Virus record (IMG/VR): IMGVR_UViG_3300025000_000063
Location: 1-64,000 of that record
Strand: one strand, 5' to 3'
DNA length: 64,000 nt
From: a virus
Lineage: Duplodnaviria > Heunggongvirae > Uroviricota > Caudoviricetes
Shown: positions 1 through 64,000 of the stretch, piece by piece
Numbering within the stretch: the stretch's first letter is position 1
Layout of the letters: the number at the start of each line of letters is the position of its first letter
Program-made: the position numbers and the translations under genes
Notes under the pieces: model-generated
What the model saw: the letters and a program-made list of their open reading frames with translations, nothing else
Databases searched by the model: none
What the model was told of the DNA's origin: nothing

Positions 1-26
1 GTCCATGGAAGAAAGCTGTAGAGATT

Positions 27-563
27 TCATAGGCCCCCCTCCTGTAGCGGTTCTTCACGCTTCCAATGATAAAATATTATACCTAACGTTAAATAGAAAA
101 TTCTAACGCTTGTTAGGTAAACTTTATGTAAGTTACTGATTATAAAAGATTTAAACCATGGGTGGCTTGGATTCTCAGGCAGACCAGCAGAGTTGAAACC
201 CTTGCCTCTCTTACGCTGGTGGCGTATCTCATGACAATCACGGCAGAGTGACATTAGATTGTCCATATCCAGGCGCTTTGACGGATCGTCCTCAACAGGG
301 ATGATGTGATGTACCACTACGGCCGGCCGGATAACACCGGCACCTTGGCAATCAATACATAAGGGGTTTTGTTTGAGATACCAATTCCGGAGCCGCTCCC
401 ACGCCGTATCGTAGCCGCGCGCCCTGGAGCTGGGCCGCTTATCTTGGTCTTGTCGGTATGATTGTTTTTTAGTGTCTTGGATGGACTGGCAGGCAGGGCA
501 GTACGTTGATGTGGTTAGATTCTTTTTACATTTTAAACATGGTTTGTTAGGTGTTTCGGGCAT
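27..563 (-). mobile_element. HNH homing endonuclease (Zn-ribbon + HNH motif)
   Basis: The translation has an N-terminal CxxC...CxxC ribbon. The HNH core reads VVHHIIP...NLMSLCRDCH...H. It sits at the edge of the early region, as is typical for phage homing endonucleases. Confidence 0.6.
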
Positions 564-696
564 TTATATACTGTTGCACTCCGTATGATACACAATTGCC
601 TCACAATACGCTTATGCTTCATGCTTGTCAAGAAATAAGAATTCATATGTCCTATTTTATTTTAAACAATGGTATATAAAACATTTGAAACGCTTT

Positions 697-1125
697 ATTA
701 TCAAAGCTTTCGAAACAAACAAGACGCGCAATGTCCTATAATAAATCAAAGAAGCGCGATGTCTGATTCACTATCTTGAACCAATAAACAAAACCTTGAA
801 AGCCTTTACAGTTAGGGATACCAAGACAAACAAGACATTCAATGTCTTATATTATGTTCAATATTTTGAATCTTTATTGCAATGACGAAAAGCCTTGATA
901 CGCAAAGCTATAAACATCAACAAGACAGTCAAGGTCTGACTATGAGTTCATAATCGTGAACCGATATAAAGATTTAAAGCTTTGGAAAGAACCAGGGGAA
1001 AAAACTTTAAATAGGACTGAAAGCCTTTATTATCAACATTCTTCAATTAAATTTAAAATACTTGGTATGTTTGGCATATGGATTGCATTAAAGAAAAGCA
1101 AGACCGACAATGTAAACACTAAATA
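697..1125. repeat. AT-rich iteron array of about four degenerate ~100 bp units. Each unit carries AAAGCCTT, then AACAAGAC-N3-CAATGTC (an internal palindrome), then TCKTGAACC.
   Basis: The direct repeats are visible at 720-738, 828-846, 918-936 and 1096-1114. AAAGCYTT recurs at 703, 803, 889, 975 and 1019. The region is noncoding. Confidence 0.5.
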
Positions 1126-1139
1126 GAAAGGAACAACCC

Positions 1140-1355
1140 ATGTATAAAAGAACTCCCGACAAATCTGAAATATACCCTCCAGAAGAAGACATAATTAAAA
1201 TAAGCCATATCACTCTTATCCATCAACTACAAAAGAAGATAAGCATGAAACAAACGGATTTTAACATTCTTTGGAAAAGATCCGCGGAATATCTGGAAAG
1301 TTTCAGAAACGACTTGGTTATGGTTTATAACCGAAAAATAAAAGAGGAGAAATAA
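1140..1355 (+). CDS. hypothetical early protein (71 aa)
   Basis: ORF with an AGGAA RBS. No recognisable domain. Confidence 0.4.
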   Translation: MYKRTPDKSEIYPPEEDIIKISHITLIHQLQKKISMKQTDFNILWKRSAEYLESFRNDLVMVYNRKIKEEK

Positions 1356-1360
1356 ATAAA

Positions 1361-1606
1361 ATGATAAAAACAGCCAAAACAATCAAAGATTTTAAAGCCG
1401 ATTTTAAGGGGTATAATATCCTTATCCCCGCGGGATCAACCGTATCAAATAATACAGCCCGCGGACCAGACGACAGCTATCATTTTTGGGTTGATTTTAA
1501 AGAACACGCTGAAAAAATAACCGGACATAAAAACAGTATCTTAAATCATGATCTTACTTACTACGGAATCAACGTCCCGGCTGAATTTTGTGAACCTTAT
1601 TTATAA
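1361..1606 (+). CDS. hypothetical early protein (81 aa)
   Basis: GAGGAG RBS 8 nt upstream. Tightly packed after the previous ORF. Confidence 0.45.
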   Translation: MIKTAKTIKDFKADFKGYNILIPAGSTVSNNTARGPDDSYHFWVDFKEHAEKITGHKNSILNHDLTYYGINVPAEFCEPYL

Positions 1607-1622
1607 AATAGGAGATAAAACC

Positions 1623-2132
1623 ATGAACGAATACCAGAAACAAGCAATCGACTTTTTGACAAAAACCGGCGCAACAATGGACATTATTAAAACGGGTCAC
1701 GGCCTTTATTTCGAAGACGATAAACAAGAAAGAGATATCTATCAAATCACAATCAAACGAGACAAAAGGCAATACTCTTTCCCGTTCGGCCAGTCCATCG
1801 CCAAGTCCGGAATCTACAGGGATAAAGTAACAAAAAAAGAATATTATCCGGACGGATCACCGGTCAACCCATACGGTAACAAAAAAGTTTCACCATCTTT
1901 TCTATCAGATTTTTGCGTCTTTATCCCTGGAAAAGCGCCGTCTGAATACAACGTCCTTGCAGCCTTAACAAAATATGAACCCGGAACCTTTGAAGATTTT
2001 TGCAGCGATTATGGCTATGATTCAGACAGCCGAAAAGCTGAAAAAGTATACAAAGCCGTAGTAAAAGAACTCAAGGCGCTTCAAACACTTTTCAGCGATG
2101 AAGAACTGGAAGAAATGCAGGAAATAAACTAA
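1623..2132 (+). CDS. hypothetical early protein (start adjusted to MNEYQK)
   Basis: An AGGAGA RBS precedes the ATG at 1623. The longer table ORF 1548-2132 probably starts internally. Confidence 0.5.
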   Translation: MNEYQKQAIDFLTKTGATMDIIKTGHGLYFEDDKQERDIYQITIKRDKRQYSFPFGQSIAKSGIYRDKVTKKEYYPDGSPVNPYGNKKVSPSFLSDFCVFIPGKAPSEYNVLAALTKYEPGTFEDFCSDYGYDSDSRKAEKVYKAVVKELKALQTLFSDEELEEMQEIN

Positions 2133-2163
2133 TTTGGCCATAACCTATACGGTTTATAAAACA
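2133..2163 (+). promoter_or_regulatory. early promoter-like motif copy (TTGGCC-N17-TAAAAC with a TACGGTTTATAAAA core)
   Basis: Member of a family of about 10 conserved motifs placed directly upstream of RBS+ATG of early genes. Confidence 0.45.
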
Positions 2164-2176
2164 GGAGAATAATACC

Positions 2177-2788
2177 ATGAGACAAAAAACAATAACGAGA
2201 AACGTTTACAAATTTGAAGAATTGTCAGAAAACGCAAAAGAAAGGGCCCTATATGAATACGGCCTTTTTCTGTCCGCCGAAAATAACTGGCATGAATACG
2301 AGATTGAGTACTGGGCCGAAAAACTTCAAAAAATAGGTTTCCTGAACGCTGATATACGCTTCTCCGGTTTCTGGTCTCAAGGCGACGGCGCAAGTTTTAC
2401 GGCCGACGTTGACCTTGATACTATCGTCAATTCATTGTTATGCTCTGATTATAACCGGTCTTATCTTGCTCTATGCACTATGCAAGATAAAAGCATAATC
2501 GATATTGATATTGACGTAACAAGAAATTCACACCATTACAGCCATGAAATGACCTGCGGCGTCAACATCGACTGGAATTGCTGGGATAAACCTATAAAAT
2601 TTGAAAATTGGTTAATCAGTGTCGTTGACAGCCTTGAAAAAGATATTGAATCGTTACGGTATGATCTTTGCCGGGAAATCTATAAATCCCTGAAAGAAGA
2701 ATATTATTATCAGGTTTCTAAAGAATCGTACAAGGAAACTTGTGACGCTAACGAATATGAGTTTTATTCAGACGGTTCTATGGCTTAA
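2177..2788 (+). CDS. hypothetical early protein (203 aa, acidic, Trp/Tyr-rich)
   Basis: ORF with an AGGAGA RBS, preceded by the promoter motif. Confidence 0.5.
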   Translation: MRQKTITRNVYKFEELSENAKERALYEYGLFLSAENNWHEYEIEYWAEKLQKIGFLNADIRFSGFWSQGDGASFTADVDLDTIVNSLLCSDYNRSYLALCTMQDKSIIDIDIDVTRNSHHYSHEMTCGVNIDWNCWDKPIKFENWLISVVDSLEKDIESLRYDLCREIYKSLKEEYYYQVSKESYKETCDANEYEFYSDGSMA

Positions 2789-2789
2789 A

Positions 2790-2820
2790 TTTGATCATAA
2801 CACGCACGGTTTATAAAAAA
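2790..2820 (+). promoter_or_regulatory. early promoter-like motif copy (TTGATC-N17-TAAAAA)
   Basis: TTTGATCATAACACGCACGGTTTATAAAAAAGGAGA lies directly before the ATG at 2834. Confidence 0.45.
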
Positions 2821-2833
2821 GGAGATAACTGAA

Positions 2834-3211
2834 ATGAAAATTAACACCACGAAAAAAGAAGAAATTTTAAAAGCAATTGAAACTGTTGAACTCAAACAAA
2901 AAGCCCGGCTTTTTAATCCTGATAGAATCACGGCCGGAATAAACGCCGCTGAAAAAATCCTTTCCCAGATGTGCCCGGAAAAATACTGGGCAGGTTCTAC
3001 CATAGAATTTTATCCAGAAAAACTGCCCAATGCTTATAAATCCATCGCTATGGGCACTCATGTACGCGCAGAAAAATATCCTTCGGGATGGTTTATCACA
3101 GATATCCGCCGGGGATATTGCGGAAAAAAGGCCTATGGTTCCGGTCCATCTTCTAAACTTTTTTTGTCAGATCTTACAAAGACAAATTTAAAAACTGAAT
3201 TCATCCTGTAA
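2834..3211 (+). CDS. hypothetical early protein (125 aa)
   Basis: ORF, RBS and promoter motif all present. Confidence 0.5.
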   Translation: MKINTTKKEEILKAIETVELKQKARLFNPDRITAGINAAEKILSQMCPEKYWAGSTIEFYPEKLPNAYKSIAMGTHVRAEKYPSGWFITDIRRGYCGKKAYGSGPSSKLFLSDLTKTNLKTEFIL

Positions 3212-3218
3212 ATTTGTT

Positions 3219-3249
3219 TTTGATCAACAGGTATACGGTTTATAGAATT
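3219..3249 (+). promoter_or_regulatory. early promoter-like motif copy (TTGATC-N17-TAGAAT)
   Basis: TTTTTGATCAACAGGTATACGGTTTATAGAAT. It is followed by an ATCGAYAA repeat cluster rather than an immediate gene. Confidence 0.4.
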
Positions 3250-3434
3250 TGAAAGGACAAAACCTTGACTTATTCACACATCGACAAACAAAACATAATC
3301 GACAACATTTACCAGACTCGATTAAGATTAATCAACCGGCACAAAATCGATTATACCAAGTCAGTTAAAATTTATATTTACTTCATGAATGCCTGGTTAG
3401 GCCGGGTATTTATTTAAAAAAGGAGAACGCTAAA

Positions 3435-3929
3435 ATGAACTCATTTAGAAAGATCAACCCTGCAAGCCCTGAAACAATCCTCAACATGACGGACGAAAAT
3501 CTTGCTATAATGGCCGCCATTACCGGCAAAGATATCAGTATCGGGCAGGCGCCTTTAATTGGCAGGTATGGCAACATTGACGGCAAAAGAATATCCGAGA
3601 CAGAACCAGCCCATGCGGACCTTGACTTTGCCTTTGAATGGGCGGAATCGGGAGAATTATGCCGTATTTATGTGGGCTCCAGAATTCACGGGCCTTTGAT
3701 GTCATGGTCAAGCGATGGATGGCGGAATTGTTACGGACACGGAAATCATGGAAAAAACGGGAGCCATGGCGGAACCTGGTCTTCCTCGTCAAAAGAGGTA
3801 TGGGCTACAATGGCTGAAGCCCTGGAAAACAGATCATACAAAGTCAGCGGAATTATGATGCACAAAAACCGGCTGATTGAAGGCCCTGCGCTTATCGAAG
3901 CGCTTCAAGAAATCGCAAAAACAGAATAA
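3435..3929 (+). CDS. hypothetical early protein (164 aa, Gly/His-rich C-terminus)
   Basis: ORF with an AGGAGA RBS. A truncated motif copy, GGGTATTTATTTAAAAA, lies upstream. Confidence 0.5.
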   Translation: MNSFRKINPASPETILNMTDENLAIMAAITGKDISIGQAPLIGRYGNIDGKRISETEPAHADLDFAFEWAESGELCRIYVGSRIHGPLMSWSSDGWRNCYGHGNHGKNGSHGGTWSSSSKEVWATMAEALENRSYKVSGIMMHKNRLIEGPALIEALQEIAKTE

Positions 3930-3930
3930 A

Positions 3931-3990
3931 TTTGACCTCATGCCCTACGGTTTACAGTTTCTGACCGCGGGACATAGGGTTTATAAAAAC
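3931..3990 (+). promoter_or_regulatory. tandem early promoter-like motifs (TTTGACC..CTACGGTTTACAG and TCTGACC-N17-TAAAAA)
   Basis: Two motif copies sit back to back before the ATG at 4003. Confidence 0.45.
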
Positions 3991-4002
3991 ACAAGGAGCT
4001 CC

Positions 4003-4401
4003 ATGAGAATAAAAGCAGGAAGAAAAAGCGACGGCCCTTGTGAAAGAGCCGAGGAATGCGCCCGGGAAAACGGCTTTACCTTAGAACGGGAGCCTTTTGG
4101 AAAAAGAGGAACAAACGTCGAAATATACTTAAACGGGAAAATGATAGGATACCGAAAAAGCTATCAAGGCGCTATAAATTTTATGAAAAAACACAAAGGA
4201 GAACCAAAACAAATGAGACCAAAATCGAACGTGAAAAATCCTACAGCTATGATAATTAAAAACATCCCCAAATCCTTAAGAAAGGCCGTAAATATTGCCG
4301 CTCAAGAAGCAGATATCACCGCCCAGGAATTACATCGCCGAGCGCTATTCTGGGCTATCAATAACATGAGCACCATTAAAAATATGGAAAACGTGATATA
4401 A
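4003..4401 (+). CDS. small basic protein with a C-terminal ribbon-helix-helix-like (Arc/CopG) DNA-binding motif
   Basis: The C-terminus reads IIKNIPKSLRKAVNIAAQEADITAQELHRRALFWAI, a beta strand followed by two helices. The start at 4003 has a GGAGCT RBS. Confidence 0.4.
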   Translation: MRIKAGRKSDGPCERAEECARENGFTLEREPFGKRGTNVEIYLNGKMIGYRKSYQGAINFMKKHKGEPKQMRPKSNVKNPTAMIIKNIPKSLRKAVNIAAQEADITAQELHRRALFWAINNMSTIKNMENVI

Positions 4402-4409
4402 CGGAATAG

Positions 4410-4456
4410 CATACGGTTTATAGTTTTTGACCAATACGTGTATGGTTTATAAATTT
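4410..4456 (+). promoter_or_regulatory. early promoter-like motif copies (TTGACC-N17-TAAATT)
   Basis: CATACGGTTTATAGTTTTTGACCAATACGTGTATGGTTTATAAATT. Confidence 0.45.
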
Positions 4457-4473
4457 TAATGAAAGGAAAAACA

Positions 4474-4581
4474 ATGACTGAAATTTTTGAATACATTGAC
4501 TCCCTGCCGGATAGAGTTTTCTTAGAGCTATTCGTTCTTTGGGTTATAATTTTACTGGCCCGGCCTAAAACCACCAATTAA
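4474..4581 (+). CDS. very small hydrophobic protein (about 35 aa)
   Basis: ATG 4474 follows a GAAAGGAAAAA RBS. It is below the 60 aa cutoff of the ORF track. Confidence 0.3.
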   Translation: MTEIFEYIDSLPDRVFLELFVLWVIILLARPKTTN

Positions 4582-4594
4582 AAAGGAAAACATC

Positions 4595-4756
4595 ATGAAT
4601 CTTAAAAAAGCACTGCCGGCCCTTGGTTTTTGTTTTGGTCTATTACTTGCATCCAATGACGGGAAATACTTTCCGGGGGTCAATATCGTGGGTCTGTTAG
4701 TCTTCGGCTTAAGCTGTTTTAAAATGAACAAGAATGGTGCGGTTTATAAACTTTGA
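4595..4756 (+). CDS. small membrane protein (53 aa)
   Basis: Translates as MNLKKALPALGFCFGLLLAS...GLLVFGLSCF, with two hydrophobic segments. An AAAGGAAAA RBS is present. Confidence 0.35.
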   Translation: MNLKKALPALGFCFGLLLASNDGKYFPGVNIVGLLVFGLSCFKMNKNGAVYKL

Positions 4757-4781
4757 CCAAGTATAAGACGGTCGAAAAAAC
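4739..4781 (+). promoter_or_regulatory. early promoter-like motif copy (TTGACC-N17)
   Basis: GCGGTTTATAAACTTTGACCAAGTATAAGACGGTCGAAAAAAC. Confidence 0.4.
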
Positions 4782-4796
4782 TTAAAGGAGAAGAAA

Positions 4797-5150
4797 ATGC
4801 GTCAATGGATGGCCGATCCTTCCTTGATGTGTCGTAAGCATTTACTTGGTGAACATGTTGAACACCATATGTTTATCGGCGCTTTAAAAAGAGAAAAGAA
4901 TGTGAACGGATACCTGGAAAAAGGCCTTTTAGAACCGCGATCTTTATTCAAGCGCCATGAAGAACTTGTCAAAGAGATGAAAAAGAGAGGGTATAAACAC
5001 TCTTCTCCTTTAACTAAAGAAGACGCGACTTGCATATCTTACCTTACCGAAAAACAGAAAAAAGCTAAAATAAACGCCGCTGTATCTTACAAAGATCTTG
5101 TATTAAGATGCCCTGAATGCTTCAAACTCATGATGGAGGAAATACGATGA
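4797..5150 (+). CDS. pyrimidine dimer DNA glycosylase (T4 endonuclease V / DenV-like)
   Basis: The N-terminal pattern SLMCRKHLLGEHVEHHM and the LFKRHEELVKEMKKRGYKH block resemble the DenV family, which has L.DQHL.AE.RE near its N-terminus followed by ...L..E..KRGF. This was compared by eye only. Confidence 0.45.
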   Translation: MRQWMADPSLMCRKHLLGEHVEHHMFIGALKREKNVNGYLEKGLLEPRSLFKRHEELVKEMKKRGYKHSSPLTKEDATCISYLTEKQKKAKINAAVSYKDLVLRCPECFKLMMEEIR

Positions 5151-5359
5151 TGACAAGAAAAGACATAGGAAAAAGAGTGATTGTATACCACGAAGAAGAA
5201 TTTTTAACCGGTAGGATATGCCAAGTAATTGAGGGCAACCCTTCTATCAACATCGGGGTAGAATTCGACAAGCCCAAATACTACTTTCATGACTGTGGGA
5301 AAACTTGTTCTAAGGGCTTCGGGTGGTATGTAAATGAAAAAGATATTACCTTCGATTAG
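5147..5359 (+). CDS. hypothetical protein (70 aa)
   Basis: Start MMTRKD overlaps the stop of the previous gene. Confidence 0.45.
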   Translation: MMTRKDIGKRVIVYHEEEFLTGRICQVIEGNPSINIGVEFDKPKYYFHDCGKTCSKGFGWYVNEKDITFD

Positions 5360-5370
5360 CCTGGATGAGT

Positions 5371-5432
5371 ATTTGATCGAAAGTGATACGATCGATAAAC
5401 TTTGATTGAACACGGTATGGTCAAGAAGTTTT
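5371..5432 (+). promoter_or_regulatory. early promoter-like motif copies
   Basis: ATTTGATCGAAAGTGATACGATCGATAAAC, then TTTGATTGAACACGGTATGGTCAAGAAGTTTT, lie before the RBS. Confidence 0.4.
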
Positions 5433-5445
5433 AAAGGAGAACATT

Positions 5446-5844
5446 ATGCAAGTAAACGAATACGCAAAGCACTTCTTCCTGTACGCAAAAGGCTGATATA
5501 GAAGATCGGAAGATCCATGGAAAGACTTAAAAAAGCTTAGGGGGATACACTTTCTAACAGTAGACGGGAAAGAAGAGAAAGATTTAATCCTTAACAAAAT
5601 AACCCAATGCGCTATTGAATGTATTTTAGAACACCCAAAACACAGAACTTTAACTGAATTCCAAGAACTGTTAACCAAACTGTCCCCCAACTACTGGTTA
5701 AGGAACTTTAACAAACCCCCAAAACCCTATGTCTATGAAACCGAACTATTAGAAATATGCTTAAACATTATGCGCTTTTCTAACATTGAAAACTTGAACC
5801 CTGATAAGGATTGCCGGTTTGATGTTTTGCCATCTCCTGAATAA
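5446..5844 (+). pseudogene. 132-codon reading frame interrupted by one in-frame TGA at 5494-5496 (16 aa leader + 115 aa continuation with no start codon)
   Basis: The frame is continuous from ATG 5446 to TAA 5842 except for one TGA. The downstream part reads as plausible protein (…LTVDGKEEKDLILNKITQCAIECILEHPKH…). Confidence 0.35.
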
Positions 5845-5854
5845 CGGCGGCATC

Positions 5855-5918
5855 TTTTTGACCGACAGAGGGATGGTTTCTAAAATTTGATCATAAGGTG
5901 TATGGTCGATAATTTTTT
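5855..5918 (+). promoter_or_regulatory. early promoter-like motif copies (TTTTTGACC... and TTGATC-N17-TAATTT)
   Basis: GGATGGTTTCTAAAATTTGATCATAAGGTGTATGGTCGATAATTTTTT. Confidence 0.45.
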
Positions 5919-5931
5919 AAAGGAGAAAACC

Positions 5932-6156
5932 ATGAAAATAGAAACAATTAAAAAAGCAAACATATTACTGGATAACATCGATAAAGTGGATTTTTTAATG
6001 CGGGATTATGTCCACATCGGCATTTTTACGAATCAAGACAGAGGACCCCAAAGCAGTGAACTCGCCGGCGAAGTAGCAAGCATACTGATAGGTGTGATCA
6101 AAACAGAACTGCCTAAATTGCGGACAAAATACCAAAAACAGCTCGAAGAACTGTAA
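5932..6156 (+). CDS. hypothetical protein (74 aa)
   Basis: ATG 5932 follows an AGGAGAAAAC RBS. Confidence 0.5.
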   Translation: MKIETIKKANILLDNIDKVDFLMRDYVHIGIFTNQDRGPQSSELAGEVASILIGVIKTELPKLRTKYQKQLEEL

Positions 6157-6200
6157 GACAGCACATGAGAGTTTTTACCGCCGCCCGAATAACACTAAAA

Positions 6201-6307
6201 TTTTTGACCCCAACCTGTACGGTCGATAAAAATTCAGAAGCCTTCTTTTTGATCAAGAGGGGTATGGTTTCTAAAATTTGACCAAACCCCTTACGGTCGA
6301 TAAAAAC
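6201..6307 (+). promoter_or_regulatory. three orphan copies of the early promoter-like motif with no downstream plus-strand gene
   Basis: TTTTTGACC-N17-TAAAAA at 6201, TTTTTGATC...GGTATGGTTTCTAAAA at 6246, TTTGACC-N17-TAAAAA at 6277. They abut the 3' end of minus-strand gene 6310-6714. Confidence 0.4.
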
Positions 6308-6309
6308 TT

Positions 6310-6714
6310 CTAAGGTCTGAAACCATCAAACAGAGAACGATTCTGGTTTTCTATTTTAGACATGTCCGCCTTTTCTAAAACCCTAATTCTTTTACGGCCC
6401 TTTATCACATCTTTTTTAACGACAAACACACGGCTGTCAAAATAAACCAAGTATCCAACAAGAAGGGGTAAAATTTTTTCACTCTCTTCCGTCAACCCCG
6501 CAACCTGTATAATCTTCTCAGGTACGGCAGACACAGGCATGAAACCGCCGCAATTGCCGAACTGATTCAACCCCTTACAATCTCCAGGAACCCAATGACC
6601 GTACATAGGGCTGCGGTTAGCGTATTTTGTACACCCATGAATAAAATCCAATTGGTTTTTATACTCAGGCCTTACAAAATATTCACACTCCATGCAAACA
6701 GAAACTACTTCCAT
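6310..6714 (-). CDS. hypothetical Cys-rich protein (134 aa)
   Basis: ORF with a GGAGA RBS. The N-terminal CMECEYF...C...C pattern suggests a metal site. It is the last gene of the leftward operon. Confidence 0.45.
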   Translation of the reverse strand: MEVVSVCMECEYFVRPEYKNQLDFIHGCTKYANRSPMYGHWVPGDCKGLNQFGNCGGFMPVSAVPEKIIQVAGLTEESEKILPLLVGYLVYFDSRVFVVKKDVIKGRKRIRVLEKADMSKIENQNRSLFDGFRP

Positions 6715-6732
6715 TTTTATTTCTCCTTTTTT

Positions 6733-6902
6733 TTATATTTTTTCCAGCTCTTTGTCTATCTCATACCTTCTCCGGGAATTCAAAACAGCAACCAAAAGCC
6801 ACGCCGGAAGCCAAAATCCGGCGGTAAACAAAGTCATGAACAAATGAAAAATATGACTAGTTTGACACGATTGACGCTTTGCTAACAGAACTGATTCTTT
6901 CA
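6733..6902 (-). CDS. small membrane protein (about 56 aa, start MKESVLL)
   Basis: A GGAGGAGAAAAAA RBS precedes the internal ATG. A hydrophobic stretch, LFMTLFTAGFWLPAWLLVAVL, is present. Confidence 0.35.
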
Positions 6903-6929
6903 TTTTTTTCTCCTCCGCGACCAAAAACA

Positions 6930-7700
6930 TTACTTCTTCTGAAACAGTAGCCGTTTTTTCAATTCTTCTTTTGCCCGAAACGCTATAGGCTCTTTTTTTC
7001 TTGCACCACGATTGCAAACTATTTCTATCTCGGTCAGATACCCATCAGATGTTGACTGGTGGGTTATTAAGCTGGGGTACTGTTTAATCTTTTTCTTGAA
7101 GTCAGAGGCGCGGAACTCAGGAACACACATAGCCCTCGACAGGGCTGTAACAAACGGCTTTGATGAAGCGTATTTAAGGCCCAGGCTTTGCATATACAGA
7201 ACCACGTCTTTTATTCTGTCGGTGAGCTTTGTGCTGGTGACTTTGTATGTCCCGTTAATAAACATATCACTGTAGTTTCCGCCGGAACCGGAAGGACTCC
7301 CTCTAAAAAACCCGATGGCGGTCGCGAGAGGAATCCTTGTTTCTTCGATAAAATCCTTTATCACAATATAATCTGGTCTTCCGTCTCTGACATACCCGTT
7401 CAGGAAATCGTGGAGAGACCATTTATTAACCGTCTTGGCCAAGTCGGGGATTGATATATCATCATTGCAGACAACGTATTTCGCCGGTATCCCCAAACTC
7501 TGAGCCACTTCAAGCCGGTGATGGCCGTCAATGACTTTAAATTTTTTGTTACCGTTGACTCTGACATGGCATGGATAAGCAGGTATCCAACCATGTTCAC
7601 GCATTGCCTTTGTTAAAAATCTGATCTTTGAAACATCCCGGTTGATCGGATGGAGTTCAAATTTTTCATAATCTGTCGTTGACCTTACTAAATCATTCAT
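6930..7700 (-). CDS. ParB/Srx-fold N-terminal domain protein (ParB-like nuclease domain)
   Basis: KVIDGHHRLEVAQSLGIP is the characteristic ParB N-terminal GxxR box. The start codon overlaps the upstream gene. Confidence 0.6.
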   Translation of the reverse strand: MNDLVRSTTDYEKFELHPINRDVSKIRFLTKAMREHGWIPAYPCHVRVNGNKKFKVIDGHHRLEVAQSLGIPAKYVVCNDDISIPDLAKTVNKWSLHDFLNGYVRDGRPDYIVIKDFIEETRIPLATAIGFFRGSPSGSGGNYSDMFINGTYKVTSTKLTDRIKDVVLYMQSLGLKYASSKPFVTALSRAMCVPEFRASDFKKKIKQYPSLITHQSTSDGYLTEIEIVCNRGARKKEPIAFRAKEELKKRLLFQKK

Positions 7701-8467
7701 GATACAATCCTTTCTATGTGGTTATTTATCCAAGCGACGACCCTCTCAAAAGCCTCTCTTCTTTGGGGGTCGTCGCTTCTAATCCTTTCTAATTGAGAAA
7801 TCGCCATCGTTGAGAACTGCATTGCAGAAGATGCTCGTTTGATATCTTCTTTTTTTGGCTCAACATTAATTTTCTTATAAGCCCCGGCAACACTCTTGTT
7901 AAGATCCTTCTTTAATTCTTTGGCCTTCTCAGGGTCAGATTGTTTCAAGCTGTCAATAGCATCCACAACAGCAATTGCTTTTTCAGCCGTTTTCCCTGAC
8001 CATCCTACTTTTGCGGCTGCGATGTCACGGGACTTACCTTCGCTTAGTGGTGGTAAATTTTCCACAACTAAAGGTTTGCCTGTTTTATGGACTTCCAGGT
8101 TTTTTGCACCGGCGGCAGCTTGTCTATCAGCCGCCCTCTTATCCTCAATCGCCTTCAACACTTTAACCTCCCTGGCTTTCTGTTCCTTGGTCTTCTCCCT
8201 CTGGACGTTGGAAGCTATAAGAATTTCCACCAGCTTATCCGGGTCGGTTTCTTCAATCTCCTGAACCGGGATGACTTCATGTTTGAGAGCTTTGCAGACA
8301 TTCCAACGACGATGCCCGGAAATGATGGTGAAATCTAAGGTAACGATTACCGGAGAGGTAATGCCGTGTTTTTTTATGCTCTGATAAAGATCGTCGTCAA
8401 ACGAATCACCATATATGAGGTTGTTTTGCGGGTGAGGTTTAAGACTATTAATAGGAGCATGATTCAT
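7697..8467 (-). CDS. ParB-like N-terminal domain protein with a Lys-rich C-terminal half
   Basis: LKPHPQNNLIYGD...ISGHRRW is a ParB-N motif. It is arranged in tandem with the second ParB-like gene. Confidence 0.6.
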   Translation of the reverse strand: MNHAPINSLKPHPQNNLIYGDSFDDDLYQSIKKHGITSPVIVTLDFTIISGHRRWNVCKALKHEVIPVQEIEETDPDKLVEILIASNVQREKTKEQKAREVKVLKAIEDKRAADRQAAAGAKNLEVHKTGKPLVVENLPPLSEGKSRDIAAAKVGWSGKTAEKAIAVVDAIDSLKQSDPEKAKELKKDLNKSVAGAYKKINVEPKKEDIKRASSAMQFSTMAISQLERIRSDDPQRREAFERVVAWINNHIERIVS

Positions 8468-8649
8468 CTCTTCTCCCCCACTTTAATTTTAAAATGTGAT
8501 TCCCATTGAACCGGCACGTTACCTGATTTTTCCCACGCAGTAATCGTGGCCGGATTGATGCCCAAAAACGCCGCCGCAGAAACTTTCGGCTTCGGCGTAT
8601 CTTTAAAATGATTCAGTAATTCTTTTACTTTCATATTGTATCCCTTCAT
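8464..8649 (-). CDS. small HTH DNA-binding protein (Cro/YdaS-like)
   Basis: SAAAFLGINPATITAWEKSG is a helix-turn-helix. A TTGACA-containing palindrome, ACTTGTCAAGT, lies upstream at 8662-8672. Confidence 0.45.
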   Translation of the reverse strand: MKGYNMKVKELLNHFKDTPKPKVSAAAFLGINPATITAWEKSGNVPVQWESHFKIKVGEKR

Positions 8650-8707
8650 GTTTCTTGCACTTTAATCTTTTAAAAAAGACTTGTCAAGTATTTTTTTTTA
8701 TTTTTTT

Positions 8708-8953
8708 TTATTCATCATAAAAGGACGCACAGGTTTCGGTCCCTGGCTCCAATTCAGTGTGACCGGCGTCCTTCACAACAAATGCTCCTTTCTCAAATAC
8801 TATCTCTTTAAATTTCTTATCACTGACGGCCAGCACCACCACATTCATATAATACTCTTTGTGATTAATACCCGTAGCTGCGTGAACCGCTTGAGCGGCC
8901 AACTTACCAGGCGACATTTTCAAATTTTTCCGGTAAATTATTTTGAGTCTCAT
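8708..8953 (-). CDS. PTH2-family peptidyl-tRNA hydrolase-like protein (short, 81 aa)
   Basis: NLKMSPGKLAAQAVHAA matches the PTH2 signature (GKGK[IL]AAQ..HAA). The protein ends with DAGHTELEPGTET and appears to lack the last about 25 residues of canonical PTH2. Confidence 0.5.
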   Translation of the reverse strand: MRLKIIYRKNLKMSPGKLAAQAVHAATGINHKEYYMNVVVLAVSDKKFKEIVFEKGAFVVKDAGHTELEPGTETCASFYDE

Positions 8954-9044
8954 TAAAACACCAAAACATAAATAAACTGAGCCACGGTTGATACGGTCAA
9001 AGACAACAAAATAACCGCCACGGCCATCAATAAAAAATAAATAA

Positions 9045-9620
9045 TTATTTCAATAATTTGCATATTTCCCCCGCAAAATCTTTCAGTTCACCAAAAGCAG
9101 GACGGCACCTGAGATCCCACCCCCTATATTTATCCAAGGCTGTTTCTGAACTGTGACGAGCGGCCGGGCCGGACTCCCAACCAACATAAGGGTCAATCCG
9201 GACAAGAATTCCGCCATTGTCTTTAACGAACTCAGCCTCATCTTCAAAACGAACGTCATCAATTACCACCCCGGGGCAGTCGTTGTCTTGGAGTTCATTC
9301 AAGCGCCTTTTCATCTGTTTTGTCCAGTACGCCAGGTCTTGTTTACGCCGGATTTCAGTAGCGTGCCATTGAAGCAAATCACGAACAGTTGTTTGAGGAG
9401 GTGTATACTCCACACCGTCAATAAAATATTTTTCTCTCAACTGGCAAGCCCATTGTTTGTGATGATAACAAACCTCAAGGGGAATCCCATAAATCTGGCT
9501 AACTTCCTGTTTAACCGGGTTTGCAAAAGACGCCCTGACAAACCCTGTTAATCTCACCAATTCTCTGGAGGTCTCTGTTTTACCTGATCCTATTTTTCCC
9601 GAGATACCGATTAATTTCAT
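9045..9620 (-). CDS. P-loop kinase, deoxynucleoside monophosphate kinase family-like
   Basis: MKLIGISGKIGSGKTET is a Walker A motif. FANPVKQEVSQIYGIP resembles the phage dNMP kinase (T4 gp1-like) substrate loop. Confidence 0.55.
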   Translation of the reverse strand: MKLIGISGKIGSGKTETSRELVRLTGFVRASFANPVKQEVSQIYGIPLEVCYHHKQWACQLREKYFIDGVEYTPPQTTVRDLLQWHATEIRRKQDLAYWTKQMKRRLNELQDNDCPGVVIDDVRFEDEAEFVKDNGGILVRIDPYVGWESGPAARHSSETALDKYRGWDLRCRPAFGELKDFAGEICKLLK

Positions 9621-9621
9621 C

Positions 9622-10980
9622 CTACTCTCCTTTTACCGCTGAAATTTTAGAAGGTATTCCTGCTTTTCTAAGAATATCCCCATAATGACTACATACCCCC
9701 ACATTTCCTACTACATTTATCCCCCCCGGTTTACTTTTTATCAGGGAATGCAACCGGGTTAGTTTATCCTTCGTAGACCCCTCTTCTGGAATAAAGAAAT
9801 CGACATATTCAACACCTTCGGCCCCCTCAACAATAGTAACCCCGTCACTCTGAGCGCCAAACTCCCTGTGGAGCTGAACACACCACACTTCAGCTCCGTC
9901 AAACACCCATTCCATTTTTACGCCGCATAAAACCTGCTCCGCTTTTTCATATACCTTTTTAACCGCCGACACAACTTCTTCGGGGATATCCTCTGCCTGT
10001 TTCCCCATCATAAACTCGTCGCCAGCCCCCGCCACCCCTTGGACAAAACCTCGAACAACAGCCCCAGACCACACAGACTTGACGCTTTCTTGACAGATAA
10101 TAGATTTTATAGGCACGTCTTCTTCTTCCTTGATCATCTCAAAAGGGTCTTTCCACCCGAAAAAAGTGGAATAATACCCAGGATGCGGAACTTCCGGACA
10201 AGTCCGTATCCATTTCTCAGTCTCACCCGTTTTTTTACCAAAAACAAAGACAGCAACGTTTCTGGGAATAACCGTCGTCTTAGGCACCCTCAAGCCTATG
10301 GCCTGAGCCACAAGAAGGCCAAAAACTTTATCCCCAAGAAAGCGACTGAAATTATTAGGCCATAAAATTTCAGAATTTACAGGTGAGAAAGAATCAAAAA
10401 CCTCTAACTCCCAAAAAATTATGTGATCATGAGCGTAACCGACTTTTTTCGGATGCAGACTAAACTCTATCCTTTCACCCGGCCTGGGATTCAGCCGAAT
10501 CGGAAACTTATAAACCTCTTCCAAAAGCATAACACCCATGCCAACCGGCAACCGACACGCCCCCGGTTTATCGACACATTTTGGCGTGTCGCCAGGAGAA
10601 AATTCAATGACGCCTCCAAAAACAACCCCTGATACGCCCCCGTCATGAATAGAAATGCTCTCATTCACTATGACGTGGTAACCTTTTTCAAAAGCTTCAT
10701 CCAAACACCTCATAACCTCAGAAACAGAACCGAGATCGAAGATAAGCGACGTCCCTTTAGGGTCGTCAGGGGTAAATCTCCGGATATTGACCGATGAAAC
10801 ATTTTTCAGCAGCCTCTCCACACCCTCTTCAACACAGGGAAAAGAATAATTCGGTTCCGCCCCTCTTATTCTGCAAAAAGTTTGTTCGTATCTGGTTTCC
10901 CCCGGAACAAACGAAATAAACTGAGCCACATTACCTCTTTCTGACAAGCTATTCAAAATCTCATCTTTTTTCATTCTCAC
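9622..10980 (-). CDS. PEP-utilising-enzyme-like ATP-grasp protein (PPDK_N / PEP synthase N-domain-like), 452 aa
   Basis: GDKVFGLLVAQAIGLRVPKTTVIP resembles GGKxANLxExxxxGxPVPxGFxI. The later block EWVFDGAEVWCVQLHRE resembles the EWAxDGxxLxxLQxRP motif of PEP synthase / rifampin phosphotransferase ATP-grasp domains. Confidence 0.4.
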   Translation of the reverse strand: MRMKKDEILNSLSERGNVAQFISFVPGETRYEQTFCRIRGAEPNYSFPCVEEGVERLLKNVSSVNIRRFTPDDPKGTSLIFDLGSVSEVMRCLDEAFEKGYHVIVNESISIHDGGVSGVVFGGVIEFSPGDTPKCVDKPGACRLPVGMGVMLLEEVYKFPIRLNPRPGERIEFSLHPKKVGYAHDHIIFWELEVFDSFSPVNSEILWPNNFSRFLGDKVFGLLVAQAIGLRVPKTTVIPRNVAVFVFGKKTGETEKWIRTCPEVPHPGYYSTFFGWKDPFEMIKEEEDVPIKSIICQESVKSVWSGAVVRGFVQGVAGAGDEFMMGKQAEDIPEEVVSAVKKVYEKAEQVLCGVKMEWVFDGAEVWCVQLHREFGAQSDGVTIVEGAEGVEYVDFFIPEEGSTKDKLTRLHSLIKSKPGGINVVGNVGVCSHYGDILRKAGIPSKISAVKGE

Positions 10981-11002
10981 TCTCCTTCAAATTATGCGTT
11001 AT

Positions 11003-11401
11003 TTAGCGTCCTATAGGGTCAAATTCTTCGAAATCAGCTAAAGTGTATACTTTGATACGCGGCGCCCAAATTTCGGTTGATTTTCCCTTCTCTTTTTTGA
11101 TCTTCCTCCAGGCGATCAATTCAAGGGCTGTCCCCGGGGTCGAAAGCCAATCTATAGCGTCTTGTCTTTTCTCGATCAGAATCTTTTTGTCGTGTCCGGA
11201 GAAATCTTGTCCGGCGGACTGGATACCAAGTACCCCGCGAGAGGGGTCGAGAGCTATTATGTCTATAATGCCCCACAGGTCTTTCCTAATACCTCTCTGA
11301 CCGTTCTTCACCCATACCTGAGCGACGTACCTCTCAACGATACCCGCTTTCATGCCTCGGCTTTTCAGCAGTTTAAGAGTTCGTTCTGTATTTGACGACA
11401 T
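11003..11401 (-). CDS. Holliday junction resolvase, archaeal Hjc-like PD-(D/E)xK nuclease
   Basis: The pattern ERTLKLLKSRG...RKDLWGIIDIIAL...GVLGIQS aligns by eye with the Hjc GSxxER...RKDxxPDIIAL...IEVKS pattern. Confidence 0.5.
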   Translation of the reverse strand: MSSNTERTLKLLKSRGMKAGIVERYVAQVWVKNGQRGIRKDLWGIIDIIALDPSRGVLGIQSAGQDFSGHDKKILIEKRQDAIDWLSTPGTALELIAWRKIKKEKGKSTEIWAPRIKVYTLADFEEFDPIGR

Positions 11402-11410
11402 CTTTTTTCA

Positions 11411-11623
11411 CTACTCCTTTTTTCCGGTGCTCCATTCAGCATACCAATCCCTTTCCGCTTTAGTTAAATCCTTTCTGTATTTGACAACATCTTTTTTCCT
11501 TTTCAAATTTTCAGGGTAATCATACCACACATATCTTCTTGCTGTGTGTTTTAATGTTCCACATTTAATACACCACTCTAAATTTTCTTTTCCTTTTTTC
11601 ACCCATTGGTGTTCACATTTCAT
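11411..11623 (-). CDS. small zinc-ribbon protein (70 aa)
   Basis: CEHQW...CIKCG is a Cys4-type ribbon. A GGAAA RBS is present. Confidence 0.4.
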   Translation of the reverse strand: MKCEHQWVKKGKENLEWCIKCGTLKHTARRYVWYDYPENLKRKKDVVKYRKDLTKAERDWYAEWSTGKKE

Positions 11624-11635
11624 TTAATTTTTCCT

Positions 11636-11695
11636 TTCATTTTGCCCGGTATTTCCTATTGGGGAAAAACCGGCTAAAAGCGGTTTTCCCTTATA
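11636..11695. other. long imperfect hairpin (about 25 bp stem, 8 nt loop)
   Basis: GGTATTTCCTATTGGGGAAAAACCG-GCTAAAAG-CGGTTTTCCCTTATAGGAATACC. A GC-rich mini hairpin follows at 11713-11733. Confidence 0.5.
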
Positions 11696-12033
11696 GGAAT
11701 ACCGATATTCAATCGAAACCTGAAGCCCCGCAATGGGCGGGCATCTCCAAGGTCGTGTAACTTTATGAAAATCTGAAAAACGTTCAATACTCGAAATTTA
11801 AAGTTAGCCGCTTTTGAAGACAGGCTATAGACTATTGTTTTAGAATTAGCTTTAAAGTCGAAAAAATTGAACGGTTTTTGACATCTTCGATATCCTTTAA
11901 AGTAACTCGCGCTTCGTCTGCTTACTCCTGCTATTATCTTCGCCGTTACATTAGAGACTCGATTTTTCAGTGTGTATTTTTTTACCCAATTTTCCTGTAA
12001 ATCGCTCCAGGCTATTGTTTCAGAATTAGCCAT
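11674..12033 (-). CDS. doubtful ORF (119 aa) inside a structured, repeat-rich noncoding-looking region
   Basis: No convincing RBS. The composition is Arg/Lys/Phe-rich and odd. It contains two copies of a 24 bp DNA repeat. It may not be coding. Confidence 0.2.
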   Translation of the reverse strand: MANSETIAWSDLQENWVKKYTLKNRVSNVTAKIIAGVSRRSASYFKGYRRCQKPFNFFDFKANSKTIVYSLSSKAANFKFRVLNVFQIFIKLHDLGDARPLRGFRFRLNIGIPIRENRF

Positions 12034-12394
12034 TTTTTCTGTTCCCTTTAGAGAAATTTTAAATTTATTTTAGAGTTCATCGCCTGTTAAAACCTTTGAT
12101 ATACTATTAACACAGAGTTACAAATAAAGCAAGTTTAGAGAACATTTAAAGTACAGCCTTTTTCGCTAACCAGGAGATAATAGCCCAGCAAGGTTCTCCA
12201 GCTTTTAGCAATAAATGCAATCTTTCCGAGCAGGCGTTCACCACAACCTCCGCCACAGGCTGTTGTTTCAGAGTTACAGAGGCTTTCATGGTGAACGCCC
12301 GCTCGGAATCGTTTTGTCGGGTTTTTTAGTGTTTTGTCGGTGTTAAAAATAGGTCGGCCGTCGGGTGAAAAGCGGTTAGATTTTCCGTGAAACA

Positions 12395-12613
12395 TTATGG
12401 GTTTTTTATCCAATCTATGGCCTCTTGAAATAGCTCAATCGCTTCTTCTCTTGTAAAATAACCGGAAAACCATCCACCACATTCTTCCCTGACGCGGATT
12501 AATTTTCCCTCGTCAAACTCCGGGTCTTCATTCTTTTTAATGCTGAAAAGGCGATCATGACCGTATTTTTTAAAGCATAGTTTACCGGGCTTTGTTTCTT
12601 CAAAGTATTTCAT
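12395..12613 (-). CDS. hypothetical protein (start MKYFEET)
   Basis: ORF overlaps the upstream gene stop. No domain recognised. Confidence 0.4.
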   Translation of the reverse strand: MKYFEETKPGKLCFKKYGHDRLFSIKKNEDPEFDEGKLIRVREECGGWFSGYFTREEAIELFQEAIDWIKNP

Positions 12614-12617
12614 TGTT

Positions 12618-13130
12618 CTACCTCGTTTCAAAAAGGATTTTATAAGGAGAGGTCTTCTTTATTTTATCCTGCATCTCGGAAGTTTCAAACCTCTCCAAGC
12701 GTATGGTTTTTATTTCCGCGCCAGTTACATTTTCAAAGTCTGCTATCAGTTTAAGGATTTCATCTGCCAATACTTCTTTTAAATTTTTATCGTTCATTAT
12801 TTCCCCCCCCCCACAAAAATATTTCTTTATTTCACTTCTCGTTATAGCCGGTCGGGTCCATTCTCTTTGAAACCTTCTCCAGTTTTTGTCTTCATCCCCG
12901 GCAAAAGAATTAAAAGCCGGTCCGTCCATTTCTGCCGGAGCAATCTTTGACCACGCTTTATAAAGATATTCAGCCTTTTCGATGTCATAAGTGAATAAGG
13001 TGCTGATATGAACTCTTGTTATATCCTTTGGGGTGCTCTCGTTCGGAACATCGAAAAAACAGAGATGATCCTCCGGGGAAGCCGAAGTTTTTCTTGGGAA
13101 CACTCTTGCAAGGCCTATCTCTCCCAGCAT
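12618..13130 (-). CDS. hypothetical protein (170 aa) containing a C10 homopolymer tract at 12803-12812
   Basis: The ORF overlaps the primase stop. GGG codons are encoded by the poly-C run. The C-terminal 57 aa may be a separate product, because the run G10 AAATA ATG could act as an RBS. Confidence 0.35.
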   Translation of the reverse strand: MLGEIGLARVFPRKTSASPEDHLCFFDVPNESTPKDITRVHISTLFTYDIEKAEYLYKAWSKIAPAEMDGPAFNSFAGDEDKNWRRFQREWTRPAITRSEIKKYFCGGGEIMNDKNLKEVLADEILKLIADFENVTGAEIKTIRLERFETSEMQDKIKKTSPYKILFETR

Positions 13131-15055
13131 GTCAGTACCCTCCTGTTCCCGGATAAGGGGTCAAGTCTGTATTCTTTTTTACCGTGTTCGTGGATCATTG
13201 AAAAAATCTCCTCTAAGTTATCGGTTATGGTGTTGACCGCCTTGCTCGATACTCCTGCTGCTTTTATTTCTTCCGCTATTTTCTTTAATGTGGTTGGGCC
13301 TTGTCTATCGACAATAGACATAGCCGCTGAAGCCAGAGACTCGTTCGATCCTGAGCCTATAACTTGGTCGAGTTGAACGGCTTCCAGGACGCCGGTGGTT
13401 TCGTCGTTGTCGTAGAACAGTTTTACTGATTTCTTTTCAAACCATTCAAATGACTCTGAAGGCGGCGCAAGGTTAGCTTTGGCGGAATCAAGGCGGGTGT
13501 ACCAGGAAGCCCGGGCGGGCGTTATACCGTATTGCAGGGCCTCTTTTTCGCTCATGGTATAAAAGGTATGGGCTATGCGGGCGGCACTTGCTAAAGCGGA
13601 TGCGCCGCGTGCTTTGTCCATGTTCCCGTGGGTGTCTTTGGCGCCTTTAGATGTGTGGTGGACAATGGATATGGCGCAACCGGTTTCTTTGGCTATCTTT
13701 CGGAAGGACCGCATAACCATGTTGATTGCCCCATTGTCGTTTTCGTTGACTTGATGGCATTCTACAAATGGGTCGAGAATGAACAACTTAATACGCCGTT
13801 GGCGTATCTGGTTGACAATAGCCCCGAGAAGAGGTTCGTTTATAACGGGTCGGTTCCGGTCATCATATGAAACAAGGGTCAACGGGTTGTCGTAGGCTGA
13901 ACTGTAATAAAAGTTTTCAAGGTCTTCTTTGGTTAAATTATATTGCTTTGCAGCCGCCATTATTCTAAGGGAGAGTTCGTCGAACGGATCTTCTGTGTTG
14001 AAGAGCCATACGGCCCCCGGTAATTTAACCTCGTCATGGGTGAGTCGTTTTCCGGACGCCACTGAGATTGCTTCGAGGATGGTGAGGAGGGATTTTCCTG
14101 CGCCTCCTGGGGCGATGGTGAGGGTGGTGAAACCGAGTAAATAGCGATGTCCGAGGAGCCATTGTCGGGGTTGAAGCTGCTCGATTTTGGTTTCTGCGGC
14201 GCATTTGACCATGGCTGTGGAAGAAATACCACTGGAAAACATCGCTTCTGGTGTTGCATTGCCTGGTCTGTCTTTTGCGTACTTGAAAGCGTTTGCAATT
14301 TTCTTTTCAAGTTCAGTCTGGTCCCAGGGGGGAAATGCCTTGGTTTCGTTCCAGTGCTCTGATAATAATTCCAGGGCAGTGGCTTCTGAGACATTGAAAT
14401 CCCGTAATTTGCACGCAATTTGGAATGTAACAGCATCTCCTCCATTGCCTTGAATTGCTTCGGGTGCATAGCTTTTAAGCCATAGAATAGCTCTTTCAAC
14501 GTTGGAGTTTTTGTCTGGTTCTGATATGGGGATGTCATAATCCTCTCTCCTTTCTGTTGGTATTCCTACGAAGTTTATTATCCATTCCGGCAGGGGGGCG
14601 GGGATACCTTTTTTGCACAGAACGTACTCCCCCTTTCCCTTCACGTGTTGGCCCGGTAAAGGGATCATCACGGGTATGTCTATTCCTTTTGCTAATTTGT
14701 CTACTCCTCTGGCGCAATACCCTTTGAATACGTAATGAACTCCCGCATTGGGGGTTTTCGCTTCCATAGTTTCTGGTAGATTGCCGTATTGATTTTCAAG
14801 GTTTACAAGGTTTATTCCCCCTTTTTTTCCTTTTTTGTTGTCGACATCAACAACAGTCAGTCCAGAAGCTTTTAAATTCACGCAAAAATAACAGTTGGGC
14901 CATTGTTCGACCCATTTTTCCAACGCAGGTATTTCGGAAGAAGATTTGGTACTCCATTCTATGCAGGGGTAATGTTTTTCATTACTCCAACGGGAGGGGA
15001 ACAGCTTCCACCCCGCTTTTGCAAAAGGTATAGCGTTTAACAGATTTTTATTCAT
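13115..15055 (-). CDS. bifunctional primase-polymerase (PrimPol) / RecA-like replicative helicase (AAA_25, RepA/D5-like)
   Basis: The N-terminal half reads PSRWSNEKHYPCIEW...VVDVDNKKG..., which is PrimPol-like. The C-terminal half has Walker A LTIAPGGAGKSLLT and Walker B/arginine region LFILDPFVECH...ISIVHHTSKG. Confidence 0.75.
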   Translation of the reverse strand: MNKNLLNAIPFAKAGWKLFPSRWSNEKHYPCIEWSTKSSSEIPALEKWVEQWPNCYFCVNLKASGLTVVDVDNKKGKKGGINLVNLENQYGNLPETMEAKTPNAGVHYVFKGYCARGVDKLAKGIDIPVMIPLPGQHVKGKGEYVLCKKGIPAPLPEWIINFVGIPTERREDYDIPISEPDKNSNVERAILWLKSYAPEAIQGNGGDAVTFQIACKLRDFNVSEATALELLSEHWNETKAFPPWDQTELEKKIANAFKYAKDRPGNATPEAMFSSGISSTAMVKCAAETKIEQLQPRQWLLGHRYLLGFTTLTIAPGGAGKSLLTILEAISVASGKRLTHDEVKLPGAVWLFNTEDPFDELSLRIMAAAKQYNLTKEDLENFYYSSAYDNPLTLVSYDDRNRPVINEPLLGAIVNQIRQRRIKLFILDPFVECHQVNENDNGAINMVMRSFRKIAKETGCAISIVHHTSKGAKDTHGNMDKARGASALASAARIAHTFYTMSEKEALQYGITPARASWYTRLDSAKANLAPPSESFEWFEKKSVKLFYDNDETTGVLEAVQLDQVIGSGSNESLASAAMSIVDRQGPTTLKKIAEEIKAAGVSSKAVNTITDNLEEIFSMIHEHGKKEYRLDPLSGNRRVLTCWER

Positions 15056-15151
15056 GAATGATAAGTTCCCTCGAAATCTTTAAATGGATATTTACTGCCG
15101 GGTAGGATGGGGAAAACATACCATCCTTTCTCGGCGAACTTTATGGCGTAA

Positions 15152-15421
15152 TCATTCATTAGGCTCCCCGTCCAGGTCTTTTATTTGTCGAAGCAATATC
15201 GTTTTTAGAGCTTTCTCATATTCTTTTTTAGATTTAAAACTATTAAGGATTTTATTGCAGTCGGTGCAAATTTCAGCGCCGTAGTCGCTGACATAAGGGT
15301 ATTTTTCCCAAGTCCAGAATTTGGTGTTTTTATGCAGGCATTCCAGCGTCGTGACGCGCCTTTGTAATTGGTCTATTTTAGATTCTAAGATTTTAAGTCT
15401 GCGGTCAGTAAGAACTAACAT
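15152..15421 (-). CDS. hypothetical protein (89 aa, coiled-coil N-terminus, CxxC)
   Basis: ORF only. Confidence 0.4.
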   Translation of the reverse strand: MLVLTDRRLKILESKIDQLQRRVTTLECLHKNTKFWTWEKYPYVSDYGAEICTDCNKILNSFKSKKEYEKALKTILLRQIKDLDGEPNE

Positions 15422-15446
15422 TTGTTTTTTCTCCTATAATAAGATT

Positions 15447-15656
15447 TTATTCATGAATGATAAGCTCCAAATGATGGAAATGAGCGTTGACTAAGTTTTT
15501 TAGCCCGCGGCGTTTTAGGGGGTAATGGAGAAACCATAGGTCTACAGCATCTATCCAATCACATATTTTTTCTGAATTTTTCTCCAACTCTTTATAATTC
15601 TTTAGCAGTCTGGTTTTTAAAACGATGAGGTCTGTTTTCATTTTATTTGTCCTCAT
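15447..15656 (-). CDS. hypothetical protein (69 aa)
   Basis: ORF only. Confidence 0.35.
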   Translation of the reverse strand: MRTNKMKTDLIVLKTRLLKNYKELEKNSEKICDWIDAVDLWFLHYPLKRRGLKNLVNAHFHHLELIIHE

Positions 15657-15796
15657 CCAAAATGGCGATATCGTGCAACCAAGTTAAAAGAACTCCCGCG
15701 GTTAAAACTAACCACCACAAAAAAGTATTCTCGGGTATGATCGTAACCGCCAGTAGCGACCCAAGGTATGCGAAAATTAGATATCTGAACATAAAG
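15647..15796 (-). CDS. small two-TM membrane protein (about 49 aa, MKNFMFRYLIFAYLGSLLAV...)
   Basis: Found by manual translation of the minus strand. It is strongly hydrophobic and is missing from the ORF track because of the length cutoff. Confidence 0.3.
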
Positions 15797-15805
15797 TTTT
15801 TCATT

Positions 15806-16225
15806 TCATTCCCCCCAGTTAATAACCCAGTTCTTTTCTTTGCAAATAGCTATGATCAAATCTGAGTCTTTCATTGTTGGAGGACCGGGAACCCACAGGT
15901 CTCTTTTCTCTTGGAAAAAATGCAATCTTTCAACTTTTTTCCCGCCATATGGGCATGGGCCGCCATCCGCCCAGATATCAAACATTTCGGGCTTTGGATG
16001 CGCCCAAGCGTCTCTTCGCATAAGTTCAAGCGTGAGAGCGGGTGGCAATTTACCAAGTTGGCATCTTAATATGCTGACCGGGAAGAAAGCAAAGCTGCAC
16101 CGTTCTGCAAAGCTGCACTGTTCCGGGAAGTTTTTGATTAACGAATAATCCCCGGTAGGGCAGTGTTTGACTCTATGATAGTCAACAGGAAATAAATCAA
16201 ATTCTTTTTGTGTGTACTTTTTCAT
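15806..16225 (-). CDS. hypothetical protein (139 aa)
   Basis: ORF. Its stop overlaps the upstream Thg1-like gene. Confidence 0.45.
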   Translation of the reverse strand: MKKYTQKEFDLFPVDYHRVKHCPTGDYSLIKNFPEQCSFAERCSFAFFPVSILRCQLGKLPPALTLELMRRDAWAHPKPEMFDIWADGGPCPYGGKKVERLHFFQEKRDLWVPGPPTMKDSDLIIAICKEKNWVINWGE

Positions 16226-16926
16226 TTCACCAGCTCCTCTATAATTTCCTTGTTTTCAGTGAAAATCGCATCAGGCCTTGCAGAAATCCCCTCCGCTCCT
16301 CTAAACATAAATCCCCCGTTTTTCCATACCGGGTCGAGATCTGCCCAGTTGATTCCTTTTGTGTAGAGCAATTCATGCAGGTCCGGTGTCTTTTTGTTTT
16401 GGAGTTCCTTGTGCGGGAAATGAGCCTGGGCCAGCATTTGAATAGAATTTCTGAGCCAATCTTGTTGCCTCCAGATGAAATAATTACACACCTCTTCCTT
16501 TGGGATATTGAACACCCGGCAGTCGAATAGCCCGTCTTCGCCAAAGGTTTTTGAAAACTGAACCGAGGCCATACCCGCTGCGACTGAACACATTTTTTGG
16601 ATATTGTAATCAAACCATGCCTCGGTTGTTAACAGTTCGTAGTCTGTCAATAATAAGGAGATTTCATCTGATTGAACGTAGGCGCATTTAGCGCCCTGTA
16701 CTTTCGCTAAAAGGGTCAAAGCGGTTGAGCCCATACACTGTCTGAACATATCGTCAAAAGGTTTGTTGCATTGACGAGTCAGCGTGTGAAAGGCCTTGCC
16801 GTCCAGTCGCATTATGACTGGCGTTCGCCGGGTGAGTTTTAACCGGTAGCGGTCTTCATAATTCTTTTTCATTCTGTCGCCTAAACTGTCATTCTTCATA
16901 TAAACCCCCTTTCCTTCGCCAACCAT
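16222..16926 (-). CDS. Thg1-like protein (tRNA-His guanylyltransferase family, 3'-5' nucleotide polymerase)
   Basis: VIMRLDGKAFH and VQSDEISLLL match the two catalytic aspartate-containing motifs of Thg1/TLP ([VI]V[VI]R.DGR.FH and GQSDEYSF). The C-terminal region, YFIWRQQDWLRNSIQ, also resembles the family. The true start is probably MKNDS at about 16899. Confidence 0.7.
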   Translation of the reverse strand: MVGEGKGVYMKNDSLGDRMKKNYEDRYRLKLTRRTPVIMRLDGKAFHTLTRQCNKPFDDMFRQCMGSTALTLLAKVQGAKCAYVQSDEISLLLTDYELLTTEAWFDYNIQKMCSVAAGMASVQFSKTFGEDGLFDCRVFNIPKEEVCNYFIWRQQDWLRNSIQMLAQAHFPHKELQNKKTPDLHELLYTKGINWADLDPVWKNGGFMFRGAEGISARPDAIFTENKEIIEELVK

Positions 16927-17162
16927 TCCGGCATTGTTATTTCCACGGCCTCACCGACCTCCACAGGGTCAGAAACTTCGATTTGGCTTTTGGGTATCCA
17001 TACAGCGTCGTCTTTATTGCCTGTCTCGGAAACAAGGTACGAACGCTCTGTTTCATGATGAATTTCTAAGGTGATTTCGATGTTACTCACGATTGCTCTC
17101 CTTCCATAAAGATCTGAATTTTTCCAGCTTCTCCGCTGGGATAGACACCTGGGCCAGCTCAT
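16896..17162 (-). CDS. hypothetical protein (88 aa)
   Basis: ORF in the operon. Confidence 0.4.
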   Translation of the reverse strand: MSWPRCLSQRRSWKNSDLYGRRAIVSNIEITLEIHHETERSYLVSETGNKDDAVWIPKSQIEVSDPVEVGEAVEITMPEWLAKERGFI

Positions 17163-17304
17163 ACCGCGATATGTCCGCCTGAGTTACTTTGATCATTTTC
17201 GGGTCTGTTTCATTGAACAGTTCCGTGAACTGTTTTTGGGTTAAGCCGAGTTTTAACCGGATCAACCTTATTTCATAGCCTATTTTTTTCTTGATGTCAC
17301 ACAT
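17083..17304 (-). CDS. XRE-family helix-turn-helix transcriptional regulator (Cro/CI-like)
   Basis: IRLKLGLTQKQFTELFN...ISRYE is a classic XRE HTH. The gene is adjacent to the divergent promoter region. Confidence 0.6.
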   Translation of the reverse strand: MCDIKKKIGYEIRLIRLKLGLTQKQFTELFNETDPKMIKVTQADISRYELAQVSIPAEKLEKFRSLWKESNRE

Positions 17305-17545
17305 TCTTTTTCTCCTTTTCGTTTTGCATTTTCCCTATAAGATCCCAAACATCTGTTTCGTGTACGTAGTTCCAATTGCCGTCTTTTTTGCCTTCTTCAT
17401 TGAAAGGCCGAATCTGCTTTCGGTCTTTGACGAATTTATAAGGGTTAAATTCTTTATCCTTCTGTAAGAGGTTTTCGTATTCCTTTTTTGTATCGGGATC
17501 TTTGAGAGCTTCTGCTTTGAAACTTTTGTAACTTAAATCGTTCAT
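17297..17545 (-). CDS. hypothetical protein (82 aa), first gene of the leftward operon
   Basis: ORF with an AGGAGAAGGAA RBS. Confidence 0.45.
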   Translation of the reverse strand: MNDLSYKSFKAEALKDPDTKKEYENLLQKDKEFNPYKFVKDRKQIRPFNEEGKKDGNWNYVHETDVWDLIGKMQNEKEKKNV

Positions 17546-17584
17546 TTCCTTCTCCTTTATATAGTTAAGGGTTTGCCATCAGGT

Positions 17585-17700
17585 GTACAGTATAAAAATA
17601 CTCGTGTCAAGAGTATTTAAAATATTTTATGGAAAGAAAAAAAACTCTTGACACGAGTATTTTAGGTCTATAATATACATCTCACGAGTAAGCCGTAGAC
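17585..17700. promoter_or_regulatory. divergent promoter/operator region: an inverted pair of 21 bp sites, AATACTCGTGTCAAGAGTATT / AATACTCTTGACACGAGTATT, and a consensus rightward promoter TTGACA-N17-TAATAT (TATAAT overlapping)
   Basis: The sites are at 17595-17620 and 17650-17672. The rightward -35/-10 elements are at 17655-17690. The leftward copy also embeds TTGACA on the minus strand. Confidence 0.6.
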
Positions 17701-17740
17701 CTCGTTAATGGGGAGCGGGCCAACAACAAAGGAGAAAATT

Positions 17741-19732
17741 ATGGATTTTAACATTTTTAAAAAGGCAATGGAATCCCAGTTTGCAAAAATGACCGGGGAG
17801 TTTTTTGTAACTGACGTGGACAAAGATGAGATGTGGAATCTTTATCTCAACAGTTTCCCTCCTGGAACAAACGAAATTTACAGAACAAGACGGGAGTATG
17901 ACTGCCAATGCTGTAAGCAGTTTATCCGGGCCTGCGGTAATGTTATTTCGTTTTCAAGCGGAGAGAGGATGTCTATCTGGGATGTTCAAGTGGATGGCGC
18001 TTTTAAAGTGGTTGCCGAAGCCATGTCAAGATTCGTTAAGGCTGCGCCGGTTAAAAACGTTTTCCGGTATTTCCAAAACAGAGTCGGAACTGACCACAAT
18101 GTTCAGATGGGCGAGGAAGGGAGAATGATAACTTGGAACCATTTTTCACTTGATTTGCCCGCGAGCGTTGTCCGGCCTGCGGACTCAATTGATTCTTTGA
18201 TCGGTGAAATTCGTAGCAGTCAGGAAGTGTTTTTCAGGGGGCTCAATGAAATAACTGTTGAAGCTCTGGAAACGGTTCTGGAATTGATCGCTCAGAATTC
18301 TCTTTACCGGGGGGAAGAACATCAGGCGGCGGTAAAAGCTTTTTCCAAGCTCAAAAAAGAATTCGATAAAAGCGCCGAAAAAATTGATTTTTCATGGATT
18401 CACTCCGGTGCAAAATGCGCCAGAATTCGGAACACTGCAATAGGAACTCTTCTGGTTGATATTTCTAACGACATGCCGCTGGATCAGGCCGTCAGGATGT
18501 TTGAATCGAAAGTCGCCCCGGCCAATTACAAACGTCCTACCGCCCTTGTTACCAAAGGCATGATTGAAAAAGCCCAGAAAACGGTGGAAGAACTGGGCAT
18601 TGAATCTGCTTTAAAACGTCGGTTCGCTGTTGAGCAGGATCTGACCATTAATAACATTCTGTTTGCGGACAGGGCCACCAAAGTTTCCATGAACGTGTTT
18701 GATGACCTGAAAGACGACGTTTCCGTACCAGTGAAGTCGTTGGAGAAAGTCGAAGAGGTCAGTGTCGGGGCGTTTGTTGAGAGCATTCTCCCCCAAGCAT
18801 CCAGTATATCTCTTTTGTTTGAAAACAGGCATTGCGGGAACCTGGTGTCTCTGATTTCCCCGTGCGATCTTGCTGCCAAAAATATTTTCAAATGGAAAAA
18901 CAATTTCTCCTGGTCGTATAAAGGGGAGTTTGCCGACTCGATTAAAGAAAGAGTGAAGGCCGCCGGCGGGAGTGTTACCGGGGATTTACGACTGTCCATT
19001 GGCTGGTTCAATTATGATGATCTGGACAATCATCTGGTAGAACCAGGAACATTCCATATCTATTTTCCATCAAGTAACCGAGTTAACCCCATCTCTTTGG
19101 GGCAACTCGACGTAGACATGAACGCAATGAGTGGTAAATCCAGATCCGCCGTTGAAAACATAACTTACCCGGAAAAGAGGAGGATACAGGAGGGGTACTA
19201 TACTTGGTTCGTTAACCAGTTTACCAGGAGAGAAACTGTAGATGTGGGTTTCACTGCTGAAATGGAGTTTGAGGGAAAGATTTACACATTCAATTACCCT
19301 AAAGCGGTTGTGGGCAATGTTATCGTGGCAAAGTTTAAATACTCTCACACAAACGGGATAGAGATCCTTGAGTCTCTTCCATCAACAGAAACCTCTAAAA
19401 TTGAATGGTGTTTGTCTACCCAGAAATTCCATGACGTTTCGATGATTATGAACTCTCCAAACCATTGGGATGGTAACGAAACAGGCAATAAACATTATTT
19501 TTTCATGCTTAAGGGATGTAAAAACGTTGATTCAGCCCGGGGTTTTTACAACGAGTTTTTGAACGAGGGGTTAACAGAACACCGGAAAGTATTCGAAATT
19601 TTAGGATCTAAAATGAAAGTAGAACCCTCGGATAACCAATTGAGCGGGTTGGGCTTTTCTTCCACTCAAAGAAATCATGTTTTCTGCAAAGTCGCAGGAA
19701 ACTTTACCAGAACAATTAAAATCGTATTTTAA
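17741..19732 (+). CDS. large hypothetical protein (663 aa), first gene of the rightward operon
   Basis: AAAGGAGAAAATT RBS before ATG 17741. I recognise no family. An N-terminal Cys cluster, CQCCKQFIRAC, is present. Confidence 0.55.
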   Translation: MDFNIFKKAMESQFAKMTGEFFVTDVDKDEMWNLYLNSFPPGTNEIYRTRREYDCQCCKQFIRACGNVISFSSGERMSIWDVQVDGAFKVVAEAMSRFVKAAPVKNVFRYFQNRVGTDHNVQMGEEGRMITWNHFSLDLPASVVRPADSIDSLIGEIRSSQEVFFRGLNEITVEALETVLELIAQNSLYRGEEHQAAVKAFSKLKKEFDKSAEKIDFSWIHSGAKCARIRNTAIGTLLVDISNDMPLDQAVRMFESKVAPANYKRPTALVTKGMIEKAQKTVEELGIESALKRRFAVEQDLTINNILFADRATKVSMNVFDDLKDDVSVPVKSLEKVEEVSVGAFVESILPQASSISLLFENRHCGNLVSLISPCDLAAKNIFKWKNNFSWSYKGEFADSIKERVKAAGGSVTGDLRLSIGWFNYDDLDNHLVEPGTFHIYFPSSNRVNPISLGQLDVDMNAMSGKSRSAVENITYPEKRRIQEGYYTWFVNQFTRRETVDVGFTAEMEFEGKIYTFNYPKAVVGNVIVAKFKYSHTNGIEILESLPSTETSKIEWCLSTQKFHDVSMIMNSPNHWDGNETGNKHYFFMLKGCKNVDSARGFYNEFLNEGLTEHRKVFEILGSKMKVEPSDNQLSGLGFSSTQRNHVFCKVAGNFTRTIKIVF

Positions 19733-19743
19733 GGAGAACCATC

Positions 19744-20157
19744 ATGTTTATTATGGCAGCGAAGAAAAAATTCCGTTTTGAGACACCCAAAGGTTTTTTG
19801 ACCGTCGAAGATCTGTTTGATTGCCCCTTGATCAGCCGGAGCGGTACTGGTGTGTCTTTAGATAACATCGCCAAAGGCATTCATCGGCAGCTCAAGGCCA
19901 CGGAAGATGAGAGCTTTGTTCTGGCCTCCAGTAAAAAAGATACTGAACTGGAAACAAAGCTGGAAATCGTGAAATACGTTATCGCTGAAAAGAAAGCAGA
20001 ACTGAAGCGCCGGGAAACCTTGGCCGCGAACAAGGCTAAGAGGGAAAAGATTCTCGAAATCATAGCCTCTAAGGAAGACGATGGCCTGCGTCAGTCCGGC
20101 GTGGATGACTTGAAGAAAATGTTGGCCGAGATGGAAGCTGTGGAAAATAACGCTTAA
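19744..20157 (+). CDS. hypothetical protein (137 aa, Lys/Glu-rich coiled-coil C-terminus)
   Basis: ORF with a GGAGAACC RBS. Confidence 0.5.
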   Translation: MFIMAAKKKFRFETPKGFLTVEDLFDCPLISRSGTGVSLDNIAKGIHRQLKATEDESFVLASSKKDTELETKLEIVKYVIAEKKAELKRRETLAANKAKREKILEIIASKEDDGLRQSGVDDLKKMLAEMEAVENNA

Positions 20158-20163
20158 GAAGGT

Positions 20164-20200
20164 GAAAGGCTCTCCTCGGCTAATTTTTAAAGGAGAGCCT
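20164..20200 (+). other. perfect 11 bp-stem hairpin (AAGGCTCTCCT / AGGAGAGCCTT) right after the stop of 19744-20157, with no T-tract
   Basis: Seen directly. It could be an RNA stability or attenuator element rather than an intrinsic terminator. Confidence 0.4.
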
Positions 20201-20251
20201 TAAAAACAAAGCCGGAATAAAACGGGAAACCGTGAAAGTGAAGGTGTTTTG

Positions 20252-20422
20252 ATGGCTAAGATAGAAGTTCAGAAGACTAAGACTTACACTCTGCATTTAA
20301 ACGAGGCTGAGTTAGCTTTTCTGTGTGATTTATGCGAGAAATACTGGAAGACGTATCCAAGCAGCCTTAATGAGGCCGCAAAGAGTGTTGCGAGGGTTAT
20401 CAATGAGGGAATAAACGCTTGA
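20252..20422 (+). CDS. small hypothetical protein (56 aa)
   Basis: ATG 20252. Its stop TGA overlaps the TTG start of the SNF2 gene (TTGA). Confidence 0.4.
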   Translation: MAKIEVQKTKTYTLHLNEAELAFLCDLCEKYWKTYPSSLNEAAKSVARVINEGINA

Positions 20423-21981
20423 TCGCCTTCAACCAAAAACATAACCTTTTTATTTGGTCCGGTCGGTATGAAGACCGGCATAATCCCCAAAAAGCCGGGT
20501 TCACTTGGCATGAAGAGGGAAAAGCTTGGGTCACGCCGTCGGTCTATATTGCCTGCCAGCTTTATGGACAGTGCGACAATCTCGCAAAGCAAAGGCTTTC
20601 CAGGGTTGTCCGCAATATCAAAATGTCGGCTGTTCATGAAGAAGACCCTTTGTCGATTTTCCGGATTCCTCTTCCCCCAGGAAAAGCCCTCTACCCTTTT
20701 CAAGCTTCTGGGATAGAACACCTTGTGACTCAGTTACGGTCTGGCAGGAAGGCAGTAGCGTGTTTTGACGAGCAAGGTCTTGGTAAAACTGTTCAGGCAA
20801 TAGGGATTGCAAATGTTTTGGGTTTAAGTAAACTTGCGGTTGTTTGCCCTGCTCATCTTCGGTTGAATTGGGAAAAAGAAATAAACGGGTGGCATTTTTT
20901 CAATAAAGGCGTGAAGGTAATTTTAAAAGGGTCTGACAGTTTTGATTATGCTCAGTCCTGTGTTGTTTCTTACGAGCTTTGTCATAAGATAAAAGATTTC
21001 AATCCAGAGCTTCTTATATTGGATGAAATTCATTATGTCAAAACTCCTGGAACAAAGAGAACCACGGCCGTCCTCGGTAATGTTGAAAAAAATATCAAAG
21101 GTTTGGTCATGGATACCAGAACGATCTTTATAGACGGAACTCCTTTACCCAACGGCAAACCCAACGAACTTTGGCCGATCCTTTTTAAAACGGCGCCGGA
21201 TGCTATCTCATACATGAAACTCTGGCCCTTTATTCAAAAATTTTGTGAGATATGGGAAGATGGTGCTGAATATAAAGTCGTCGGCGCCAAGAACAAAAAA
21301 GAGTTATTCACCCGATTGCGTGGATCAGGTTTCATTCTGCGCCGACTGAAGAAAGATGTTCTAAAAGACCTTCCCCCCAAAGTTTTTAAGATGGTTGTTT
21401 TTCCGCAGGACAGTAAGACCAGGAAGATAATTGACAAGGAATCCGAGTTCAATGAAAAAGAAATCCTTCTTCACGGCGCTCCGGTTGGAACAGTTTTGCC
21501 TGAACTCAGAAGAGAAATGGGCTTGGCTAAAGTCGAAGACTCTTTGAAATATATAACCGATCTTCTTGATGGCGGGGTAAAAAAGGTCGTAGTTTTTGGC
21601 CACCACAGGGATGTGTGCTTTGGGTTGAAAGATGGTTTGAAAAAGTATAACCCGGTAATTTATATCGGTGGTTTGAGTGACAAGGCAAAAATGTTGGCTG
21701 AATCAGTCTTTCAAACGGATTCGAGATGTCGGGTATTTATCGGCAACGAAGCGGCGGAAGAAGGAATAACTTTGACGGCCGCCCAGAACTTAATCGATGT
21801 GGAGCCGGAATGGGTTCCCGGAAAAAGCGACCAAAGGTATGACCGTCTGCACAGAATAACCCAAACAGGCAGCGTGGTTATCCATATTTTAGTCGTTGAG
21901 GGTTCACTGGATGCAAAGATACTCGGCTCCGCTGCAAACAAGAAAAAAGATAGCAAGGAGGTGTTGGATGGACAGCATTAA
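20419..21981 (+). CDS. SNF2-family DEAD/DEAH-box helicase (TTG start)
   Basis: FDEQGLGKTVQAIG is motif I. LILDEIHYVK is a DEIH motif II. The helicase-C block reads QTDSRCRVFIGNEAAEEGITLTAAQNLIDVEPEWVPGKSDQRYDRLHRITQT. Confidence 0.7.
   Translation: MIAFNQKHNLFIWSGRYEDRHNPQKAGFTWHEEGKAWVTPSVYIACQLYGQCDNLAKQRLSRVVRNIKMSAVHEEDPLSIFRIPLPPGKALYPFQASGIEHLVTQLRSGRKAVACFDEQGLGKTVQAIGIANVLGLSKLAVVCPAHLRLNWEKEINGWHFFNKGVKVILKGSDSFDYAQSCVVSYELCHKIKDFNPELLILDEIHYVKTPGTKRTTAVLGNVEKNIKGLVMDTRTIFIDGTPLPNGKPNELWPILFKTAPDAISYMKLWPFIQKFCEIWEDGAEYKVVGAKNKKELFTRLRGSGFILRRLKKDVLKDLPPKVFKMVVFPQDSKTRKIIDKESEFNEKEILLHGAPVGTVLPELRREMGLAKVEDSLKYITDLLDGGVKKVVVFGHHRDVCFGLKDGLKKYNPVIYIGGLSDKAKMLAESVFQTDSRCRVFIGNEAAEEGITLTAAQNLIDVEPEWVPGKSDQRYDRLHRITQTGSVVIHILVVEGSLDAKILGSAANKKKDSKEVLDGQH
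21953..21972 (+). repeat. 20 bp direct repeat GCAAGGAGGTGTTGGATGGA (copy 1). It contains an RBS and a start codon.
   Basis: An identical copy lies at 22323-22342. Both flank the 21967-22351 gene. Confidence 0.6.
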
Positions 21982-22351
21982 AACTGGAAGCCGGTGGCGT
22001 CGCCCCGGGTACTCAAAAGACAAAGGGCCTTATAATGGGTACACTGTTTTGTTTGTAACGAATACTAAAAATTTGAGCGATTTTCACCCGCCCCAAGTCG
22101 TATACCGGGGCGACAATGGAGGAAATTGGAGTATGCCTCTTTCAGATTGGCCTGGAAAGCTTATCCCTGAAGAACGGGTTGGTGGCCATGTGCTTTATTC
22201 GAAAGAAGATTTTGAAGATGAAAACCCCCATAATATTGAAGCTGTGGCTGATTTAGTCTGTAATGGCGGGTTAGGTATTTGTATGTTTTGTCTGGCGGCT
22301 GAATCGGAACTTGATTACCCTTGCAAGGAGGTGTTGGATGGAAAAAGTTGA
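21967..22351 (+). CDS. hypothetical protein (128 aa) flanked by 20 bp direct repeats
   Basis: ATG 21967 lies within repeat copy 1. The C-terminus has VCNGGLGICMFC. Confidence 0.45.
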
Positions 22352-22369
22352 GAAGGGGGAGAATAAAAA

Positions 22370-23014
22370 ATGAGTAGCCTATATTGGGATGATTTTGAAA
22401 GACGTATATCTGAAACTGTTTCAGCCGTTAATTCAAAAACCAAACCCCCGGTCAGGCGTGTGGCTGTTTTTATAACGAACCGGTGTAATTTCAGGTGTCA
22501 TTACTGCAATGTAAACCAAAACGAAAAAACATTATCCGAAGAAGCTTTTAATGGCATCATTAATCGCTACGGGAGTGGCGCGATAATCCATATAACTGGT
22601 GGTGAGCCTTCCGTTGTTCCTTGGTTATACTCTTATATGGAAAACAGAAAGGATGTCCGGTTTCATTTAAATACTAACGCCTATTTAGCTCCTCCTAAAA
22701 ACATTAAAAGGTTAAAAGTTTCACTGGACACTCAGTATAAAGATTATTTTAATTTTTTAATTGGGGTTAATTTTAACGCTTTCGATTCGGTGGTGGAAAA
22801 TATAAGGCAAGCGTGTAAAAATACGGTTGTCAGTATAACCTATACTTTGACAAAAGAAAACCATAAGGATTCCGTTGAATTCGCCAAATGGGCGTTAAAA
22901 CAATTCCCCGGTCTATACGCTGTTTTTTTCAGTGTTTACAAAGGAGATAATAAGAGGTTTAAGTTTGATGATTTGTCAGTTAAAGTTTTTTTAATCAGGT
23001 GTTACCTAAGTTGA
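22370..23014 (+). CDS. radical SAM enzyme, N-terminal core (CxxxCxxC = CNFRCHYC; ITGGEP SAM-binding motif)
   Basis: VAVFITNRCNFRCHYC and IIHITGGEPSVVP are present. The frame ends just after the slippery run TTTTTTA at 22987-22993. Confidence 0.65.
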   Translation: MSSLYWDDFERRISETVSAVNSKTKPPVRRVAVFITNRCNFRCHYCNVNQNEKTLSEEAFNGIINRYGSGAIIHITGGEPSVVPWLYSYMENRKDVRFHLNTNAYLAPPKNIKRLKVSLDTQYKDYFNFLIGVNFNAFDSVVENIRQACKNTVVSITYTLTKENHKDSVEFAKWALKQFPGLYAVFFSVYKGDNKRFKFDDLSVKVFLIRCYLS

Positions 23015-23310
23015 AAAAGAGCCTGAACCCTGAGAGCTTGGAACTTATTAATGAAACAATAGATGAAAAGCTTAGGCTTATACAGGGGGTTAGATTCCCT
23101 GAGAATAAAAGAGAAAACTCGTGCTATATCTCTATGTCTGAAAGAGTAATTTCACCCTCTGGAGAAATCTTCAGGTGTTCTCATTTATACCGGGATAAAA
23201 TTAACCATAAAGACAGCGAAAAACATGAAAAATGTTTGTATGGGTGCAACAGAAGATTAATAAGTTTTAATGAGGAAGTTGAAAGGAGGATAAAACGTGT
23301 ATATTTATGA
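22984..23310 (+). CDS. C-terminal Cys-rich (SPASM/twitch-like) continuation of the radical SAM gene, in the -1 frame
   Basis: The frame is open from 22984, and the table ORF 22999-23310 starts at GTG. Five Cys lie in CYISMSERVISPSGEIFRCSHL...KCLYGCNRR. The combined length of about 315 aa is typical for a radical SAM protein. Confidence 0.45.
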   Translation, partial: SFFNQVLPKLKKSLNPESLELINETIDEKLRLIQGVRFPENKRENSCYISMSERVISPSGEIFRCSHLYRDKINHKDSEKHEKCLYGCNRRLISFNEEVERRIKRVYL

Positions 23311-23361
23311 CAAGCAAAAGAACGAGATAGCTGGAAAAACAGCTTTTAAGGAAGGCTTATA

Positions 23362-23841
23362 ATGCCAGAACAACAGATATGGTACGTCTGTGAAGAATGC
23401 GGCTGCCGGGTCCCTCAGTCGGGCATGACGAAAATTAAATCCGGTCCTGATTTCGTCTTCAGGTGCGCGAAGCACTTGACCAAAGTTGATCACCGGGAAG
23501 CGACATGCCTGTGGCCTGGATGTACTGAGATTTTCAGTCAGTCAAGGAGCGGTTATATTTCAAAGTTCTGCCCCAAGCACAGAAAAACGAACGCTGTGAA
23601 AGTAGCCCAGGAATATCGGGAAAACCACTCTGAGACTTTTGGGATTAGAATTAAAAAGCGGTCTATGAAGCTTTATGACCCGTCGAAGATACATTGCGCT
23701 AACCGGTTGGAATGCTGTGGCAAGTACGACGGCTACGCATGTTTACCCTGTAAAAACTGCCGGGATTATCGGCTTGAGCACGGTAATGTTGACCCGATGG
23801 CTATGAGGCGGGATGGGGAAGCATCAAGGTTGTGTTTATAA
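23362..23841 (+). CDS. Cys-rich zinc-finger protein (159 aa)
   Basis: Several CxxC pairs. AAGGAAGGCTTATAATG RBS. Confidence 0.5.
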   Translation: MPEQQIWYVCEECGCRVPQSGMTKIKSGPDFVFRCAKHLTKVDHREATCLWPGCTEIFSQSRSGYISKFCPKHRKTNAVKVAQEYRENHSETFGIRIKKRSMKLYDPSKIHCANRLECCGKYDGYACLPCKNCRDYRLEHGNVDPMAMRRDGEASRLCL

Positions 23842-23854
23842 ATAAGGAGGAAAC

Positions 23855-24049
23855 ATGAAAATTTATTGTTGGCTTGTAGGATTGGCTATTATTATTGGGT
23901 TATTGATCGGCGTGGTTTTGCCAGGCTTGATCTCGTCAAATAGCTCGGAATTGTTTTTGATTGGGGTGGTTTTGATAATCGTATCAATCCCGCTCGTTTA
24001 TTTCATAGGAAAGAAAATATATAAGGAGATTCAAAATGCAAAGATTTAA
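23855..24049 (+). CDS. small two-TM membrane protein (possible NfeD-like partner of the SPFH protein)
   Basis: Hydrophobic, 64 aa. Its stop overlaps the SPFH start. Confidence 0.4.
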   Translation: MKIYCWLVGLAIIIGLLIGVVLPGLISSNSSELFLIGVVLIIVSIPLVYFIGKKIYKEIQNAKI

Positions 24050-24884
24050 ATGGTTTTTTGTTTTGCTGGTGCTTTTGTCAACGGTTGCCTGTTCAAAGGT
24101 TCCTGCTGGTCATGTCGGGGTAAAAGTGTACCTTCTTGGTGGTTCAAAGGGTGTTGAGTCTGAGCAGTTGGGCGTGGGGCGGTATTGGATTGGATGGAAT
24201 GAAGAACTGTATCTGTTCCCTGCGTTTACTCAGAATTACGTATGGACCAAAGATAAAAACGAAGGCAGCCCCAACGACGAGTCAATATCATTTCAAACAG
24301 TTGAAGGCATGAGCGTCAACGCCGATGTCGGGATTTCATACTCAGTTAAACCAGAAAAGGTTGCAGAAGTATTTCAGAAGTACAGAAAGCAGATGGGTGA
24401 AATAACAGATATTTATCTCAGGAACATGGTGAGAGACGCTTTCGTGTCAATAGCGTCCACAATGCCGGTTGAAAACGTGTATGGCGCTGGCAAGGCAGAA
24501 CTTTTAAAATCTGTTGAGGATTATGTTAAAAGCCAGTGCGAGGATATGTTCAATATAGAGCGTATTTATTTAGTCGGTGATCTTAGGTTGCCACAGCAGG
24601 TTACGGCGGCTCTAAATGCTAAAATACAGGCTACTCAGCAGGCCCAGCAGGTGGAAAATGAGATTCGGGCGGCAAAAGCCCAGGCCGAAAAGAAAATAGC
24701 CGAGGCAAAAGGTGAAGCTGATTCATTGCTTCTTGTTGCTGAATCACAGGCCAAAGCCAATAAAATTCTTGCGGCATCTTTGACCCCTGAATTTGTCCAG
24801 TACCAGGCGTTGAAGCAATGGGACGGCAAATTGCCAGGAATAATGATACCGGGCGGTGCCGTTCCGTTCGTGTCGGTGAAATAA
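24036..24884 (+). CDS. SPFH/band-7 (prohibitin/HflK-like) domain lipoprotein
   Basis: Signal peptide with lipobox LSTVAC. VPAGHVGVKV is the SPFH start motif. An Ala/Gln-rich coiled-coil C-terminus follows. Confidence 0.65.
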   Translation: MQRFKWFFVLLVLLSTVACSKVPAGHVGVKVYLLGGSKGVESEQLGVGRYWIGWNEELYLFPAFTQNYVWTKDKNEGSPNDESISFQTVEGMSVNADVGISYSVKPEKVAEVFQKYRKQMGEITDIYLRNMVRDAFVSIASTMPVENVYGAGKAELLKSVEDYVKSQCEDMFNIERIYLVGDLRLPQQVTAALNAKIQATQQAQQVENEIRAAKAQAEKKIAEAKGEADSLLLVAESQAKANKILAASLTPEFVQYQALKQWDGKLPGIMIPGGAVPFVSVK

Positions 24885-24922
24885 TAAGCGCGTTTTTAAC
24901 AAAAAAAAAAAGGAGAAGTAAA

Positions 24923-25660
24923 ATGCTTGAAAGTTTGTTTGAAAGATTGGTTGTGGCTGTAGAGGGTTTGCTCATTGAATCGAGAAAAAGAACTGAAATC
25001 GCAGGAAATTGGGTACAGGTTGAGTTGCAGGAAACCCAGACCTCGGTAAAAGAGATGCCGGATTTTAAAAAGCTTAGTCCGGGGTCTCTTGAAGAAGAGC
25101 CCATTGGAGTGACTTCTTTCAAAACATATGAACAGCTTCTTGAAGAACACGGCCTCCCGTACCTCAAAGGGTTGTGTGAAAAACGTGAAATTAACTTCCC
25201 AAAGCTGGCTCGGTCCAACACTATTATCGCTTTGCTGAAGGATAGCGACAAAGAAGCTGGTCTACCGGGTTCCTGTTTGCCTGAAACCAAGGAGGCTGCC
25301 ACACCCGGCCCGGAAACATCCACCCCGGCCGACCCTTTCGCCGTGGAAGCGCCCGTTGTCGAAGACCCGTTCGCCACTACTCCCGCACCTGAAACCGATC
25401 CTTTGGCGGGTTCTGAACCGGAATCCAAAAAAGAAGTAACCGAAGATGAAGTGAGATCCCGGATGTACGAGCTTAAAAAGGTTTATGATGCCAAGTTCGA
25501 AGGTCAAGGCATCGGCATGATTGTGGCTTTTCTGGAAAAACAAACCGGCGTCAGGGGGTTCAACACTTGGGCGGATAACATCCCTAAAGAAAACAGGAAG
25601 AAAGAGTTCTCCGCTATGCTTAAGATAGTTAATTCTGAAATATCCGGGATGTCCAAATAA
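24923..25660 (+). CDS. hypothetical protein with a Pro/Thr/Glu-rich low-complexity linker
   Basis: GGAGAAGTAAAATG RBS. The longer table ORF starts further upstream inside the poly-A region. Confidence 0.45.
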   Translation: MLESLFERLVVAVEGLLIESRKRTEIAGNWVQVELQETQTSVKEMPDFKKLSPGSLEEEPIGVTSFKTYEQLLEEHGLPYLKGLCEKREINFPKLARSNTIIALLKDSDKEAGLPGSCLPETKEAATPGPETSTPADPFAVEAPVVEDPFATTPAPETDPLAGSEPESKKEVTEDEVRSRMYELKKVYDAKFEGQGIGMIVAFLEKQTGVRGFNTWADNIPKENRKKEFSAMLKIVNSEISGMSK

Positions 25661-26898
25661 TGAGTGAACATTCTGAAATCAGCCCCAGCGGGCTTCACCG
25701 AGTTTTGAATTGTCCAGGCAGCGTTCGTCAATGCCGGGGGTTGGAGAGTAAGTCTTCGATGTACTCTATGGATGGGTCAATTGTCCATGACTTGAATAAA
25801 CTCTGTTTACTTCGGGGTCAAGATGCTGAAGACTACCTTGGGTACTGGGGTTGGTATAATAAAAACAATGCAACCGGGGTGCAAGAATTAAAGCCGACTG
25901 ACAAAGGCCTGCTCCGGGTTATCCAGATAACAGAAAAGGAGGTACAAAGTAGTCAGATATACCTTGATGTGATTCGGGCTTCCCGGGCAAAACACCCCAG
26001 CGCCGAATACAAAGTTGAAGAGAAGATGGATATGGGTTGGATATCCCCTGGAATGAAAGGGACCGGGGACCACATTATCCGGGAATTTTTTGGAATTTTG
26101 ATCGTCGATGACTATAAAAACGGGTTCAATGAAGTGGAAATTGAAATGAATCCCCAGTTTCTTACTTACGCTCTCGGCGCCCTCGGTCCCAACAACGATC
26201 AAGCCATTGAAGATGTTATGATCCGGGTTATCCAGCCCAATGGGATGCACCATAAAGGACTAGTGCGAAGTCAAGTTCTATCAGTAAAGAGAGTTTATAA
26301 GTGGAAAGACGAGGTTCTTCTTCCTGGCATCGCCAGGGCTCAGGACCCAAATGCGCCTTTAATACCCGGAAGTTGGTGTTTCTTTTGTGAAGCTTCCAGG
26401 CAGCATAAATGCCCAAAGCAAACAGAATTAGCCGTTGATACTATGTTTGGTACTCCGATTGATCTGACAAAGGATTTTCTGCCAGAGCCGCCCGACCCCA
26501 AGACGTTGAGCCGAGTCCGGATGGATAAGGTACTGAAAGTGGCTGACATGATGGAAAGCTGGCTCAAAGCTGCAAAGGAGGAAGCATACAGAAGATTGGA
26601 AGTAGGAGACCCGGACGCGCCGGTTAATTTCAAACTGGTGGACGGCCCGTTAAGCGACAGGAAATGGGCGGATGAACAAAAAGTCGTCGAAGCGTTTAAA
26701 CCTTTAGGTGTGGAAGTCTATCAGTCACCAAAAATTAAATCCCCGGCTCAATTGGAAAAAGATTTGGTTAAAAAATATAAACCTAAAGAAAGAGAGGAGA
26801 AAATCAAACCGCTGTTGGCAGAAAGAAAACGAGGCAAGCCGGTCATGGTTCCGATAACAGATGAACGGCCGTCAATAGTTGATAAAATGTTTGGATAG
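25660..26898 (+). CDS. DUF2800-family PD-(D/E)xK nuclease (Cas4-like Cys cluster)
   Basis: The N-terminal pattern SPSGLHRVLNCPGS matches the DUF2800 hallmark (LS.SS..RWL.CP.S). The C-terminal CFFCEASRQHKCPK is a Cys cluster. It lies upstream of the DUF2815 gene and the PolA gene. Confidence 0.55.
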   Translation: MSEHSEISPSGLHRVLNCPGSVRQCRGLESKSSMYSMDGSIVHDLNKLCLLRGQDAEDYLGYWGWYNKNNATGVQELKPTDKGLLRVIQITEKEVQSSQIYLDVIRASRAKHPSAEYKVEEKMDMGWISPGMKGTGDHIIREFFGILIVDDYKNGFNEVEIEMNPQFLTYALGALGPNNDQAIEDVMIRVIQPNGMHHKGLVRSQVLSVKRVYKWKDEVLLPGIARAQDPNAPLIPGSWCFFCEASRQHKCPKQTELAVDTMFGTPIDLTKDFLPEPPDPKTLSRVRMDKVLKVADMMESWLKAAKEEAYRRLEVGDPDAPVNFKLVDGPLSDRKWADEQKVVEAFKPLGVEVYQSPKIKSPAQLEKDLVKKYKPKEREEKIKPLLAERKRGKPVMVPITDERPSIVDKMFG

Positions 26899-27054
26899 GA
26901 GCCTGAAATGGAAGATAAATGTTTTAAGATCGCATGTGTGCTCGTGTCGGGGATTATCAGCTCATTCTGGCTTGGAATTTTAAGTGTTGAAGTTTATTTC
27001 CTGTTGTGGGCGCTTAAACACTATAACGTTATATAAAAACAAAGGAGAAATAAA

Positions 27055-27339
27055 ATGAAGATAGGTTCAGAAGAGATTTCCGGGATAATGGAGTTGTTTG
27101 AAAATGCTGAAGATTTCCGGCCTCTTGTTAAAAAGGTACTAAACGTTTTGACCAGCTTCGGGCCGGAGATAGAAGGTATCCCTAAAAAGGTATCTAAATG
27201 GCTGGTTCAGAATCGGATTGAATCTGTTAAAATGTACAAGGCGGCCGGTTTCACAACAGAACAAGCCGTCGACATGACCATGGACGACGTTATGGCGCTT
27301 AAAAGAGCAATCCGCTCAATAAAAACGAAGGAGAAATAA
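27055..27339 (+). CDS. hypothetical protein (94 aa)
   Basis: AAAGGAGAAATAAAATG RBS. Confidence 0.45.
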   Translation: MKIGSEEISGIMELFENAEDFRPLVKKVLNVLTSFGPEIEGIPKKVSKWLVQNRIESVKMYKAAGFTTEQAVDMTMDDVMALKRAIRSIKTKEK

Positions 27340-27343
27340 AATT

Positions 27344-28024
27344 ATGGCAAGTAAGACAGCACATTCAGAAAACAGCACAACCCCGGAAGTGGTGGTAACA
27401 TTTCCCAATATTTTTAAACTTAAGAGCTACCAGGGCGGAACACCGTCGAAGTCAATTCGGTTGCTGTTCAACAAGACGAACAAAGAGCATATGGACTACC
27501 TGAAAGGCCTGGTTGCACAGATGAACGCAGTTCTGGCCGAACAGTGGCCCAACGAAGCCGAGCGCCCCCGCATCCCTATGGTTGGCCATGACAAGTCAAC
27601 CATTAAAGACGGCGATAAAAGCTGCAATGGCCAGGGAATCCCTTATAAAGAAAAAAACCCGGAAGTCGCCGGCCACTACTTTTTGACTGTATCGAAATAC
27701 CCCAATGAAAGTAACCCGGACGCCACCCTGCCCATTGTTGATCGGAACAAGGCCGATATCCTGAACGCCGGGGAAATCTTTTCCGGGTGTTACTGCAAAG
27801 TGAACCTGAACGCCTATGCCCGCACCAGAACTGACAACAAAGGTATCAGCCTCGGCCTCAATGGGGTCCAGAAAATCAAAGACGGTGAAAGAATTGGCGG
27901 CGGCGGTGGCCCGAGCGTGGACGATATGTTTGAAGCGTCAGGTGCATCTGATCCGTTGGCCTACGGCAAGGAAAATGACTTCTTCGGGTCGGTGTCTGTT
28001 GTTGATGACGATATTCCTTATTAA
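27344..28024 (+). CDS. DUF2815-family ssDNA-binding-like protein
   Basis: CYCKVNLNAYARTRTDNKGISLGLNGVQKIKDGERIGGGGG is typical of DUF2815 proteins that accompany DUF2800 and family A polymerases. Confidence 0.5.
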   Translation: MASKTAHSENSTTPEVVVTFPNIFKLKSYQGGTPSKSIRLLFNKTNKEHMDYLKGLVAQMNAVLAEQWPNEAERPRIPMVGHDKSTIKDGDKSCNGQGIPYKEKNPEVAGHYFLTVSKYPNESNPDATLPIVDRNKADILNAGEIFSGCYCKVNLNAYARTRTDNKGISLGLNGVQKIKDGERIGGGGGPSVDDMFEASGASDPLAYGKENDFFGSVSVVDDDIPY

Positions 28025-28062
28025 CTTTTAATTACCCGGGGCGTGGCGGAATAGGAGTTGAT

Positions 28063-28335
28063 ATGCGACTGAGAATGAATGATTACGATAGAAGATGGAA
28101 CAACAAAAGTAGACGATGGGTTTATAAGCACCGTGAAATTATGGAGTTAAAAATAGGCCGGCTATTGGAAAAAGGAGAACATGTGCACCATATTGACGGT
28201 GATTATTTAAATAATGATCCAAATAACTTAAAAATAGAAAGTCTGCCCAGCCATATGTCTAAGCATTCGCCCGTATATCAAAGAAAATTTAGACCAGTTA
28301 AACGAGGGGTTCAAACCCCCGCCGCCCCAAAATAG
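28063..28335 (+). mobile_element. HNH homing endonuclease (90 aa)
   Basis: GEHVHHIDGDYLNNDPNNL...H is an HNH motif. It is inserted between replication genes. Confidence 0.6.
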
Positions 28336-28592
28336 TAAAGACGAGGAAAGTAATGGACGAAAATAAGCCGTATAGCGAGAAAGATTGTCAAGATGCCTTG
28401 TCTAAAGGGTTTGATTTAGATGATTGGATGGATTACCAAAAATATTATAAATTAGGCGAAGAAGCATAACCAATAAAGACCGGCACCGGGTTGGCCGGGT
28501 GGATTTTAAAAAAACAATAAGAAATTAACGTTTCTGTTCTTCAAGACTGCATCCACAGCCGGTCTTTAACAAAATAAAAAAAGGAATTAATT

Positions 28593-28982
28593 ATGGCGGT
28601 AAATGACGGTGAAAAAGAAAGATCGATCAAGGTGTTGGAAGACCTGATTCGTGATATTAAAAAAGAGTCTATGCATATTTTATACGTCGCTATGAAAAAA
28701 ACTATTGAAGAAGGTCCACCAGAAGATGGGTTTAAAACATACCGCTCTACTGGGGAGCTTTCTATTACTATTCACGCCGTCAAAAAACCACTTTTGGATA
28801 AATCTGATAAAGCCGATGCTGAAAGATTTAGGTACTTTATATCCTGGATCACGTTTCAAGAGTCAGGAGGTAATTTGTATTTTATTGGGGAGGGCGTTAC
28901 TGAAGAAGAAAAAGATAAAACAAGGAGAAAAATTGATGAGGCTATTCAAAGAAAGTGTGGAACAAAGGAGAAAACAAAATGA
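28593..28982 (+). CDS. hypothetical protein (129 aa)
   Basis: AAAGGAATTAATTATG RBS. Confidence 0.45.
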   Translation: MAVNDGEKERSIKVLEDLIRDIKKESMHILYVAMKKTIEEGPPEDGFKTYRSTGELSITIHAVKKPLLDKSDKADAERFRYFISWITFQESGGNLYFIGEGVTEEEKDKTRRKIDEAIQRKCGTKEKTK

Positions 28983-29518
28983 TTCACGTAATGGTAGATT
29001 TAGAGACATTAGGCACAAAGCAAAATTCAGCTTTCATTTCAATCGGCGCCTGCCAGTTTGAACCGAGCACTGGGGAAATTGGAGAAACCTTCTACGCCAA
29101 TATTGACTGGGACGACGCACTGAAAACCCGTCAAGTAACCGGTGGGACAATAAAATGGTGGCTCAGACAAAGCAAAGAAGCGATAGACCGTGTTTGCGCT
29201 CCAGGGAAGCCTCTGAAAGAAGTTCTTGGAACTTTCGGCCGTTGGTTCCGTAAAGACGGCGTGGAGCGCCGCCCCTGGGGTAACGGGGCGTGTTTTGATA
29301 TCAGTATGCTCGAAAACGCCTATGAACAACATTTCGGGGTAACACCTTGGAACCATTGGGCTGTTCGGGATGTCCGGACGATTGTTGACGTTGTGGCTGG
29401 TATTGTCAGTAAAGACAGTGTTCCCTTTGAAGGAACTCAACATGATGCACTGGCAGATGCGATCCATCAGGCAAAATATGTGTCTGCGATGTGGCAGGCG
29501 TTGAGGGGAGGGAAATGA
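28979..29518 (+). CDS. DEDDh 3'-5' exonuclease (DnaQ/RNase T-like)
   Basis: MIHVMVDLETLG is Exo I. NGACFDISML is Exo II. HDALADAIHQA is Exo III with the DEDDh His. Confidence 0.65.
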   Translation: MIHVMVDLETLGTKQNSAFISIGACQFEPSTGEIGETFYANIDWDDALKTRQVTGGTIKWWLRQSKEAIDRVCAPGKPLKEVLGTFGRWFRKDGVERRPWGNGACFDISMLENAYEQHFGVTPWNHWAVRDVRTIVDVVAGIVSKDSVPFEGTQHDALADAIHQAKYVSAMWQALRGGK

Positions 29519-29519
29519 T

Positions 29520-29741
29520 ATGATAGAACCAGCCGAAGCGATTCTTTGGAGTGCGCTTTTCTACGTAATAGTCGTATATTGTTTGCTTTTAATTGTGAAG
29601 GTCCTGTTCATAAAGAACCCATGTTATGTCCTGCCCCCTCCACCCAGTAGAAAAGACGCTGGTGAGCTTTCAAGAAGAACGGACATGTTTTTGGAGTATT
29701 ACTCAACGCATCAAAGGAAAAGTAATGAAAGCTTGTCTTGA
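29520..29741 (+). CDS. small hydrophobic protein (73 aa) overlapping the PolA start
   Basis: ORF with an N-terminal TM helix. Confidence 0.3.
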   Translation: MIEPAEAILWSALFYVIVVYCLLLIVKVLFIKNPCYVLPPPPSRKDAGELSRRTDMFLEYYSTHQRKSNESLS

Positions 29742-31947
29742 TTTTGAGACCCGGAGCAAAGTTGATCTGAAAACCGCCGGTCCATGGAAGTACGCTGCTG
29801 ACCCGTCAACCGACGTGGTTTGTCTTTCGGTTAAAAAAGACGACCAACCTTCACGAGCGTGGATTCCGGAATGGGTTTCAAAAAAATTAAACGGAATGAA
29901 AGGATTCATCTCTGATCGAGAGTTATCAGAAAAAATTCAAACTGCCGAAAGTTATTCCGCTTTCAATGCTGAATTCGAGCGCGCTATCTGGCATCACATT
30001 ATGCACAAGCGTTACGGCTTTCCCGATTTAGACCTCAATAAAATGCACTGCTCCGCCGCTGCTGCCGCATATATGAACCTGCCCCGGAAACTTGAAAAAG
30101 TTTGCGAGGTGCTGAATCTTCCTGTTCAAAAAGACGACGCTGGCCATCGGTTGATGTTGAAGATGTGTAAGCCTCGGAACCCGACAAAAAAAGAAAAAGC
30201 GGAAAATCCGAATTGGTCAAATATGACCTTTTGGCATGAGAAACCAGAAGACATTATTCGGCTGATCCAGTATTGCAACACTGATACAGATGCAGAATAC
30301 GGAGTTTCTAAGGTGGTTATGCCTCTTTCTACTTTAGAGCGCCCTGTATGGCTATTAGATCAACGTATAAATCAGCGAGGGGTTCACATAGACCTTGATA
30401 ATGTAACATCCATTGTGGGTACTCTGGCAATACATGAATCGAAATTATTAGGCAGGATGTTTAAACTAACCGACGAGATAGTAAAAAGCCCTCGGCAGAC
30501 AGATAAGTTAAAAGAGTGGTTAAAAATTCAGGGTGTTTTTATTAATGATGTTCAGAAACAAACTATAGCAGAGTTGTTAGACAGAAAAGGCTTATCCGAC
30601 GAGGTTAAAGAAGTTCTTCAGATTCGGCAGGCCCTCGGAAAAGCCAGCACATCAAAATTTGGGGCCATGCTGAACCGGGTTCAGGAAGATCAAAGATGCA
30701 GGGCTTTGTTCATGTATTCAGGGGCGGGAACCCACAGGTTTACGGCCAAAGCAATTCAACCTCAGAACATGGTTCGGGATTCCTATTCTGGGAAGAAACT
30801 CGAAGATGCCTATGAAGCTTTTCGACAGGGAGATATTGAATGGATAAAATGGGCGTTCGATGATCCTTTTCCTGCCGCAAGCCGATGTTTGCGTGGGTCA
30901 ATTATGGCGGCTCCGGGGAAAATATTTCGCTGTGCGGACTACCATTCTATTGAGGGCCGGGGTAATGCCTGGCAGGCTGGTGATGAAGAAAAAATGGACC
31001 AGTTCAGAAGAGAGGACAATAAGACCGGCCCAAAGATCTACAATTTAGCTGCTGCATCTATATTCGGCATCGATCCTTACAAGATCACCAAAGACATGCC
31101 AGAATACCTTGTTGGTAAGGTTGAAGAGCTGGCCAGGGGTTATCAAGGGGGCATCGGCGCAGGGGCGTCCATGGCTAAAAACTACAACCTTAGTTTAGAG
31201 ATCCTTCCTCCATTGGTTCTCCCCTTGGCGACTCCGGAAGAATTGAATGGGCCATATGGAGCCCGGTCTCTGGCTGAGAAATATCTGAAAAAGAATCCCG
31301 GGTCCATGAGTATGAACGCAGCCATTGCCTGCGATATCCTTAAAAGAAAATGGCGGGCAAAGAATATGCCTATTGTTCGATCCTGGAAGCAGCTTGAAAA
31401 CGCAGCAAAGATGGCCGTAACAAACCCAGGGGAAACTTTCACTTTTCGGAAAACAGCTTATAAGACTTGGGTTGATCCGAATAAAAACAGATACCTTCTT
31501 TGTCAGCTCCCCAGTGGAAGAGTGCTGTTTTATTTTAACCCCCAGGTCCGTATGGTTAGAAATGATTTCTTGGATGATGATCTCGATGTCGAGGAGACGC
31601 GTCCTGGGAGTATAGTTGTCAAAGCAGTTAAATATCGTGAAGTAATTACCTGCAACGTCGTTGACTCGGTGACAAAACAGTGGCTCCGCCGCCCGCTCTA
31701 TGGGGGCCTGCTATGTGAAAATAACATCCAGTCTTTTTGCCGGGATTTGTTGGTGGAAGCAATGCTCCAGGTAGAAGCGGCTGGGTATCCCGTGGTTATG
31801 CACGTCCACGATGAAATCCTGTCGGAAGTAGACAAGGGCTTTGGCAGCCTTGAAGAATTCATTAAAATAATGGAAATTGTTCCGACCTGGGCAACGAACA
31901 TGCCAATTAAAGCCGCGGGTTGGGAAGGAATGAGGTTTAGGAAATGA
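29737..31947 (+). CDS. family A DNA polymerase (phage PolA type, N-terminal 3'-5' exo)
   Basis: MKACLDFETRSKVDL is an Exo I-like start typical of the PolA partnered with DUF2800/DUF2815. A C-terminal palm motif region, VHDEIL, is present. Confidence 0.75.
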   Translation, partial: LDFETRSKVDLKTAGPWKYAADPSTDVVCLSVKKDDQPSRAWIPEWVSKKLNGMKGFISDRELSEKIQTAESYSAFNAEFERAIWHHIMHKRYGFPDLDLNKMHCSAAAAAYMNLPRKLEKVCEVLNLPVQKDDAGHRLMLKMCKPRNPTKKEKAENPNWSNMTFWHEKPEDIIRLIQYCNTDTDAEYGVSKVVMPLSTLERPVWLLDQRINQRGVHIDLDNVTSIVGTLAIHESKLLGRMFKLTDEIVKSPRQTDKLKEWLKIQGVFINDVQKQTIAELLDRKGLSDEVKEVLQIRQALGKASTSKFGAMLNRVQEDQRCRALFMYSGAGTHRFTAKAIQPQNMVRDSYSGKKLEDAYEAFRQGDIEWIKWAFDDPFPAASRCLRGSIMAAPGKIFRCADYHSIEGRGNAWQAGDEEKMDQFRREDNKTGPKIYNLAAASIFGIDPYKITKDMPEYLVGKVEELARGYQGGIGAGASMAKNYNLSLEILPPLVLPLATPEELNGPYGARSLAEKYLKKNPGSMSMNAAIACDILKRKWRAKNMPIVRSWKQLENAAKMAVTNPGETFTFRKTAYKTWVDPNKNRYLLCQLPSGRVLFYFNPQVRMVRNDFLDDDLDVEETRPGSIVVKAVKYREVITCNVVDSVTKQWLRRPLYGGLLCENNIQSFCRDLLVEAMLQVEAAGYPVVMHVHDEILSEVDKGFGSLEEFIKIMEIVPTWATNMPIKAAGWEGMRFRK

Positions 31948-32372
31948 AATATCTTAATCTTTTAAATCAAAGCTTCGAACAGGCTAAAGATACGGTATGC
32001 GATGACATTATGGGGCGGCTGGAGTATCTCGCGGGCTACATATTCAATTTTATCACTTATGAAAACATCGCGTCGTCTTTGATGGCCCAGAAAGCCCTTG
32101 AGGTAGGTAAAGCAATCTCTGATCGAAAAACGTTCGAGTATATTAGATCAGAAGAGGGGAATCTTTGGTTTCTGATAATGGTTAATATGCCGTTTTTTGA
32201 ATGTAAACTTAGTTGGGGTACGTCCATACGAGGGGCGTTCTGGGACAGAAAAAAGTTTACAGTTGAGTCGTGCGGGTTGTATGACGGGTTTAACCAGATA
32301 CTTGAATTAGAGGTTGATTGGGTTGAATTTGTCGAAGACATGATTTCTTTTTCGAAGGAGGAGTGGAAATGA
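31944..32372 (+). CDS. hypothetical protein (142 aa)
   Basis: ORF overlapping the PolA stop. Confidence 0.45.
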   Translation: MKYLNLLNQSFEQAKDTVCDDIMGRLEYLAGYIFNFITYENIASSLMAQKALEVGKAISDRKTFEYIRSEEGNLWFLIMVNMPFFECKLSWGTSIRGAFWDRKKFTVESCGLYDGFNQILELEVDWVEFVEDMISFSKEEWK

Positions 32373-32563
32373 AATTACCAGAAAGAATATACTTGGTCCA
32401 GCCATATCCAGACACGGCGGATTGTGAATGGTGTGAAGACCCAGGGCTGTTTGGGGTTAAGAAAGAAGAGGCTACATTATATGTTCGGGCTGATTTTGTT
32501 TGTGGCGTACTTAATGACTATAAGAAAGTTACTGAGCTATTAGATTCATTGGAGAGAGAATAA
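32363..32563 (+). CDS. hypothetical protein (66 aa, CxxC)
   Basis: ORF with a GGAGGAG RBS. Confidence 0.4.
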   Translation: MEMKLPERIYLVQPYPDTADCEWCEDPGLFGVKKEEATLYVRADFVCGVLNDYKKVTELLDSLERE

Positions 32564-32752
32564 ATGATAAACAAATATCAAAAACACGAGTTTTGTCGAG
32601 ATGTGGAGTGTGAAGGGTTAAGGTCTGATTTAAATGGCGACAAGACCCAGTGCCCATATTATGCAGAATATTGTTTGAAAACTGCTAAGGAGTTTCATGA
32701 TTGGTTGAAAAACAAAGGTTTTAAAATAACCAAAGAAGGAGAAGGCGAGTAA
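32564..32752 (+). CDS. hypothetical protein (62 aa)
   Basis: ORF. Confidence 0.4.
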   Translation: MINKYQKHEFCRDVECEGLRSDLNGDKTQCPYYAEYCLKTAKEFHDWLKNKGFKITKEGEGE

Positions 32753-33291
32753 TGGACTCCCTAATTTTAACCCAATCAGGAAATTATTTCGATCTTCTTC
32801 GCCCGGAAGAAAGTTGTTTTTCTATTAAGGACATTGCCCACGGGCTATCAAACCTATGTCGTTTTACAGGTCATTGCAGAGAGTTTTATTCGGTGGCGCA
32901 GCACAGTGTACTGGTTAGCAGGATATTACCCATAGAACTTAAATTTGCGGGGTTAATGCACGATGCAGCAGAAGCGTTTTTAGGTGACGTGTCTTCTCCG
33001 TTAAAACACCTTCTCCCGGAATATAAAAAGATTGAAGAGAATGTCGAGAAGGCTATTTTTGATAGATTTGGTGTTTCGTGGGACCAAGTTAAAAGTAAAG
33101 AAGTTAAAAAGGCTGATTTGATTCTTCTTGCTACAGAGAAAAGGGATTTGATGCCCATTACAGGTTATCAATGGGAAATATTAAAAGGCATCGGTCCTTT
33201 GGATTTTATGCGGATACACCCTTTGCCCCCGGAAAAAGCTTTTAATTTATTTATGGAAGAATACAATAAGCTTGACATAAGGAGGGTGTGA
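32752..33291 (+). CDS. HD-domain phosphohydrolase (YfbR-like 5'-deoxynucleotidase family)
   Basis: YSVAQHSVLVS (H) and LMHDAAEAFLGD (HD) motifs are present. Confidence 0.6.
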   Translation: MDSLILTQSGNYFDLLRPEESCFSIKDIAHGLSNLCRFTGHCREFYSVAQHSVLVSRILPIELKFAGLMHDAAEAFLGDVSSPLKHLLPEYKKIEENVEKAIFDRFGVSWDQVKSKEVKKADLILLATEKRDLMPITGYQWEILKGIGPLDFMRIHPLPPEKAFNLFMEEYNKLDIRRV

Positions 33292-33292
33292 A

Positions 33293-33574
33293 ATGGAAGA
33301 AATAAAAATAACTAAACGAGCATTATTTTTGAACAATGATCAAGCGGTATTGCCTAGGAAGTTGACGGCTGAGAATGGGGCAAAGGCATTACTTAGTGGA
33401 AAGTTTTTTGAGAAAAGTTATCGTCTTTGTCTGAATTGTCAATGGGATTATGATGGTGATCTATGTGAGTTTTGCAGTGGAACCGGTTTTGTGGTTGAAA
33501 AAATACCTGTATCATGGACCACAATCGAGGTCATCTATGACAAAATCGTTGAAGCTTTGGAGGTTAAACCATGA
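33293..33574 (+). CDS. hypothetical protein (93 aa, C-x2-C...C-x2-C)
   Basis: ORF. Confidence 0.4.
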   Translation: MEEIKITKRALFLNNDQAVLPRKLTAENGAKALLSGKFFEKSYRLCLNCQWDYDGDLCEFCSGTGFVVEKIPVSWTTIEVIYDKIVEALEVKP

Positions 33575-33725
33575 AAATAGGAGGGTTCAAAAGCAAGCCA
33601 ATTTTAGGAATCAGGATGTTGAAGATCACATTTGAATCACCCATTAAAAAGCACAAGACAGGGTTAATCAGCTCGGTATCGTTTTTTGGGGTAACAATAA
33701 CTTGGCTGAAATCAAAGGATGAGAA

Positions 33726-33920
33726 ATGAAACTTATAATCATTTCAGCCCTGCTAATCTTCATCCTCACCGGTTCTATATCGTGTGGCGAGATACCCGAA
33801 GATAAGACCAAAGCTCACATTGAAAAACATGGCTCAGGGGTAGACATGACTGGAATATGGGATGATGGGAAAAGCAATATGCAATTGAAAAAGAAAAATT
33901 TTATACCGAAAGGAAGGTGA
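33726..33920 (+). CDS. small secreted/lipoprotein-like protein (64 aa)
   Basis: Hydrophobic N-terminus ending in SISCG. Confidence 0.35.
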   Translation: MKLIIISALLIFILTGSISCGEIPEDKTKAHIEKHGSGVDMTGIWDDGKSNMQLKKKNFIPKGR

Positions 33921-34133
33921 ATGATGGAAAAATATTATCGGGTATGTAATCAATGCTGCCAAAAGATAGGTCTTAAAATTAACTCAGACATAGAAAGCAG
34001 ATGCCATAGAAAGTATTGTGATATCTGCGGATTCAGTTCTGATAGTGATTTATCTTCCATTTCAGAGAAAGCGCTTGAAAAGCGAAGACGGATAAAACAC
34101 CAATTTCAAAATGAAAGAAAGGAAGGTGAATGA
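33921..34133 (+). CDS. small Cys-rich protein, paralog 1 (MMEKYYRVCNQCCQK)
   Basis: Preceded by the repeated RBS/start block GAAAGGAAGGTGAATGATGGAAAAAT. Confidence 0.45.
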   Translation: MMEKYYRVCNQCCQKIGLKINSDIESRCHRKYCDICGFSSDSDLSSISEKALEKRRRIKHQFQNERKEGE

Positions 34134-34366
34134 TGAAAACTCCAAAAGAAAAATACATGCACGATCCAGAATACCATCATCTGGTTAATACTCTGGAACA
34201 GCTTATCGAGCAAGCCAGATTTACTCCGTCTGAACTGAGAGAGGCTTGTATTCTTGCAAGCATCAATTATGAAATGAGACATGTCAGGGATCAGCATATT
34301 GACCCAAGAGTTGAAGACGCTTTCAGGATATTGGATATGTTTTTTATTAATAAGAAAGGGAGGTGA
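34130..34366 (+). CDS. small protein (78 aa) with the same repeated RBS/start block
   Basis: GAAAGGAAGGTGAATGATGAAAAC at 34117. Confidence 0.45.
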   Translation: MMKTPKEKYMHDPEYHHLVNTLEQLIEQARFTPSELREACILASINYEMRHVRDQHIDPRVEDAFRILDMFFINKKGR

Positions 34367-35011
34367 ATGATGGAAAAATGCTGTAAGAAATGTAAGAATA
34401 CACGATGGCATAACGAAATCCCTTGCCCTGTTATTGGGTGTTTTGATTATAAATATTTTGACCCTATAGATCAGCCATTTGTCCAGGAACACTTCTCCGG
34501 GCTTAACGTTGATGAAGCTGAGAAGCTAATTGGAAAAAAGGTTGAGTTTTCGGATCAGGGAATTCAATGGGTTACAAGCATCCTTTTAAGAATACAATCT
34601 GGAACTGCTTTTAGGTACTTAAGTGAAAATAATAGGAGCTATATTTACATCCGCACCACGCCAGAAACATTCAAGCCGGAAAAACCATCCATCTTGTCAG
34701 CCCTGGAAATGTCGTGGTTACAGTGGAAAATTATGGCTATGACGGGGGAAGGTAAAAAAGAAGTATATGAGTTTTTGGGAGGTAACCCTAAGTCTGGCCG
34801 CTTTTATTCTTGTTTTTTATGTGATTTTACAGAGCATAACGGCGGTATTTCTGGCTGTGATAGATGCCTGGATTGGGCAGGCAGCAATGGTACATGTACC
34901 GATTCAGGCTCTGTTTTCAACACTTGGAAGAAAAACCCAACCCCCGAAAACGCCCAAGCCGTGGCTGATTTTTTGCATAAAAAATATATTGAATTGTCGA
35001 AGGAGGAATAA
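34367..35011 (+). CDS. Cys-rich protein, paralog 2 (MMEKCCKKCKNTRW), 214 aa
   Basis: GAAAGGGAGGTGAATGATGGAAAAATG at 34355. Confidence 0.45.
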   Translation: MMEKCCKKCKNTRWHNEIPCPVIGCFDYKYFDPIDQPFVQEHFSGLNVDEAEKLIGKKVEFSDQGIQWVTSILLRIQSGTAFRYLSENNRSYIYIRTTPETFKPEKPSILSALEMSWLQWKIMAMTGEGKKEVYEFLGGNPKSGRFYSCFLCDFTEHNGGISGCDRCLDWAGSNGTCTDSGSVFNTWKKNPTPENAQAVADFLHKKYIELSKEE

Positions 35012-35302
35012 ATGACACAAAAATTTAAAATAGGCGAAACAGTCTTTTGGGCCTCACAGTCAAACGGTTCTTTAAAGGTTAAAACCGGCAAAATTGTTCA
35101 CATTTTAAAACGTGACATGGGGAATTGGAAATCAAATCCATGTCATATTGCGGATAGGCTTTTCCCAAATCACAAACGGATGTTCGACGGCTTCCAGATC
35201 CCTGGAGGAGCAGAAATAGGCTGTCTTGTTGAAGTCTTGCCGGAAGGCAAGGGCAAGCCAAGGCTGTATATGCCGAGACCGAATCAATTAAGAAGTTTAT
35301 GA
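35012..35302 (+). CDS. hypothetical protein (96 aa)
   Basis: ORF. Confidence 0.4.
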   Translation: MTQKFKIGETVFWASQSNGSLKVKTGKIVHILKRDMGNWKSNPCHIADRLFPNHKRMFDGFQIPGGAEIGCLVEVLPEGKGKPRLYMPRPNQLRSL

Positions 35303-35520
35303 TGAAAACATTTGAACAATTAATATCTGAATGCCCTTGGTATCACAAGAGAGTGCATTATGAGTGCGCTGCGAATGATTTCGATCCTGTTTGTTACGAA
35401 GCGAACTGTGCACCATATTACTTTTACCGCATGGCGTTACAATCTGATTCGTACGGAATGCCGGGCAATGACAATCTGATTGTCAAAGACATGAACGGAA
35501 CAGTAATAGAACCAGGGTAA
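35299..35520 (+). CDS. hypothetical protein (73 aa)
   Basis: ORF. Confidence 0.4.
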   Translation: MMKTFEQLISECPWYHKRVHYECAANDFDPVCYEANCAPYYFYRMALQSDSYGMPGNDNLIVKDMNGTVIEPG

Positions 35521-35593
35521 ACCGTATGTCAATTGCATTTCGGTTATTGCCCTCACTGCGTTAACGGAGAATGTGAATTGGAGGAAAAATAAA

Positions 35594-35905
35594 ATGAATA
35601 CAGCGACATGCCCGTATTGTGAAAATGAATGTGATATGGATTCTTTTGAAAACGATTGTGCCGAATTGGATTGGGAATGTGAACATTGCGGGAAGGAGTT
35701 CCAGATTGAAGTTGAGTATGATCCTTATTTCCATGCCAGTAAAATCATAATTAAAACCTGCCAGGCTTGCAATAAAAAAACCAGAGAATTCGGAGAGAAG
35801 GGAAAGAGGTATCCATTTCCAAAGACCCCATACGAAACACTTTGTGACGCATGCTATGCCAAAATGATGTTTGTTGAAATAGCCGCAAATAAAAAGGAAA
35901 AATAA
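35594..35905 (+). CDS. zinc-ribbon protein (CPYC...CEHC...C..C)
   Basis: GGAGGAAAAATAAAATG RBS. Four CxxC pairs. Confidence 0.45.
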   Translation: MNTATCPYCENECDMDSFENDCAELDWECEHCGKEFQIEVEYDPYFHASKIIIKTCQACNKKTREFGEKGKRYPFPKTPYETLCDACYAKMMFVEIAANKKEK

Positions 35906-36232
35906 ATGTCATCATCAATAGAAGAAATTAAAAAGACTGGGGAATTCACCTGGGGCAAGCTGGTGGCCTGGCATGAGATAGGGCCGTATACGCTGCTTGA
36001 ATATCATCCCCATAAATTTAAGGATAACCGGGCAATTCACAACGAGTATACAGACGAGGTATCATTCCACGGTTGGATAGACGGAAAGGATATCCATGAA
36101 TCCTGGCCCACGTTGGAAACTGGAATAATCGGCCTGATATGTAAAAAACATAGCGGTGGTTCTGCTTTGGAATATTTCTTTTGCAGGGGCATCCAGGCAC
36201 CGCTGTATGATGGGAAGGAGATAAAAGAATGA
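35906..36232 (+). CDS. hypothetical protein (108 aa)
   Basis: ORF. Confidence 0.4.
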   Translation: MSSSIEEIKKTGEFTWGKLVAWHEIGPYTLLEYHPHKFKDNRAIHNEYTDEVSFHGWIDGKDIHESWPTLETGIIGLICKKHSGGSALEYFFCRGIQAPLYDGKEIKE

Positions 36233-36606
36233 GGACGATAAAATTCAGACAGTGGGATTCTGTGTCAAGAACAATGATGTCTGGCTTCGGAGCCACATTC
36301 CCCAGCGGATGGTCAGGATTCCCGAAGGTATCGTGGGAAAGATACCCGATCATGCAATTTACCGGCCTGAAAGATAAAAACGGGAAAGATATTTATGAGG
36401 GAGATATTATCTCTCTGTCTTGTGGGTGCTGCCTTTACGAGGTTGTTTGGGATGAAAAAAAATTGTGCTGGTGGCCTGTGGATGACAGTTTTTCACAGGT
36501 TCACGGCTTAGATGGCTTCGATGTTTGGACGCATAGAATTGAGGTTGTCGGGAATGTTTATGAAAACCCTGAAATGGCTATCCGTTTTGAGGGGGTGAAA
36601 GAATGA
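36229..36606 (+). CDS. hypothetical protein (125 aa)
   Basis: ORF. Confidence 0.4.
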   Translation: MRTIKFRQWDSVSRTMMSGFGATFPSGWSGFPKVSWERYPIMQFTGLKDKNGKDIYEGDIISLSCGCCLYEVVWDEKKLCWWPVDDSFSQVHGLDGFDVWTHRIEVVGNVYENPEMAIRFEGVKE

Positions 36607-36959
36607 GACCAAAACCAAAAGTAGGCCAGATACTTTATAGCCTGAACGTAGGCAATGCAGCCAGGCACACTGAACAAAAATTAACCCCTGTTGTGGTCAA
36701 AAAGGTTGGCCGTAAATATTTTAAAGCTGGTCAAGATGGCAACAATTGGTCAGACAGGGAGTATTCTATAGACAGTTGGGAAGAAAGCAGCAACTATTTT
36801 CCGACTTCTATGCTTTATGAAACCGAACAAGAATGGCTCGATGAGAAAGAAAAAGCAGAGCTATTCGTTTTGATCCGAAATAGATTCGGCTGGGGTGCTG
36901 AAAAGAAAATCACCCTTGAAAAACTTAGGGCCATTAAAAAAATATTGGAGAGAGAATGA
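36603..36959 (+). CDS. hypothetical protein (118 aa)
   Basis: ORF. Confidence 0.4.
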   Translation: MRPKPKVGQILYSLNVGNAARHTEQKLTPVVVKKVGRKYFKAGQDGNNWSDREYSIDSWEESSNYFPTSMLYETEQEWLDEKEKAELFVLIRNRFGWGAEKKITLEKLRAIKKILERE

Positions 36960-37261
36960 AACAATACAAATTTTTCTGTGATGGTCATAACGCACCAGCA
37001 TATAGCTGTGATACACCGGGGGACAATTCAGGGGTATATTATAAAAAAGAAGATGTGGATAAACTGTCAATAGAAATAATAAATATTCAGGTTGACAACA
37101 CTGCGGAAAACCTGGTTATTGATACCGGCAAGAGGGCTTATGCCCTTGGTAGGATATTAAGTCAAATAATTAAGCTAGCATATCAATTAGGCCACCGAGA
37201 TGCAAGACACACCGCTGCGGAACTGGTATTCATAAAGGAGAGAGAAAATGAAAAGGGATGA
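36956..37261 (+). CDS. hypothetical protein (101 aa)
   Basis: ORF. Confidence 0.4.
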   Translation: MKQYKFFCDGHNAPAYSCDTPGDNSGVYYKKEDVDKLSIEIINIQVDNTAENLVIDTGKRAYALGRILSQIIKLAYQLGHRDARHTAAELVFIKERENEKG

Positions 37262-37496
37262 GCATGATTATTGGGATAGCTTGACTGCCGAACAAAAAGA
37301 AAAACATTTACTGGAAAAAGAGAAGGAATTAGGGCTTCCTGAAGGATGTATTAAGCTGTGTCAGCCCTATTTTGAAAGACGCCAGGGCAAAAACATCCAA
37401 GGAATAGAAAGAATAGAAAAACATAGATACTCTTTCTTCCATAAATGCTCAAGCCCTTATTATGCAGTCCCAGGAGGAGAAAATAAAGATGAATAA
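37248..37496 (+). CDS. hypothetical protein (82 aa)
   Basis: ORF. Confidence 0.4.
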   Translation: MKRDEHDYWDSLTAEQKEKHLLEKEKELGLPEGCIKLCQPYFERRQGKNIQGIERIEKHRYSFFHKCSSPYYAVPGGENKDE

Positions 37497-37749
37497 ACAT
37501 GATCCAGAATGGTTAAAACAAAGCGGTTGGTTCAAGTCATTAGAGAAAGACATTTTATTCCCTGAAAAAGCAATCCAGCTTTTAATTGAATCAGATTTTA
37601 AGGTTGAGATTTATTCATCCGATGAGGCGGAAACGCCTCAATGGGTCATCTGCCCTGAAAGAGATCCGTCTTTTTGGCTCAATGCGTTTAAAACAGAACA
37701 GGGGGCCCGGAACTTCTGCCGGGAAATGGAATGGGATATTGTGGAATGA
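37462..37749 (+). CDS. hypothetical protein (95 aa), last gene of the rightward operon
   Basis: ORF. Confidence 0.4.
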   Translation: MQSQEEKIKMNKHDPEWLKQSGWFKSLEKDILFPEKAIQLLIESDFKVEIYSSDEAETPQWVICPERDPSFWLNAFKTEQGARNFCREMEWDIVE

Positions 37750-37751
37750 AA

Positions 37752-37780
37752 TGCCCCCGGCTGGACTCGAACCAGCGCGT
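37752..37780 (-). other. tRNA-like 3' fragment: T-arm (GCTGG-TTCGAGT-CCAGC) + acceptor 3' strand CGGGGGC + discriminator A. No matching 5' acceptor strand was found.
   Basis: Reverse complement of 37752-37776. A cloverleaf could not be completed by hand. Confidence 0.35.
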
Positions 37781-38040
37781 GAAGCTTGACCATCCGATTG
37801 GACCACTGGGGTTAATACCATTCATCATGAACTGAAGGAGCTTTCCTTTCTTGTATCGTAAGCCTTTCACAAGCATACGTCAAAACTGACCGTCTTGGAT
37901 TTTTGCATGATTGACAAGAGCAAACAGTATTGTTTTTTCTCAGTGATCCGATAGATGGAGTGCCCCAAATTTTCCGGCACAATCTTTTCTTAGCTATCAG
38001 ATTCGCTTTTTGAAGCCTTAAATAATTCATGATTTTTAAC

Positions 38041-38070
38041 GGCCTTGGTCGGGAATCGAACCCGGCATGG
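38041..38070 (-). other. second tRNA-like T-arm/acceptor fragment (GGG-TTCGATT-CCC core) next to an 8 bp-stem hairpin (GGCTTGTC...GACAAGCC)
   Basis: Reverse complement of 38041-38125. No full cloverleaf was found. Confidence 0.3.
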
Positions 38071-38196
38071 CTTGTCTGCTGAGAGTACCTCTTTCGACTG
38101 AGGACAAGCCCAGTACTCACATGACCAACTGTTTTTAAAATGCTGGTTACGTTTCCGGCGCTGATGTTTTTGGCAGAGCAGCCGATTTGTGTAGAG

Positions 38197-38243
38197 CCGC
38201 ATCTTGAAGCCAGTTTTTACAGACAAATCAAGATGCGGCCCAT
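38197..38243. other. strong hairpin (12 bp perfect stem GCCGCATCTTGA / TCAAGATGCGGC, 20 nt loop) in the noncoding region
   Basis: Seen directly. No U-tract follows on either strand. Confidence 0.4.
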
Positions 38244-38421
38244 TCCAACTCCTTAAGCGTTCTCAAGGCGATATCCGATCTGGATCTACTGGTGCGCTTG
38301 TGTAAACCGGCTTTGAACCCGATGACAGAGGCGAGTATGGTTTATTATCCATACCAAAGCTGTTTGATTATGTCAAGCTATTTTTGCATAAAAAATCAAT
38401 GCAAATGTTTAAATCGATAAA

Positions 38422-39288
38422 CTATCTCGCCCGTTCGGCATCGTATTTTATACAGTGGTCTGTCCGGCTGTACCAGAAATTAAGCCATGTTGCGCCCTTG
38501 ACTTTAGGCGAAAGCCCTTTTTCAACAGCGAATCCGGCGCTCTGATTCGTGGTTTCATCTTTATATGATGGCACCGAACAATGAATCTGTTCATCAATAG
38601 AAAGCGTTCCTTGGGCCGATATCCGTTCCCTCGGGACCGGGACTATCCATGTGTCATGAGAATGACCCGATAGGATTATATGGGCGTCCGGATGCGTCAC
38701 GGCCCGGCGATTAGTGTTTATGACGCCTTTTGTAACAGGTGAGTTACCACCCGATCCGTGAATGTAACGGATATTCACAGACTGCCTTGCTCCGTTTGCC
38801 CCCTTATATTCAAACTGGACCTTTAACCAGCCAGCATACCCGCCCAAAATAACCGGAGAGCCTTCTTTGTTTAGACGGCTCACAAGCCTTTTTAGAAGGT
38901 TTGTTTCAGAATGTTTCAGCACAGACGTTTCATGATTGCCGAGGCAAAACAGCATAAGATTATCTTTATACGGTGATATGAACTCAAACCCATAATCCAC
39001 CAAGCTATCAAAATATTCCTCTTTGTCACTGACTTCCGGACGCTGGACCCGGCTTCGTCTGTTGTCGTTTCTGCCAGCCATTGAATCAAAGAAATCCCCT
39101 AAGTCAATAACAGGCCAGCCGTTGACCTTGGCGATATCCAGATGCTTTTTTTGCAAGGTAACATCTGAATAGAGGCTGTCTACATGTCTGTCGGACGTTA
39201 CAAGGATTCTGAATTTCCAATTGTTCGCTTGCCTGTACTGTATTTTTAGCTTTGCAACAACTCCTGAAACAGATTCTATTTGCCACAT
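38422..39288 (-). CDS. calcineurin-like metallophosphoesterase
   Basis: DRH/GDFFD, GNHE and GHSHD motifs are present. Confidence 0.6.
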   Translation of the reverse strand: MWQIESVSGVVAKLKIQYRQANNWKFRILVTSDRHVDSLYSDVTLQKKHLDIAKVNGWPVIDLGDFFDSMAGRNDNRRSRVQRPEVSDKEEYFDSLVDYGFEFISPYKDNLMLFCLGNHETSVLKHSETNLLKRLVSRLNKEGSPVILGGYAGWLKVQFEYKGANGARQSVNIRYIHGSGGNSPVTKGVINTNRRAVTHPDAHIILSGHSHDTWIVPVPRERISAQGTLSIDEQIHCSVPSYKDETTNQSAGFAVEKGLSPKVKGATWLNFWYSRTDHCIKYDAERAR

Positions 39289-39307
39289 GAAAGACCTTTT
39301 TTAAAAG

Positions 39308-39673
39308 TTAATAATTACAACCGACACCTAAAAAAGCTCCTACTCTAACTCCAAGATACCCGACTTTTTTTGTAATCCACCACGATGTCATACCGACATC
39401 ATTTTCAAATTCTTTATCTGCCCATGCTCTTTCTTCTTTGGTTTTAGCATTGTCGCATCTCCAATCATGGCGGCAAGAAGCAATAGGGTGATTGTGCTTA
39501 GGGAAGGCCCATCTCAAAAGTAAGGGAGTAGAATTCCCATTCCAAACATAATCAAAAGGAACATAGCCATCAGAACCATCATAATTCTTGCAATATAATG
39601 GCGCTGTTAATGCCCTGAGATCATCTGTGCCAAGGACGTTGCGCATGAATATTATTGTTCCAGAATGCGCCAT
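39308..39673 (-). CDS. hypothetical protein (121 aa), possibly DUF1353-like
   Basis: DGSDGYVPFD and CRHDWRCD resemble the DGAS.P / HD..Y pattern. This is a weak match. Confidence 0.3.
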   Translation of the reverse strand: MAHSGTIIFMRNVLGTDDLRALTAPLYCKNYDGSDGYVPFDYVWNGNSTPLLLRWAFPKHNHPIASCRHDWRCDNAKTKEERAWADKEFENDVGMTSWWITKKVGYLGVRVGAFLGVGCNY

Positions 39674-39915
39674 TATTTTCTTTGCTCCTTCACAATTGTA
39701 GCAAGTTCGTTTACCAAGGCTTCATACATGGCTCTAAGTTCTGGAACTTGCTCCGGATCATTGACTGACACTCCGGTGGCAAGTTCGTTTCCGGCTTTAT
39801 CCTTGACTGTCATAAAAAATCCGTTATCGGTCTTGCCCTGGAATCCGGCAAAATCAGCCACACATCCCGTCATTAAAAACATTGCCGTGATTAAAATCAA
39901 AAATAGCTTTTTCAT
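39673..39915 (-). CDS. lipoprotein (signal peptide + lipobox LMTGC). Candidate spanin-like lysis component.
   Basis: MKKLFLILITAMFLMTGC. Confidence 0.45.
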   Translation of the reverse strand: MKKLFLILITAMFLMTGCVADFAGFQGKTDNGFFMTVKDKAGNELATGVSVNDPEQVPELRAMYEALVNELATIVKEQRK

Positions 39916-40075
39916 TTAAATCCTCTCTAATCAGTTCTTGTAAATCGTCCATCCATCCAGGCAGGCCAGTATGCTCATTCACCCACCCAACCCTGCACCA
40001 ACAATTCACAATCCCGAAGTTTTTACGGTCTGCTGTGATTAAATTGCCGTTGCAGTTCGGGCAGGTGATAAACAT
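39854..40075 (-). CDS. small Cys-rich protein (CPNCNG...C.C)
   Basis: ORF overlapping its neighbours. Confidence 0.35.
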   Translation of the reverse strand: MFITCPNCNGNLITADRKNFGIVNCWCRVGWVNEHTGLPGWMDDLQELIREDLNEKAIFDFNHGNVFNDGMCG

Positions 40076-40076
40076 G

Positions 40077-40439
40077 TTATCCGCTTATCTGGAAATGAAT
40101 ATGGTCTTTCATTCTCGGCAGTCCATAGTCTTTCGAAACAGCTTGAGCAATCCCTATGCTTTCCCCTGCCTTAACGCTTTTCCCAACCAGCCATTTGTGC
40201 GGTTGGAAATAAAACATCTTACCCTTAGTTACCCCCTTAGTCCATGCTATGCCAGAAAGAGGGGAACCGGCTTTAGGGATAGCTTCTCGTTCTATTATAA
40301 GATCGAATGGAGCAACGATCATTTGATTCTCGTCGCACAGATAGTCAATGCCGTTATGGAGCCGGTTACCTCTGGGTGCACCGTATTCCCCTGAGCCTTC
40401 TTCATCATTCCTAATGCCCTTACCTGTCGGTGATATCAT
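40077..40439 (-). CDS. M23-family zinc metallopeptidase (putative endolysin / lysis enzyme)
   Basis: RLHNGIDY (HxxxD) and DHIHFQI (HxH) are the M23 zinc-binding motifs. Confidence 0.6.
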   Translation of the reverse strand: MISPTGKGIRNDEEGSGEYGAPRGNRLHNGIDYLCDENQMIVAPFDLIIEREAIPKAGSPLSGIAWTKGVTKGKMFYFQPHKWLVGKSVKAGESIGIAQAVSKDYGLPRMKDHIHFQISG

Positions 40440-40454
40440 AATCCCCCTTATCGT

Positions 40455-40724
40455 TTATTTAAACGGAGCCCAACCTTTAAAGAATGCAATAACCATACCC
40501 ACAGATATACTTATGGCTGAAAAAATAGCGATAACCGAATCTATCGTTTTGCGTTTCAATAAAAATTTTGTGTCTTTTTCAATAGCTTTAAACCGTTCAT
40601 TGCAGTTGATTGGGTGTTTATCAAGCTGCTCGATGATCCTTAAATTCATGACAAACAACATCCCAAGTTTTGTTTTAACCGGGGCATCATCAAAGACTTC
40701 TTTCGAATATTCGTTTATCGGCAT
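40455..40724 (-). CDS. small membrane protein with a C-terminal TM helix (holin candidate)
   Basis: IAIFSAISISVGMVIAFF. It is immediately upstream of the peptidase in transcription order. Confidence 0.35.
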   Translation of the reverse strand: MPINEYSKEVFDDAPVKTKLGMLFVMNLRIIEQLDKHPINCNERFKAIEKDTKFLLKRKTIDSVIAIFSAISISVGMVIAFFKGWAPFK

Positions 40725-40821
40725 TCGTAATTCCTTTTTATCTTATTATACAATACTACTATTCAAAATTTAAAAGTCCCGCATTTAGCCTTTCTACTCA
40801 GGGGGGGGCTCCTTTTTATAA

Positions 40822-41181
40822 TCAGCTCACAACATCCGTTTGCCCAACCAATTTATCAATTGTAAAAACACATTCTGCCGTGAGAGGTAAATCTGTTCCT
40901 GCGGACGAATCGTAAGCGGCTTGAAAAGAGATAACCCTATTTCCTGAGTCCCTGGAACCAAAAATAGCCAAGTCATCCCCACTGATAACCCAAGAAAGGC
41001 CTGTCAAAGCAGAAAGGGCAAATGTTCTGTCATTGACGACTGTCCCGTCAGTTTTCATAAGCTGCCATTGAGGATTAGTGAGTTGCCCAAAAGTCAAGGC
41101 AACTCCATCTTCATCCACAGGGACAATTGTCACAACAGCCGTGCCTTTTTCAGAAGGTCTTATACTGATAAAATCAGTCAT
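40822..41181 (-). CDS. structural/hypothetical protein (119 aa)
   Basis: ORF at the end of the tail module. Confidence 0.4.
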   Translation of the reverse strand: MTDFISIRPSEKGTAVVTIVPVDEDGVALTFGQLTNPQWQLMKTDGTVVNDRTFALSALTGLSWVISGDDLAIFGSRDSGNRVISFQAAYDSSAGTDLPLTAECVFTIDKLVGQTDVVS

Positions 41182-41584
41182 GGATTACTCCTTTTGTTAT
41201 CCTGGGATGGATATGCGCTTTAAATTCTTGTAAAAGAGATTCATACTTTTTTATCAACACCCCTGATTTAAAATCATAGTCCTCAAGATAACAGTTTTTA
41301 CCATCTGTCCATCCCGCAGTCCAGATACGGATGGCTTCGTACCTGTCAAATTTGCCGTATTTATATATAGGGTGCTGTCCACCCCACCGGAAAACCATAA
41401 AAAATTGAAAAGCGGGATTCTGGCAGGTAATGGAATGGGTGAATTGTTTCAGGTGGGTATCCACCCGGATAACTTTTTCCCACTCCACTTGTCGCCAATT
41501 CACTTTCCGGCTATCAGCGGTTTCCCCGGTGACCAGGTGGTACTCTTGCCACCTATCCCGATATTGTGAATCTAAGTGCATCAT
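41174..41584 (-). CDS. structural/hypothetical protein (136 aa)
   Basis: ORF. Confidence 0.4.
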   Translation of the reverse strand: MMHLDSQYRDRWQEYHLVTGETADSRKVNWRQVEWEKVIRVDTHLKQFTHSITCQNPAFQFFMVFRWGGQHPIYKYGKFDRYEAIRIWTAGWTDGKNCYLEDYDFKSGVLIKKYESLLQEFKAHIHPRITKGVIHD

Positions 41585-42156
41585 GAATAGCTGTACTTGA
41601 ATGAAAATTGCAGTTCGTAGCCAGCATCAGTGCCTTTGTATGTACCGGTTGTTTCACTGGCAGCAATTGCGGCGTACATGGCCCACATAACCACATCATC
41701 TGATGTTGTAGAAAGTACCATATCGGCCCCTTCATCTGTCGGCCATACGTTCTGTGCCGGTTCTGTTTCGGGCATAGTTGCCCAGGTGTAGCTACCCACG
41801 ACTGCGTTAGCGACATAATTTTGGGTGTTACTGGGCGATGCCTGATCCCCTCCGGATAAGGGTTGCATTTTAATTACCGACCCGGCCTGATCAAAACCGT
41901 TGCTGGACAACCAAAGTTTAAATGTCTCCACCTTGGTATTGCCTCCGTCAGCGGTCACGTCCCATAGGATCGTTTGAACACCTGAATTTGCGGCACCACC
42001 TGAAATATCGACGGTGCCAAAGTCAGCCTCATTGCCACTTCCCGTAGAGACAACCGCTTCACTTGCAATAGCTGCAAGTCTTTCCGCGGCAGTATCTAAA
42101 GCCGTTGTCGCGGTAGCCAACGGAATTTTCCTGAATCTTGTAGTCGGTTCTGCCAT
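41581..42156 (-). CDS. structural/hypothetical protein (191 aa, Ala/Thr/Gly-rich)
   Basis: ORF. Confidence 0.4.
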   Translation of the reverse strand: MAEPTTRFRKIPLATATTALDTAAERLAAIASEAVVSTGSGNEADFGTVDISGGAANSGVQTILWDVTADGGNTKVETFKLWLSSNGFDQAGSVIKMQPLSGGDQASPSNTQNYVANAVVGSYTWATMPETEPAQNVWPTDEGADMVLSTTSDDVVMWAMYAAIAASETTGTYKGTDAGYELQFSFKYSYS

Positions 42157-42167
42157 GTTTTTTCTCC

Positions 42168-44096
42168 TTAAACAACACTAAATGTTATGCCTGGTGTTTT
42201 TAAATCAAAAGTGATACCGGGCGTTTTTAAATCAAATGTTATCGTTACCTTGCCGTGAGCAAGAGCAGTTAAAATAATTTTACCGTCAAAAATGTTTATT
42301 GCGCTATCTGAAGCTATTACAAGTTTCCCATCCAGAATAGTTGTCCCATCGTCTCCTATAATTATCTTGCCATCCAGCAGCCCAATAGATGCAGTTTTGA
42401 CAGACAGATTACCATCAAATAAATTAACAACATTCGTTTTTATCGCAATTTTACCGTCAAGCAAGTCAGAAGCGATATCTTTGACTGTCACTTTGCCATC
42501 TAAATTTAAAGCGCTGTTTTTGAATATTATCAACTTACCATCGAGAGATAAGGTGGAATAGTCCTGGATTGAAATCAGACCATCCAGATAATCCGTTGTA
42601 ATAGACTTGATTGATATTTTACCGTCCAATAAGTCATAAACCGTGCCCCCGGATTCCAGCAGCATTTTACCGTCAAGACTGTTAGTGACGTTGGACGGGA
42701 CAGTGATCTTACCGTTCAACAGGTCGGAAGCAGTGTTTTTAATTTGGGCTTTGCCATCCAAATAGTTTAGCGCAATATTCTGTACAGTGACCGTACCGTC
42801 GAACAAATTCATTCCGGCGGATTTCAGAACAAGCTCACCATCCAATATGGTGATTCTGTCATCATTGATATTTACGCTACCATCCAGAGTATCCTGTCCA
42901 ACATTGCTTACAGCCACCAAACCATCCAATAAAACGGCCGCCGAATCCCGTATAGCCAGGGACCCGTCCACCAAGGCGGTTGCGGTATCCTTCACCGTCA
43001 ATTCACCATCAAGCAGATTTGTTACCGACGTTTGTTCTAAAATTTGAACCTGACCATCTAATAAGTTCAAAGCATCGTCTTTAATTTTTAATAAGCCGTC
43101 TAACAAAATGCTTGATGCGGATATAATTTTTATTTTTCCATCGAATATAGGCGATAAAGTTGAACCGCCACTCATATACTCATCTGCCCCAACATCCCAC
43201 GCTGATCTGATATCTCCATCAATATCTGTAGTAAATGTTCCTGATAAATCAACTCCATAAACGCCGAAAAGGGCATATCCGGTATTTTTCAGATGAAAAT
43301 CACCATTCGCATAATCAACAAAATAAGTGCTATAGTTGGTTTTAGATGTTGCAACGGTTGTCCCTGGAGCGGTAGCATCCGATGATACATTGTTATCAGT
43401 TCCGGAGACAAATGTACCTGCAAAGCAAGCAGTATCAGAATCTGAAACAATGACATTTTTAGCCGTTACCCTGGATTTATTTGAATTAATACCAGTATCG
43501 CAACTACAAACCGTACAATTGTATAGGTTTAAATACGCCCCAGTAGACGATCCGTCTGAATAGCCATATCCATTGCTAACACCATTACCAATAAAAATAT
43601 TATTATAAGCGTTTACTGTTATACCTGAGTTGCTTGCAGACAATAAAATTGTGCTTGCGGAATTATTGGCTCTAATGATGTTATTTTGTATAGCACATGA
43701 TTGCGATACGGACAAAGCTATCCCACCAAGACCCCTTGAATGATCTATGATAAGGCCGTCACAAACAATACCCGCATTACCAAAAAACACGCCTGGTGAT
43801 GCAGAAGATGCAGCTAATATATAGACGTAATTCCCATCTTCCAACCTTGTATCTGCATATTTCCCCTCGTGCCTGTATGATTCGTTAACTATTATCTGTG
43901 GAATGACTCCAGCCTTCCATCCAGTAATTGATAGGACGGTAGCATCTTTGGCAGATGTAGTTCTCAGACAATCCGCTATAACAATGTCGCCTGAGTTGTA
44001 CCCATCGGATGCAATGTCTTGTGCTGCTTCCCACGCTGATAATGAGGTGTAATCGCCACTACCACCAGGATCAACTATGAAAGAATATATAGTCAC
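42168..44096 (-). CDS. tailspike / tail fiber: N-terminal right-handed beta-helix (pectin-lyase-like) domain + about 20 tandem 13-residue repeats (consensus xLLDGKxxIKxxx)
   Basis: Asn/Ser/Gly-rich beta-helix rungs (NNIIRANN, IFIGNG) are present. Periodic 39 bp DNA repeats span 42260-43100. A C-terminal duplication, ITFDLKTPG, repeats twice. Confidence 0.65.
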   Translation of the reverse strand: MTIYSFIVDPGGSGDYTSLSAWEAAQDIASDGYNSGDIVIADCLRTTSAKDATVLSITGWKAGVIPQIIVNESYRHEGKYADTRLEDGNYVYILAASSASPGVFFGNAGIVCDGLIIDHSRGLGGIALSVSQSCAIQNNIIRANNSASTILLSASNSGITVNAYNNIFIGNGVSNGYGYSDGSSTGAYLNLYNCTVCSCDTGINSNKSRVTAKNVIVSDSDTACFAGTFVSGTDNNVSSDATAPGTTVATSKTNYSTYFVDYANGDFHLKNTGYALFGVYGVDLSGTFTTDIDGDIRSAWDVGADEYMSGGSTLSPIFDGKIKIISASSILLDGLLKIKDDALNLLDGQVQILEQTSVTNLLDGELTVKDTATALVDGSLAIRDSAAVLLDGLVAVSNVGQDTLDGSVNINDDRITILDGELVLKSAGMNLFDGTVTVQNIALNYLDGKAQIKNTASDLLNGKITVPSNVTNSLDGKMLLESGGTVYDLLDGKISIKSITTDYLDGLISIQDYSTLSLDGKLIIFKNSALNLDGKVTVKDIASDLLDGKIAIKTNVVNLFDGNLSVKTASIGLLDGKIIIGDDGTTILDGKLVIASDSAINIFDGKIILTALAHGKVTITFDLKTPGITFDLKTPGITFSVV

Positions 44097-44545
44097 TATT
44101 CAACGATTTCCTCGGTTACCGTGATACTTAGCTTCTTAGCCCTATTTTCCGGTATGTACGAATAGTTGTTGCCGAGTTGTCCGATCATGGCAAGTTTCAC
44201 CTCTTTACTGATAGCGGAACTTTGGAAAGCAGTCTTTTGCTCTTCTGTAAGCCCGGCTGTGGTCCACATATACTTCGGTTCTTTCTCTAGTTTTTTCCAA
44301 GGCTCATTTGGTGAATTACGCCACATCTTGATGGATGTGTCTTCTGTTTTAACTTCTTGCAGCTCAGGAAATTTTAAACTTGAAATAAGTTCATCACGGG
44401 TTATGTTTGGCACATAGCCAATTACAAACATGATATGTTCAGTTGGCGTAAATACATGAGAATCATCGAAAATACCCACGATATCACCAATCTGATTCAC
44501 ACCGTCTTTAAATGTTTCCGCCGATATTAAAAGTAGTTGTGCCAT
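44096..44545 (-). CDS. hypothetical tail-associated protein (149 aa)
   Basis: ORF. Confidence 0.4.
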   Translation of the reverse strand: MAQLLLISAETFKDGVNQIGDIVGIFDDSHVFTPTEHIMFVIGYVPNITRDELISSLKFPELQEVKTEDTSIKMWRNSPNEPWKKLEKEPKYMWTTAGLTEEQKTAFQSSAISKEVKLAMIGQLGNNYSYIPENRAKKLSITVTEEIVE

Positions 44546-44637
44546 TTACACTTTATCCCCAATTAAGTTTATTTTAAGTTCCCGCATTTCTTTAAAATAC
44601 CCATTCTATAATTTCCGCAATGGACTCCAATTCTTCT

Positions 44638-45087
44638 TTAGCCTACGCCCATAATAATTTTAATCATTTCCAACTGTTCCTGGAGTTCCTCTGTTGTCAA
44701 TTTCTTGCCTTGCGCTTCAACACTTATTTTTTTCAAAGATTCTTTGGCTTCTGCCACTTTGAGTTCTTTGTTTATTAATTCTTTTTTAACATTTTGGACA
44801 TCTTCCAATCTTTTTATTTCAGCAGAATCCTGCGGAACAAGGCCCCACTGTTGCGTCCACACCCCTTCAACTTCTACAGGGGCAATTTCCTGTAAAACAT
44901 AATAAACGGGATCATATTCAGGGGGCCGTGTTAAAAGGACGCGTTTGTACCCGTCCGGAGGGGAGAATGGCTGCCTAAAAGCTTTTCTTGGGAATTCTCT
45001 TTTAACGTCTTTTTCTGATAACGGATATTTTTTATCTGAAATTCTTATAAACATTTTGTACTCCTTAATGAATAACCATATATACAT
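44638..45087 (-). CDS. hypothetical protein (149 aa, coiled-coil C-terminus)
   Basis: ORF. Confidence 0.4.
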   Translation of the reverse strand: MYIWLFIKEYKMFIRISDKKYPLSEKDVKREFPRKAFRQPFSPPDGYKRVLLTRPPEYDPVYYVLQEIAPVEVEGVWTQQWGLVPQDSAEIKRLEDVQNVKKELINKELKVAEAKESLKKISVEAQGKKLTTEELQEQLEMIKIIMGVG

Positions 45088-46027
45088 AAGTTGATCCGTT
45101 TGCGTTCACATCGGTGTCAGTACTGGTGAGTTGAAATCCGTTGGAATTCACTTTTAATAAATCCTCAGACGATTCGGCCGCACTTGAATTAAGACGGGTA
45201 ACAGCGTCATTCCCAGTCTCTGAAATGCCTCTTTCTGAATCCACTACCACCCAATCTCCAGTTCCACCAATTGACCTTTTAATCATGATATATTTAGGTT
45301 CCATACCTGTTGTAACGATTGGCCCTGTTATGGAACCATTCCCGGGATAACTCCCACAGACTATTTTACCTAAAGTGGAAGCATCGTGAGCGAAAGCCAT
45401 TACATCCACGACAGTGGGGGATGCTATATCGGCAGCATGTAGTGTTACGTCGGTTCCTGAAACAGTAATTGCGCCGAGCGTGGCCTCCTCTGCATTTGTG
45501 TTAAGCTTTAAAAGTTTTCCACTGGTTAGAGACCTATGCCAAACAAAAAATGAGTTGCCAGTTACATCAAAACAAACGACCATACCGATTGTCTCTAAGT
45601 CTGCGAAAGCTATAGTGTTGTCGGAAGTCACAGGAACAGAAGGGCTATAATCAAAGAATTTAGGAGATTCTCGGAATGTATGCACAACATAAGTCCCGCC
45701 CGATTCATTTATATTAACATCTGTTGTTGTGATATCTATCCCGATTTCAGTCCAGTCCCCAATATCGAATGCAGTTCCTACAACAGAACCATCCCCACCA
45801 GAAGAACAAGTTAAATACGCATAACCACCTGCCACTGCTCCATTATAAAAAATGGGGTAAGAAGACGCATTCCGTCGCTTGAAAAATTGAACCCCTGTCT
45901 CATTTAACAGATCTACATCATTAACTATACTGACAGGCGGGGTTGCCCCAGTATAAATATCAGTACTGAATACACCTTTTAACAAGGCTTTGCTACGGTT
46001 CATAAAAAGTCTTTTTCTTATCGTCAT
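45065..46027 (-). CDS. tail / baseplate-associated protein (320 aa)
   Basis: Positioned within the distal tail genes. Gly/Thr/Ser-rich. Confidence 0.4.
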   Translation of the reverse strand: MTIRKRLFMNRSKALLKGVFSTDIYTGATPPVSIVNDVDLLNETGVQFFKRRNASSYPIFYNGAVAGGYAYLTCSSGGDGSVVGTAFDIGDWTEIGIDITTTDVNINESGGTYVVHTFRESPKFFDYSPSVPVTSDNTIAFADLETIGMVVCFDVTGNSFFVWHRSLTSGKLLKLNTNAEEATLGAITVSGTDVTLHAADIASPTVVDVMAFAHDASTLGKIVCGSYPGNGSITGPIVTTGMEPKYIMIKRSIGGTGDWVVVDSERGISETGNDAVTRLNSSAAESSEDLLKVNSNGFQLTSTDTDVNANGSTYVYMVIH

Positions 46028-46800
46028 CTTGCAACAATCCCATATTTAGTGGTTCCACCATCTATAGTCCAAATCAACACAAGATCGATCCCACTTGCAT
46101 GTAATGGAGTTTCATTTTCCGAAAACACTGTAGTTAAATCCCCATTTGGTAAAATCCAATTTGTTGTTGGAAGATCCGGCTCATATCCCCCAGCGTCGAT
46201 TAACCAAAGCAGAACCTCACCATATTCACCGGATGGGGGCCAATTGACGATTGATAAGTCAAAATATCCAGTGGCGGTGAGTATCCCAATATTCCCGTCC
46301 TCGATATCCATCTCAATGGCAGCAGAAAATGTCAGTACTTGGGTTTTTTCAGATGTGTTTTTAAAAACGGTATTTGATTGAGTATACCCGTTCGCATCTA
46401 CATCTTGATTCCATTTGTTTGTAAATGGGATCTCCGCATAATCCGTATTTGCTACGGCTGGTTCAGACACTGTGACATCCGACAAAGCAACCGCCACAGA
46501 CCACCACCCGGATGTTCCGGTTACTGCGTGATAATAAGTCCAGCCAACAGAAGCAGCCCCGGTAGCCGCAGACCAGTAACCTTTGAAATTAGCTGCGCCT
46601 TGAGCGATTAAAGCCACAGTCGCTGCGTTTTCGATATCTGGGATCAAGGCGTTTATGCCGGATATACTGGCATTCATGTTTGCGGCAAGCGTTGCCTCAT
46701 ATGTCAATTGCTGTGCCGTATACGTACTAAAATTGGTTTTTTGTCCTCTGATTGGAACCCCCCCGGTATAAACCGGAACAGGTAATATTGGTGTAGTCAT
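46024..46800 (-). CDS. tail protein (258 aa)
   Basis: Position only. Confidence 0.4.
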   Translation of the reverse strand: MTTPILPVPVYTGGVPIRGQKTNFSTYTAQQLTYEATLAANMNASISGINALIPDIENAATVALIAQGAANFKGYWSAATGAASVGWTYYHAVTGTSGWWSVAVALSDVTVSEPAVANTDYAEIPFTNKWNQDVDANGYTQSNTVFKNTSEKTQVLTFSAAIEMDIEDGNIGILTATGYFDLSIVNWPPSGEYGEVLLWLIDAGGYEPDLPTTNWILPNGDLTTVFSENETPLHASGIDLVLIWTIDGGTTKYGIVAR

Positions 46801-47718
46801 TTAAATAAACCCCTCAAATGTTATGGAACATTCACTAACTGCCGGACCCGGAACCACTATGGAAAAATCCGTGAAAAACCCGTAACCGTTCATAGACGTT
46901 ATCCCGTAATCAACATCATCCCCGATAAAAGCAACCCCTACCGCATCCATTTCCGACAATATAGAATCCACCTCATCAACAAATTCATTTTCGATAATGA
47001 TATCCAGTTCAACTTCTCTGGCGCTTGGTCGTTTAGTAAACTCAACCCTACCGTACTCATCTCGATCAGTTTTGGAAAAAGATAAGCGCCCTATTTTTGG
47101 CCCCCACACAGTTTTCCCCAAAGACATCAACTTTCCTACCACAACCGCGCCAGCTTTGACGGTCTCACCGGAATAAGAAATTGTGATAGTCGTAACCGCA
47201 TCCGGGTATGGCGGCAAATCAAGATCCACAATTGTTTTGATGTATCGAACCGGTTTAAAATAGTAATCGTAATAATCATCAACTTCCATGTCAATCGCAG
47301 AATGTACTTTACGATAAACCTCACCCTCAACGGGATCAGTCATAACGATAGTCACCGTTTCGGCCTCAATATTAAAAATAGCACAGGCGTCTATTATCTC
47401 TCCGGGCGTAATTTCCACCACGATTTCATCTGTTGTAACCGTCTGAGAGTTAACAAACTCGTCAGACAGCATTTTCCACGGGTTAGTAGCTCCTAAATAA
47501 ATCCATTTCGGGGTGGCAGATACCCGATCATCCGTTGTATTTGGATCATTCCCGATATTACTCCCAGCCACACTTTCCCATTCTTCGTGCTGAGCAGCGA
47601 TCATCACGGTATCCCCCGCGGCATATGTTGTACCCACCGCCCATTCCGGATTATCTGTTTCCGGGACATCCGTAGTTGTGTTTACATCTGTTAAAAGGAC
47701 AGGGATAATGGCTTTCAT
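46801..47718 (-). CDS. distal tail protein (Dit-like), immediately downstream of the tape measure
   Basis: Position after the tape measure protein (TMP). Size 305 aa. Confidence 0.45.
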   Translation of the reverse strand: MKAIIPVLLTDVNTTTDVPETDNPEWAVGTTYAAGDTVMIAAQHEEWESVAGSNIGNDPNTTDDRVSATPKWIYLGATNPWKMLSDEFVNSQTVTTDEIVVEITPGEIIDACAIFNIEAETVTIVMTDPVEGEVYRKVHSAIDMEVDDYYDYYFKPVRYIKTIVDLDLPPYPDAVTTITISYSGETVKAGAVVVGKLMSLGKTVWGPKIGRLSFSKTDRDEYGRVEFTKRPSAREVELDIIIENEFVDEVDSILSEMDAVGVAFIGDDVDYGITSMNGYGFFTDFSIVVPGPAVSECSITFEGFI

Positions 47719-50700
47719 GCAATCACCCTCACTTTCATAGCGTCAACATCGTTAAACCGCTTCAGCAATTTTGTAGTTTCCAAAGTATTTTTAACCGTTT
47801 GATAATTCAAAGTCTCCAGACGCTCTGTCTGTTTTTCAATAGCTTTGACAACGGCATCATTGTCAGGAAGTTTTTTGTTTGGGATAATCCATTCATCCCC
47901 GTGGAAAGTGGCATCCGGCATTTTATACCCAGAATCAGGTCCAGAGATAAACCCCCCGTCCCGGAACTGCCTGCCCTCGTTCAATCCGTACATCAGGTAA
48001 TGTTCCAGCCCACTGGCAAATTGCCCGGATTGTACTGCCTGGGCTACGTCTAAATTGTTGGCAAGGTATGTGTCCTCTTTCGTCAAAGAGGCGTATCCAG
48101 TGGCTCCACGGCCTTCATATTTGCCATACAAGTCATAGTGTTCTTGGCCGCTGGTAAACTGCCCGGCAGCCACAGCCGCGGCTACGTCAGGATTCGCAGC
48201 CAGATAAGCAGCTTCCGGGTCTGCCGTTGTTTGTGCTGTAATCAATGCGGCTTGGGCAGCAAAGAAGGCTTGCATTAACTGCTCGATGGTTTGGGAGCTG
48301 TCCAACAAACTTTTCAAAGTCGCAATTTCTTCCTGCATCCAGGAATTATCCAGTTCCATTTGTGCTGATTCGTATGCAGCACGGGCAGCGGCAATATCCG
48401 TCACGTTGGAAGAAACCCCATTGACTTCGTCCATCAAGCCTTCCAAGTATTCGGTCTGTTTTTCAGCTTCAGATAATTGATCAACGGCGGAGTCCTCAAC
48501 CCCAGTCAACAAAACGGAAGTCTTTGCCAAGTCACGGGCATAATCAATCCAAGAAACTGAAGTGGACTTGGCAGTGTCCAGATACTTTTCCGAAACCGAC
48601 AATAGGCTGTCTATGGATTCTGTATCCCCTGACATGGCTGAACTTGCCAGAGACGACATTTGAGATGCATAAATGCTTTTACCGGTAACGCCGATTGTCC
48701 CGGCAGTTGACCACATTTCAGACTTGAAATCTTGCAAACTTTTGATGGCCGGAGTAAGCGCCGACACGATATCTTGCTGTGCGCTCAGTTCATCGTCTAA
48801 AAGACTCAGATAATTTTCTTTGGCCGTGGCCGCCTTATCCTCCAGGATGGATAATTCGCTTTCAAGGGCAGATAAATATTCCTGGCCGGCGGAATTCCTG
48901 GAAGAAGTAAGAGAATCAATATCTATCCCGGCATTATCAAAAAAGTCATCCCATTTTTCGGACAAAGCGTCCACTTCCGAAATAATGCTGGATATATCAA
49001 GTTGGTCTATGATGTAAGGCAAATAATCAAACATCTTTTCAACATCACCGCCCACGGCATCAAAAACTTCCCCCAGCTTAATATTAAAAGGAGTGATATA
49101 TTTTTCAATGACTTCGTTTGTCAACGAAACAGCCAAAGAGGAGGATACTGACTGTTTCATGATATCAGAAATCAAGCTCCCGGTATCTCCGCCCATTATT
49201 GCCTGTTGCAAGGCCGAGCTTACGTTTGTGGCAGTTAGCCCACTGACCTGCATACCCAAGGCCGTGGTGCGATTTTTCTCAGCTTCCGTGACCTCTTCCA
49301 GCGTAGCCAAAGAATCATTAAGGGCGTCAATCCACGTCTCAAACTGATCAATGATTTGAACCAGGGGATCTGTAATTTTTATCAATGGGTCCATCATGGC
49401 ATCCATTTCCGTAAAAACACCCATGATCGATTCCAAATTCAAAAAAGCCTGCAAAGAATCATCCCCCAAAGCTGCCATCTGCCCGGAAAACTTTTCAAGG
49501 AAATCAGTAGTCCCTTCAACAACCGTATTAAAATCTATAAACGCCTGAAAAAGGTCCTCATCATCCCCTTTTATAGATTCAAAAAAATCAACCCCGAAAG
49601 ATTCGAACCCGGCACCCATCGTTACCGTTTTTAAACCGTCTAAAATACCTTCAAAAACATTGTTGCTAACCGCTTCCAGGATTGCGTCGGTATCCATGCC
49701 TTCAGTGTACACCCAACCCCTATTTTTGGCCCCTGCATCGTATTTTTCCAGGGTTTCGGCGAATGCCCCGGAAAGTGCTTCATCTACCGCAGCAAACCGA
49801 GTATCAAAAAACTCCAAAAGGGTGGCAGAAGATTCACCCCCCATGTCCTGAGCAAAGAGTTTGTAATTGTATTTGGTTGAGTTCAGGCTCCCTGTCGATG
49901 GAGATTCTTCCTCCCAAGACCCACCTTGTATTCCTATTGCCGGGGTCGGATCATCTTCAAAGAGAGAAGTAATCAACGGGATAGCTATGGCTGCAATAGC
50001 CGCATAAGGAGCGATGGCAGAAAGCGTAGAAGCTATACCCGCTGTTCCGGCAGCTTCAGCTCCGGCCGCGACCATATATTCAGCTCCACCATAATAAGCA
50101 GCACTCGTACCCGCCATTGAAGCGCCTGTCCCGTACCAATTGGAATTACCGAATATGCTGGAGCCTACTTTTCCCCCAAGGCCAGTTGTTAGAAATTGGG
50201 AAGTTCCTCCGTTGAAAGCATTATATATGGAATTGGCCCCTGAAGCCGTACTGAGAATATTAGAACTGGCCCCGGACATGTTTGAAAAGGATGTCCCATT
50301 CCAAGTTGCGCCCAAAGCGGAACCAATTTGTAAACCAATAGGAATAACGAATTTCTGAGCAATTATTGAAGCGGCGATCTCATAAAGCATGTCCTTGAAG
50401 ATGCTGACAATCTTATCAGCCATATTTTCATGGGATTCAATAATATCCTTAATATTATCTTTTATGGTGTCAGAAAAATCAGTGTAAGCTTCAAGAGATT
50501 TTTCCTGAGATTTTTTATACTCCTTGGCCCATCTCTCCCGGAACTTTGCAAGATCTTCTTCAGCCTTCTTACGATCTTCAACGGCTTTCAATTCTTTCTC
50601 TGCCAGGTAAGCAATCTGAGCCTCCTGGGTTAAGAAGGAATCGTCCCAGGCCATACCAAGTGCCATATTGGAATATCTGTTTTTGAAGCCCTCTTCTTGG

Positions 50701-52151
50701 TCAGCGAGCAGCTTCATTAATCGGGCAGTTTCTTCTATACCTTCATTTGTTGCTCCGATTACTTTTACTTTTTCTTTACGCCAATTATCTACTTCCAGAT
50801 ATTTTAATTGCTTTTCTGCGTCAGCATAACCTCCGGTGCTTATTTGTAATTGTGCTAACAATTTTGCGACAGACTCATTTGCACTTATTTGTTTTTTGGT
50901 CAGAGCGATACTTTCTTTGACTGCCGAGGCAACAACCCCAGATATTGTGCCAGCATATTCCGAATACCCATCGGTACTCTCGGAAATAGTTTTATTCACC
51001 CCGTTTAAACTAATATCAAAATCCAGAACACGCTGCCGCATTTGGTTCGTGCTGGAAGTTAAAAATTCGGCTAAAGACATTTGCCCACCAGCAACCATGC
51101 CAGCAGCTTTAGAATTAACCATAACACTATCTAACGCAGTGTTCACCAAGGACAATGCTGCTGCCGCAACTTGCCCAGCAGCAGCCACTCCACGCAACGT
51201 TACCGCAATAGATTGGATTAATTCTGGTAAATGCTGTTTAATTAATTCAGAATTATTATCAACCCAATTCGCAAATTCTTGAGAAACTCGCTGTAACTCT
51301 GCTTGAATTTCCGGCTGAACAATTGCTGTATTCAAATCCTTCATTAAATTGGTTACTGCTTTTACGGCATCGGCGGTTGCTGGATTAAATGCCTCTCCCA
51401 TTTCGATCTTAAAATCATTGATATACCTGGGTAAAGAAGTGATTTGTTTTCCAGCGGTTTCCATCGCAGCTTCATACGTGCCAATTTTTTTAACACCTTC
51501 TTCCATAACCGCATTGGTACGCGCTTGCATTTTCTCTTGTTCAGTTAATGCATTTGAGGTTTTACCAAGTTCCTTCGCCAATTTAGCGTAAGAAGCTTCA
51601 AAAGAAACATTGATACCAATAGACCTCAATACGTCAGTTTGAGCTGTCTGGATACCATGAATCATCCTTTCAAGTGCTTCCGATGAATTTATATTTCCAA
51701 TAATAGCCGCATCCTGCGCAATACGAGCAAGCTGCTGCGATTTCGACAAGTCGATTTGGGCTTGTGCCATACGGATTGTAACCTGTCTGGCAATATCCAT
51801 CTGGATACCAGCGTCTTTTACTCCAGCAGCGTATTTATTCATTTCCTGGGAGGAGTACCCCATATTTTTACCAACCTGGGTTAATACCACTCCAAGGGTC
51901 TCGTACCTGGCGCCAGCCATTGCAACATCTTGTAGAAATGTCTTTAACTGCAAGCCGGCAAAAGCAGTACCAATCAACCCTACTGATTTTACAATAAAGG
52001 CAGATGAACTCCCCCAACCCCTATTCACTTTAGACAAGGCATCATCTGTCTTCCTGGAGTACTTTTCCAGTTCAGAATTTGCCTGAGCCACAGCGGATTT
52101 CAGGTCTGTTATGTCTGCACCGATTGTTGCAAGTAAGCTGCCGATATCCAT
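47715..52151 (-). CDS. tail tape measure protein (1478 aa)
   Basis: Very long Ala/Gln/Glu-rich coiled-coil protein downstream of the G/GT chaperones. This is typical of tape measure proteins. Confidence 0.85.
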   Translation of the reverse strand: MDIGSLLATIGADITDLKSAVAQANSELEKYSRKTDDALSKVNRGWGSSSAFIVKSVGLIGTAFAGLQLKTFLQDVAMAGARYETLGVVLTQVGKNMGYSSQEMNKYAAGVKDAGIQMDIARQVTIRMAQAQIDLSKSQQLARIAQDAAIIGNINSSEALERMIHGIQTAQTDVLRSIGINVSFEASYAKLAKELGKTSNALTEQEKMQARTNAVMEEGVKKIGTYEAAMETAGKQITSLPRYINDFKIEMGEAFNPATADAVKAVTNLMKDLNTAIVQPEIQAELQRVSQEFANWVDNNSELIKQHLPELIQSIAVTLRGVAAAGQVAAAALSLVNTALDSVMVNSKAAGMVAGGQMSLAEFLTSSTNQMRQRVLDFDISLNGVNKTISESTDGYSEYAGTISGVVASAVKESIALTKKQISANESVAKLLAQLQISTGGYADAEKQLKYLEVDNWRKEKVKVIGATNEGIEETARLMKLLADQEEGFKNRYSNMALGMAWDDSFLTQEAQIAYLAEKELKAVEDRKKAEEDLAKFRERWAKEYKKSQEKSLEAYTDFSDTIKDNIKDIIESHENMADKIVSIFKDMLYEIAASIIAQKFVIPIGLQIGSALGATWNGTSFSNMSGASSNILSTASGANSIYNAFNGGTSQFLTTGLGGKVGSSIFGNSNWYGTGASMAGTSAAYYGGAEYMVAAGAEAAGTAGIASTLSAIAPYAAIAAIAIPLITSLFEDDPTPAIGIQGGSWEEESPSTGSLNSTKYNYKLFAQDMGGESSATLLEFFDTRFAAVDEALSGAFAETLEKYDAGAKNRGWVYTEGMDTDAILEAVSNNVFEGILDGLKTVTMGAGFESFGVDFFESIKGDDEDLFQAFIDFNTVVEGTTDFLEKFSGQMAALGDDSLQAFLNLESIMGVFTEMDAMMDPLIKITDPLVQIIDQFETWIDALNDSLATLEEVTEAEKNRTTALGMQVSGLTATNVSSALQQAIMGGDTGSLISDIMKQSVSSSLAVSLTNEVIEKYITPFNIKLGEVFDAVGGDVEKMFDYLPYIIDQLDISSIISEVDALSEKWDDFFDNAGIDIDSLTSSRNSAGQEYLSALESELSILEDKAATAKENYLSLLDDELSAQQDIVSALTPAIKSLQDFKSEMWSTAGTIGVTGKSIYASQMSSLASSAMSGDTESIDSLLSVSEKYLDTAKSTSVSWIDYARDLAKTSVLLTGVEDSAVDQLSEAEKQTEYLEGLMDEVNGVSSNVTDIAAARAAYESAQMELDNSWMQEEIATLKSLLDSSQTIEQLMQAFFAAQAALITAQTTADPEAAYLAANPDVAAAVAAGQFTSGQEHYDLYGKYEGRGATGYASLTKEDTYLANNLDVAQAVQSGQFASGLEHYLMYGLNEGRQFRDGGFISGPDSGYKMPDATFHGDEWIIPNKKLPDNDAVVKAIEKQTERLETLNYQTVKNTLETTKLLKRFNDVDAMKVRVIA

Positions 52152-52160
52152 TATTTGTCC

Positions 52161-52643
52161 TTATTTACCTGTATCCCCATTTGTTTTAAGCCGTCTGGGT
52201 TTTCTTACTGACGCTGCTGGTTGAACTTGGGAAAGCCGTTTGGGGGGCTTTGTCCTTGTTGCAAACTCTTCCAAGGCATAATTGTACCATTTTCCGTCAG
52301 TGCCTTGAACTTTTTTAACTTCAACTTCATCTTTCTTTGCCCAAGCCTTTGCTTTTTCATCCCCTGATTTCAACAAAATGTTTTTAAAAGAGGATAACAA
52401 ACCTGAAGCAACTTCTTTCTTTGCTGCTTTACTGGAAGTTGTCTTGGCTTTCTTTTTCCAGGGCATGAAATCCTCAATACTGAATTCAGCCCCATCTTTT
52501 CTTTTAACTGTTGCGGATGCAAATAATTGGGCAACATATGCGATCTGAAGCAGAATAACATCCTCAAAAGACGGATTGTCTTTCGCAAATATTTCCCATT
52601 CGAGTGCTTGTTTTGCTGTCATGCTGCCCATAAATGCATCCAT
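52161..52643 (-). CDS. tail assembly chaperone gpT-like frame, expressed as a gpG-T fusion by a -1 frameshift
   Basis: The frame is open for 22 codons upstream of its ATG and overlaps the gpG 3' end. A slippery heptamer, A AAA AAC, lies at 52703-52710 on the minus strand. Confidence 0.6.
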   Translation of the reverse strand: MDAFMGSMTAKQALEWEIFAKDNPSFEDVILLQIAYVAQLFASATVKRKDGAEFSIEDFMPWKKKAKTTSSKAAKKEVASGLLSSFKNILLKSGDEKAKAWAKKDEVEVKKVQGTDGKWYNYALEEFATRTKPPKRLSQVQPAASVRKPRRLKTNGDTGK

Positions 52644-52672
52644 ATTATATTGTCCCGCCCTACGTGCTTCTG

Positions 52673-53143
52673 TTAACCAGAAACGACGCTCTGGGCGTTT
52701 AAGTTTTTTTCAATGGCGTCCTCGTCTTCTTTTGTTACGCCAGAAGCCGCTCTCAGTGCCTCCTGAAGCCGGTTGATGACTGCGGCTGACTTATCCCCTA
52801 AAGCGTCGATATCCGATTCTTTGAAGATAAGAACCTTTCCTTCCGGGTCTGCGCAAAGCATTTTAACCAGTAAAGAAGCGGAAAGGTTTTTCACAGTCAC
52901 TTTACCAGGGGTTCCGTCTGCTGATTCCTGTGCATCTTTATTCAAGAAAAAATAGGACGCTTGCCAGTCGTCACGTTCTTTTGCGGTCATTGAACGCACA
53001 TACACAGTAACCCCGCCCCATTCCGGAACAACCTGGGGGATCACAGGCAAATCATTCGCCTGTAAAATGATGTTTCTGAGTTCTTCTGCTGTTAGAAAGG
53101 TTGCTGCTGTAGGAGCCTGATTGGTTCCGTTGATTTCAGTCAT
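52673..53143 (-). CDS. tail assembly chaperone gpG-like
   Basis: Located between the major tail protein and the tape measure. It ends 20 codons past the canonical slippery site. Confidence 0.6.
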   Translation of the reverse strand: MTEINGTNQAPTAATFLTAEELRNIILQANDLPVIPQVVPEWGGVTVYVRSMTAKERDDWQASYFFLNKDAQESADGTPGKVTVKNLSASLLVKMLCADPEGKVLIFKESDIDALGDKSAAVINRLQEALRAASGVTKEDEDAIEKNLNAQSVVSG

Positions 53144-53255
53144 TTTGTTTTCTCCTGTTCAATTTGTTAAATTTGTTTAATTTGGTGAACCTTTGATTAG
53201 GTTTTCTTTTTATCTTTTAATTACATTTCATACGTCTGACAATTGGTAATACCGG

Positions 53256-53690
53256 TTATGCGTGTGTCACTGTGCCCGATCCGGAATTAACTGTCACCGG
53301 GCCTGAAATCTTAACCGTTACATTGATACTCATGGGGCCTTCAGGGATTGTCAACGGGAGATCCGTCACAAACCCAGAGAACTCCAATGTTGTATGGTCA
53401 TCATCGGGGAGGATAATCTCAAAGTCAACCAAATCATCCGAATTGAAATTAGCCAGGGCGGCATCAAAGTCAGCCCTGTTAAACCACATCGTAAACTGGA
53501 GGGTGCCTGGGTCTTTCAATCCAACAATAAATTCCCGAAATCCACCTGTACTTGCCAAACTTGTGACATCATGCGTTGCTTTGGTCATTGACGGGCCAGT
53601 AATGTTTGTCACTTCCCCAAAACTTACCCAAGCTGCTCCACTGTAATACCTTACAAGAGCACCAACGCCACTTTTTGCTTCTGAAGCCAT
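53256..53690 (-). CDS. major tail protein (144 aa)
   Basis: Position immediately upstream of the G/GT pair. Size is typical of siphovirus major tail proteins. Confidence 0.5.
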   Translation of the reverse strand: MASEAKSGVGALVRYYSGAAWVSFGEVTNITGPSMTKATHDVTSLASTGGFREFIVGLKDPGTLQFTMWFNRADFDAALANFNSDDLVDFEIILPDDDHTTLEFSGFVTDLPLTIPEGPMSINVTVKISGPVTVNSGSGTVTHA

Positions 53691-53731
53691 TATATTCTCC
53701 TTACATTATATAGTGCTTGTGCACAGTTGTG

Positions 53732-54133
53732 TTAATTCCCAGACCGCCAAATACTGAAATTCAGTGTCCAAGAATGCCTATTTTTTTCATCTTGCCCAAT
53801 ATATAAAATATCGGAGCGAGTTTCAATCTGGATGTATCTTGTCCCATTCCAGATTTCCCCATTTCTTGCTTGATGCAAATAGTATTTAATGTCCCGAATT
53901 AAACGGTACCCAGTTAAATAATCAATATTTCTGACACGGACTTGTACATTTGGCCGTTCTAATGCATACTGTAACTGAGGTAATCCTCCAGTATCATACA
54001 AACATACAGCATTATGCGGCATATCAGGCAAAGAGGACAAAAATAAATTGGTACCAAAAGTCAACACCAGTCCAGAATTTGAATTATCCAACATGTCTTT
54101 CAAATCTAAACTGGGTGGATTTACTTGACTCAT
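53732..54133 (-). CDS. head-tail joining / tail completion protein
   Basis: Position only. Confidence 0.4.
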   Translation of the reverse strand: MSQVNPPSLDLKDMLDNSNSGLVLTFGTNLFLSSLPDMPHNAVCLYDTGGLPQLQYALERPNVQVRVRNIDYLTGYRLIRDIKYYLHQARNGEIWNGTRYIQIETRSDILYIGQDEKNRHSWTLNFSIWRSGN

Positions 54134-54549
54134 ACTTTTGCCTCTTTCTGTATCATTTCCAATATAGATTTTGCATTCCTGTCTAAAGCACTTTCCAAAA
54201 ACTTTGCCCCGGAACCGGGCCTCTGAAAAGTAACATTTACTGCTTCATGCACTTTCACAGCATAATTAGCGGAGAAACCTAAAGCTACGTAAGGGCCAGG
54301 GACTGCTTGTTTTGGTACTCCTGGATTCGAACCATCCCGCGTATCACCATTACTGGTAACCAAAAAATAACTGGAGCGCAAGTTCCCAGTGTCTACTGGT
54401 ATTTTAGGCTTCGTTTGTTCCATATCCCTACGGACAATTATTGCTGCCCGGATTAACCCTTTTAGAGTTTTACCTGGGATAGCGTCTGTGGCTTTTTTTA
54501 ATTTGCCCAAAACGTCATCCAATCCCTTTAAGTATTTTGCTGGATACAT
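54130..54549 (-). CDS. head-tail connector protein (start adjusted to MYPAKY)
   Basis: The internal ATG gives a clean overlap with the upstream gene stop. Confidence 0.4.
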   Translation of the reverse strand: MYPAKYLKGLDDVLGKLKKATDAIPGKTLKGLIRAAIIVRRDMEQTKPKIPVDTGNLRSSYFLVTSNGDTRDGSNPGVPKQAVPGPYVALGFSANYAVKVHEAVNVTFQRPGSGAKFLESALDRNAKSILEMIQKEAKV

Positions 54550-54550
54550 T

Positions 54551-54895
54551 TTATAAAAACACCTTCGAAACAAACGTCCCGCCCTGCAAATCGTATGATT
54601 TATTCCTGCCCCTGACTGGCAAAGCACCTGTAACAAGCATTGGGTCTGCCTTTTGTCCAGCAGATAAAGAAGCTAAACTCCCAAGCCATAAATAATCATC
54701 AAAATCAATAGAAGTTTCTGCGTAAACTACATGTGCACTGACTTCTTCTTTCCCGGTTTGGCTGATAAACAATTTTGAGCTTTCTTGCCAACGGACATCT
54801 AATAAAACAGCAGTGTTGTACGTAATCTTTCCGTATCCATCAGTGGTATTTTTAGACCACAAAACTGCTGCTTGATTTAATGCCCCGCTTAACAT
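54551..54895 (-). CDS. head-tail connector protein (114 aa)
   Basis: Position only. Confidence 0.4.
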   Translation of the reverse strand: MLSGALNQAAVLWSKNTTDGYGKITYNTAVLLDVRWQESSKLFISQTGKEEVSAHVVYAETSIDFDDYLWLGSLASLSAGQKADPMLVTGALPVRGRNKSYDLQGGTFVSKVFL

Positions 54896-55297
54896 CTAAA
54901 GGACCTCACTGTCATCAAATGATGGTATAGCTTCAATCTTTGCTGTACTTTTCCCGGTATCCACCAAAATACCGGTATAATCTAACTGAGCTACAATCAC
55001 ACCATACGTCGTTGCTTTTAAACCCTCACCAAGCTTCGCGTAACTTTCAGATGCGTCACCAACGGATTTATTTTGTACCTGTCTTTTAACCGTGGTATAA
55101 AGGAGGTGGGCAGTTAAAAACTGCTCGATCTGCTCCAGTAAAGTGTCATCCATACCAGAGGTTGCAACGGTATTGTCAACCATAGTGGAGGCAAGCACGA
55201 TAAAAGCATCAATCACAATTGAGGAAATTGTATCCGGGATAATTGCCTGAACCTCTACATGATTTGTTCTGCTCATTTGTTCCTCCTGGCACGCCAA
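54896..55297 (-). CDS. head-tail connector / head completion protein (133 aa)
   Basis: Position only. Confidence 0.4.
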   Translation of the reverse strand: MACQEEQMSRTNHVEVQAIIPDTISSIVIDAFIVLASTMVDNTVATSGMDDTLLEQIEQFLTAHLLYTTVKRQVQNKSVGDASESYAKLGEGLKATTYGVIVAQLDYTGILVDTGKSTAKIEAIPSFDDSEVL

Positions 55298-55992
55298 AGC
55301 CGTGGCTCAATAAATTCCATAACTGCTTGGCCATTCCACTGCAATCCTGCCCATTCAATGGCATCTTTCAATTCAGAATAATCTGCTTTGACCATCTTTT
55401 CGGGCCAAATTACTTTGGTATTGATCCCTTGATTGATAATCTCATTAAATTTATTTTCGTGAAATTCTACCCAGTAATTCCATCCTTCTTCCGGTTGTTT
55501 AAACCCCATTCTGCGCAGAATATGTGGCTGGTTAAAACTCCGCATAAAAGCAGTTTGCATGCATGAGAATATGATATCCTCTTTTCTCCTGCGAACGATG
55601 ATCCATTTGCTTTCAGGAAAGGCAAAAGCCCAAACAGGCCATAACAAAGACATCTTTGCACATTTGTACATCCAAATGGTTTCCGGGGTCCATCCTTGTT
55701 TTGTAATATTGGCCAAAACCCTCTGCCGTAAATCAAACGGGATCTTCACTTTATTTGTAGGAGGCAATGGAAATTGGCCCAGAGGATCATATCCTAAATC
55801 CCTAAACAAAGGCTTTACAATCTCTTGCCGCAAAGGAAGGTTCTCAAACATCCCCTTCTCATTGTATGCAGACGGGCCTCCGGTATCACCTTTCCAAGCG
55901 CCACACAGGTGGAAACAAGCAGCAACCATAGAAGTTCCAGAACGAGCCGCACCAGTGATTAAGATTGGTTTACTGGAATAGTCTTTTAGCAT
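55273..55992 (-). CDS. sulfotransferase (Stf0 / Sulfotransfer_3-like)
   Basis: PILITGAARSGTSMVAACF is a 5'-PSB-like PAPS-binding P-loop resembling carbohydrate sulfotransferases. Confidence 0.55.
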   Translation of the reverse strand: MLKDYSSKPILITGAARSGTSMVAACFHLCGAWKGDTGGPSAYNEKGMFENLPLRQEIVKPLFRDLGYDPLGQFPLPPTNKVKIPFDLRQRVLANITKQGWTPETIWMYKCAKMSLLWPVWAFAFPESKWIIVRRRKEDIIFSCMQTAFMRSFNQPHILRRMGFKQPEEGWNYWVEFHENKFNEIINQGINTKVIWPEKMVKADYSELKDAIEWAGLQWNGQAVMEFIEPRLWRARRNK

Positions 55993-56381
55993 ACTAAATT
56001 CCTCAAATTCTTCATTTGATATAAAGATAAAGGGTTTTCGTCCTCACCCGGTTCCTCATATTCTGTACCAGGCCACAATGTTCCACCCGGGATATGAATT
56101 AATGCTGCCCCAGGGACTTTTTCAAGCATCATTTGCCGCCATGATTTTTTCGGCATTATTGCTGCTATGATAACATTATTACCTTGCTCCCGGATAAGTG
56201 CTGCAAGACTTGCCATCCTGAATAAATGCTGTTCTCGATCTTGGTCAGAAAATCCTGTGGGATAAATTGCCCGGATAGCGTCACTGTCTAACAGCACAGC
56301 ATCAATATTTTTTGCCAAAGAAGTTGCCAATGTAGTTTTACCCGCACCAGCTTTCCCTGTTATTAAAATAACTTGATTCAT
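55986..56381 (-). CDS. adenylylsulfate (APS) kinase-like P-loop kinase
   Basis: ITGKAGAGKTTLA is Walker A. LLDSDAIRAIYPTGFSDQDREQHLFRMASLAALI resembles the CysC LDGDN[IV]R..L..DLGFS..DR.ENIRR..EVA.L pattern. Confidence 0.55.
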   Translation of the reverse strand: MNQVILITGKAGAGKTTLATSLAKNIDAVLLDSDAIRAIYPTGFSDQDREQHLFRMASLAALIREQGNNVIIAAIMPKKSWRQMMLEKVPGAALIHIPGGTLWPGTEYEEPGEDENPLSLYQMKNLRNLVC

Positions 56382-56448
56382 GCGACTGTCCTCACATTGG
56401 TGAATTCTTTACGCTCTTTGGCAAACAAATCGCTGTTTCTTTTTAGCA

Positions 56449-57204
56449 TTATAAAGTCCTTGCGATCTTGGTAGATAAAAAGGGCAATTCCTTATCCATT
56501 ACTTGATCTAAACGTTCTTTGGAGTAAATAATCTTATTTCGAGTAAATAACTGTGAAAAATTATTGGGCCGGGGCTTCTCGTGCCATTGATGCGTAACTT
56601 GAAGATCATCCCGAAATACAAAAGGGATATTTGAGTAAAAAACCCTATCTCGGAATGAGTCATCATCATACCCATAGCCAATGGTGTATTCCTCGTTAAA
56701 ACCCTTTACCAAATTAAAGTTCTCCCGGGATAAAGCAGTGCAAAAATTCAAAGCCCGGTTTCCGTGGATACTATGTTGATACCATCGTCTAAAAGAGCCA
56801 TCAGGATTGGTTGCTTTGCAAGAACAGATCACATACGCTCCCATGTTCTTTTGAAATTCTGCATCCAGCCCTTTTAAAATATCCACATCGTGCTGACATT
56901 CAGGGCTGCTTAGAATAAGAAAGTCTCCTCTCGCTTCTTTGGCTCCATCATTATAAGCGGTTGCCGGATCATACGCAATCTTTGCACTACAAGGTATAAG
57001 TCGTATTTTAAAGAAAGCATGAAAAGCATCAACCAAGTTCAATAATTCCCTGGTCATCACCAGGGTTTGTTTTTGATCCAGAATAAATAAGATTTCTACA
57101 TCTTCCCTGGTCCCATAAAAAGTAACCAAAGAAACTAAAGTGGCCCTGGTTTGGGGAATCCTATCCAAATAAGGAAATAAAAAAGTATATTTTATGCTTT
57201 GCAT
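56449..57204 (-). CDS. GT-A fold glycosyltransferase (family 2-like)
   Basis: ILSSPECQHD is DxD-like. The C-terminus has GYGYDDDSF. Confidence 0.5.
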   Translation of the reverse strand: MQSIKYTFLFPYLDRIPQTRATLVSLVTFYGTREDVEILFILDQKQTLVMTRELLNLVDAFHAFFKIRLIPCSAKIAYDPATAYNDGAKEARGDFLILSSPECQHDVDILKGLDAEFQKNMGAYVICSCKATNPDGSFRRWYQHSIHGNRALNFCTALSRENFNLVKGFNEEYTIGYGYDDDSFRDRVFYSNIPFVFRDDLQVTHQWHEKPRPNNFSQLFTRNKIIYSKERLDQVMDKELPFLSTKIARTL

Positions 57205-57899
57205 TTTCTTTTATACGCCTTAAAAATAGGAAGATTCCTTTTTTCATCCAACTGAGGGGTATGCCATAAATGGATAACGGAATAAGATAAATTGCGTTTT
57301 ATTTTACATTTATGTATTTTCAGCTTAATATCAAAAACGGTGTCCTCATGACCATAACCGATACATTGTTCCGGAAATCCACCCACCTGAATAAAAACAT
57401 CCTTTTTAATGCAAAAACATCCACCAGAAATTACTGAAGAATCTTGGATTTTGATAGGGTTTTTGACAATTACATCAAATCCCGCGAGGATTACCGCGCT
57501 GGGTATATTTCCTACATAGACAACCTTCCCATAGGGATCAACCACATCATTTTCCTGGATATCTTTGATGGTGGTTAAGTAAACATCTTCTGATACCACC
57601 AGGTCAATATCATGGAAAAACAGAATGGCATACTTAGCGTTCAGGGCACCCAAATTATACAAAAAGGATTTGTAAAATAGCCCTGGATCGTTAACAAAGA
57701 TAACCTCAATACCTTCTTTAAAAAAAGTTTGTTTTACGCCCTGCTCTACCACAATAATTTGTTTTTCAATCGGTAAAGCTTCTATCCGTTTCAAAACAAA
57801 TTTGATGTTTTCTTCCCTGAATTGATCCGCCGCTTTATATGAAAGGATAAAGGAAATCATCACACAAACTCCAAATGGTCGTATTCGGTTGTCATGCAA
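57192..57899 (-). CDS. GT-A fold glycosyltransferase (GT2 / Glyco_transf_7C-like)
   Basis: LFFHDIDL is DxD. GGCFCIKKDVF...GGFPE...GYGHED is a galactosyltransferase-like C-terminal motif. Confidence 0.55.
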   Translation of the reverse strand: MHDNRIRPFGVCVMISFILSYKAADQFREENIKFVLKRIEALPIEKQIIVVEQGVKQTFFKEGIEVIFVNDPGLFYKSFLYNLGALNAKYAILFFHDIDLVVSEDVYLTTIKDIQENDVVDPYGKVVYVGNIPSAVILAGFDVIVKNPIKIQDSSVISGGCFCIKKDVFIQVGGFPEQCIGYGHEDTVFDIKLKIHKCKIKRNLSYSVIHLWHTPQLDEKRNLPIFKAYKRKCKA

Positions 57900-58843
57900 T
57901 CCAAAGCCGTATTATACTCTTGGTAATAGCATCTATAGCAACTGGAACCCTCATAAACTTTCTGAGAAGCAAAATAAGTAGGAATATCCTCAATATGACA
58001 CATCCGCATTTCTTCCGGGAAAACGCCCTGTGTTTCAGGCAAAGCATACTGAACACCACAACAAGGGTAAACAAATCCATCAGGAGCAATCACAGGCTTC
58101 AGTAAACTGATCTTACATTTACTCGTTCCCATGCTGTATTCCTGCCGGGATTGGTAAATGACGATAGAATCATCCACTCCGTATTCTTTCATTAATTCCC
58201 GGATAAAAACCGGCGATGGAACCCGATCAAGGTCAAGGAGATCGCTCACGGCCCTCACGTGGGTGAATCCATGATCGTTTGCAAACTGGACTGCCTTGGC
58301 AAACTTCTGAATTTTAAAATTCCTGGTGACGACATAACTGAATGCCCAATCAATTTTATTCTCTGTGACCAAAGGAAATAAAATGGAAAAGAGTTTGTCT
58401 AAATCCCTGTCATCAGATACACTCACCCGGCACCAAGTCAGGAGTGAAATTTCCTTTAAAATCCTTTCAATGAGATATCCGTTAGTGACAAGCCCTAATT
58501 TAAACCGGGCACCGCTTAAACAACGGATTATCTCAGGTAGATTCGGATGACAGCAAGGTTCCCCACCCCCAGTTATTGTCACAGCCGCTGAACCCAAAGA
58601 ATAAAAGATATCTGAAAGATTTTGCACCTGTTTTAAAGAAAGCTGTTGCGATTTCTCCCTGGCGGAACAAGAACAAAAAGCACAATTCAAATTACATGCA
58701 TTTGTTGGGCACAATTGAAAATGAATTGGTTTGATAAATAAATCATACGTCAAACAAGTCCTGGCAATTCTAAGCAATTTCCCTGGGAGAGTGTTCGCAG
58801 ATGAATATGAAACTACTTTATCAACTGGATTCATTTGTGCCAC
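57860..58843 (-). CDS. radical SAM enzyme with a C-terminal SPASM/twitch-like Cys cluster
   Basis: CPTNACNLNCAFC is CxxxCxxC. ITGGGEP is a SAM-binding motif. The C-terminus has PCCGVQY...C..C...C. Confidence 0.65.
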   Translation of the reverse strand: MAQMNPVDKVVSYSSANTLPGKLLRIARTCLTYDLFIKPIHFQLCPTNACNLNCAFCSCSAREKSQQLSLKQVQNLSDIFYSLGSAAVTITGGGEPCCHPNLPEIIRCLSGARFKLGLVTNGYLIERILKEISLLTWCRVSVSDDRDLDKLFSILFPLVTENKIDWAFSYVVTRNFKIQKFAKAVQFANDHGFTHVRAVSDLLDLDRVPSPVFIRELMKEYGVDDSIVIYQSRQEYSMGTSKCKISLLKPVIAPDGFVYPCCGVQYALPETQGVFPEEMRMCHIEDIPTYFASQKVYEGSSCYRCYYQEYNTALDCMTTEYDHLEFV

Positions 58844-59574
58844 CTATACCCATTCCAAAGTGACGATAATTCCTGGTGAATGATATCGTTCCCATTGTTT
58901 AATTCATGCAGCCTGGGTTCACCAGACCAAGCAATCACAGAAGCTTCATCCGGGATCTTATTGGCCAGATGGATAATTCTTTTACCGACAATGTAGTTTT
59001 CCTGGAGGTGCTCTTGCAGTCTGGGGACGTTATCAACCCCTATTACGGAAGCAATAAAACCCTGGTCTCCGTGCATCCAATTTTCTTGTTTGATGGTCAT
59101 AAATCTTTCAGGGTCTTCAAGGAATAACTCATACACGGGCGAATACTCCCAGAAAGAACCTGCCATAATCCCGCTGGCAAAATTCAGGCTTCCAGGCTTC
59201 CTGAACTTATTGCTGAACCCCCTCAATACAATAAAAGAATGAGAATGAGCTTGCTGGGTAAGTGCGTCGATATTGCCTTTTATGATGGTGTCAAGGTCAA
59301 AATAAACAGAAGGAATTTTGGGCAAGTCCTGCCGAAATAACTCAATCTTGGACCACCAACCCGGCCAACCGTGTTTCAGTTTTTTGGTCTTACATACTTT
59401 TTTGGAAATAAACGCTTCATCATCAGTCAGGCAAAGGAAGGAAATATTTTCAGTAGAATACCGTTGTACTCCTTCCAAAAGACGCAAAACATATTCATCC
59501 GTGTAAGGCCCCCCGGTCTTATACACACATAAAATCTGCGTCTTGGTATTTATGGTCAGACTATCTGTTAACAT
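58831..59574 (-). CDS. putative nucleotide-sugar glycosyltransferase (GT-A-like)
   Basis: CVYKTGGPYTDEYV...FLCLTDD is an N-terminal Rossmann-like region plus DxD. The family assignment is weak. Confidence 0.35.
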   Translation of the reverse strand: MLTDSLTINTKTQILCVYKTGGPYTDEYVLRLLEGVQRYSTENISFLCLTDDEAFISKKVCKTKKLKHGWPGWWSKIELFRQDLPKIPSVYFDLDTIIKGNIDALTQQAHSHSFIVLRGFSNKFRKPGSLNFASGIMAGSFWEYSPVYELFLEDPERFMTIKQENWMHGDQGFIASVIGVDNVPRLQEHLQENYIVGKRIIHLANKIPDEASVIAWSGEPRLHELNNGNDIIHQELSSLWNGYRWHK

Positions 59575-60322
59575 TATTGCTCCTTGCTTTCTTGGTTAGA
59601 GTCAAGGCTTTCTTTAAAGCGGTCTTTAAATCTATCTTTTCAAAACAATCCAAAGCAGAATCAGGCGATACATTCCAGATTTTAACCCCGAGCTTTTCAG
59701 CATCACTGGCGATAAAATGATAATTCTGCATATGGATTTTAAAAGGCACTGGGCTTTCTTTTGTGGGGATACCTTTGTGCAGGTGTTTTATTGTGGGGGT
59801 TTTACCCTTATCCGGGTACCCAGAATGCCAATGAACCCGGCCTCTGGTTTCTTTAAGGTCAATCCCCAAAAGAAATATTTCCCTGCACCCCAAATGGTAT
59901 GCTAAACTGATGGCACCACAAGCGGAATTGTAAGCAACCCAGGACACTTCATTCGGTTTCCTGGTAATGCCGTGTTTATGGCTCTTGTACACGTGATAAA
60001 TGGAAGTAAACATGGGCTCGACGAACTTACCGGCCCCAGAAACTTTAATCCCTCCAAAATCATCATACCAACTCCGGAAGTCACTATACGTGTCGGAATC
60101 ACCAAAAAATGCCACCGGTATTGCATCAGAAACGAAAGCACCTACGTTTACCCCAATGACATGATCACGCATAATTGGCTCCAAGTAAGAACCGAATTCA
60201 TAGTATTCTTCCCGGGTTGTAGGAATAAGGGTTTCAGGCACACCAAATTGATCAGCTACGGAAACCCCTCCGCCCAATATCCAACAATAGCCAGACCATA
60301 TTTGTGGGATAGACCAAAGCAT
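59561..60322 (-). CDS. MAF/DUF115-like (sialyl/nonulosonic-acid-transferase-like) protein
   Basis: YCWILGGGVSV resembles the DUF115/Cst GNGPS nucleotide-sugar motif. This is weak. Confidence 0.3.
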   Translation of the reverse strand: MLWSIPQIWSGYCWILGGGVSVADQFGVPETLIPTTREEYYEFGSYLEPIMRDHVIGVNVGAFVSDAIPVAFFGDSDTYSDFRSWYDDFGGIKVSGAGKFVEPMFTSIYHVYKSHKHGITRKPNEVSWVAYNSACGAISLAYHLGCREIFLLGIDLKETRGRVHWHSGYPDKGKTPTIKHLHKGIPTKESPVPFKIHMQNYHFIASDAEKLGVKIWNVSPDSALDCFEKIDLKTALKKALTLTKKARSNNVNR

Positions 60323-60816
60323 CAGTCGTCGTATTCCTCCTCGTCATCTTCCTTTTCCTCAGGCTCTTTGCCTTTGGTTTCCGTGGATTTCTTCTCAGGT
60401 GGTTCCAGGGGCTCAGGGCCAGTTGGAAGGGATTGGCCTTCTTCCAAAAAAGCTTTTGCGGATGTGGCATCCAATGGGGAGTCGTTAAGGATATCGCCGG
60501 TCAGGATATTAATTACATTCCAGCAGTTCTTGCCGGCAGGTGCCAGCCCTACTTTAATACCGGGGTCTGCCGAGGCTGTAATTTCATCCAAGCAAATAAA
60601 ACTGGAAGCAAACCCTGCTGGGATTTCTTCTGGGTAAGCGAGGAAGATCTCATTTTTACGGACAGGTTGCTTTGTGGCAGAAAAGAAAATGCCGCCGGTC
60701 ACTTTCTTATACCGAAGTTTTTTTCTTTCAGGCACGGGCTTGGGTGCCGGTTTTGCAATTTTAACTTTACGGCCGGGTGTTTGATTATCTCCGGGTTTCT
60801 GTGTGCTTTTTATCAT
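60322..60816 (-). CDS. hypothetical virion-associated protein: Lys/Pro-rich N-terminus, Ig-like middle, acidic C-tail
   Basis: Sits between the major capsid gene and the glyco/sulfo cluster. The C-terminus reads EPEEKEDDEEEYDD. Confidence 0.4.
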   Translation of the reverse strand: MIKSTQKPGDNQTPGRKVKIAKPAPKPVPERKKLRYKKVTGGIFFSATKQPVRKNEIFLAYPEEIPAGFASSFICLDEITASADPGIKVGLAPAGKNCWNVINILTGDILNDSPLDATSAKAFLEEGQSLPTGPEPLEPPEKKSTETKGKEPEEKEDDEEEYDD

Positions 60817-60902
60817 TTGAACCTCTCTTGTTTTATCTTTACAAAATGGGCTTGATTACCCATTGTTAATTAAATACGTGGTATTAAGGGCCTTCACTGA
60901 AA

Positions 60903-61967
60903 CTATGCGGAAAGGACTGTGATACCGCTATTCCCTGCCTGGTCTGCTCTCATCTGGGGCACCTGGATGGCCATAACCTTAAAATGATGGATCATGCCGC
61001 CCTGACTGGACCACTGAATGACTTTGGGGCTGAACCCATTAATCAAACGAACGGTGTCCGATGTCATCTGCGCCAAAATAACTTTGTTCGCAGTGAGTCT
61101 GTCGGCAACCTTAATAGCAGTAAGACCTTCAATCTCCATCAAACGCTGCATAATGGACTTGGGGTACCCGGTTGCATAGTCTTCCGACATCTTTGTCTGA
61201 TATGCCGTAGGAATATAAAGAACCCAGGGGCCATAATGCTTTGCTGTAATGGATGCTTCGATCATGTTCAAAACATCAGCCAGAATGAGTGCGCCGGTTT
61301 TACCAGCAGCATCCCAATTTGCGGAAAGGGTCACTTCATTCTTGGAAGTGAAGGACAGATAGGAATAAATGGTTCCGCCCCCGAACGCATAAGTGGTATT
61401 GGTGAACAGGAGGTCTTCCAGTTTTTCCGTTACTCTGCGGGTGTGTGCTTCAACAATGGTCGTATCAAGGGCATCACCTGAGTTTCTGCTGGCTTCCAGT
61501 GCCCTCTGCCCGATGGTGAAATCAGAATGAATAATGGGGATGGGCAGGTATTTGGTCTGGAAATCAGGCCGGTCGCCTTTACCCTGAGTTGCCCCGTCCA
61601 TGCTCATTGCTGCTTCACCGGGGTCATCCATATCCTGGTATTCAAACACGGTCTTACCCATGGGATTGGTCAGATTGTATGTGAGGCCCCGGCCGAGAAG
61701 ATCAGCAGCACCAACAAGGCGCTCACGGGAAACCTTCTGGACAACTTTATCAATTTCTATCCATTCGTCTCTGAGCAGGGCAGCATTAGCGGTTACCTTT
61801 ACCGCTTTCATTTTGCCGTCAAAGCCTTTCTGGTTAATATATACATGGCCTTTGTGCCAATACGGGCGCATGGCATTCACGTTAAACGATGTCCCCAACA
61901 TGCTTCCGACTTCTGAATCAGAAAATCTTCCGCTCTGAGGATCAACAAAAGTGGTATTCGCTTCCAT
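60903..61967 (-). CDS. major capsid protein (lambda gpE-like, 354 aa)
   Basis: Size and position after a decoration-like gene and a protease/scaffold gene. Highly expressed-type RBS. Confidence 0.55.
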   Translation of the reverse strand: MEANTTFVDPQSGRFSDSEVGSMLGTSFNVNAMRPYWHKGHVYINQKGFDGKMKAVKVTANAALLRDEWIEIDKVVQKVSRERLVGAADLLGRGLTYNLTNPMGKTVFEYQDMDDPGEAAMSMDGATQGKGDRPDFQTKYLPIPIIHSDFTIGQRALEASRNSGDALDTTIVEAHTRRVTEKLEDLLFTNTTYAFGGGTIYSYLSFTSKNEVTLSANWDAAGKTGALILADVLNMIEASITAKHYGPWVLYIPTAYQTKMSEDYATGYPKSIMQRLMEIEGLTAIKVADRLTANKVILAQMTSDTVRLINGFSPKVIQWSSQGGMIHHFKVMAIQVPQMRADQAGNSGITVLSA

Positions 61968-62035
61968 CTATTTTCTCCTTGTACATTTATGTTTCAATTT
62001 AATTTATTCTGTGTCTCAGTAAATCTTACTTTGGA

Positions 62036-62533
62036 TTAGATAATCATAATCCAAACAGCTACGTTGCCGGCGCCATCAGTGGTACCGATTGCAGCATCTG
62101 CTCCGGAAGAGGAGGAAAGGTTGGCCGCTTCCATTGCAATGCCAACGATCTGTTCCGTCAAATGTGGGTCATTTGAATCATCCGCAACGTGTACCTGGAG
62201 CAGGCCAGCCCCTGCGCTTTCCAACCTGGAACCGATGGAGGCATTCTGGCCGTTTTTAAGCCAGGCCTGGATGAAATCACCTCTCTGGGGTATAATACCG
62301 ACAACATTATCACCGGCAGCATAGGTATCGCCAACGTCTTTCCCCTGAAGCTCATCTTCAATGGCAAACATTACCGGGGACACCTGTCCACCAGCAGTAG
62401 CATGCATCCGGAATTTATTGGTGCTCATCAGTTCGATAAGGTGGCCGGGCTTCAAAGCCGCATTTGCCAGTCGTTCAAGCTGCACTCTCTGGGACTGTCC
62501 CTGGCGCAGATAAATCGTATTCTTGGAACTCAT
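62036..62533 (-). CDS. head decoration-like protein (165 aa)
   Basis: Position between the scaffold and the major capsid protein, as in lambda gpD. Gly/Ala-rich. Confidence 0.35.
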   Translation of the reverse strand: MSSKNTIYLRQGQSQRVQLERLANAALKPGHLIELMSTNKFRMHATAGGQVSPVMFAIEDELQGKDVGDTYAAGDNVVGIIPQRGDFIQAWLKNGQNASIGSRLESAGAGLLQVHVADDSNDPHLTEQIVGIAMEAANLSSSSGADAAIGTTDGAGNVAVWIMII

Positions 62534-62592
62534 CGTATTTCTCCTTATTGCTATTTATCTTGTATTTGGTTGTTCAATGCAAATCCACAGGG

Positions 62593-64000
62593 TTATTTTG
62601 CGTCTTTCCAGGCGTCTTCCAGTTCAGGGAGGGGTTCAACCCCTTCGGAATTGATAACCTGCCGGGCACCGCCGTTGCCGGCCCAATTTACGGGCGCGGG
62701 AACCATGGCAGCGAGTTTACCAAGCATATCCAGGCTGAAAGCCTTCAATTCATCATCGCTGAAGGAATTGGCCTTATTGGTTTTGATCCGGGAAACCAGG
62801 TTTTCTCTTTCCTGGGCAACAAGACGCTGTCCGTGCTGGATGGATTCCTGAAGCTTGGGGTCTGCATTTGCCAGCAGTTCATCAAAGGTTTTGGATTCTG
62901 CATTGACCTTGACTTCTTTTTCAACGACCTTGACCACTTCCTTTTCCACAACAGTGGGGGCGGACAGGTCAATAACACGGGCAAAAGCATCTTCTGACAT
63001 ATTCAGGAGCATCTCTTTGTCCGTTTCCTGGAATTTGGCATTGGCCTTGATCAGCTCATCGACCTTTGCCGGGCAACATTCACGCATTGTCTTCATTTCG
63101 TTCTCCTCGTTCTTCTTGTTATTTATTTCGTTTGCTGTTACATTGGTTTGAATTTCTTTGTACGTAATTTCCTGCTGAACCTCAACTGGCTCGGAAGTCC
63201 ATTCCACCTTACCATCCATCATTTTGTATTCTTTTTTGAAAAGCTTTGTGCCAGTGAATTTAGATTCCCTCTCATACACGATGTAATCCGGATACGCTGC
63301 CCTTATATAATGGTATACTTCACCATTAATATCATTAGGATAAAGGGCTGCACGTAAAGCGTCCATAATCCCTTGGTACGATTGGGGGTCTTTCGCTTTG
63401 TTCTCAGAAGGATGGATTAATTCTTCTCCGAAATTGATGGTGAAGGCAAGGGGGATAAGGGCTTCTTCCTGTTTGATGAATTCAGTGTTCTCATCGATAC
63501 CGGTAGAATTAACCACCGGGGGTTTTCTTCTTCTCATTTTTGGTTTCACCTCCTTTCCTTCTTTATTCTCGGTATTCGCTATATTGGCTCTCACGCCACA
63601 CCCATCTTTCCAGGAACAAGCCCCAGTTTCCCCTGGTAAAAGGGCCAAATGATCGGGTCGGATATTGTGAGCAACCGCCACATAATCCTGTCCGTTAAAA
63701 TTCCCAGTAACTTTCGGCCCTTCATCAAATAGGCCTGTGCTCACATCCAGCTTCATCCCAACCCGGAGTCCATTTAATAGTCCAGGAGCAAGCATTTCCA
63801 ATTTCTGCTCGTTCAACCAAAGTTCCGCTTTCAGTTTATTGTCTTGGAAGGTGGTATTAAATACGGTACCGACAACTTGGGTTTTATAGATTTCAGGCTG
63901 GTTTGCGCTGACAGGGGTGCCATTGAGATCAGGGTGTTTTAATGTAACAGGGGTGCCATTCCAGGTTTGGTGGAAATTGGCAAGGGTTTGCGCAGTGTAA
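62593..64000 (-). CDS. head maturation protease / scaffold fusion-like protein (partial, continues beyond the window end)
   Basis: The frame is open to the window edge. The C-terminal half is a Glu/Lys-rich coiled coil (EKEVVKVVEKEVKV), typical of scaffold domains. Confidence 0.45.
   Translation of the reverse strand, partial: YTAQTLANFHQTWNGTPVTLKHPDLNGTPVSANQPEIYKTQVVGTVFNTTFQDNKLKAELWLNEQKLEMLAPGLLNGLRVGMKLDVSTGLFDEGPKVTGNFNGQDYVAVAHNIRPDHLALLPGETGACSWKDGCGVRANIANTENKEGKEVKPKMRRRKPPVVNSTGIDENTEFIKQEEALIPLAFTINFGEELIHPSENKAKDPQSYQGIMDALRAALYPNDINGEVYHYIRAAYPDYIVYERESKFTGTKLFKKEYKMMDGKVEWTSEPVEVQQEITYKEIQTNVTANEINNKKNEENEMKTMRECCPAKVDELIKANAKFQETDKEMLLNMSEDAFARVIDLSAPTVVEKEVVKVVEKEVKVNAESKTFDELLANADPKLQESIQHGQRLVAQERENLVSRIKTNKANSFSDDELKAFSLDMLGKLAAMVPAPVNWAGNGGARQVINSEGVEPLPELEDAWKDAK

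Follow-up and report, generated by a model that had tools for sequence, protein, structure and literature searches.

The conserved element and its genomic setting

The window analysed here, a 64,000-nt stretch of a Caudoviricetes genome (IMG/VR record IMGVR_UViG_3300025000_000063), carries on its minus strand a gene for a protein joining a PrimPol (AEP) domain, an AAA_25 helicase and a C-terminal domain, a putative initiator (13115..15055). Further downstream on the same strand lies a small gene (11411..11623) for a Zn-ribbon-like protein with a Cys-x-His...Cys-x2-Cys pattern, which its synonymous changes against the L021 type indicate to be a real gene. Directly upstream of the latter, two ORFs of 92 aa (ORF92, 12135..12413) and 119 aa (ORF119, 11674..12033) are found on the minus strand. 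They fall into a conserved element that gene callers label as hypothetical proteins in every carrier contig.

This element spans 11629..12396 on the minus (gene) strand, ~768 nt. Positions 1–769 of an nhmmer profile built from seven copies align to 12396–11629, and in blastn comparisons the alignment begins at the identical base in every relative. The 5′ boundary is sharp, at ATGTTTCACGG, and independent of the identity of the upstream gene; the 3′ end stops just short of the start of the Zn-ribbon-like gene, which follows the element in every version. The element always lies 0–1.3 kb downstream of the PrimPol-helicase gene, abutting it in L019 and at a distance of 0.4–1.3 kb in the window, L020, L021, L022 and L024, and the genes in between vary among relatives.

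Only a small set of phages from groundwater carries the element. Five to six related contigs contain it at full length, and three others (L021, L027 and L028) have a shorter version; the copies L013–L018 are identical and contribute no variation. No further relatives were found in IMG/VR, the JGI metagenomes gave only copies of L022 and L024, matches in GTDB genomes were due to chance, and blastn against known phage and plasmid sequences returned no match to the element. No tRNA or tmRNA gene was found in the window. Its cumulative GC skew reaches a minimum at 12–13 kb, with the skew mostly tracking gene orientation. A divergent-promoter region near 17.6 kb is an alternative possible origin site.

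Hairpins along the element

Read along the gene strand, the element opens with an invariant block (12362..12396; columns 64–98 of alignment A5 of the relatives) with the sequence ATGTTTCACGGAAAATCTAACCGyTTTTCACCC, in which y is a pyrimidine. It contains two TTCAC words and a small A/T hairpin (12367–12386, helix 3, 96% paired). Its conserved ATG (12395–12393) shares bases with the stop of the gene that precedes it (TAATG), a coupling arrangement. The four direct GTCGG repeats reported originally were recovered on the plus strand (CCGAC on the gene strand) at 12316, 12336, 12353 and 12360 (12316..12364). They include two copies of GTTTTGTCGG 20 nt apart, lie in a variable linker and form the sole such cluster in the window (Poisson estimate ~2e-4); only the last copy is common to the relatives.

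Next comes hairpin H1 (12224..12308, minus strand), with a 20–21 bp stem that is almost invariant in all full-length copies (arms 12288–12308 and 12224–12244). It corresponds to an inverted repeat that the original prediction had given as 18 bp around a 50-nt loop and that proved to have 20-nt arms at 12224–12243 and 12289–12308, 95% complementary and with 45 nt between them. As helix 4 it has 21 pairs, is 96.6% paired and has fold z-scores of −7.3 and −5.3. Hairpin H2 and its inner stem follow at 12150..12223 (minus strand; arms 12205–12223 and 12150–12169; helices 6–8). They are 98% paired with one-sided changes only, and taken by itself the window's H2 is a weak hairpin (z −1.6). The central stretch (12031..12149, minus strand) has diverged in the window phage, where it has lost one nucleotide, carries three TAA codons in frame and reaches an AT content of 70–73%; this AT-rich centre is marked in the window only and weak in relatives.

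An A-rich tract (11961..11993, minus strand) is conserved throughout, in the short version as well as the long (alignments A5 and A8). It precedes the 3′ domain (11710..11953, minus strand), which in relatives forms a long imperfect palindrome or hairpin. In a reverse-strand self-match, the profile gave E-values of 1e-11 to 1e-17 in relatives vs 0.26 in the window, where only the inner part still folds (whole domain z −0.8). The putative GC mini hairpin noticed earlier is present at 11725..11742 (GCCCGC-CCATT-GCGGGGC, read from the sequence of the minus strand), loosely conserved and of varying sequence among relatives. The element closes with a terminal hairpin of 24 pairs (11647..11704, minus strand; helix 21, 99.4% paired; DNA-fold z −5.0 and −5.25 for the two strands), so that the long hairpin first placed at 11636–11695 is real and its coordinates were a few bases off. 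Two compensatory pairs distinguish it in L020, and both arms are changed in the short, L021-type version. No run of U/T follows the stem on either strand, and a terminator scan found no terminator there.

Repeated motifs

The recurrence of one motif three times had been noted before and was confirmed for a 27-nt family, here motif 1, located at about 11824–11850 (copy D, at the apex of the 3′ domain in relatives), 12004–12030 (copy C, GCTAATTCTGAAACAATAGCCTGGAGC, minus strand, the 3′ part of which forms the small hairpin 11994–12011, helix 13) and 12252–12278 (copy A, at the H1 apex). The degenerate pattern of motif 1 has three matches in the 64-kb window vs 0.08 expected, and none of 100 shuffles reached three. 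Alignment with the relatives revealed a fourth, decayed copy (B) in the central stretch at 12095–12121. Motif 1 (11–24 nt, core TGAAACAATAG) is present in three or four copies, at least two of them at hairpin tips, and all copies of the long version have the same orientation. A CRISPR repeat mimic or mini-array was considered and rejected: the spacings are irregular (157, 91 and 182 nt), and a scan of 185,579 genomes with a 20-nt motif gave three single, unrelated matches and no arrays.

In addition, each phage lineage has its own hexamer, present in five to nine copies per element and mostly forming the two arms of stem bases. The stem bases of the 3′ domain read CTTTAA(A) in the window and ACTGCAA in relatives, a paired replacement of ACTGCAA/TTGCAGT by ACTTTAA/ATAAAGT; the palindromic hexamers of the lineages are built on TGCA, TTTAAA and CTGTCG. 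Restriction-site avoidance does not account for the switch from TGCA to TTTAAA, as TGCA occurs at its expected genome-wide frequency (201 vs 221). Co-evolution with the AEP domain looked promising from the swap of this domain in the window, but L021 combines the AEP type of L019 and L020 with a third hexamer. Co-evolution with the C-terminal domain of the PrimPol-helicase was rejected as well: this domain is 90–93% identical between the window and L020, L022 and L024, yet the hexamers differ, and L019 has a different C-terminal domain with the same hexamer. Methyltransferases are encoded near the PrimPol gene in L020 and L021 and absent from the scanned part of the window. That TGCA might be a methyltransferase target, comparable to GATC in oriC, is speculation, as nothing ties the sites to these enzymes.

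Short repeated and partly palindromic motifs would also suit another kind of protein-binding DNA array: a partition site of centromere type at which a ParB-domain protein acts, a recognition site for packaging, or a recombination site. The gene of a ParB_N protein lies 4 kb away (7697–8467), and TGTTTCACGG in the invariant 5′ block appears to resemble one half of the canonical parS palindrome. However, the element contains no full parS-type palindrome, its linkage is to the PrimPol gene rather than to ParB-domain or terminase genes, and no integrase or terminase gene is adjacent. We consider such a site quite improbable.

A reading frame without detectable protein-level selection

ORF92 and ORF119 are the 5′ and 3′ pieces of one frame that is open for 240–246 codons in L019, L020, L022, L024 and L026 and is split in the window by the three TAA codons and the 1-nt deletion. 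In the short version 148 codons are open, and ORF119 is open at the same length in P0002 (60% identity). The original prediction was right that ORFs of 119 and 92 aa exist and wrong that they lack ribosome-binding sites, given the coupled TAATG start and an AAGGG ~11 nt upstream of the ATG of ORF119. Its dismissal of the ORFs holds in that no synonymous bias is seen, but it came too early: both are what is left of a frame of 240 codons in which five diverged relatives have no stop. These five copies contain no indel over 720 nt and no in-frame stop where 4–5 are expected (P ~0.003–0.01 under permutation, 0.0007–0.008 for diverged pairs). Every copy closes with a stop codon; the TAG that ends the frame lies in the loop of the terminal hairpin.

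Stop avoidance, the start codon coupled to the upstream stop and the persistence of the open frame in diverged copies are what a small, fast-evolving protein gene would display, for instance an anti-defence or accessory gene that is intact with 240–246 aa in relatives and broken in two here, its nucleotide conservation stemming from recent exchange between phages. The substitution pattern points the other way. Substitutions distribute over the codon positions as ~47/44/41; each of the 10 pairwise comparisons gives a flat profile, and the variable columns divide as 76/73/76. The omega of the frame is 0.5–1.0 vs 0.04–0.25 in the flanking genes on both sides (PrimPol, o132 and o191), and its pS is 0.18–0.25 vs 0.32–0.63 in the same genes, and its "synonymous" sites are 2–3 times more conserved than those of both flanks. 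Blocks of 25–60 nt are free of synonymous substitutions in genome comparisons in which the flanking genes reach dS >1. Amino-acid replacements are not more conservative than permuted ones, and codon usage is non-coding-like, with log-odds per codon of −0.04 to −0.07 vs +0.15 to +0.28 in neighbouring genes. In the lineage of the window, the change of TGCA to T[TC]TA turned about ten Cys codons jointly into Phe or Ser codons. AlphaFold2 gave the frame product a pLDDT of 27 and a pTM of 0.17; it has no Pfam or PHROG match, and a search of 1.84 billion representatives gave just 4 clusters and no distant homologue. We therefore consider a protein gene distinctly unlikely.

Two other ideas were set aside. 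An overlapping second gene behind the flat codon profile is contradicted by the other five frames, which contain no long ORF; a reverse-transcriptase template kept free of stops (DRT2/Neo-like) does not fit the stop at the end of every copy, and no reverse transcriptase domain was found among the scanned neighbours. The segment is thus probably no protein gene, with selection acting on nucleotides at all three codon positions. As the frame is stop-free in relatives, translation is probably nevertheless part of the story.

Pairing, covariation and the question of DNA or RNA

The whole segment folds far better than shuffled sequences on both strands (z −6.4 and −6.2), and fold z-scores of −6 to −10 were recorded. 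In the alignment, 93% of the cells expected to pair do so vs 37–46% when partners are slid. The check for covariation in relatives suggested at the outset yielded 17 double-changed pairs vs 6.0±1.9 in shuffles, counted on seven sequences, two of them nearly identical, with a structure predicted from the same alignment; helices 15–20 of the 3′ domain hold 12 of the 17. The predicted hairpins are accordingly kept in part by compensatory changes. Since conservation in the relatives is not protein-like in its codon-position profile or omega and includes compensatory pairing, the segment is, as originally proposed, structured and probably noncoding.

Strongly negative z-scores and compensatory changes are also what a structured RNA would leave behind, either a processed large ncRNA or a stretch of the operon mRNA with a cis-regulatory role, such as a multi-hairpin platform bound by a protein through the repeated loop motif or a regulator of the Zn-ribbon-like gene. 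The element has the orientation of the operon, so any transcription of the operon must include it. Hairpin loops hold the repeated motif, one pair of the window's H1 is G·U when read on the gene strand, and the element's size and ornateness are reminiscent of large phage-borne RNAs. However, a search of the window and five related loci with the 4227 models of Rfam 15, as had been proposed, matched no family at the gathering threshold, and relaxed matches had E >1. On the gene strand, 31 deviating cells are G·T and 33 are A·C, which shows no strand bias, and the opposite strand folds equally well or better. Conservation starts exactly at the ATG, the alignment of relatives shows no conserved sequence or promoter upstream of it, and the last hairpin has no terminator; an open frame, moreover, implies that ribosomes would melt the structure. 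We favour DNA over RNA because G·T and A·C are about equally frequent, both strands fold equally well, and neither a conserved upstream sequence nor a terminator accompanies the element. A structured RNA of either kind is unlikely in our estimate, and a stand-alone ncRNA appears less likely than an origin. The idea of a defence-decoy RNA found no support.

A candidate replication origin

Taken together, the element appears to be a cis-acting, hairpin-rich nucleic acid and no protein gene, most likely, with a tentative probability of about 0.4, a DNA-level origin or primosome-loading region for the upstream PrimPol-helicase. The reading as an origin is founded on the constant position just downstream of the PrimPol-helicase gene despite differing intervening genes, on the lineage-specific hexamers, on the GC skew minimum at 12–13 kb and on a layout similar to that of SaPI origins. 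The initiator or an accessory protein would bind the repeated motifs, and the hairpins would extrude, or form on unwound DNA, to provide start sites for the primase. Lying within an operon, the element would probably be read through by ribosomes. Selection would then act against stop codons only and not on the peptide, for example by avoiding polarity on downstream genes, which is conjecture. In the window phage, the middle of the element may have been remodelled by AT enrichment, the TAA codons and the frameshift so that two short frames remain. Counting against an origin, the hexamer type tracks neither the C-terminal domain nor, cleanly, the AEP domain, the AT-rich centre is marked in the window alone, the GC skew mostly mirrors gene orientation, the motif-1 copies of the long version all face one way, and the region near 17.6 kb is a competing candidate.

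A more far-reaching idea, which we consider doubtful, is that ribosomes translate a functional nucleic-acid element, whether origin or large structured RNA, that codes for no protein. Its 240 codons would be kept stop-free and indel-free purely for the passage of ribosomes, which might protect against polarity or couple the element to the downstream gene; the peptide would be evolutionarily invisible, and the hexamers would mark a specificity partner. An open frame, lack of amino-acid selection and conserved hairpins are an unusual mix, in which selection may favour the act of translation and not its product. The case also illustrates that conserved cis elements may be mistaken for ORFs, a disguise exposed here by the codon-position profile, the synonymous conservation relative to the flanks and the codon usage. 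If the element is an origin, it would provide a defined DNA substrate for a PrimPol-helicase family of uncultivated groundwater phages for which, to our knowledge, no origin or priming site is known.

Comparison with known systems

SaPI origins have their iterons directly 3′ of the gene for a self-loading primase-helicase that carries a winged-helix domain (PMC9371898). Similar to the Rep-ori modules of SaPIs and PICIs, the putative initiator described here fuses primase, helicase and a C-terminal, putatively DNA-binding domain, the cis element lies just 3′ of its gene, and the short repeats (five to nine copies) differ in sequence between lineages, with an AT-rich centre in the window phage. 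In contrast to these modules, the element is far longer (~770 nt), dominated by long hairpins, equipped with an extra 24-nt motif in three to four copies and covered by a stop-free frame. SaPI-like origins group six to twelve iterons into two opposed sets that flank an AT-rich centre, whereas the five to nine hexamers here are arms of stems and an AT content of 70–73% is restricted to the window. SaPI-like iterons also co-vary with the DNA-binding domain of the initiator, whereas the hexamers do not follow the C-terminal domain.

The large RNAs GOLLD and ROOL (Rfam) share with the element the size class of 500–800 nt, the multi-hairpin architecture and the phage context. It differs from them in matching none of the Rfam models, in lacking a promoter, a terminator and a strand bias, and in the translated frame that runs through it.

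Origins within coding sequences are known from lambda, with ori inside gene O, and from N15, with ori inside repA. There, the surrounding gene encodes a functional, conserved protein, unlike the frame across the element, in which no selection at the amino-acid level is detectable. What they have in common with the element is that a replication element, a candidate one here, resides in a translated frame and that nucleotide constraint overrides codon-level patterns.

Further origins beside primase-helicase initiators are the alpha/ori of phage P4 and the stem-loop origin of pRN1 orf904. Hairpins are recognised by plasmid and phage primases at ssi signals, such as ssiA and ssiB of RSF1010 with RepB′ and the G4-type origins. 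These signals are hairpins of ~40 nt, usually one per strand, whereas the element has at least five hairpins over 770 nt with all motif copies on one strand. Like the ssi signals, it combines conserved hairpins with a dedicated primase encoded beside them, and its pairing is kept without an RNA-type strand bias.

A conserved hairpin-rich element downstream of the PrimPol-helicase gene

The original prediction listed hairpins, a recurring motif, repeats and ORFs downstream of the PrimPol-helicase gene, and every one of these features is present. The recurring motif occurs in three clear copies of 27 nt; a degenerate pattern matches just these three in 64 kb, against 0.08 expected. In the inverted repeat, two 20-nt arms with 95% complementarity flank 45 nt (DNA fold z −7.3), the long hairpin that ends the segment has 24 pairs (z about −5 on either strand), and four GTCGG within 50 nt form a cluster unique in the window (Poisson estimate about 2e-4). 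Compared with shuffled sequences, the segment as a whole folds much more stably (z −6.4 and −6.2 on the two strands). Searches against Rfam at gathering or relaxed thresholds yielded no match to a known RNA family, and no tRNA was found.

Among 5.8 billion proteins, the predicted product of ORF119, one of the two short frames in the segment, has one other homologue (P0002, 60% identical and of equal length). With the PrimPol protein as query, a graded series of relatives was obtained. The closest three contigs (L019, L020 and L021) contain the segment at 72–74% nucleotide identity over about 1 kb, and the window's ORF92 and ORF119 correspond to a single frame of 246 codons in L019 and of 242 codons in L020. 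A profile built from these two translations detected three further full-length copies (L022/L023, L024/L025 and L026) and a shorter, 148-codon version in L021, L027 and L028. A nucleotide profile places the element at 12396-11629, with an identical 5′ boundary in every copy, whatever the gene upstream. No relatives of the element were found in more distant PrimPol phages, IMG/VR, JGI metagenomes, GTDB genomes, INPHARED phages or PLSDB plasmids, and when HMMER was run exhaustively over 1.84 billion representative proteins, only four clusters matched, all of them these ORFs. The sequence family is undescribed: it is absent from Rfam, Pfam and PHROG and from annotated records, and it is restricted to a narrow group of groundwater phages that are uncultivated.

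In the direction of the gene strand, the element starts with an invariant 5′ block (12362-12396), followed by a variable linker with CCGAC repeats and by hairpins H1 (12224-12308), which carries copy A of the recurring motif (motif 1, invariant core TGAAACAATAG) at its tip, and H2 (12150-12223). The central part (12031-12149) forms further hairpins in the relatives, with copy B at a tip, and is AT-rich and decayed in the window. Copy C and a conserved A-rich tract follow, then a long imperfect palindrome (11710-11953) with copy D at its tip and a terminal hairpin (11647-11704), whose loop contains the TAG closing the frame. In the short version, motif 1 is found in three direct copies and one inverted.

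Gene neighbourhood

All genes around the element lie on the minus strand. The PrimPol-helicase gene (13115-15055; Prim-Pol and AAA_25 domains) is followed by two small genes (12618-13130 and 12395-12613) directly ahead of the element; the first gene after it encodes a 70-aa Zn-ribbon-like protein (11411-11623), beyond which come a 132-aa gene, a 452-aa gene and a dNMP kinase. An identical PrimPol protein is encoded on 16 contigs from aquifer/groundwater metagenomes, across which the segment is 100% identical and therefore without comparative information. The gene directly upstream of the element varies by copy (PrimPol itself, a 59-aa gene, PAPS reductase, a 79-aa gene or the window's 72-aa gene).

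The interval between PrimPol and the element differs in gene content in each of the window, L019, L020, L021, L022 and L024 (nothing, small ORFs or PAPS reductase) and resembles a hotspot for accessory genes, with the sharp 5′ edge of the element as its border. In L020 and L021, methyltransferase genes lie just ahead of PrimPol. Within the 3′ end of the Zn-ribbon gene (11380-11480; L020 8640-8760), the first ~75 nt of the next gene (AAAAAAGATGTyGTCAAATACAGAA...) are present a second time, in a different reading frame; L019 and L022–L024 have a single copy, and in these the Zn-ribbon ORF runs into the start of the 132-aa gene. Between L021 (8959-9601) and L027 (138-792), the element and the Zn-ribbon gene are 7–12% different and the next gene (130 aa) differs at 3/390 nt, which indicates that a mosaic recombination boundary lies right after the Zn-ribbon gene.

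An open frame lacking the signature of a protein

A frame of 240 codons is open in five copies differing by 7–20%, with zero indels in 720 nt, whereas the remaining two frames contain 10–19 stops. When the observed variable sites were kept and the derived bases permuted, an average of 4–5 stops arose, and in diverged pairs the frame stayed open in just 0.07–0.8% of trials. Moreover, the boundary ATG overlaps the stop codon of the upstream gene. These features would fit a genuine fast-evolving protein, but such a gene is improbable on the following grounds. Substitutions are flat over codon positions in 10/10 pairs (e.g., 47/44/41; variable columns 76/73/76). Within the frame, pS is 0.18–0.25 and omega 0.5–1.0, compared with 0.32–0.63 and 0.04–0.25 for genes on both flanks (PrimPol, o132, o191 and o452); "synonymous" sites are therefore conserved 2–3 times more strongly than neighbouring neutral sites, and "nonsynonymous" sites more weakly than those of real genes. 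Blocks of 25–60 nt are invariant between genomes in which dS of the flanking genes exceeds 1. The open frame has negative codon-usage log-odds, among the lowest in this genome's distribution, amino-acid replacements show no excess of conservative changes over permuted ones, AlphaFold2 gives the product a pLDDT of 27, and it has no Pfam or PHROG match. In the window, three TAA codons and a 1-nt deletion in the central third leave ORF92 and ORF119. The segment had been regarded as probably noncoding, which agrees with the missing synonymous bias; its ORFs, however, are remnants of the frame that is kept stop-free in relatives. We conclude that selection is on nucleotides and against stop codons, not on amino acids.

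Compensatory changes and the level of action

In related phages, pairing in the hairpins is kept partly through compensatory changes. In a consensus structure built on, and derived from, an alignment of only seven sequences, two of them nearly identical, 93% of cells are paired, vs 37–46% with partners slid, and 17 pairs changed on both sides, vs 6.0±1.9 in shuffles and 2–7 when slid. For example, ACTGCAA/TTGCAGT of the relatives corresponds to ACTTTAA/ATAAAGT in the window, and CGG/CCG became TGA/TCA in the terminal hairpin of L020; both arms of this hairpin have changed in the short version, too.

Such pairing could belong to a structured RNA, which we consider unlikely. An RNA from the gene strand should tolerate G·T and purge A·C, but exceptions to the majority Watson-Crick pairs on that strand number 31 G·T and 33 A·C, and the opposite strand folds equally well or better. 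Conservation begins at the ATG and the sequences upstream are unrelated between copies, hence there is no conserved promoter; nor does a U run follow the last hairpin. The open frame further implies that ribosomes pass through, which fits poorly with a folded RNA machine. Taken as a whole, this evidence speaks for an element acting at the DNA level rather than for a stand-alone RNA.

Concerted hexamer switches

L019 and L020 carry TGCA at ten aligned positions. The window has T[TC]TA there, five of them TTTAAA, and TGCA once in the element, at a different place; in the rest of the window TGCA is not avoided (201 vs 221 expected). The top hexamers are ACTGCA in the TGCA clade (7–9 copies), CTTTAA/ACTTTA in the window (5–6) and CTGTCG/CGACAG in the short version (5–6); P0002, judged from its translation, belongs to the window type. 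Many hexamers form the two sides of a stem base: TTGCA with TGCAA in relatives and CTTTAAAG with CTTTAAA in the window. To explain this switch, one needs either a sequence-specific partner or homogenisation between repeat units.

The PrimPol-helicase is not an obvious partner, its C-terminal domain in the window being 90–93% identical to those of phages with the other hexamer. Residues 1–170 (14546-15055), the AEP domain, are about 28–31% identical to L019/L020/L021, vs 81–89% for the rest, and look like a domain swap; the window-type AEP domain recurs, about 50% identical, in the more distant PrimPol-helicases P0008–P0011, P0013 and P0019. The hexamer does not cleanly track AEP type either: L021 combines the common AEP type with a third hexamer.

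Other features of the phage

A Thg1-like 3′-5′ nucleotidyltransferase is encoded at 16222-16926 (Pfam E 1.5e-25), kept in L020 and L013–L018, and an 81-aa fragment of a PTH2-type peptidyl-tRNA hydrolase at 8708-8953; this pair hints at possible tRNA repair or translation rescue. CTAG is nearly absent (5 observed vs 52 expected in the window; 0–2 in the related loci L019–L021). The adjacent overlapping ORFs 6930-7700 and 7697-8467 have equal length (256 aa), with a ParB_N match in the second only.

A candidate replication origin

The most economical reading, to which we assign a probability of about 40%, is that the element serves as a replication origin or primosome-loading region beside the PrimPol-helicase gene. 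It is tied to this gene in every genome, while the genes between vary, and it brings together hairpins and a longer motif, both conserved, with short repeats specific to each lineage. Cumulative GC skew across the window reaches its minimum at 12–13 kb, although skew mostly tracks gene orientation. Repeats of this kind might instead form another DNA-binding array, for partition or packaging, which seems rather improbable beside so constant a PrimPol linkage. A possible alternative origin site is the divergent-promoter gap at 17594-17690, in which a 24-nt near-perfect palindrome, AAAATACTCGTGTCAAGAGTATTT, occurs in two copies 44 nt apart plus a weaker third; these look like operators. The simplest account of why the frame is kept open may be that the element sits within an operon, in which stretches left untranslated would do harm.

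A cis element beside its initiator is already familiar; a stop-free but otherwise unconstrained frame together with concerted hexamer switches is unusual. In SaPIs, a (primase-)helicase with a winged-helix domain binds 6–12 short iterons, which sit immediately downstream of the initiator gene around an AT-rich centre (PMC9371898). The element resembles this layout in its place just downstream of a primase-helicase gene. It differs in being four to five times longer, in hexamers that act as stem arms and whose type is independent of the C-terminal domain of the initiator, and in an AT-rich centre that is clear in the window only.

Follow-up and report, generated by a model that had tools for sequence, protein, structure and literature searches.

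A gene for a predicted bacterial-type Thg1-like 3'-5' polymerase in the replication gene string of an uncultivated groundwater phage

A protein of the Thg1/TLP family was found to be encoded by an uncultivated phage, in a stretch of 64,000 nucleotides that was analyzed as a whole (IMG/VR record IMGVR_UViG_3300025000_000063, positions 1 to 64,000; hereafter the window). Judged by its sequence, the protein belongs to the bacterial-type Thg1-like proteins (TLPs) rather than to the true tRNA-His guanylyltransferases, despite the usual database name. It would be an active palm-domain nucleotidyltransferase with 3'-5' RNA-extending activity, and its most likely role is to maintain tRNAs that phage translation can use, a reading to which we give a probability of about 0.6. 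We infer that the enzyme is active and that it acts on tRNA in vivo; the 5' damage that it would repair is hypothetical.

The gene, its product and its fold

An open reading frame without interruption covers 16222..16926 on the minus strand and encodes 234 aa from its first ATG (16926). The second in-frame ATG (16899) gives a product of 225 aa followed by a TGA stop. The gene likely starts at ATG 16899 rather than at ATG 16926, because a Shine-Dalgarno-like sequence lies 5 nt before the former and because the 225-aa form is the one called on public contigs. Public metagenomes from several samples contain the exact 225-aa product on 18 contigs, and gene callers chose ATG 16899 in all six of the contigs shown, while an exact look-up of the 234-aa form in public metagenome proteins gave no record. 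Two further ORFs that overlap the same coordinates, 16210..16530 (plus strand) and 16239..16613 (minus strand), are shadow frames of the TLP gene. The features of the gene are as follows.

16222..16899, minus strand: TLP coding sequence (ORF list, PF04446, PHROG 4717, 4kgk match, AlphaFold model)
16905..16914, minus strand: Shine-Dalgarno-like GGAAAGGGGG, read from the sequence, 5 nt upstream of ATG 16899
16786..16818, minus strand: motif 1, VIMRLDGKAFH, residues 28-38 (HMMER alignment to 4kgk)
16651..16677, minus strand: motif 2, VQSDEISLL, residues 75-83 (HMMER alignment to 4kgk)
16435..16455, minus strand: LRNSIQM, residues 149-155, after W148, opposite CHINNLY of Candida Thg1 (alignment to 3wbz)

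The preliminary description of this DNA had placed the protein in the Thg1/TLP family and proposed a profile search; in that search PF04446 (Thg1), whose gathering score is 29.2, matched with 90 bits and E 1.5e-25, the alignment spanning positions 4-130 of the 130-position profile. The match to PHROG 4717 ('tRNA-His guanylyltransferase') had an E-value of 1.9e-81. The Pfam Thg1C model alone scored 15.5 bits, below its cut-off of 26.3. Searches of NCBIfam and PADLOC with the TLP gave no match, and nothing pointed to a defence polymerase of the mCpol/Cas10 type, which was rejected.

Residue functions were numbered after BtTLP (Hyde et al., 2013, PMC3701042). The two motifs that the preliminary description had read from the sequence were both present as listed above. 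In motif 1, R31 and D33 (metal-binding; codon 16801..16803) correspond to R28 and D30 of BtTLP; in motif 2, S77, D78, and E79 (codons 16663..16671) correspond to S74, D75, and E76. The three conserved carboxylates were kept (D33, D78, and E79; D30, D75, and E76 in BtTLP; D29, D76, and E77 in the human protein), and the metal-binding aspartates D33 and D78, which had been predicted, were intact in the alignment to 4kgk. The D75A mutation inactivates BtTLP (PMC3701042). The activation and nucleotidyl-transfer residues were also kept (K46 and S77; R31, R128, and E15), matching BtTLP K43 and S74; R28, R131, and E12. The last residue of the BtTLP-assigned set, M155, corresponds to M158.

The conservation alignment comprised the phage TLP and 36 metagenomic homologues of 57-89% identity, the closest relative being 89% identical. 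R31, D33, S77, D78, E79, N151, and M155 were invariant among the 37 aligned sequences, and all BtTLP-assigned residues were invariant or nearly so.

An AlphaFold model built on the homologue alignment reached a pLDDT of 88.6 and a pTM of 0.87. Its best PDB match was BtTLP (4kgm_A, 231 columns, TM 0.84; BtTLP chains reached up to 0.84-0.85), and all 32 PDB matches with E <= 0.001 were Thg1/TLP structures. The Thg1 fold, including the C-terminal domain, was present over the full model.

The best solved structure by sequence was likewise that of BtTLP (4kgk, E 1.1e-57), with 52% identity over 192 aligned positions. In the PDB sequence search, the Methanosarcina TLP followed with E 2e-15; the Candida, human, and yeast Thg1 proteins were matched far more weakly than BtTLP (E 4e-08 to 0.014). 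In eukaryotic Thg1, H154 of the HINNLYN motif stacks on the anticodon base G36 (PMC6471195). This His is replaced by Leu149 in the phage TLP (aligned segment WLRNSIQ), and the eukaryotic motif is absent; thus non-templated, tRNA-His-specific addition of G-1 would not be expected of the phage protein. Since BtTLP was the closest characterised relative, the assigned residues were kept, and the HINNLYN His was absent, the protein was assigned to the bacterial-type TLPs and not to the tRNA-His-specific Thg1 proteins. The E-values to BtTLP and to the Methanosarcina TLP against those to eukaryotic Thg1 fully supported the bacterial type that had been proposed earlier.

Compared with solved members of the family, the phage TLP shares with BtTLP (4KGK/4KGM) the carboxylates, the activation and nucleotidyl-transfer residues, and the fold (TM 0.84). 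However, it is shorter (225 vs. 245 aa), its C-terminal ~25 residues are not alignable by sequence, and its activity is predicted; the BtTLP gene is chromosomal in a bacterium, whereas this one is phage-borne. The TLP of Methanosarcina acetivorans (5AXK-5AXN, including a tRNA-Phe complex) belongs to the archaeal branch and has ~29% identity to the phage TLP. It has the same fold, with a TM of 0.75-0.79 between the phage model and the tRNA complex, and the same template-dependent mechanism would apply. Eukaryotic Thg1 (human 3OTB, Candida 3WBZ, yeast 5XOX) has the palm-domain core and the metal-binding carboxylates in common with the phage TLP, but the identity is 20-24%, and HINNLYN exists only in the eukaryotic proteins.

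Gene neighbourhood and phage genome

The window proved to be phage DNA, as had been supposed, on the evidence of both replication and structural genes. It encodes a PrimPol-helicase, a family A DNA polymerase, exonucleases, an ssDNA-binding protein, an SNF2 helicase, a dNMP kinase, and ParB-like proteins. The structural module in the window comprises a major-capsid-like protein, a tail terminator, a tail tube, and a 1478-aa tape measure, and the portal and terminase genes were found just past the right end of the window.

The TLP gene is the fourth in a leftward string of an 82-aa ORF, an HTH protein, a 64-aa ORF, the TLP, and a 139-aa ORF, with overlaps of 4-8 nt. After the 139-aa ORF, the string continues with the PrimPol-helicase, the dNMP kinase, a PTH2-like 81-aa gene, and the ParB-like genes. 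It is a replication and nucleotide-metabolism module, marked by the PrimPol-helicase. The genes that bear on the TLP are the following.

16896..17090, minus strand: 64-aa ORF with a GTG start, a small acidic protein; directly upstream, its stop overlapping the TLP start by 4 nt
15806..16225, minus strand: 139-aa ORF; directly downstream, its ATG overlapping the TGA of the TLP gene (ATGA)
13115..15055, minus strand: PrimPol and AAA_25 helicase-type replication protein, 646 aa (PHROG primase/helicase; Pfam Prim-Pol and AAA_25 on public contigs)
8708..8953, minus strand: mini peptidyl-tRNA hydrolase (PTH2-like), 81 aa (PF01981, E 1.1e-10, 42 bits against a cut-off of 23)

Because of the ATGA overlap, translation of the 139-aa ORF is likely coupled to that of the TLP gene. 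The 139-aa ORF had no match in Pfam, PHROG, or PADLOC, and the C-terminal domain of its protein is one that pentapeptide-repeat proteins also have, with homologues that carry PF00805 repeats. The 64-aa ORF matched PHROG 8389 (E 5e-12) and, below the cut-off, Pfam S1_2 (E 0.0049), a weak S1-like similarity. PADLOC gave no match for three neighbours of the TLP gene. The 64-aa and 139-aa ORFs were considered as conserved partners of the TLP and rejected, as neither recurs beside a TLP gene in 80 other viral loci. The PTH2-like gene lies 7.3 kb downstream on the TLP strand and was the sole other tRNA-related gene seen in the phage; a functional link between the two may exist.

The preliminary description had assigned the gene to an early/replication operon. 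The replication part was borne out by the string itself (HTH protein, PrimPol-helicase, dNMP kinase, ParB-like genes), and 'early' expression would follow from gene content. Scans for promoters and terminators between 6 and 18.2 kb did not rise above the level of shuffled sequence, and they are therefore mute on operon structure and timing.

The same sequence was found in Rifle groundwater metagenomes (PRJNA268031; JGI 3300025154/3300025009), and proteins of the phage were also found on a contig of 137,054 bp, which derives from the same Rifle groundwater data as ERZ28564033 and PRJNA268031. Look-ups with proteins near both ends of the window, and then with P0173, extended the sequence past the right end to ~82.7 kb. 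The possibility that the 137-kb contig was a doubled circle of 68.5 kb was rejected, as the extension did not wrap onto the window start. Because the phage proteins occur on this contig and no wrap was seen at ~82.7 kb, the genome is probably ~137 kb, of which ~54 kb lies outside the DNA examined. For the rest of the genome, exact-pattern scans of JGI metagenomes and IMG/VR gave no match, and a terminase-based scan recovered other phages only. Megablast of the 15 kb around the TLP gene matched no GenBank phage, which leaves this phage without a close cultured relative there. The closest cellular TLP homologues were also considered as a pointer to the host; the best were MAG contigs with 53-61% identity from unrelated phyla, and this approach was rejected.

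tRNA genes and TLP loci in other phages

ARAGORN detected no tRNA gene in the window or the extension (82.7 kb of ~137 kb), and Rfam at gathering thresholds gave no RNA family in the window. Maturation of unusual phage tRNAs, one of the two roles suggested in the preliminary description, is thus left without a substrate in these 82.7 kb. A search of the window for polynucleotide kinase/phosphatase, RNA ligase, RlaP, and CCA-adding genes (tblastn and precomputed Pfam matches) found none near the TLP gene. Among the repair-partner families, tblastn found only the PTH2 homologue at 7.3 kb and a weak AAA_33-like kinase at 55986..56381. The latter encodes a 131-aa APS-kinase/AAA_33-like protein and lies in the structural module, where its neighbours include glycosyltransferases and a radical SAM gene. 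No end-healing or sealing partner adjoins the TLP gene in this phage; such partners recur in other viral loci, described below.

The comparison set comprised 80 IMG/VR viral loci, each covering the TLP gene and 10 kb on either side, and recurrent neighbours were defined as clusters of ORFs near the TLP. They were the following.

22 of 80 loci: AAA_33 polynucleotide-kinase-like protein, often with an HD-like C-terminus
17 of 80 loci: NAD-dependent DNA ligase
12 of 80 loci: HD-domain protein
12 of 80 loci: RlaP RNA-repair nucleotidyltransferase (one clade)
10 of 80 loci: HAD_SAK_2 ('Swiss Army Knife RNA repair')
10 of 80 loci: metallophosphatase

A PTH2 homologue was located directly upstream of the TLP gene in two near-identical loci (L044 and L045) and within ~1.5 kb of it in a third (L067). 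These recurrent neighbours fit a role of phage TLPs in general in RNA or tRNA repair. The TLP neighbours of the present phage did not recur near the TLP in any of the 80 other loci, and the synteny with its replication genes was not conserved.

Another substrate that might be proposed is RNA other than tRNA: the enzyme would trim or extend the 5' ends of, for example, transcripts of the phage, small RNAs, or primers for replication. The position of the gene in a replication string with a PrimPol-helicase would suit such a role, as would the DNA ligase found in 17 loci and the broader RNA recognition of TLPs compared with Thg1 (PMC6471195). However, the characterised TLP activities described in PMC6471195 and PMC3061083 are on tRNA, the residues in common with BtTLP are fully conserved, and elsewhere the TLP gene is accompanied by tRNA and RNA-repair genes and not by replication genes. 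We regard a non-tRNA substrate as very unlikely.

tRNA genes were found within 10 kb of the TLP gene in 28 of the 80 loci and within 1 kb in 10, and 197 of the 198 tRNAs shared the strand of the TLP gene. Several loci had the TLP gene inside a large tRNA array. The data from other phages are suggestive of linkage between the TLP gene and tRNA genes; enrichment was not established, because tRNA density was flat over the 10 kb on both sides of the TLP and the comparison had no control set. A mismatch at position 1:72 was found in 9 of 179 unique tRNAs near TLP genes, at least three of the nine being tRNA-Met(CAT) genes. G-1 is encoded by three of the four tRNA-His genes in these neighbourhoods and is paired with C73 in two of the three; one exception is the tRNA-His of L034, where A73 stands opposite the encoded G-1, which is atypical for bacteria. 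As mismatches were few and most tRNA-His genes encode G-1, these data gave no sign of a general need of phage tRNAs for 5' editing or G-1 addition.

The TLP might instead be dedicated to maturing the tRNAs of the phage itself, by adding G-1 to tRNA-His or by repairing the 5' ends of tRNAs released from tightly packed arrays, and leave host tRNAs alone. The GenBank label 'tRNA-His guanylyltransferase' would agree with this, and carriers of the gene are large phages (39 of the best 40 records exceed 100 kb), three of which report 20 to 56 tRNA genes. The 10 loci with same-strand tRNA genes within 1 kb and the atypical tRNA-His of L034 point the same way, and the ~54 kb of the probable 137-kb genome outside the DNA examined could hold tRNA genes. 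Nevertheless, the sequence up to ~82.7 kb carries no tRNA gene and the window no Rfam family, G-1 is already encoded in three of four neighbouring tRNA-His genes (two with C73), only 9 of 179 neighbouring tRNAs have a 1:72 mismatch, and the HINNLYN anticodon-recognition motif is absent. Dedication to phage tRNAs therefore appears unlikely for this protein.

Proposed reaction and the spread of phage TLPs

The preferred reading, repair of the tRNA pool, would proceed in three steps. With ATP or GTP, the TLP would activate the 5'-monophosphate of a tRNA whose 5' end is short by at least one nucleotide. An incoming NTP, Watson-Crick paired to the 3' strand of the acceptor stem, would then attack the activated end through its 3'-OH. 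Pyrophosphate would be removed and the cycle repeated until the acceptor stem is rebuilt. BtTLP itself acts on several kinds of tRNA in vitro, and its preferred reaction is to restore the N+1 nucleotide that 5'-truncated ones have lost (Rao et al., 2011, PMC3061083). The phage enzyme would be expressed from the replication and nucleotide-metabolism string during infection and might act jointly with the PTH2-like peptidyl-tRNA hydrolase.

To our knowledge, no nuclease that removes tRNA 5' ends acts as a phage defence. The source of the 5' damage is the weakest link of tRNA repair for this reason. In a more specific version, the TLP, possibly together with the mini-PTH2, would be a counter-defence that restores host tRNAs cut at their 5' acceptor ends by an undescribed host nuclease, in a phage that may have no tRNA genes. 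We consider this version quite unlikely; if true, it would imply a class of defence that acts on tRNA 5' ends.

The idea of repair against host defences has a history. Thg1 was noted in phage 201phi2-1 and mimivirus, and a repair role of this kind was proposed (Anantharaman, Iyer, Aravind, 2010, PMC2904730). Later, Thg1 was listed among the RNA-repair enzymes of jumbo phages, along with a CCA-adding enzyme, RlaP, and PTH2, and the same anti-defence proposal was made (Iyer et al., 2021, PMC7824862). Genome papers on phages Bc431v3, BM10, and XacN1 mention the TLP gene and report 20 to 56 tRNA genes. No experimental work on any phage TLP was found in the searchable literature.

The view that such genes are rarely discussed for phages could not be upheld, given these proposals, the existence of PHROG 4717, and the number of records. 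By tblastn, TLP homologues were found in 160 GenBank phage records; none reached 60% identity, and in most the annotation was 'tRNA-His guanylyltransferase'. In IMG/VR, at least 582 viral contigs carried a relative, as did at least 592 of 600 stretches among the matches listed for a bacterial and archaeal species-genome collection, and more than 8000 metagenomic proteins matched below E 1e-10. By sequence, the gene is a moderately divergent addition to a well-populated and already annotated phage family, and the functional reading is reasonable and not new.

The gene could also be a passenger without a role in infection, or catalytically dead. Phage TLPs are scattered over unrelated phages without conserved neighbours, as a mobile accessory gene would be. 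However, the present copy has an intact frame, all catalytic residues, a good ribosome-binding site, and overlaps with its neighbours at both ends; moreover, an identical product occurs on the 18 contigs from several samples, and a relative with 89% identity exists. A passenger or dead gene is thus extremely improbable.

Examples of PHROG 4717 include genes of the Bacillus phages PK-3, Goe8, and Bcp1, the Rhodococcus phage Weasels2, the Xanthomonas phage XacN1, and the Mycobacterium phage Pound. They belong to the same family as the present gene, with 44-52% identity over 86-100% of its length, and the size of PHROG 4717 carriers fits the probable 137 kb here. On the other hand, no GenBank carrier reaches 60% identity to the phage TLP or has a DNA-level match; the three carriers with many tRNA genes contrast with the 82.7 kb here, in which no tRNA gene was found, and one of them, XacN1, carries genes for CCA addition and Pnkp/Hen1 as well. 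One more uncultivated phage thus joins a large annotated set with a reverse (3'-5') RNA polymerase.

Because it has no linked tRNA genes, kinase or ligase partner, or known host, this copy offers no special handle on the role of phage TLPs. Cultured carriers, such as the phages of Bacillus, Mycobacterium, Vibrio, and Caulobacter, are better experimental systems. The hosts of the 160 GenBank records include these four genera as well as Prevotella and Erwinia.

tRNA genes beside TLP genes in other phages

Among the IMG/VR viral loci carrying a TLP (Thg1-like protein) gene, ARAGORN detected CTA-anticodon tRNAs in the tRNA arrays adjoining the TLP gene of L018, L035, L036, L038, and L087. The program labels these tRNAs "Pyl," and the CTA anticodon reads the TAG stop codon. 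This suggested that the TLP carriers include stop-codon-recoding phages. In another of these viral loci, L034, a phage tRNA-His (9872–9947) was located 9 kb from the TLP gene; its G-1 was genomically encoded and its discriminator was A73, an arrangement that resembles that of eukaryotes. The G-1 of this tRNA might be lost during RNase P processing.

Genes sharing the leftward string with TLP

8708–8953, minus strand: PTH2-type peptidyl-tRNA hydrolase, 81 aa (Pfam, E = 1.1e-10)
15806–16225, minus strand: 139-aa ORF, with its ATG overlapping the TLP stop codon (ATGA)
6930–8467, minus strand: two ParB_N-like paralogues side by side, 256 aa each

The PTH2 gene and the TLP gene were members of one leftward gene string, and the PTH2 product was unusually short. 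In viral loci L044 and L045, a PTH2 homolog directly preceded the TLP gene upstream, and in L067 the two genes lay within ~1.5 kb of each other. The last ~80 residues of the 139-aa ORF formed a C-terminal domain that is found elsewhere after pentapeptide repeats (PF00805); ahead of this domain, there was only a degenerate remnant of such repeats (CSFAERCSFAF).

Replication module and small accessory genes

17708–19732, plus strand: DUF8224 protein, 674 aa (PHROG 1735, E = 4e-263)
22370–23014, plus strand: radical SAM protein of the replication module, 214 aa
28955–29518, plus strand: Rv2179c-like 3′–5′ exonuclease (Pfam, E = 2.7e-54)
27–563: HNH gene
4797–5150: T4 endonuclease V-like gene (Pyr_excise)
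36229–36606: YopX gene
36603–36959: ProQ-C-like gene

The DUF8224 gene, whose 674-aa product is conserved in many phages, and the TLP gene string were in divergent orientation. The 214-aa radical SAM gene was flanked by an SNF2 helicase on one side and a Band_7 protein (24036–24884) on the other. The Rv2179c-like exonuclease gene directly preceded the gene for the family A DNA polymerase (29626–31947); the exonuclease probably serves as a separate subunit for proofreading and not as an RNase. The last four genes listed were small accessory genes.

Structural module and contig ends

55986–58843, minus strand: radical SAM protein, two glycosyltransferases, and a 131-aa APS-kinase/AAA_33-like protein

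These genes were located within the structural module, flanked by capsid-related genes and tail genes, and they may constitute a virion glycan or modification cassette. Contigs of several independent assemblies (scaffold_575, k141_318346) ended no more than ~40 bp from position 1 of the window (1–40), and a further contig, scaffold_360, ended at ~83.3 kb in window coordinates. These positions may represent genome ends or repeats.

Follow-up and report, generated by a model that had tools for sequence, protein, structure and literature searches.

The radical SAM gene of this phage occupies two overlapping reading frames that are the halves of one enzyme, and we consider it likely that the split reflects a genuine, probably recent loss of one T from a T8 run (T8 to T7) in a horizontally acquired and dispensable accessory gene. 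The gene lies at positions 22370 to 23310 of the window, the whole stretch of 64,000 nt of viral DNA that was analyzed. Biologically the event is minor and of a familiar type, a textbook case of a homopolymer frameshift in a phage gene that is not essential. The case does carry a caution. The loss of one base from an N8 run that codes for a repeated residue always leaves a perfect in-frame X_XXY_YYZ heptamer, and because such a deletion always creates the heptamer, a canonical slippery site at the point of a frame break is not in itself evidence of recoding.

Architecture of the split gene

The upstream ORF (ORF1), 22370..23014 on the plus strand, encodes 214 aa, and the radical SAM core lies in this 0-frame product, with CNFRCHYC at residues 39 to 46 (the CX3CX2C motif), ITGGEP at residues 75 to 80 (GGE at 77 to 79), and strands beta1 to beta6. 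The frame breaks in a T7 homopolymer at 22986-22992 on the plus strand (context G TTTTTTT AAT), for which we infer a T8 ancestor; the placing of the break in a T-run by the initial annotation is confirmed. The 0-frame codons at the break are GTT TTT TTA, which sets the heptamer T_TTT_TTA (22987-22993) in X_XXY_YYZ register, and the 0-frame stop TGA (23012-14) is the seventh codon past TTA. The last seven residues of ORF1, LIRCYLS, are out of frame. The -1 frame stays open over 22984-23310 on the plus strand, a stretch of 108 codons plus stop that encodes the rest of helix alpha6 and a Cys-rich, twitch-like domain; it is bounded by TAA (22981-83) upstream and ends at TGA (23308-10). A core ORF stopping seven codons after T TTT TTA, with the -1 frame open from 22984, had been described in the initial annotation, and its coordinates hold.

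The 0-frame stop overlaps a possible TTG restart codon (23011-13) in the sequence TTGA (23011..23014, plus strand). Gene callers place the start of a 99-aa ORF2 at this TTG, and an SD-like AGGTG at 22997-23001 lies 9 nt upstream of it. Together with a 127-aa ORF, the split gene makes up an accessory cassette at 21972..23358 on the plus strand, which is missing from the closest relative phage.

Colinearity with the radical SAM family

A repaired query was made by adding one T to the window gene (...SVKVFFNQVLPKL...). It encodes 313 aa and reads ...KVFFNQVLP... across the junction. A protein search with the repaired protein found 360 homologues, and the family numbers more than 360 sequences. 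The 119 full-length homologues listed are all single ORFs of 305-359 aa, 53-64% identical to the query at 96-99% query coverage, and the junction aligns without an indel to every one of them (119/119). At the IMG/VR loci, the N and C parts likewise share one frame in 22 of 22 cases. Whether orthologs carry a single or a split ORF had been raised as a check in the initial annotation, and the answer is uniform: a split at the T-run site is absent from all 119 listed homologues and from all 22 IMG/VR loci. The two ORFs can thus be taken, as had been proposed, for the halves of one radical SAM enzyme of about 313 aa, since one added T makes them colinear with the family.

The break coincides with a conserved Phe-Phe (93-96%). 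Phe occupies position 207 in 111 and position 208 in 114 of the 119 listed homologues, and Leu occurs at position 208 in none of them. In one intact relative (L016), the codons of this Phe-Phe likewise contain an in-frame T7.

The -1 frame matches the C-terminal third of the family in tblastn (E values of 1e-28 to 1e-36) and retains all of the family columns that are conserved at >=90% (37/37), which indicates that it is real coding sequence rather than a chance ORF. Conservation of this Cys-rich downstream frame in relatives, on which the earlier proposal depended, is borne out, always within one ORF. The C-terminal half is also no more diverged than the N-terminal half: the ratio of C-terminal to N-terminal identity to the family is 1.056, rank 99 of 120, and there is no extra decay past the lesion.

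Dispensability of the gene

The closest relative phages were located by a protein search with the SNF2 helicase, which is encoded two genes upstream of the radical SAM gene. The three closest have SNF2 identities of 92%, 86%, and 82%, and their loci are syntenic with the window. No radical SAM gene was found at any of the syntenic loci L032, L033, L034, and L035 (SNF2 82-92% identical). At L032, the 159-aa gene, DUF2800, and SSB are 82%, 92%, and 96% identical to their counterparts in the window, and a single 84-aa ORF between SNF2 and the 159-aa gene stands in the cassette's place; blastn aligned the window with this locus over 20414-21971 and 23359-23845 and found nothing between. The cassette slot of L033 is filled with other genes, including ThyX. 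Neither L032 nor L033 retains a radical SAM remnant. Across 23 loci, near-identical contigs apart, the radical SAM gene has no conserved neighbours. Because close relatives lack the gene and family members share no neighbours, comparison of the loci indicates a dispensable accessory gene. Broken and decayed copies elsewhere in the family, namely L030, L028, and L029, point the same way. Protein searches of IMG/VR with SNF2 and DUF2800 returned no relatives, and blastn of 20400-25700 against deposited phages gave a weak match to the Band_7 gene only.

Probable loss of one T from a T8 run

T8 is the simplest ancestral DNA because the break falls on the conserved Phe-Phe of the family. The ancestor would have read GTT TTT TTT AAT, encoding V-F-F-N, and this sequence minus one T is the observed GTT TTT TTA AT. 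We infer from this comparison that the direction of the mutation was a deletion from T8. A/T runs are hypermutable through replication slippage (PMC1088944), and such slippage would most simply have removed one T from the run coding for the conserved Phe-Phe. Standard decoding of the T7 gene would then give the 214-aa product only, and the full-length enzyme would arise only via unprogrammed, low-level slippage. A ribosomal -1 slip would yield ...VFLN... or ...VFFN..., and the addition of one U by RNA polymerase would restore the exact ancestral ...VFFN.... Extrapolation from E. coli data suggests that this slippage would be of the order of 1% or less.

The T7 lesion is present in every contig on record, and all of these contigs are clonal. 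Since the mutation appears fixed across all of them, it has no strongly deleterious effect and might even be favoured. The main residual doubt about a frameshift mutation is the undecayed downstream half. An intact C-terminal half fits a very recent lesion and continued (leaky or split) expression equally well.

Genes inactivated by homopolymer frameshifts offer a close parallel. In the herpes simplex virus (HSV) thymidine kinase gene, for example, a G-run carries the same kind of one-base indel that splits an otherwise intact gene, and there, as in the radical SAM T-run, residual slippage could yield trace amounts of the full-length product (PMC5009743). Unlike the "savior" indels described in the same work (PMC5009743), the T7 run lies in a phage accessory gene and shows no sign of conferring an advantage.

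A possible functional T-tract

It has to be considered that the T-tract itself is functional, either because slippage of RNA polymerase (U7 to U8) supplies a small and regulated amount of full-length enzyme or because the run acts as a reversible on-off switch between T7 and T8. If this were true, T7 would be kept on purpose, and a potentially costly accessory enzyme would be held at trace level or toggled by means of a homopolymer indel for which slippage of RNA polymerase or of the ribosome compensates. Such a "savior indel" or contingency switch, carried by an uncultivated groundwater phage, would explain both the preserved downstream half and the fixed lesion. One inserted U does restore the exact FFN of the family, the C-terminal half is undamaged, the lesion has become fixed in every contig, and precedents exist in the HSV thymidine kinase G-run, where low-level frameshifting compensates for homopolymer indels, and in slippage rescue in endosymbionts (PMC5009743). 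However, the run is only 7 nt long, compared with about 9 A/T in known bacterial slippage sites, the length at which selection against runs also sets in (PMC1088944). In Shigella mxiE, one extra non-templated U fuses two overlapping ORFs, as it would in the radical SAM T-run, but mxiE (T9) and Thermus thermophilus dnaX (A9) both have 9-nt runs (PMC1088944), whereas the run studied here has 7 and is unconserved. Moreover, no T8 or T6 variant is recorded, so there is no sign of switching, and none of the relatives shares the arrangement. We therefore regard a functional tract as improbable. Some low-level transcriptional slippage at T7 is plausible, but nothing suggests that it is used.

Proposed programmed -1 frameshifting

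The initial annotation had suggested programmed -1 ribosomal frameshifting at U_UUU_UUA that yields a truncated plus a full-length protein. Under this reading, the 214-aa and 313-aa products would be made in a fixed ratio. The geometry is suitable: the heptamer is in X_XXY_YYZ register, the opening of the -1 ORF lies one codon upstream, the stop follows seven codons downstream, and the C-terminal frame is fully intact. However, the presence of the heptamer carries little weight. The canonical motif is there and in register, as had been stated, but it is not rare, since the ORFs of the window contain 180 in-frame X_XXY_YYZ heptamers, of which 8 are T_TTT_TTA in ordinary ORFs, and it is a by-product of the T deletion. 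A change from T8 to T7 automatically leaves an in-frame T_TTT_TTA, and the heptamer is therefore not independent evidence.

Stimulators were sought on both sides of the heptamer: 5-9 nt past it, a stable hairpin or pseudoknot, and about 10-14 nt before it, an SD-like sequence. The fold of the 107 nt downstream is no better than that of shuffled sequences (z = -0.48), and among hairpins that start 3-9 nt past the heptamer, the best reaches -7.3 kcal/mol within 45 nt (z = -0.7). Prediction of a downstream stem-loop or pseudoknot, named as a check in the initial annotation, thus gives none, with z values of about -0.5 to -0.7. On the upstream side, the closest SD-like sequence is AAGAGG at a distance of 30 nt, compared with the stimulatory distance of 10-14 nt, and no Rfam element was found at the radical SAM site.

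The motif itself also argues against efficient shifting. Efficient shifting in E. coli is a property of the V_VVA_AAR and H_HHU_UUY motifs and requires cognate re-pairing in the A site; even when the IS3 pseudoknot is present, the U_UUA tetramer reaches no more than 1.8-3.6 times background, and motifs without a stimulator reach at most about 10 times the background of 0.055% (PMC4066793). U_UUU_UUA is a eukaryotic-type motif that, judged from E. coli data, is poor on bacterial ribosomes (PMC4066793). TTA makes up 23% of the Leu codons, so no hungry-codon pause is expected. A tandem slip would place Leu at position 208, where 114 of the 119 listed homologues have Phe and none has Leu. The arrangement is seen in 0 of the 119 listed homologues and 0 of the 22 loci, and the closest phages are without the gene.

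Comparison with known recoding signals leads in the same direction. HIV-1 gag-pol uses the same heptamer, U_UUU_UUA, and the A_AAA_AAG of dnaX and of IS3-family elements has the same formal X_XXY_YYZ geometry. However, the HIV-1, dnaX, and IS3-family signals have conserved stem-loop or pseudoknot stimulators that are kept in relatives, and those of dnaX and IS911 also have an upstream SD, whereas the radical SAM site has neither these structures nor a suitably placed SD.

The phage does recode elsewhere, at its tail assembly chaperone, and this site served as an internal control. The ORF at 52673..53143 on the minus strand, which matches Phage_TAC_1 and closely precedes the 1478-aa tape measure gene, contains an in-frame A_AAA_AAC at 52709-52703 (minus strand), from which the -1 frame runs stop-free into the ORF 52161..52643, and a stem-loop 5 nt downstream has a dG of -23.8 kcal/mol (z -4.6). 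Like the radical SAM site, this tail assembly chaperone G/GT site combines an in-frame homopolymeric heptamer with a -1 extension. However, it has the canonical position and a strong stem-loop, whereas the radical SAM site lacks this kind of structure and is unconserved. The tail-chaperone site is the real recoding site of this phage, and the radical SAM site does not resemble one.

With no stimulator, an unconserved arrangement, and a motif that is weak in bacteria, the proposal of programmed frameshifting is not supported, and we rate it as quite improbable. Two further routes to a full-length product were rejected. A phage-encoded suppressor or shifty tRNA is excluded, the window being without tRNA genes. 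An alternative genetic code fails as well: if the 0-frame TGA were read as sense, the frame would run out of register to a TAG.

Structure of the enzyme and position of the break

The AlphaFold2 model of the repaired protein (pLDDT 89, pTM 0.87) contains six beta/alpha units, followed by a helix at residues 201-218 and then the C-terminal domain. In this model, the break at residue 207 falls inside helix 201-218, which is alpha6 of the core barrel, and not in a linker. The 214-aa product is without most of this helix and without the entire C-terminal domain. Because the cut divides helix alpha6 in the model and the entire auxiliary-cluster domain is missing, the truncated product is most likely inactive.

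The position of the cut bears directly on whether the two pieces might be made separately and assemble non-covalently into a split enzyme, with the C-terminal piece produced by termination-reinitiation at TTG 23011. The TTGA overlap with the SD-like AGGTG 9 nt upstream would suit such a process, the 99-aa ORF is predicted by gene callers, and the C-terminal domain is intact. However, the cut falls within helix 201-218 of the core barrel instead of a linker, and the SD-like sequence is ancestral Q/E-V coding sequence. AGGTG comes from Q-V codons, and L006 and L009, both intact, have a similar GAGGT at the corresponding position, so no specific adaptation is involved. Nor is the two-gene organisation at the T-run point found in any other family member examined. 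The short hits in the family are of other kinds, namely a different frameshift, decayed remnants, and contig-end fragments: L030, which comes from an NCBI MAG, has lost 1 nt near residue 181 at the non-slippery AAGGG/ATA; L028 and L029 are remnants truncated at the 5' end in which C252, an invariant Cys, is changed to Y; and P0130 is a contig-end fragment. A split enzyme therefore seems very improbable to us.

Authenticity of the T7 run

The window is identical base for base to contig Ga0209319_1000150 of JGI metagenome 3300025010 over locus L002, and positions are numbered alike in the record and in the window. In ENA, JGI, and Logan assemblies, 19 contigs encode the exact 214-aa product (P0001) and 14 + 5 contigs the exact 99-aa ORF2 product. 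The three loci compared are identical to the window across the gene, and several samples are represented. A collection of 15 billion proteins contains none of the exact products expected from T8, T6, T9, or a tandem slip, and other T7, A7, and longer runs inside the ORFs of the window leave their frames intact. Pattern scans for T6 to T9 forms of the junction, and for its flank by itself, gave no match in two contig collections that do not include this phage, although the pattern does match the window. Illumina HiSeq 2000 150-bp paired reads are not known to produce indels in the consensus at 7-8-mers. The samples are of Rifle aquifer groundwater and were sequenced as 150-bp paired reads on this platform (PMC4742961).

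The initial annotation had named a homopolymer sequencing or assembly error as the other possible cause of the split. In that case the true genome would have T8 and one continuous ORF; the break does lie in a homopolymer and one more T does give a perfect ORF, but with the same T7 sequence recurring in several samples, on 19 Illumina-based contigs out of three assembly collections, no T6, T8, or T9 product recorded, and the frame kept at the other long runs, an artefact is highly unlikely.

Enzyme class

ORF1 matches Pfam PF04055 (Radical_SAM) with 45.6 bits against a cut-off of 29.5, and the motifs are C39-x3-C43-x2-C46 and G77-G78-E79. The tail contains four invariant Cys residues, C252, C270, C289, and C293, arranged as C252-x12-G265-x4-C270 and then C289-x3-C293. 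The pattern C-x12-G-x4-C is a half-motif common to SPASM and twitch domains. For classification, CX9-15GX4C was taken as the mark of SPASM/twitch domains, with CX2CX5CX3C in addition for a full SPASM domain (Pfam PF13186). The Pfam search gave no SPASM match in the tail, and the motif pattern makes it, as judged from the residues present, twitch-like rather than a full SPASM domain. The tail is Cys-rich, as had been described, but for the SPASM part of that description Pfam has no match.

The known SPASM/twitch enzymes BlsE, SkfB, DesII, MoaA, and anSME share with the phage enzyme the CX3CX2C motif, the partial TIM-barrel core, and a Cys-rich C-terminal domain with C-x12-G-x4-C. However, the phage enzyme is at most 18-22% identical to them and has only the four conserved C-terminal Cys residues. 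PDB sequence matches are confined to the core (MoaA, E 1e-10), and the only PHROGs match is "radical SAM domain-containing protein". No curated NCBIfam model comes near its cut-off: the viperin model NF038283 scores 30.7 bits against 180 and covers residues 31-120 only, and the MoaA models TIGR02666 and TIGR02668 score 44-45 bits against cut-offs of 284-325. The suggestions that the enzyme is "viperin-like" or acts in "DNA hypermodification" are guesses and find no support, since the viperin score is below the cut-off and the gene has no conserved neighbours.

A tblastn search of 50,697 deposited phage genomes with the fused protein gave no match, and a literature search on phage radical SAM families gave nothing. 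The family was found in metagenomic phages only. This side result, a sizeable and stand-alone family of twitch-like radical SAM enzymes that is carried by metagenomic phages and has no conserved neighbours, may be worth more than the frameshift itself.

Variable accessory slot

A comparison of the window with two of its closest relatives, L032 and L033, shows that this phage group has a variable slot for accessory genes, flanked by the SNF2 helicase on one side and the DUF2800/PD-(D/E)XK nuclease on the other. In the window phage, the slot (21972-24884) contains, besides the radical SAM gene, a 127-aa ORF and a Band_7/SPFH protein. In L032 (6970-8383) a Phage_VG64 protein accompanies an 84-aa ORF, and in L033 (7550-9807) the slot carries ThyX. 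A 159-aa Cys-rich protein (window 23362-23841), for which Pfam gave no match, is common to the window and L032 with 82% identity. Another related phage, L035 (ENA ERZ909591), has an SNF2 helicase 86% identical to that of the window. Sequencing run SRR1658472 contains both the L035 phage and the window phage, and the group is therefore represented in the Rifle aquifer samples by no fewer than two co-existing members.

Further damaged copies were observed in the radical SAM family of the window. The gene in L030 (NCBI GCA_043956695.1) has lost one base at the non-slippery site AAGGG|ATA (region 2480-2520), near residue 181, and is thereby split. In L028 (560-980) and L029, the gene is reduced to a decayed 3' part only, which has Tyr in place of the invariant Cys252 of the twitch-like domain; this remnant protein (P0128) is present on seven contigs.

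Tail assembly chaperone frameshift

The region 52161-53143 on the minus strand is a canonical -1 frameshift of the tail assembly chaperone (G/GT type). The Phage_TAC_1-like ORF (52673..53143, minus strand) contains an in-frame slippery heptamer A_AAA_AAC (52709-52703, minus strand), and the ORF at 52161..52643 (minus strand) is reached from its -1 frame with no intervening stop. A strong stem-loop (about 52697-52656; dG -23.8 kcal/mol, z -4.6) lies 5 nt 3' of the heptamer, and the ORF pair is immediately upstream of the gene for the 1478-aa tape measure protein (47715..52151).

Four homopolymer sites in the window are unusually long: C10 (12803-12812) within the ORF 12618..13130 (minus strand), G8 (40801-40808), A11 (24901-24911) in the gap preceding the gene that starts at 24923, and T9-A-T9 (8691-8709) in a mostly non-coding stretch.
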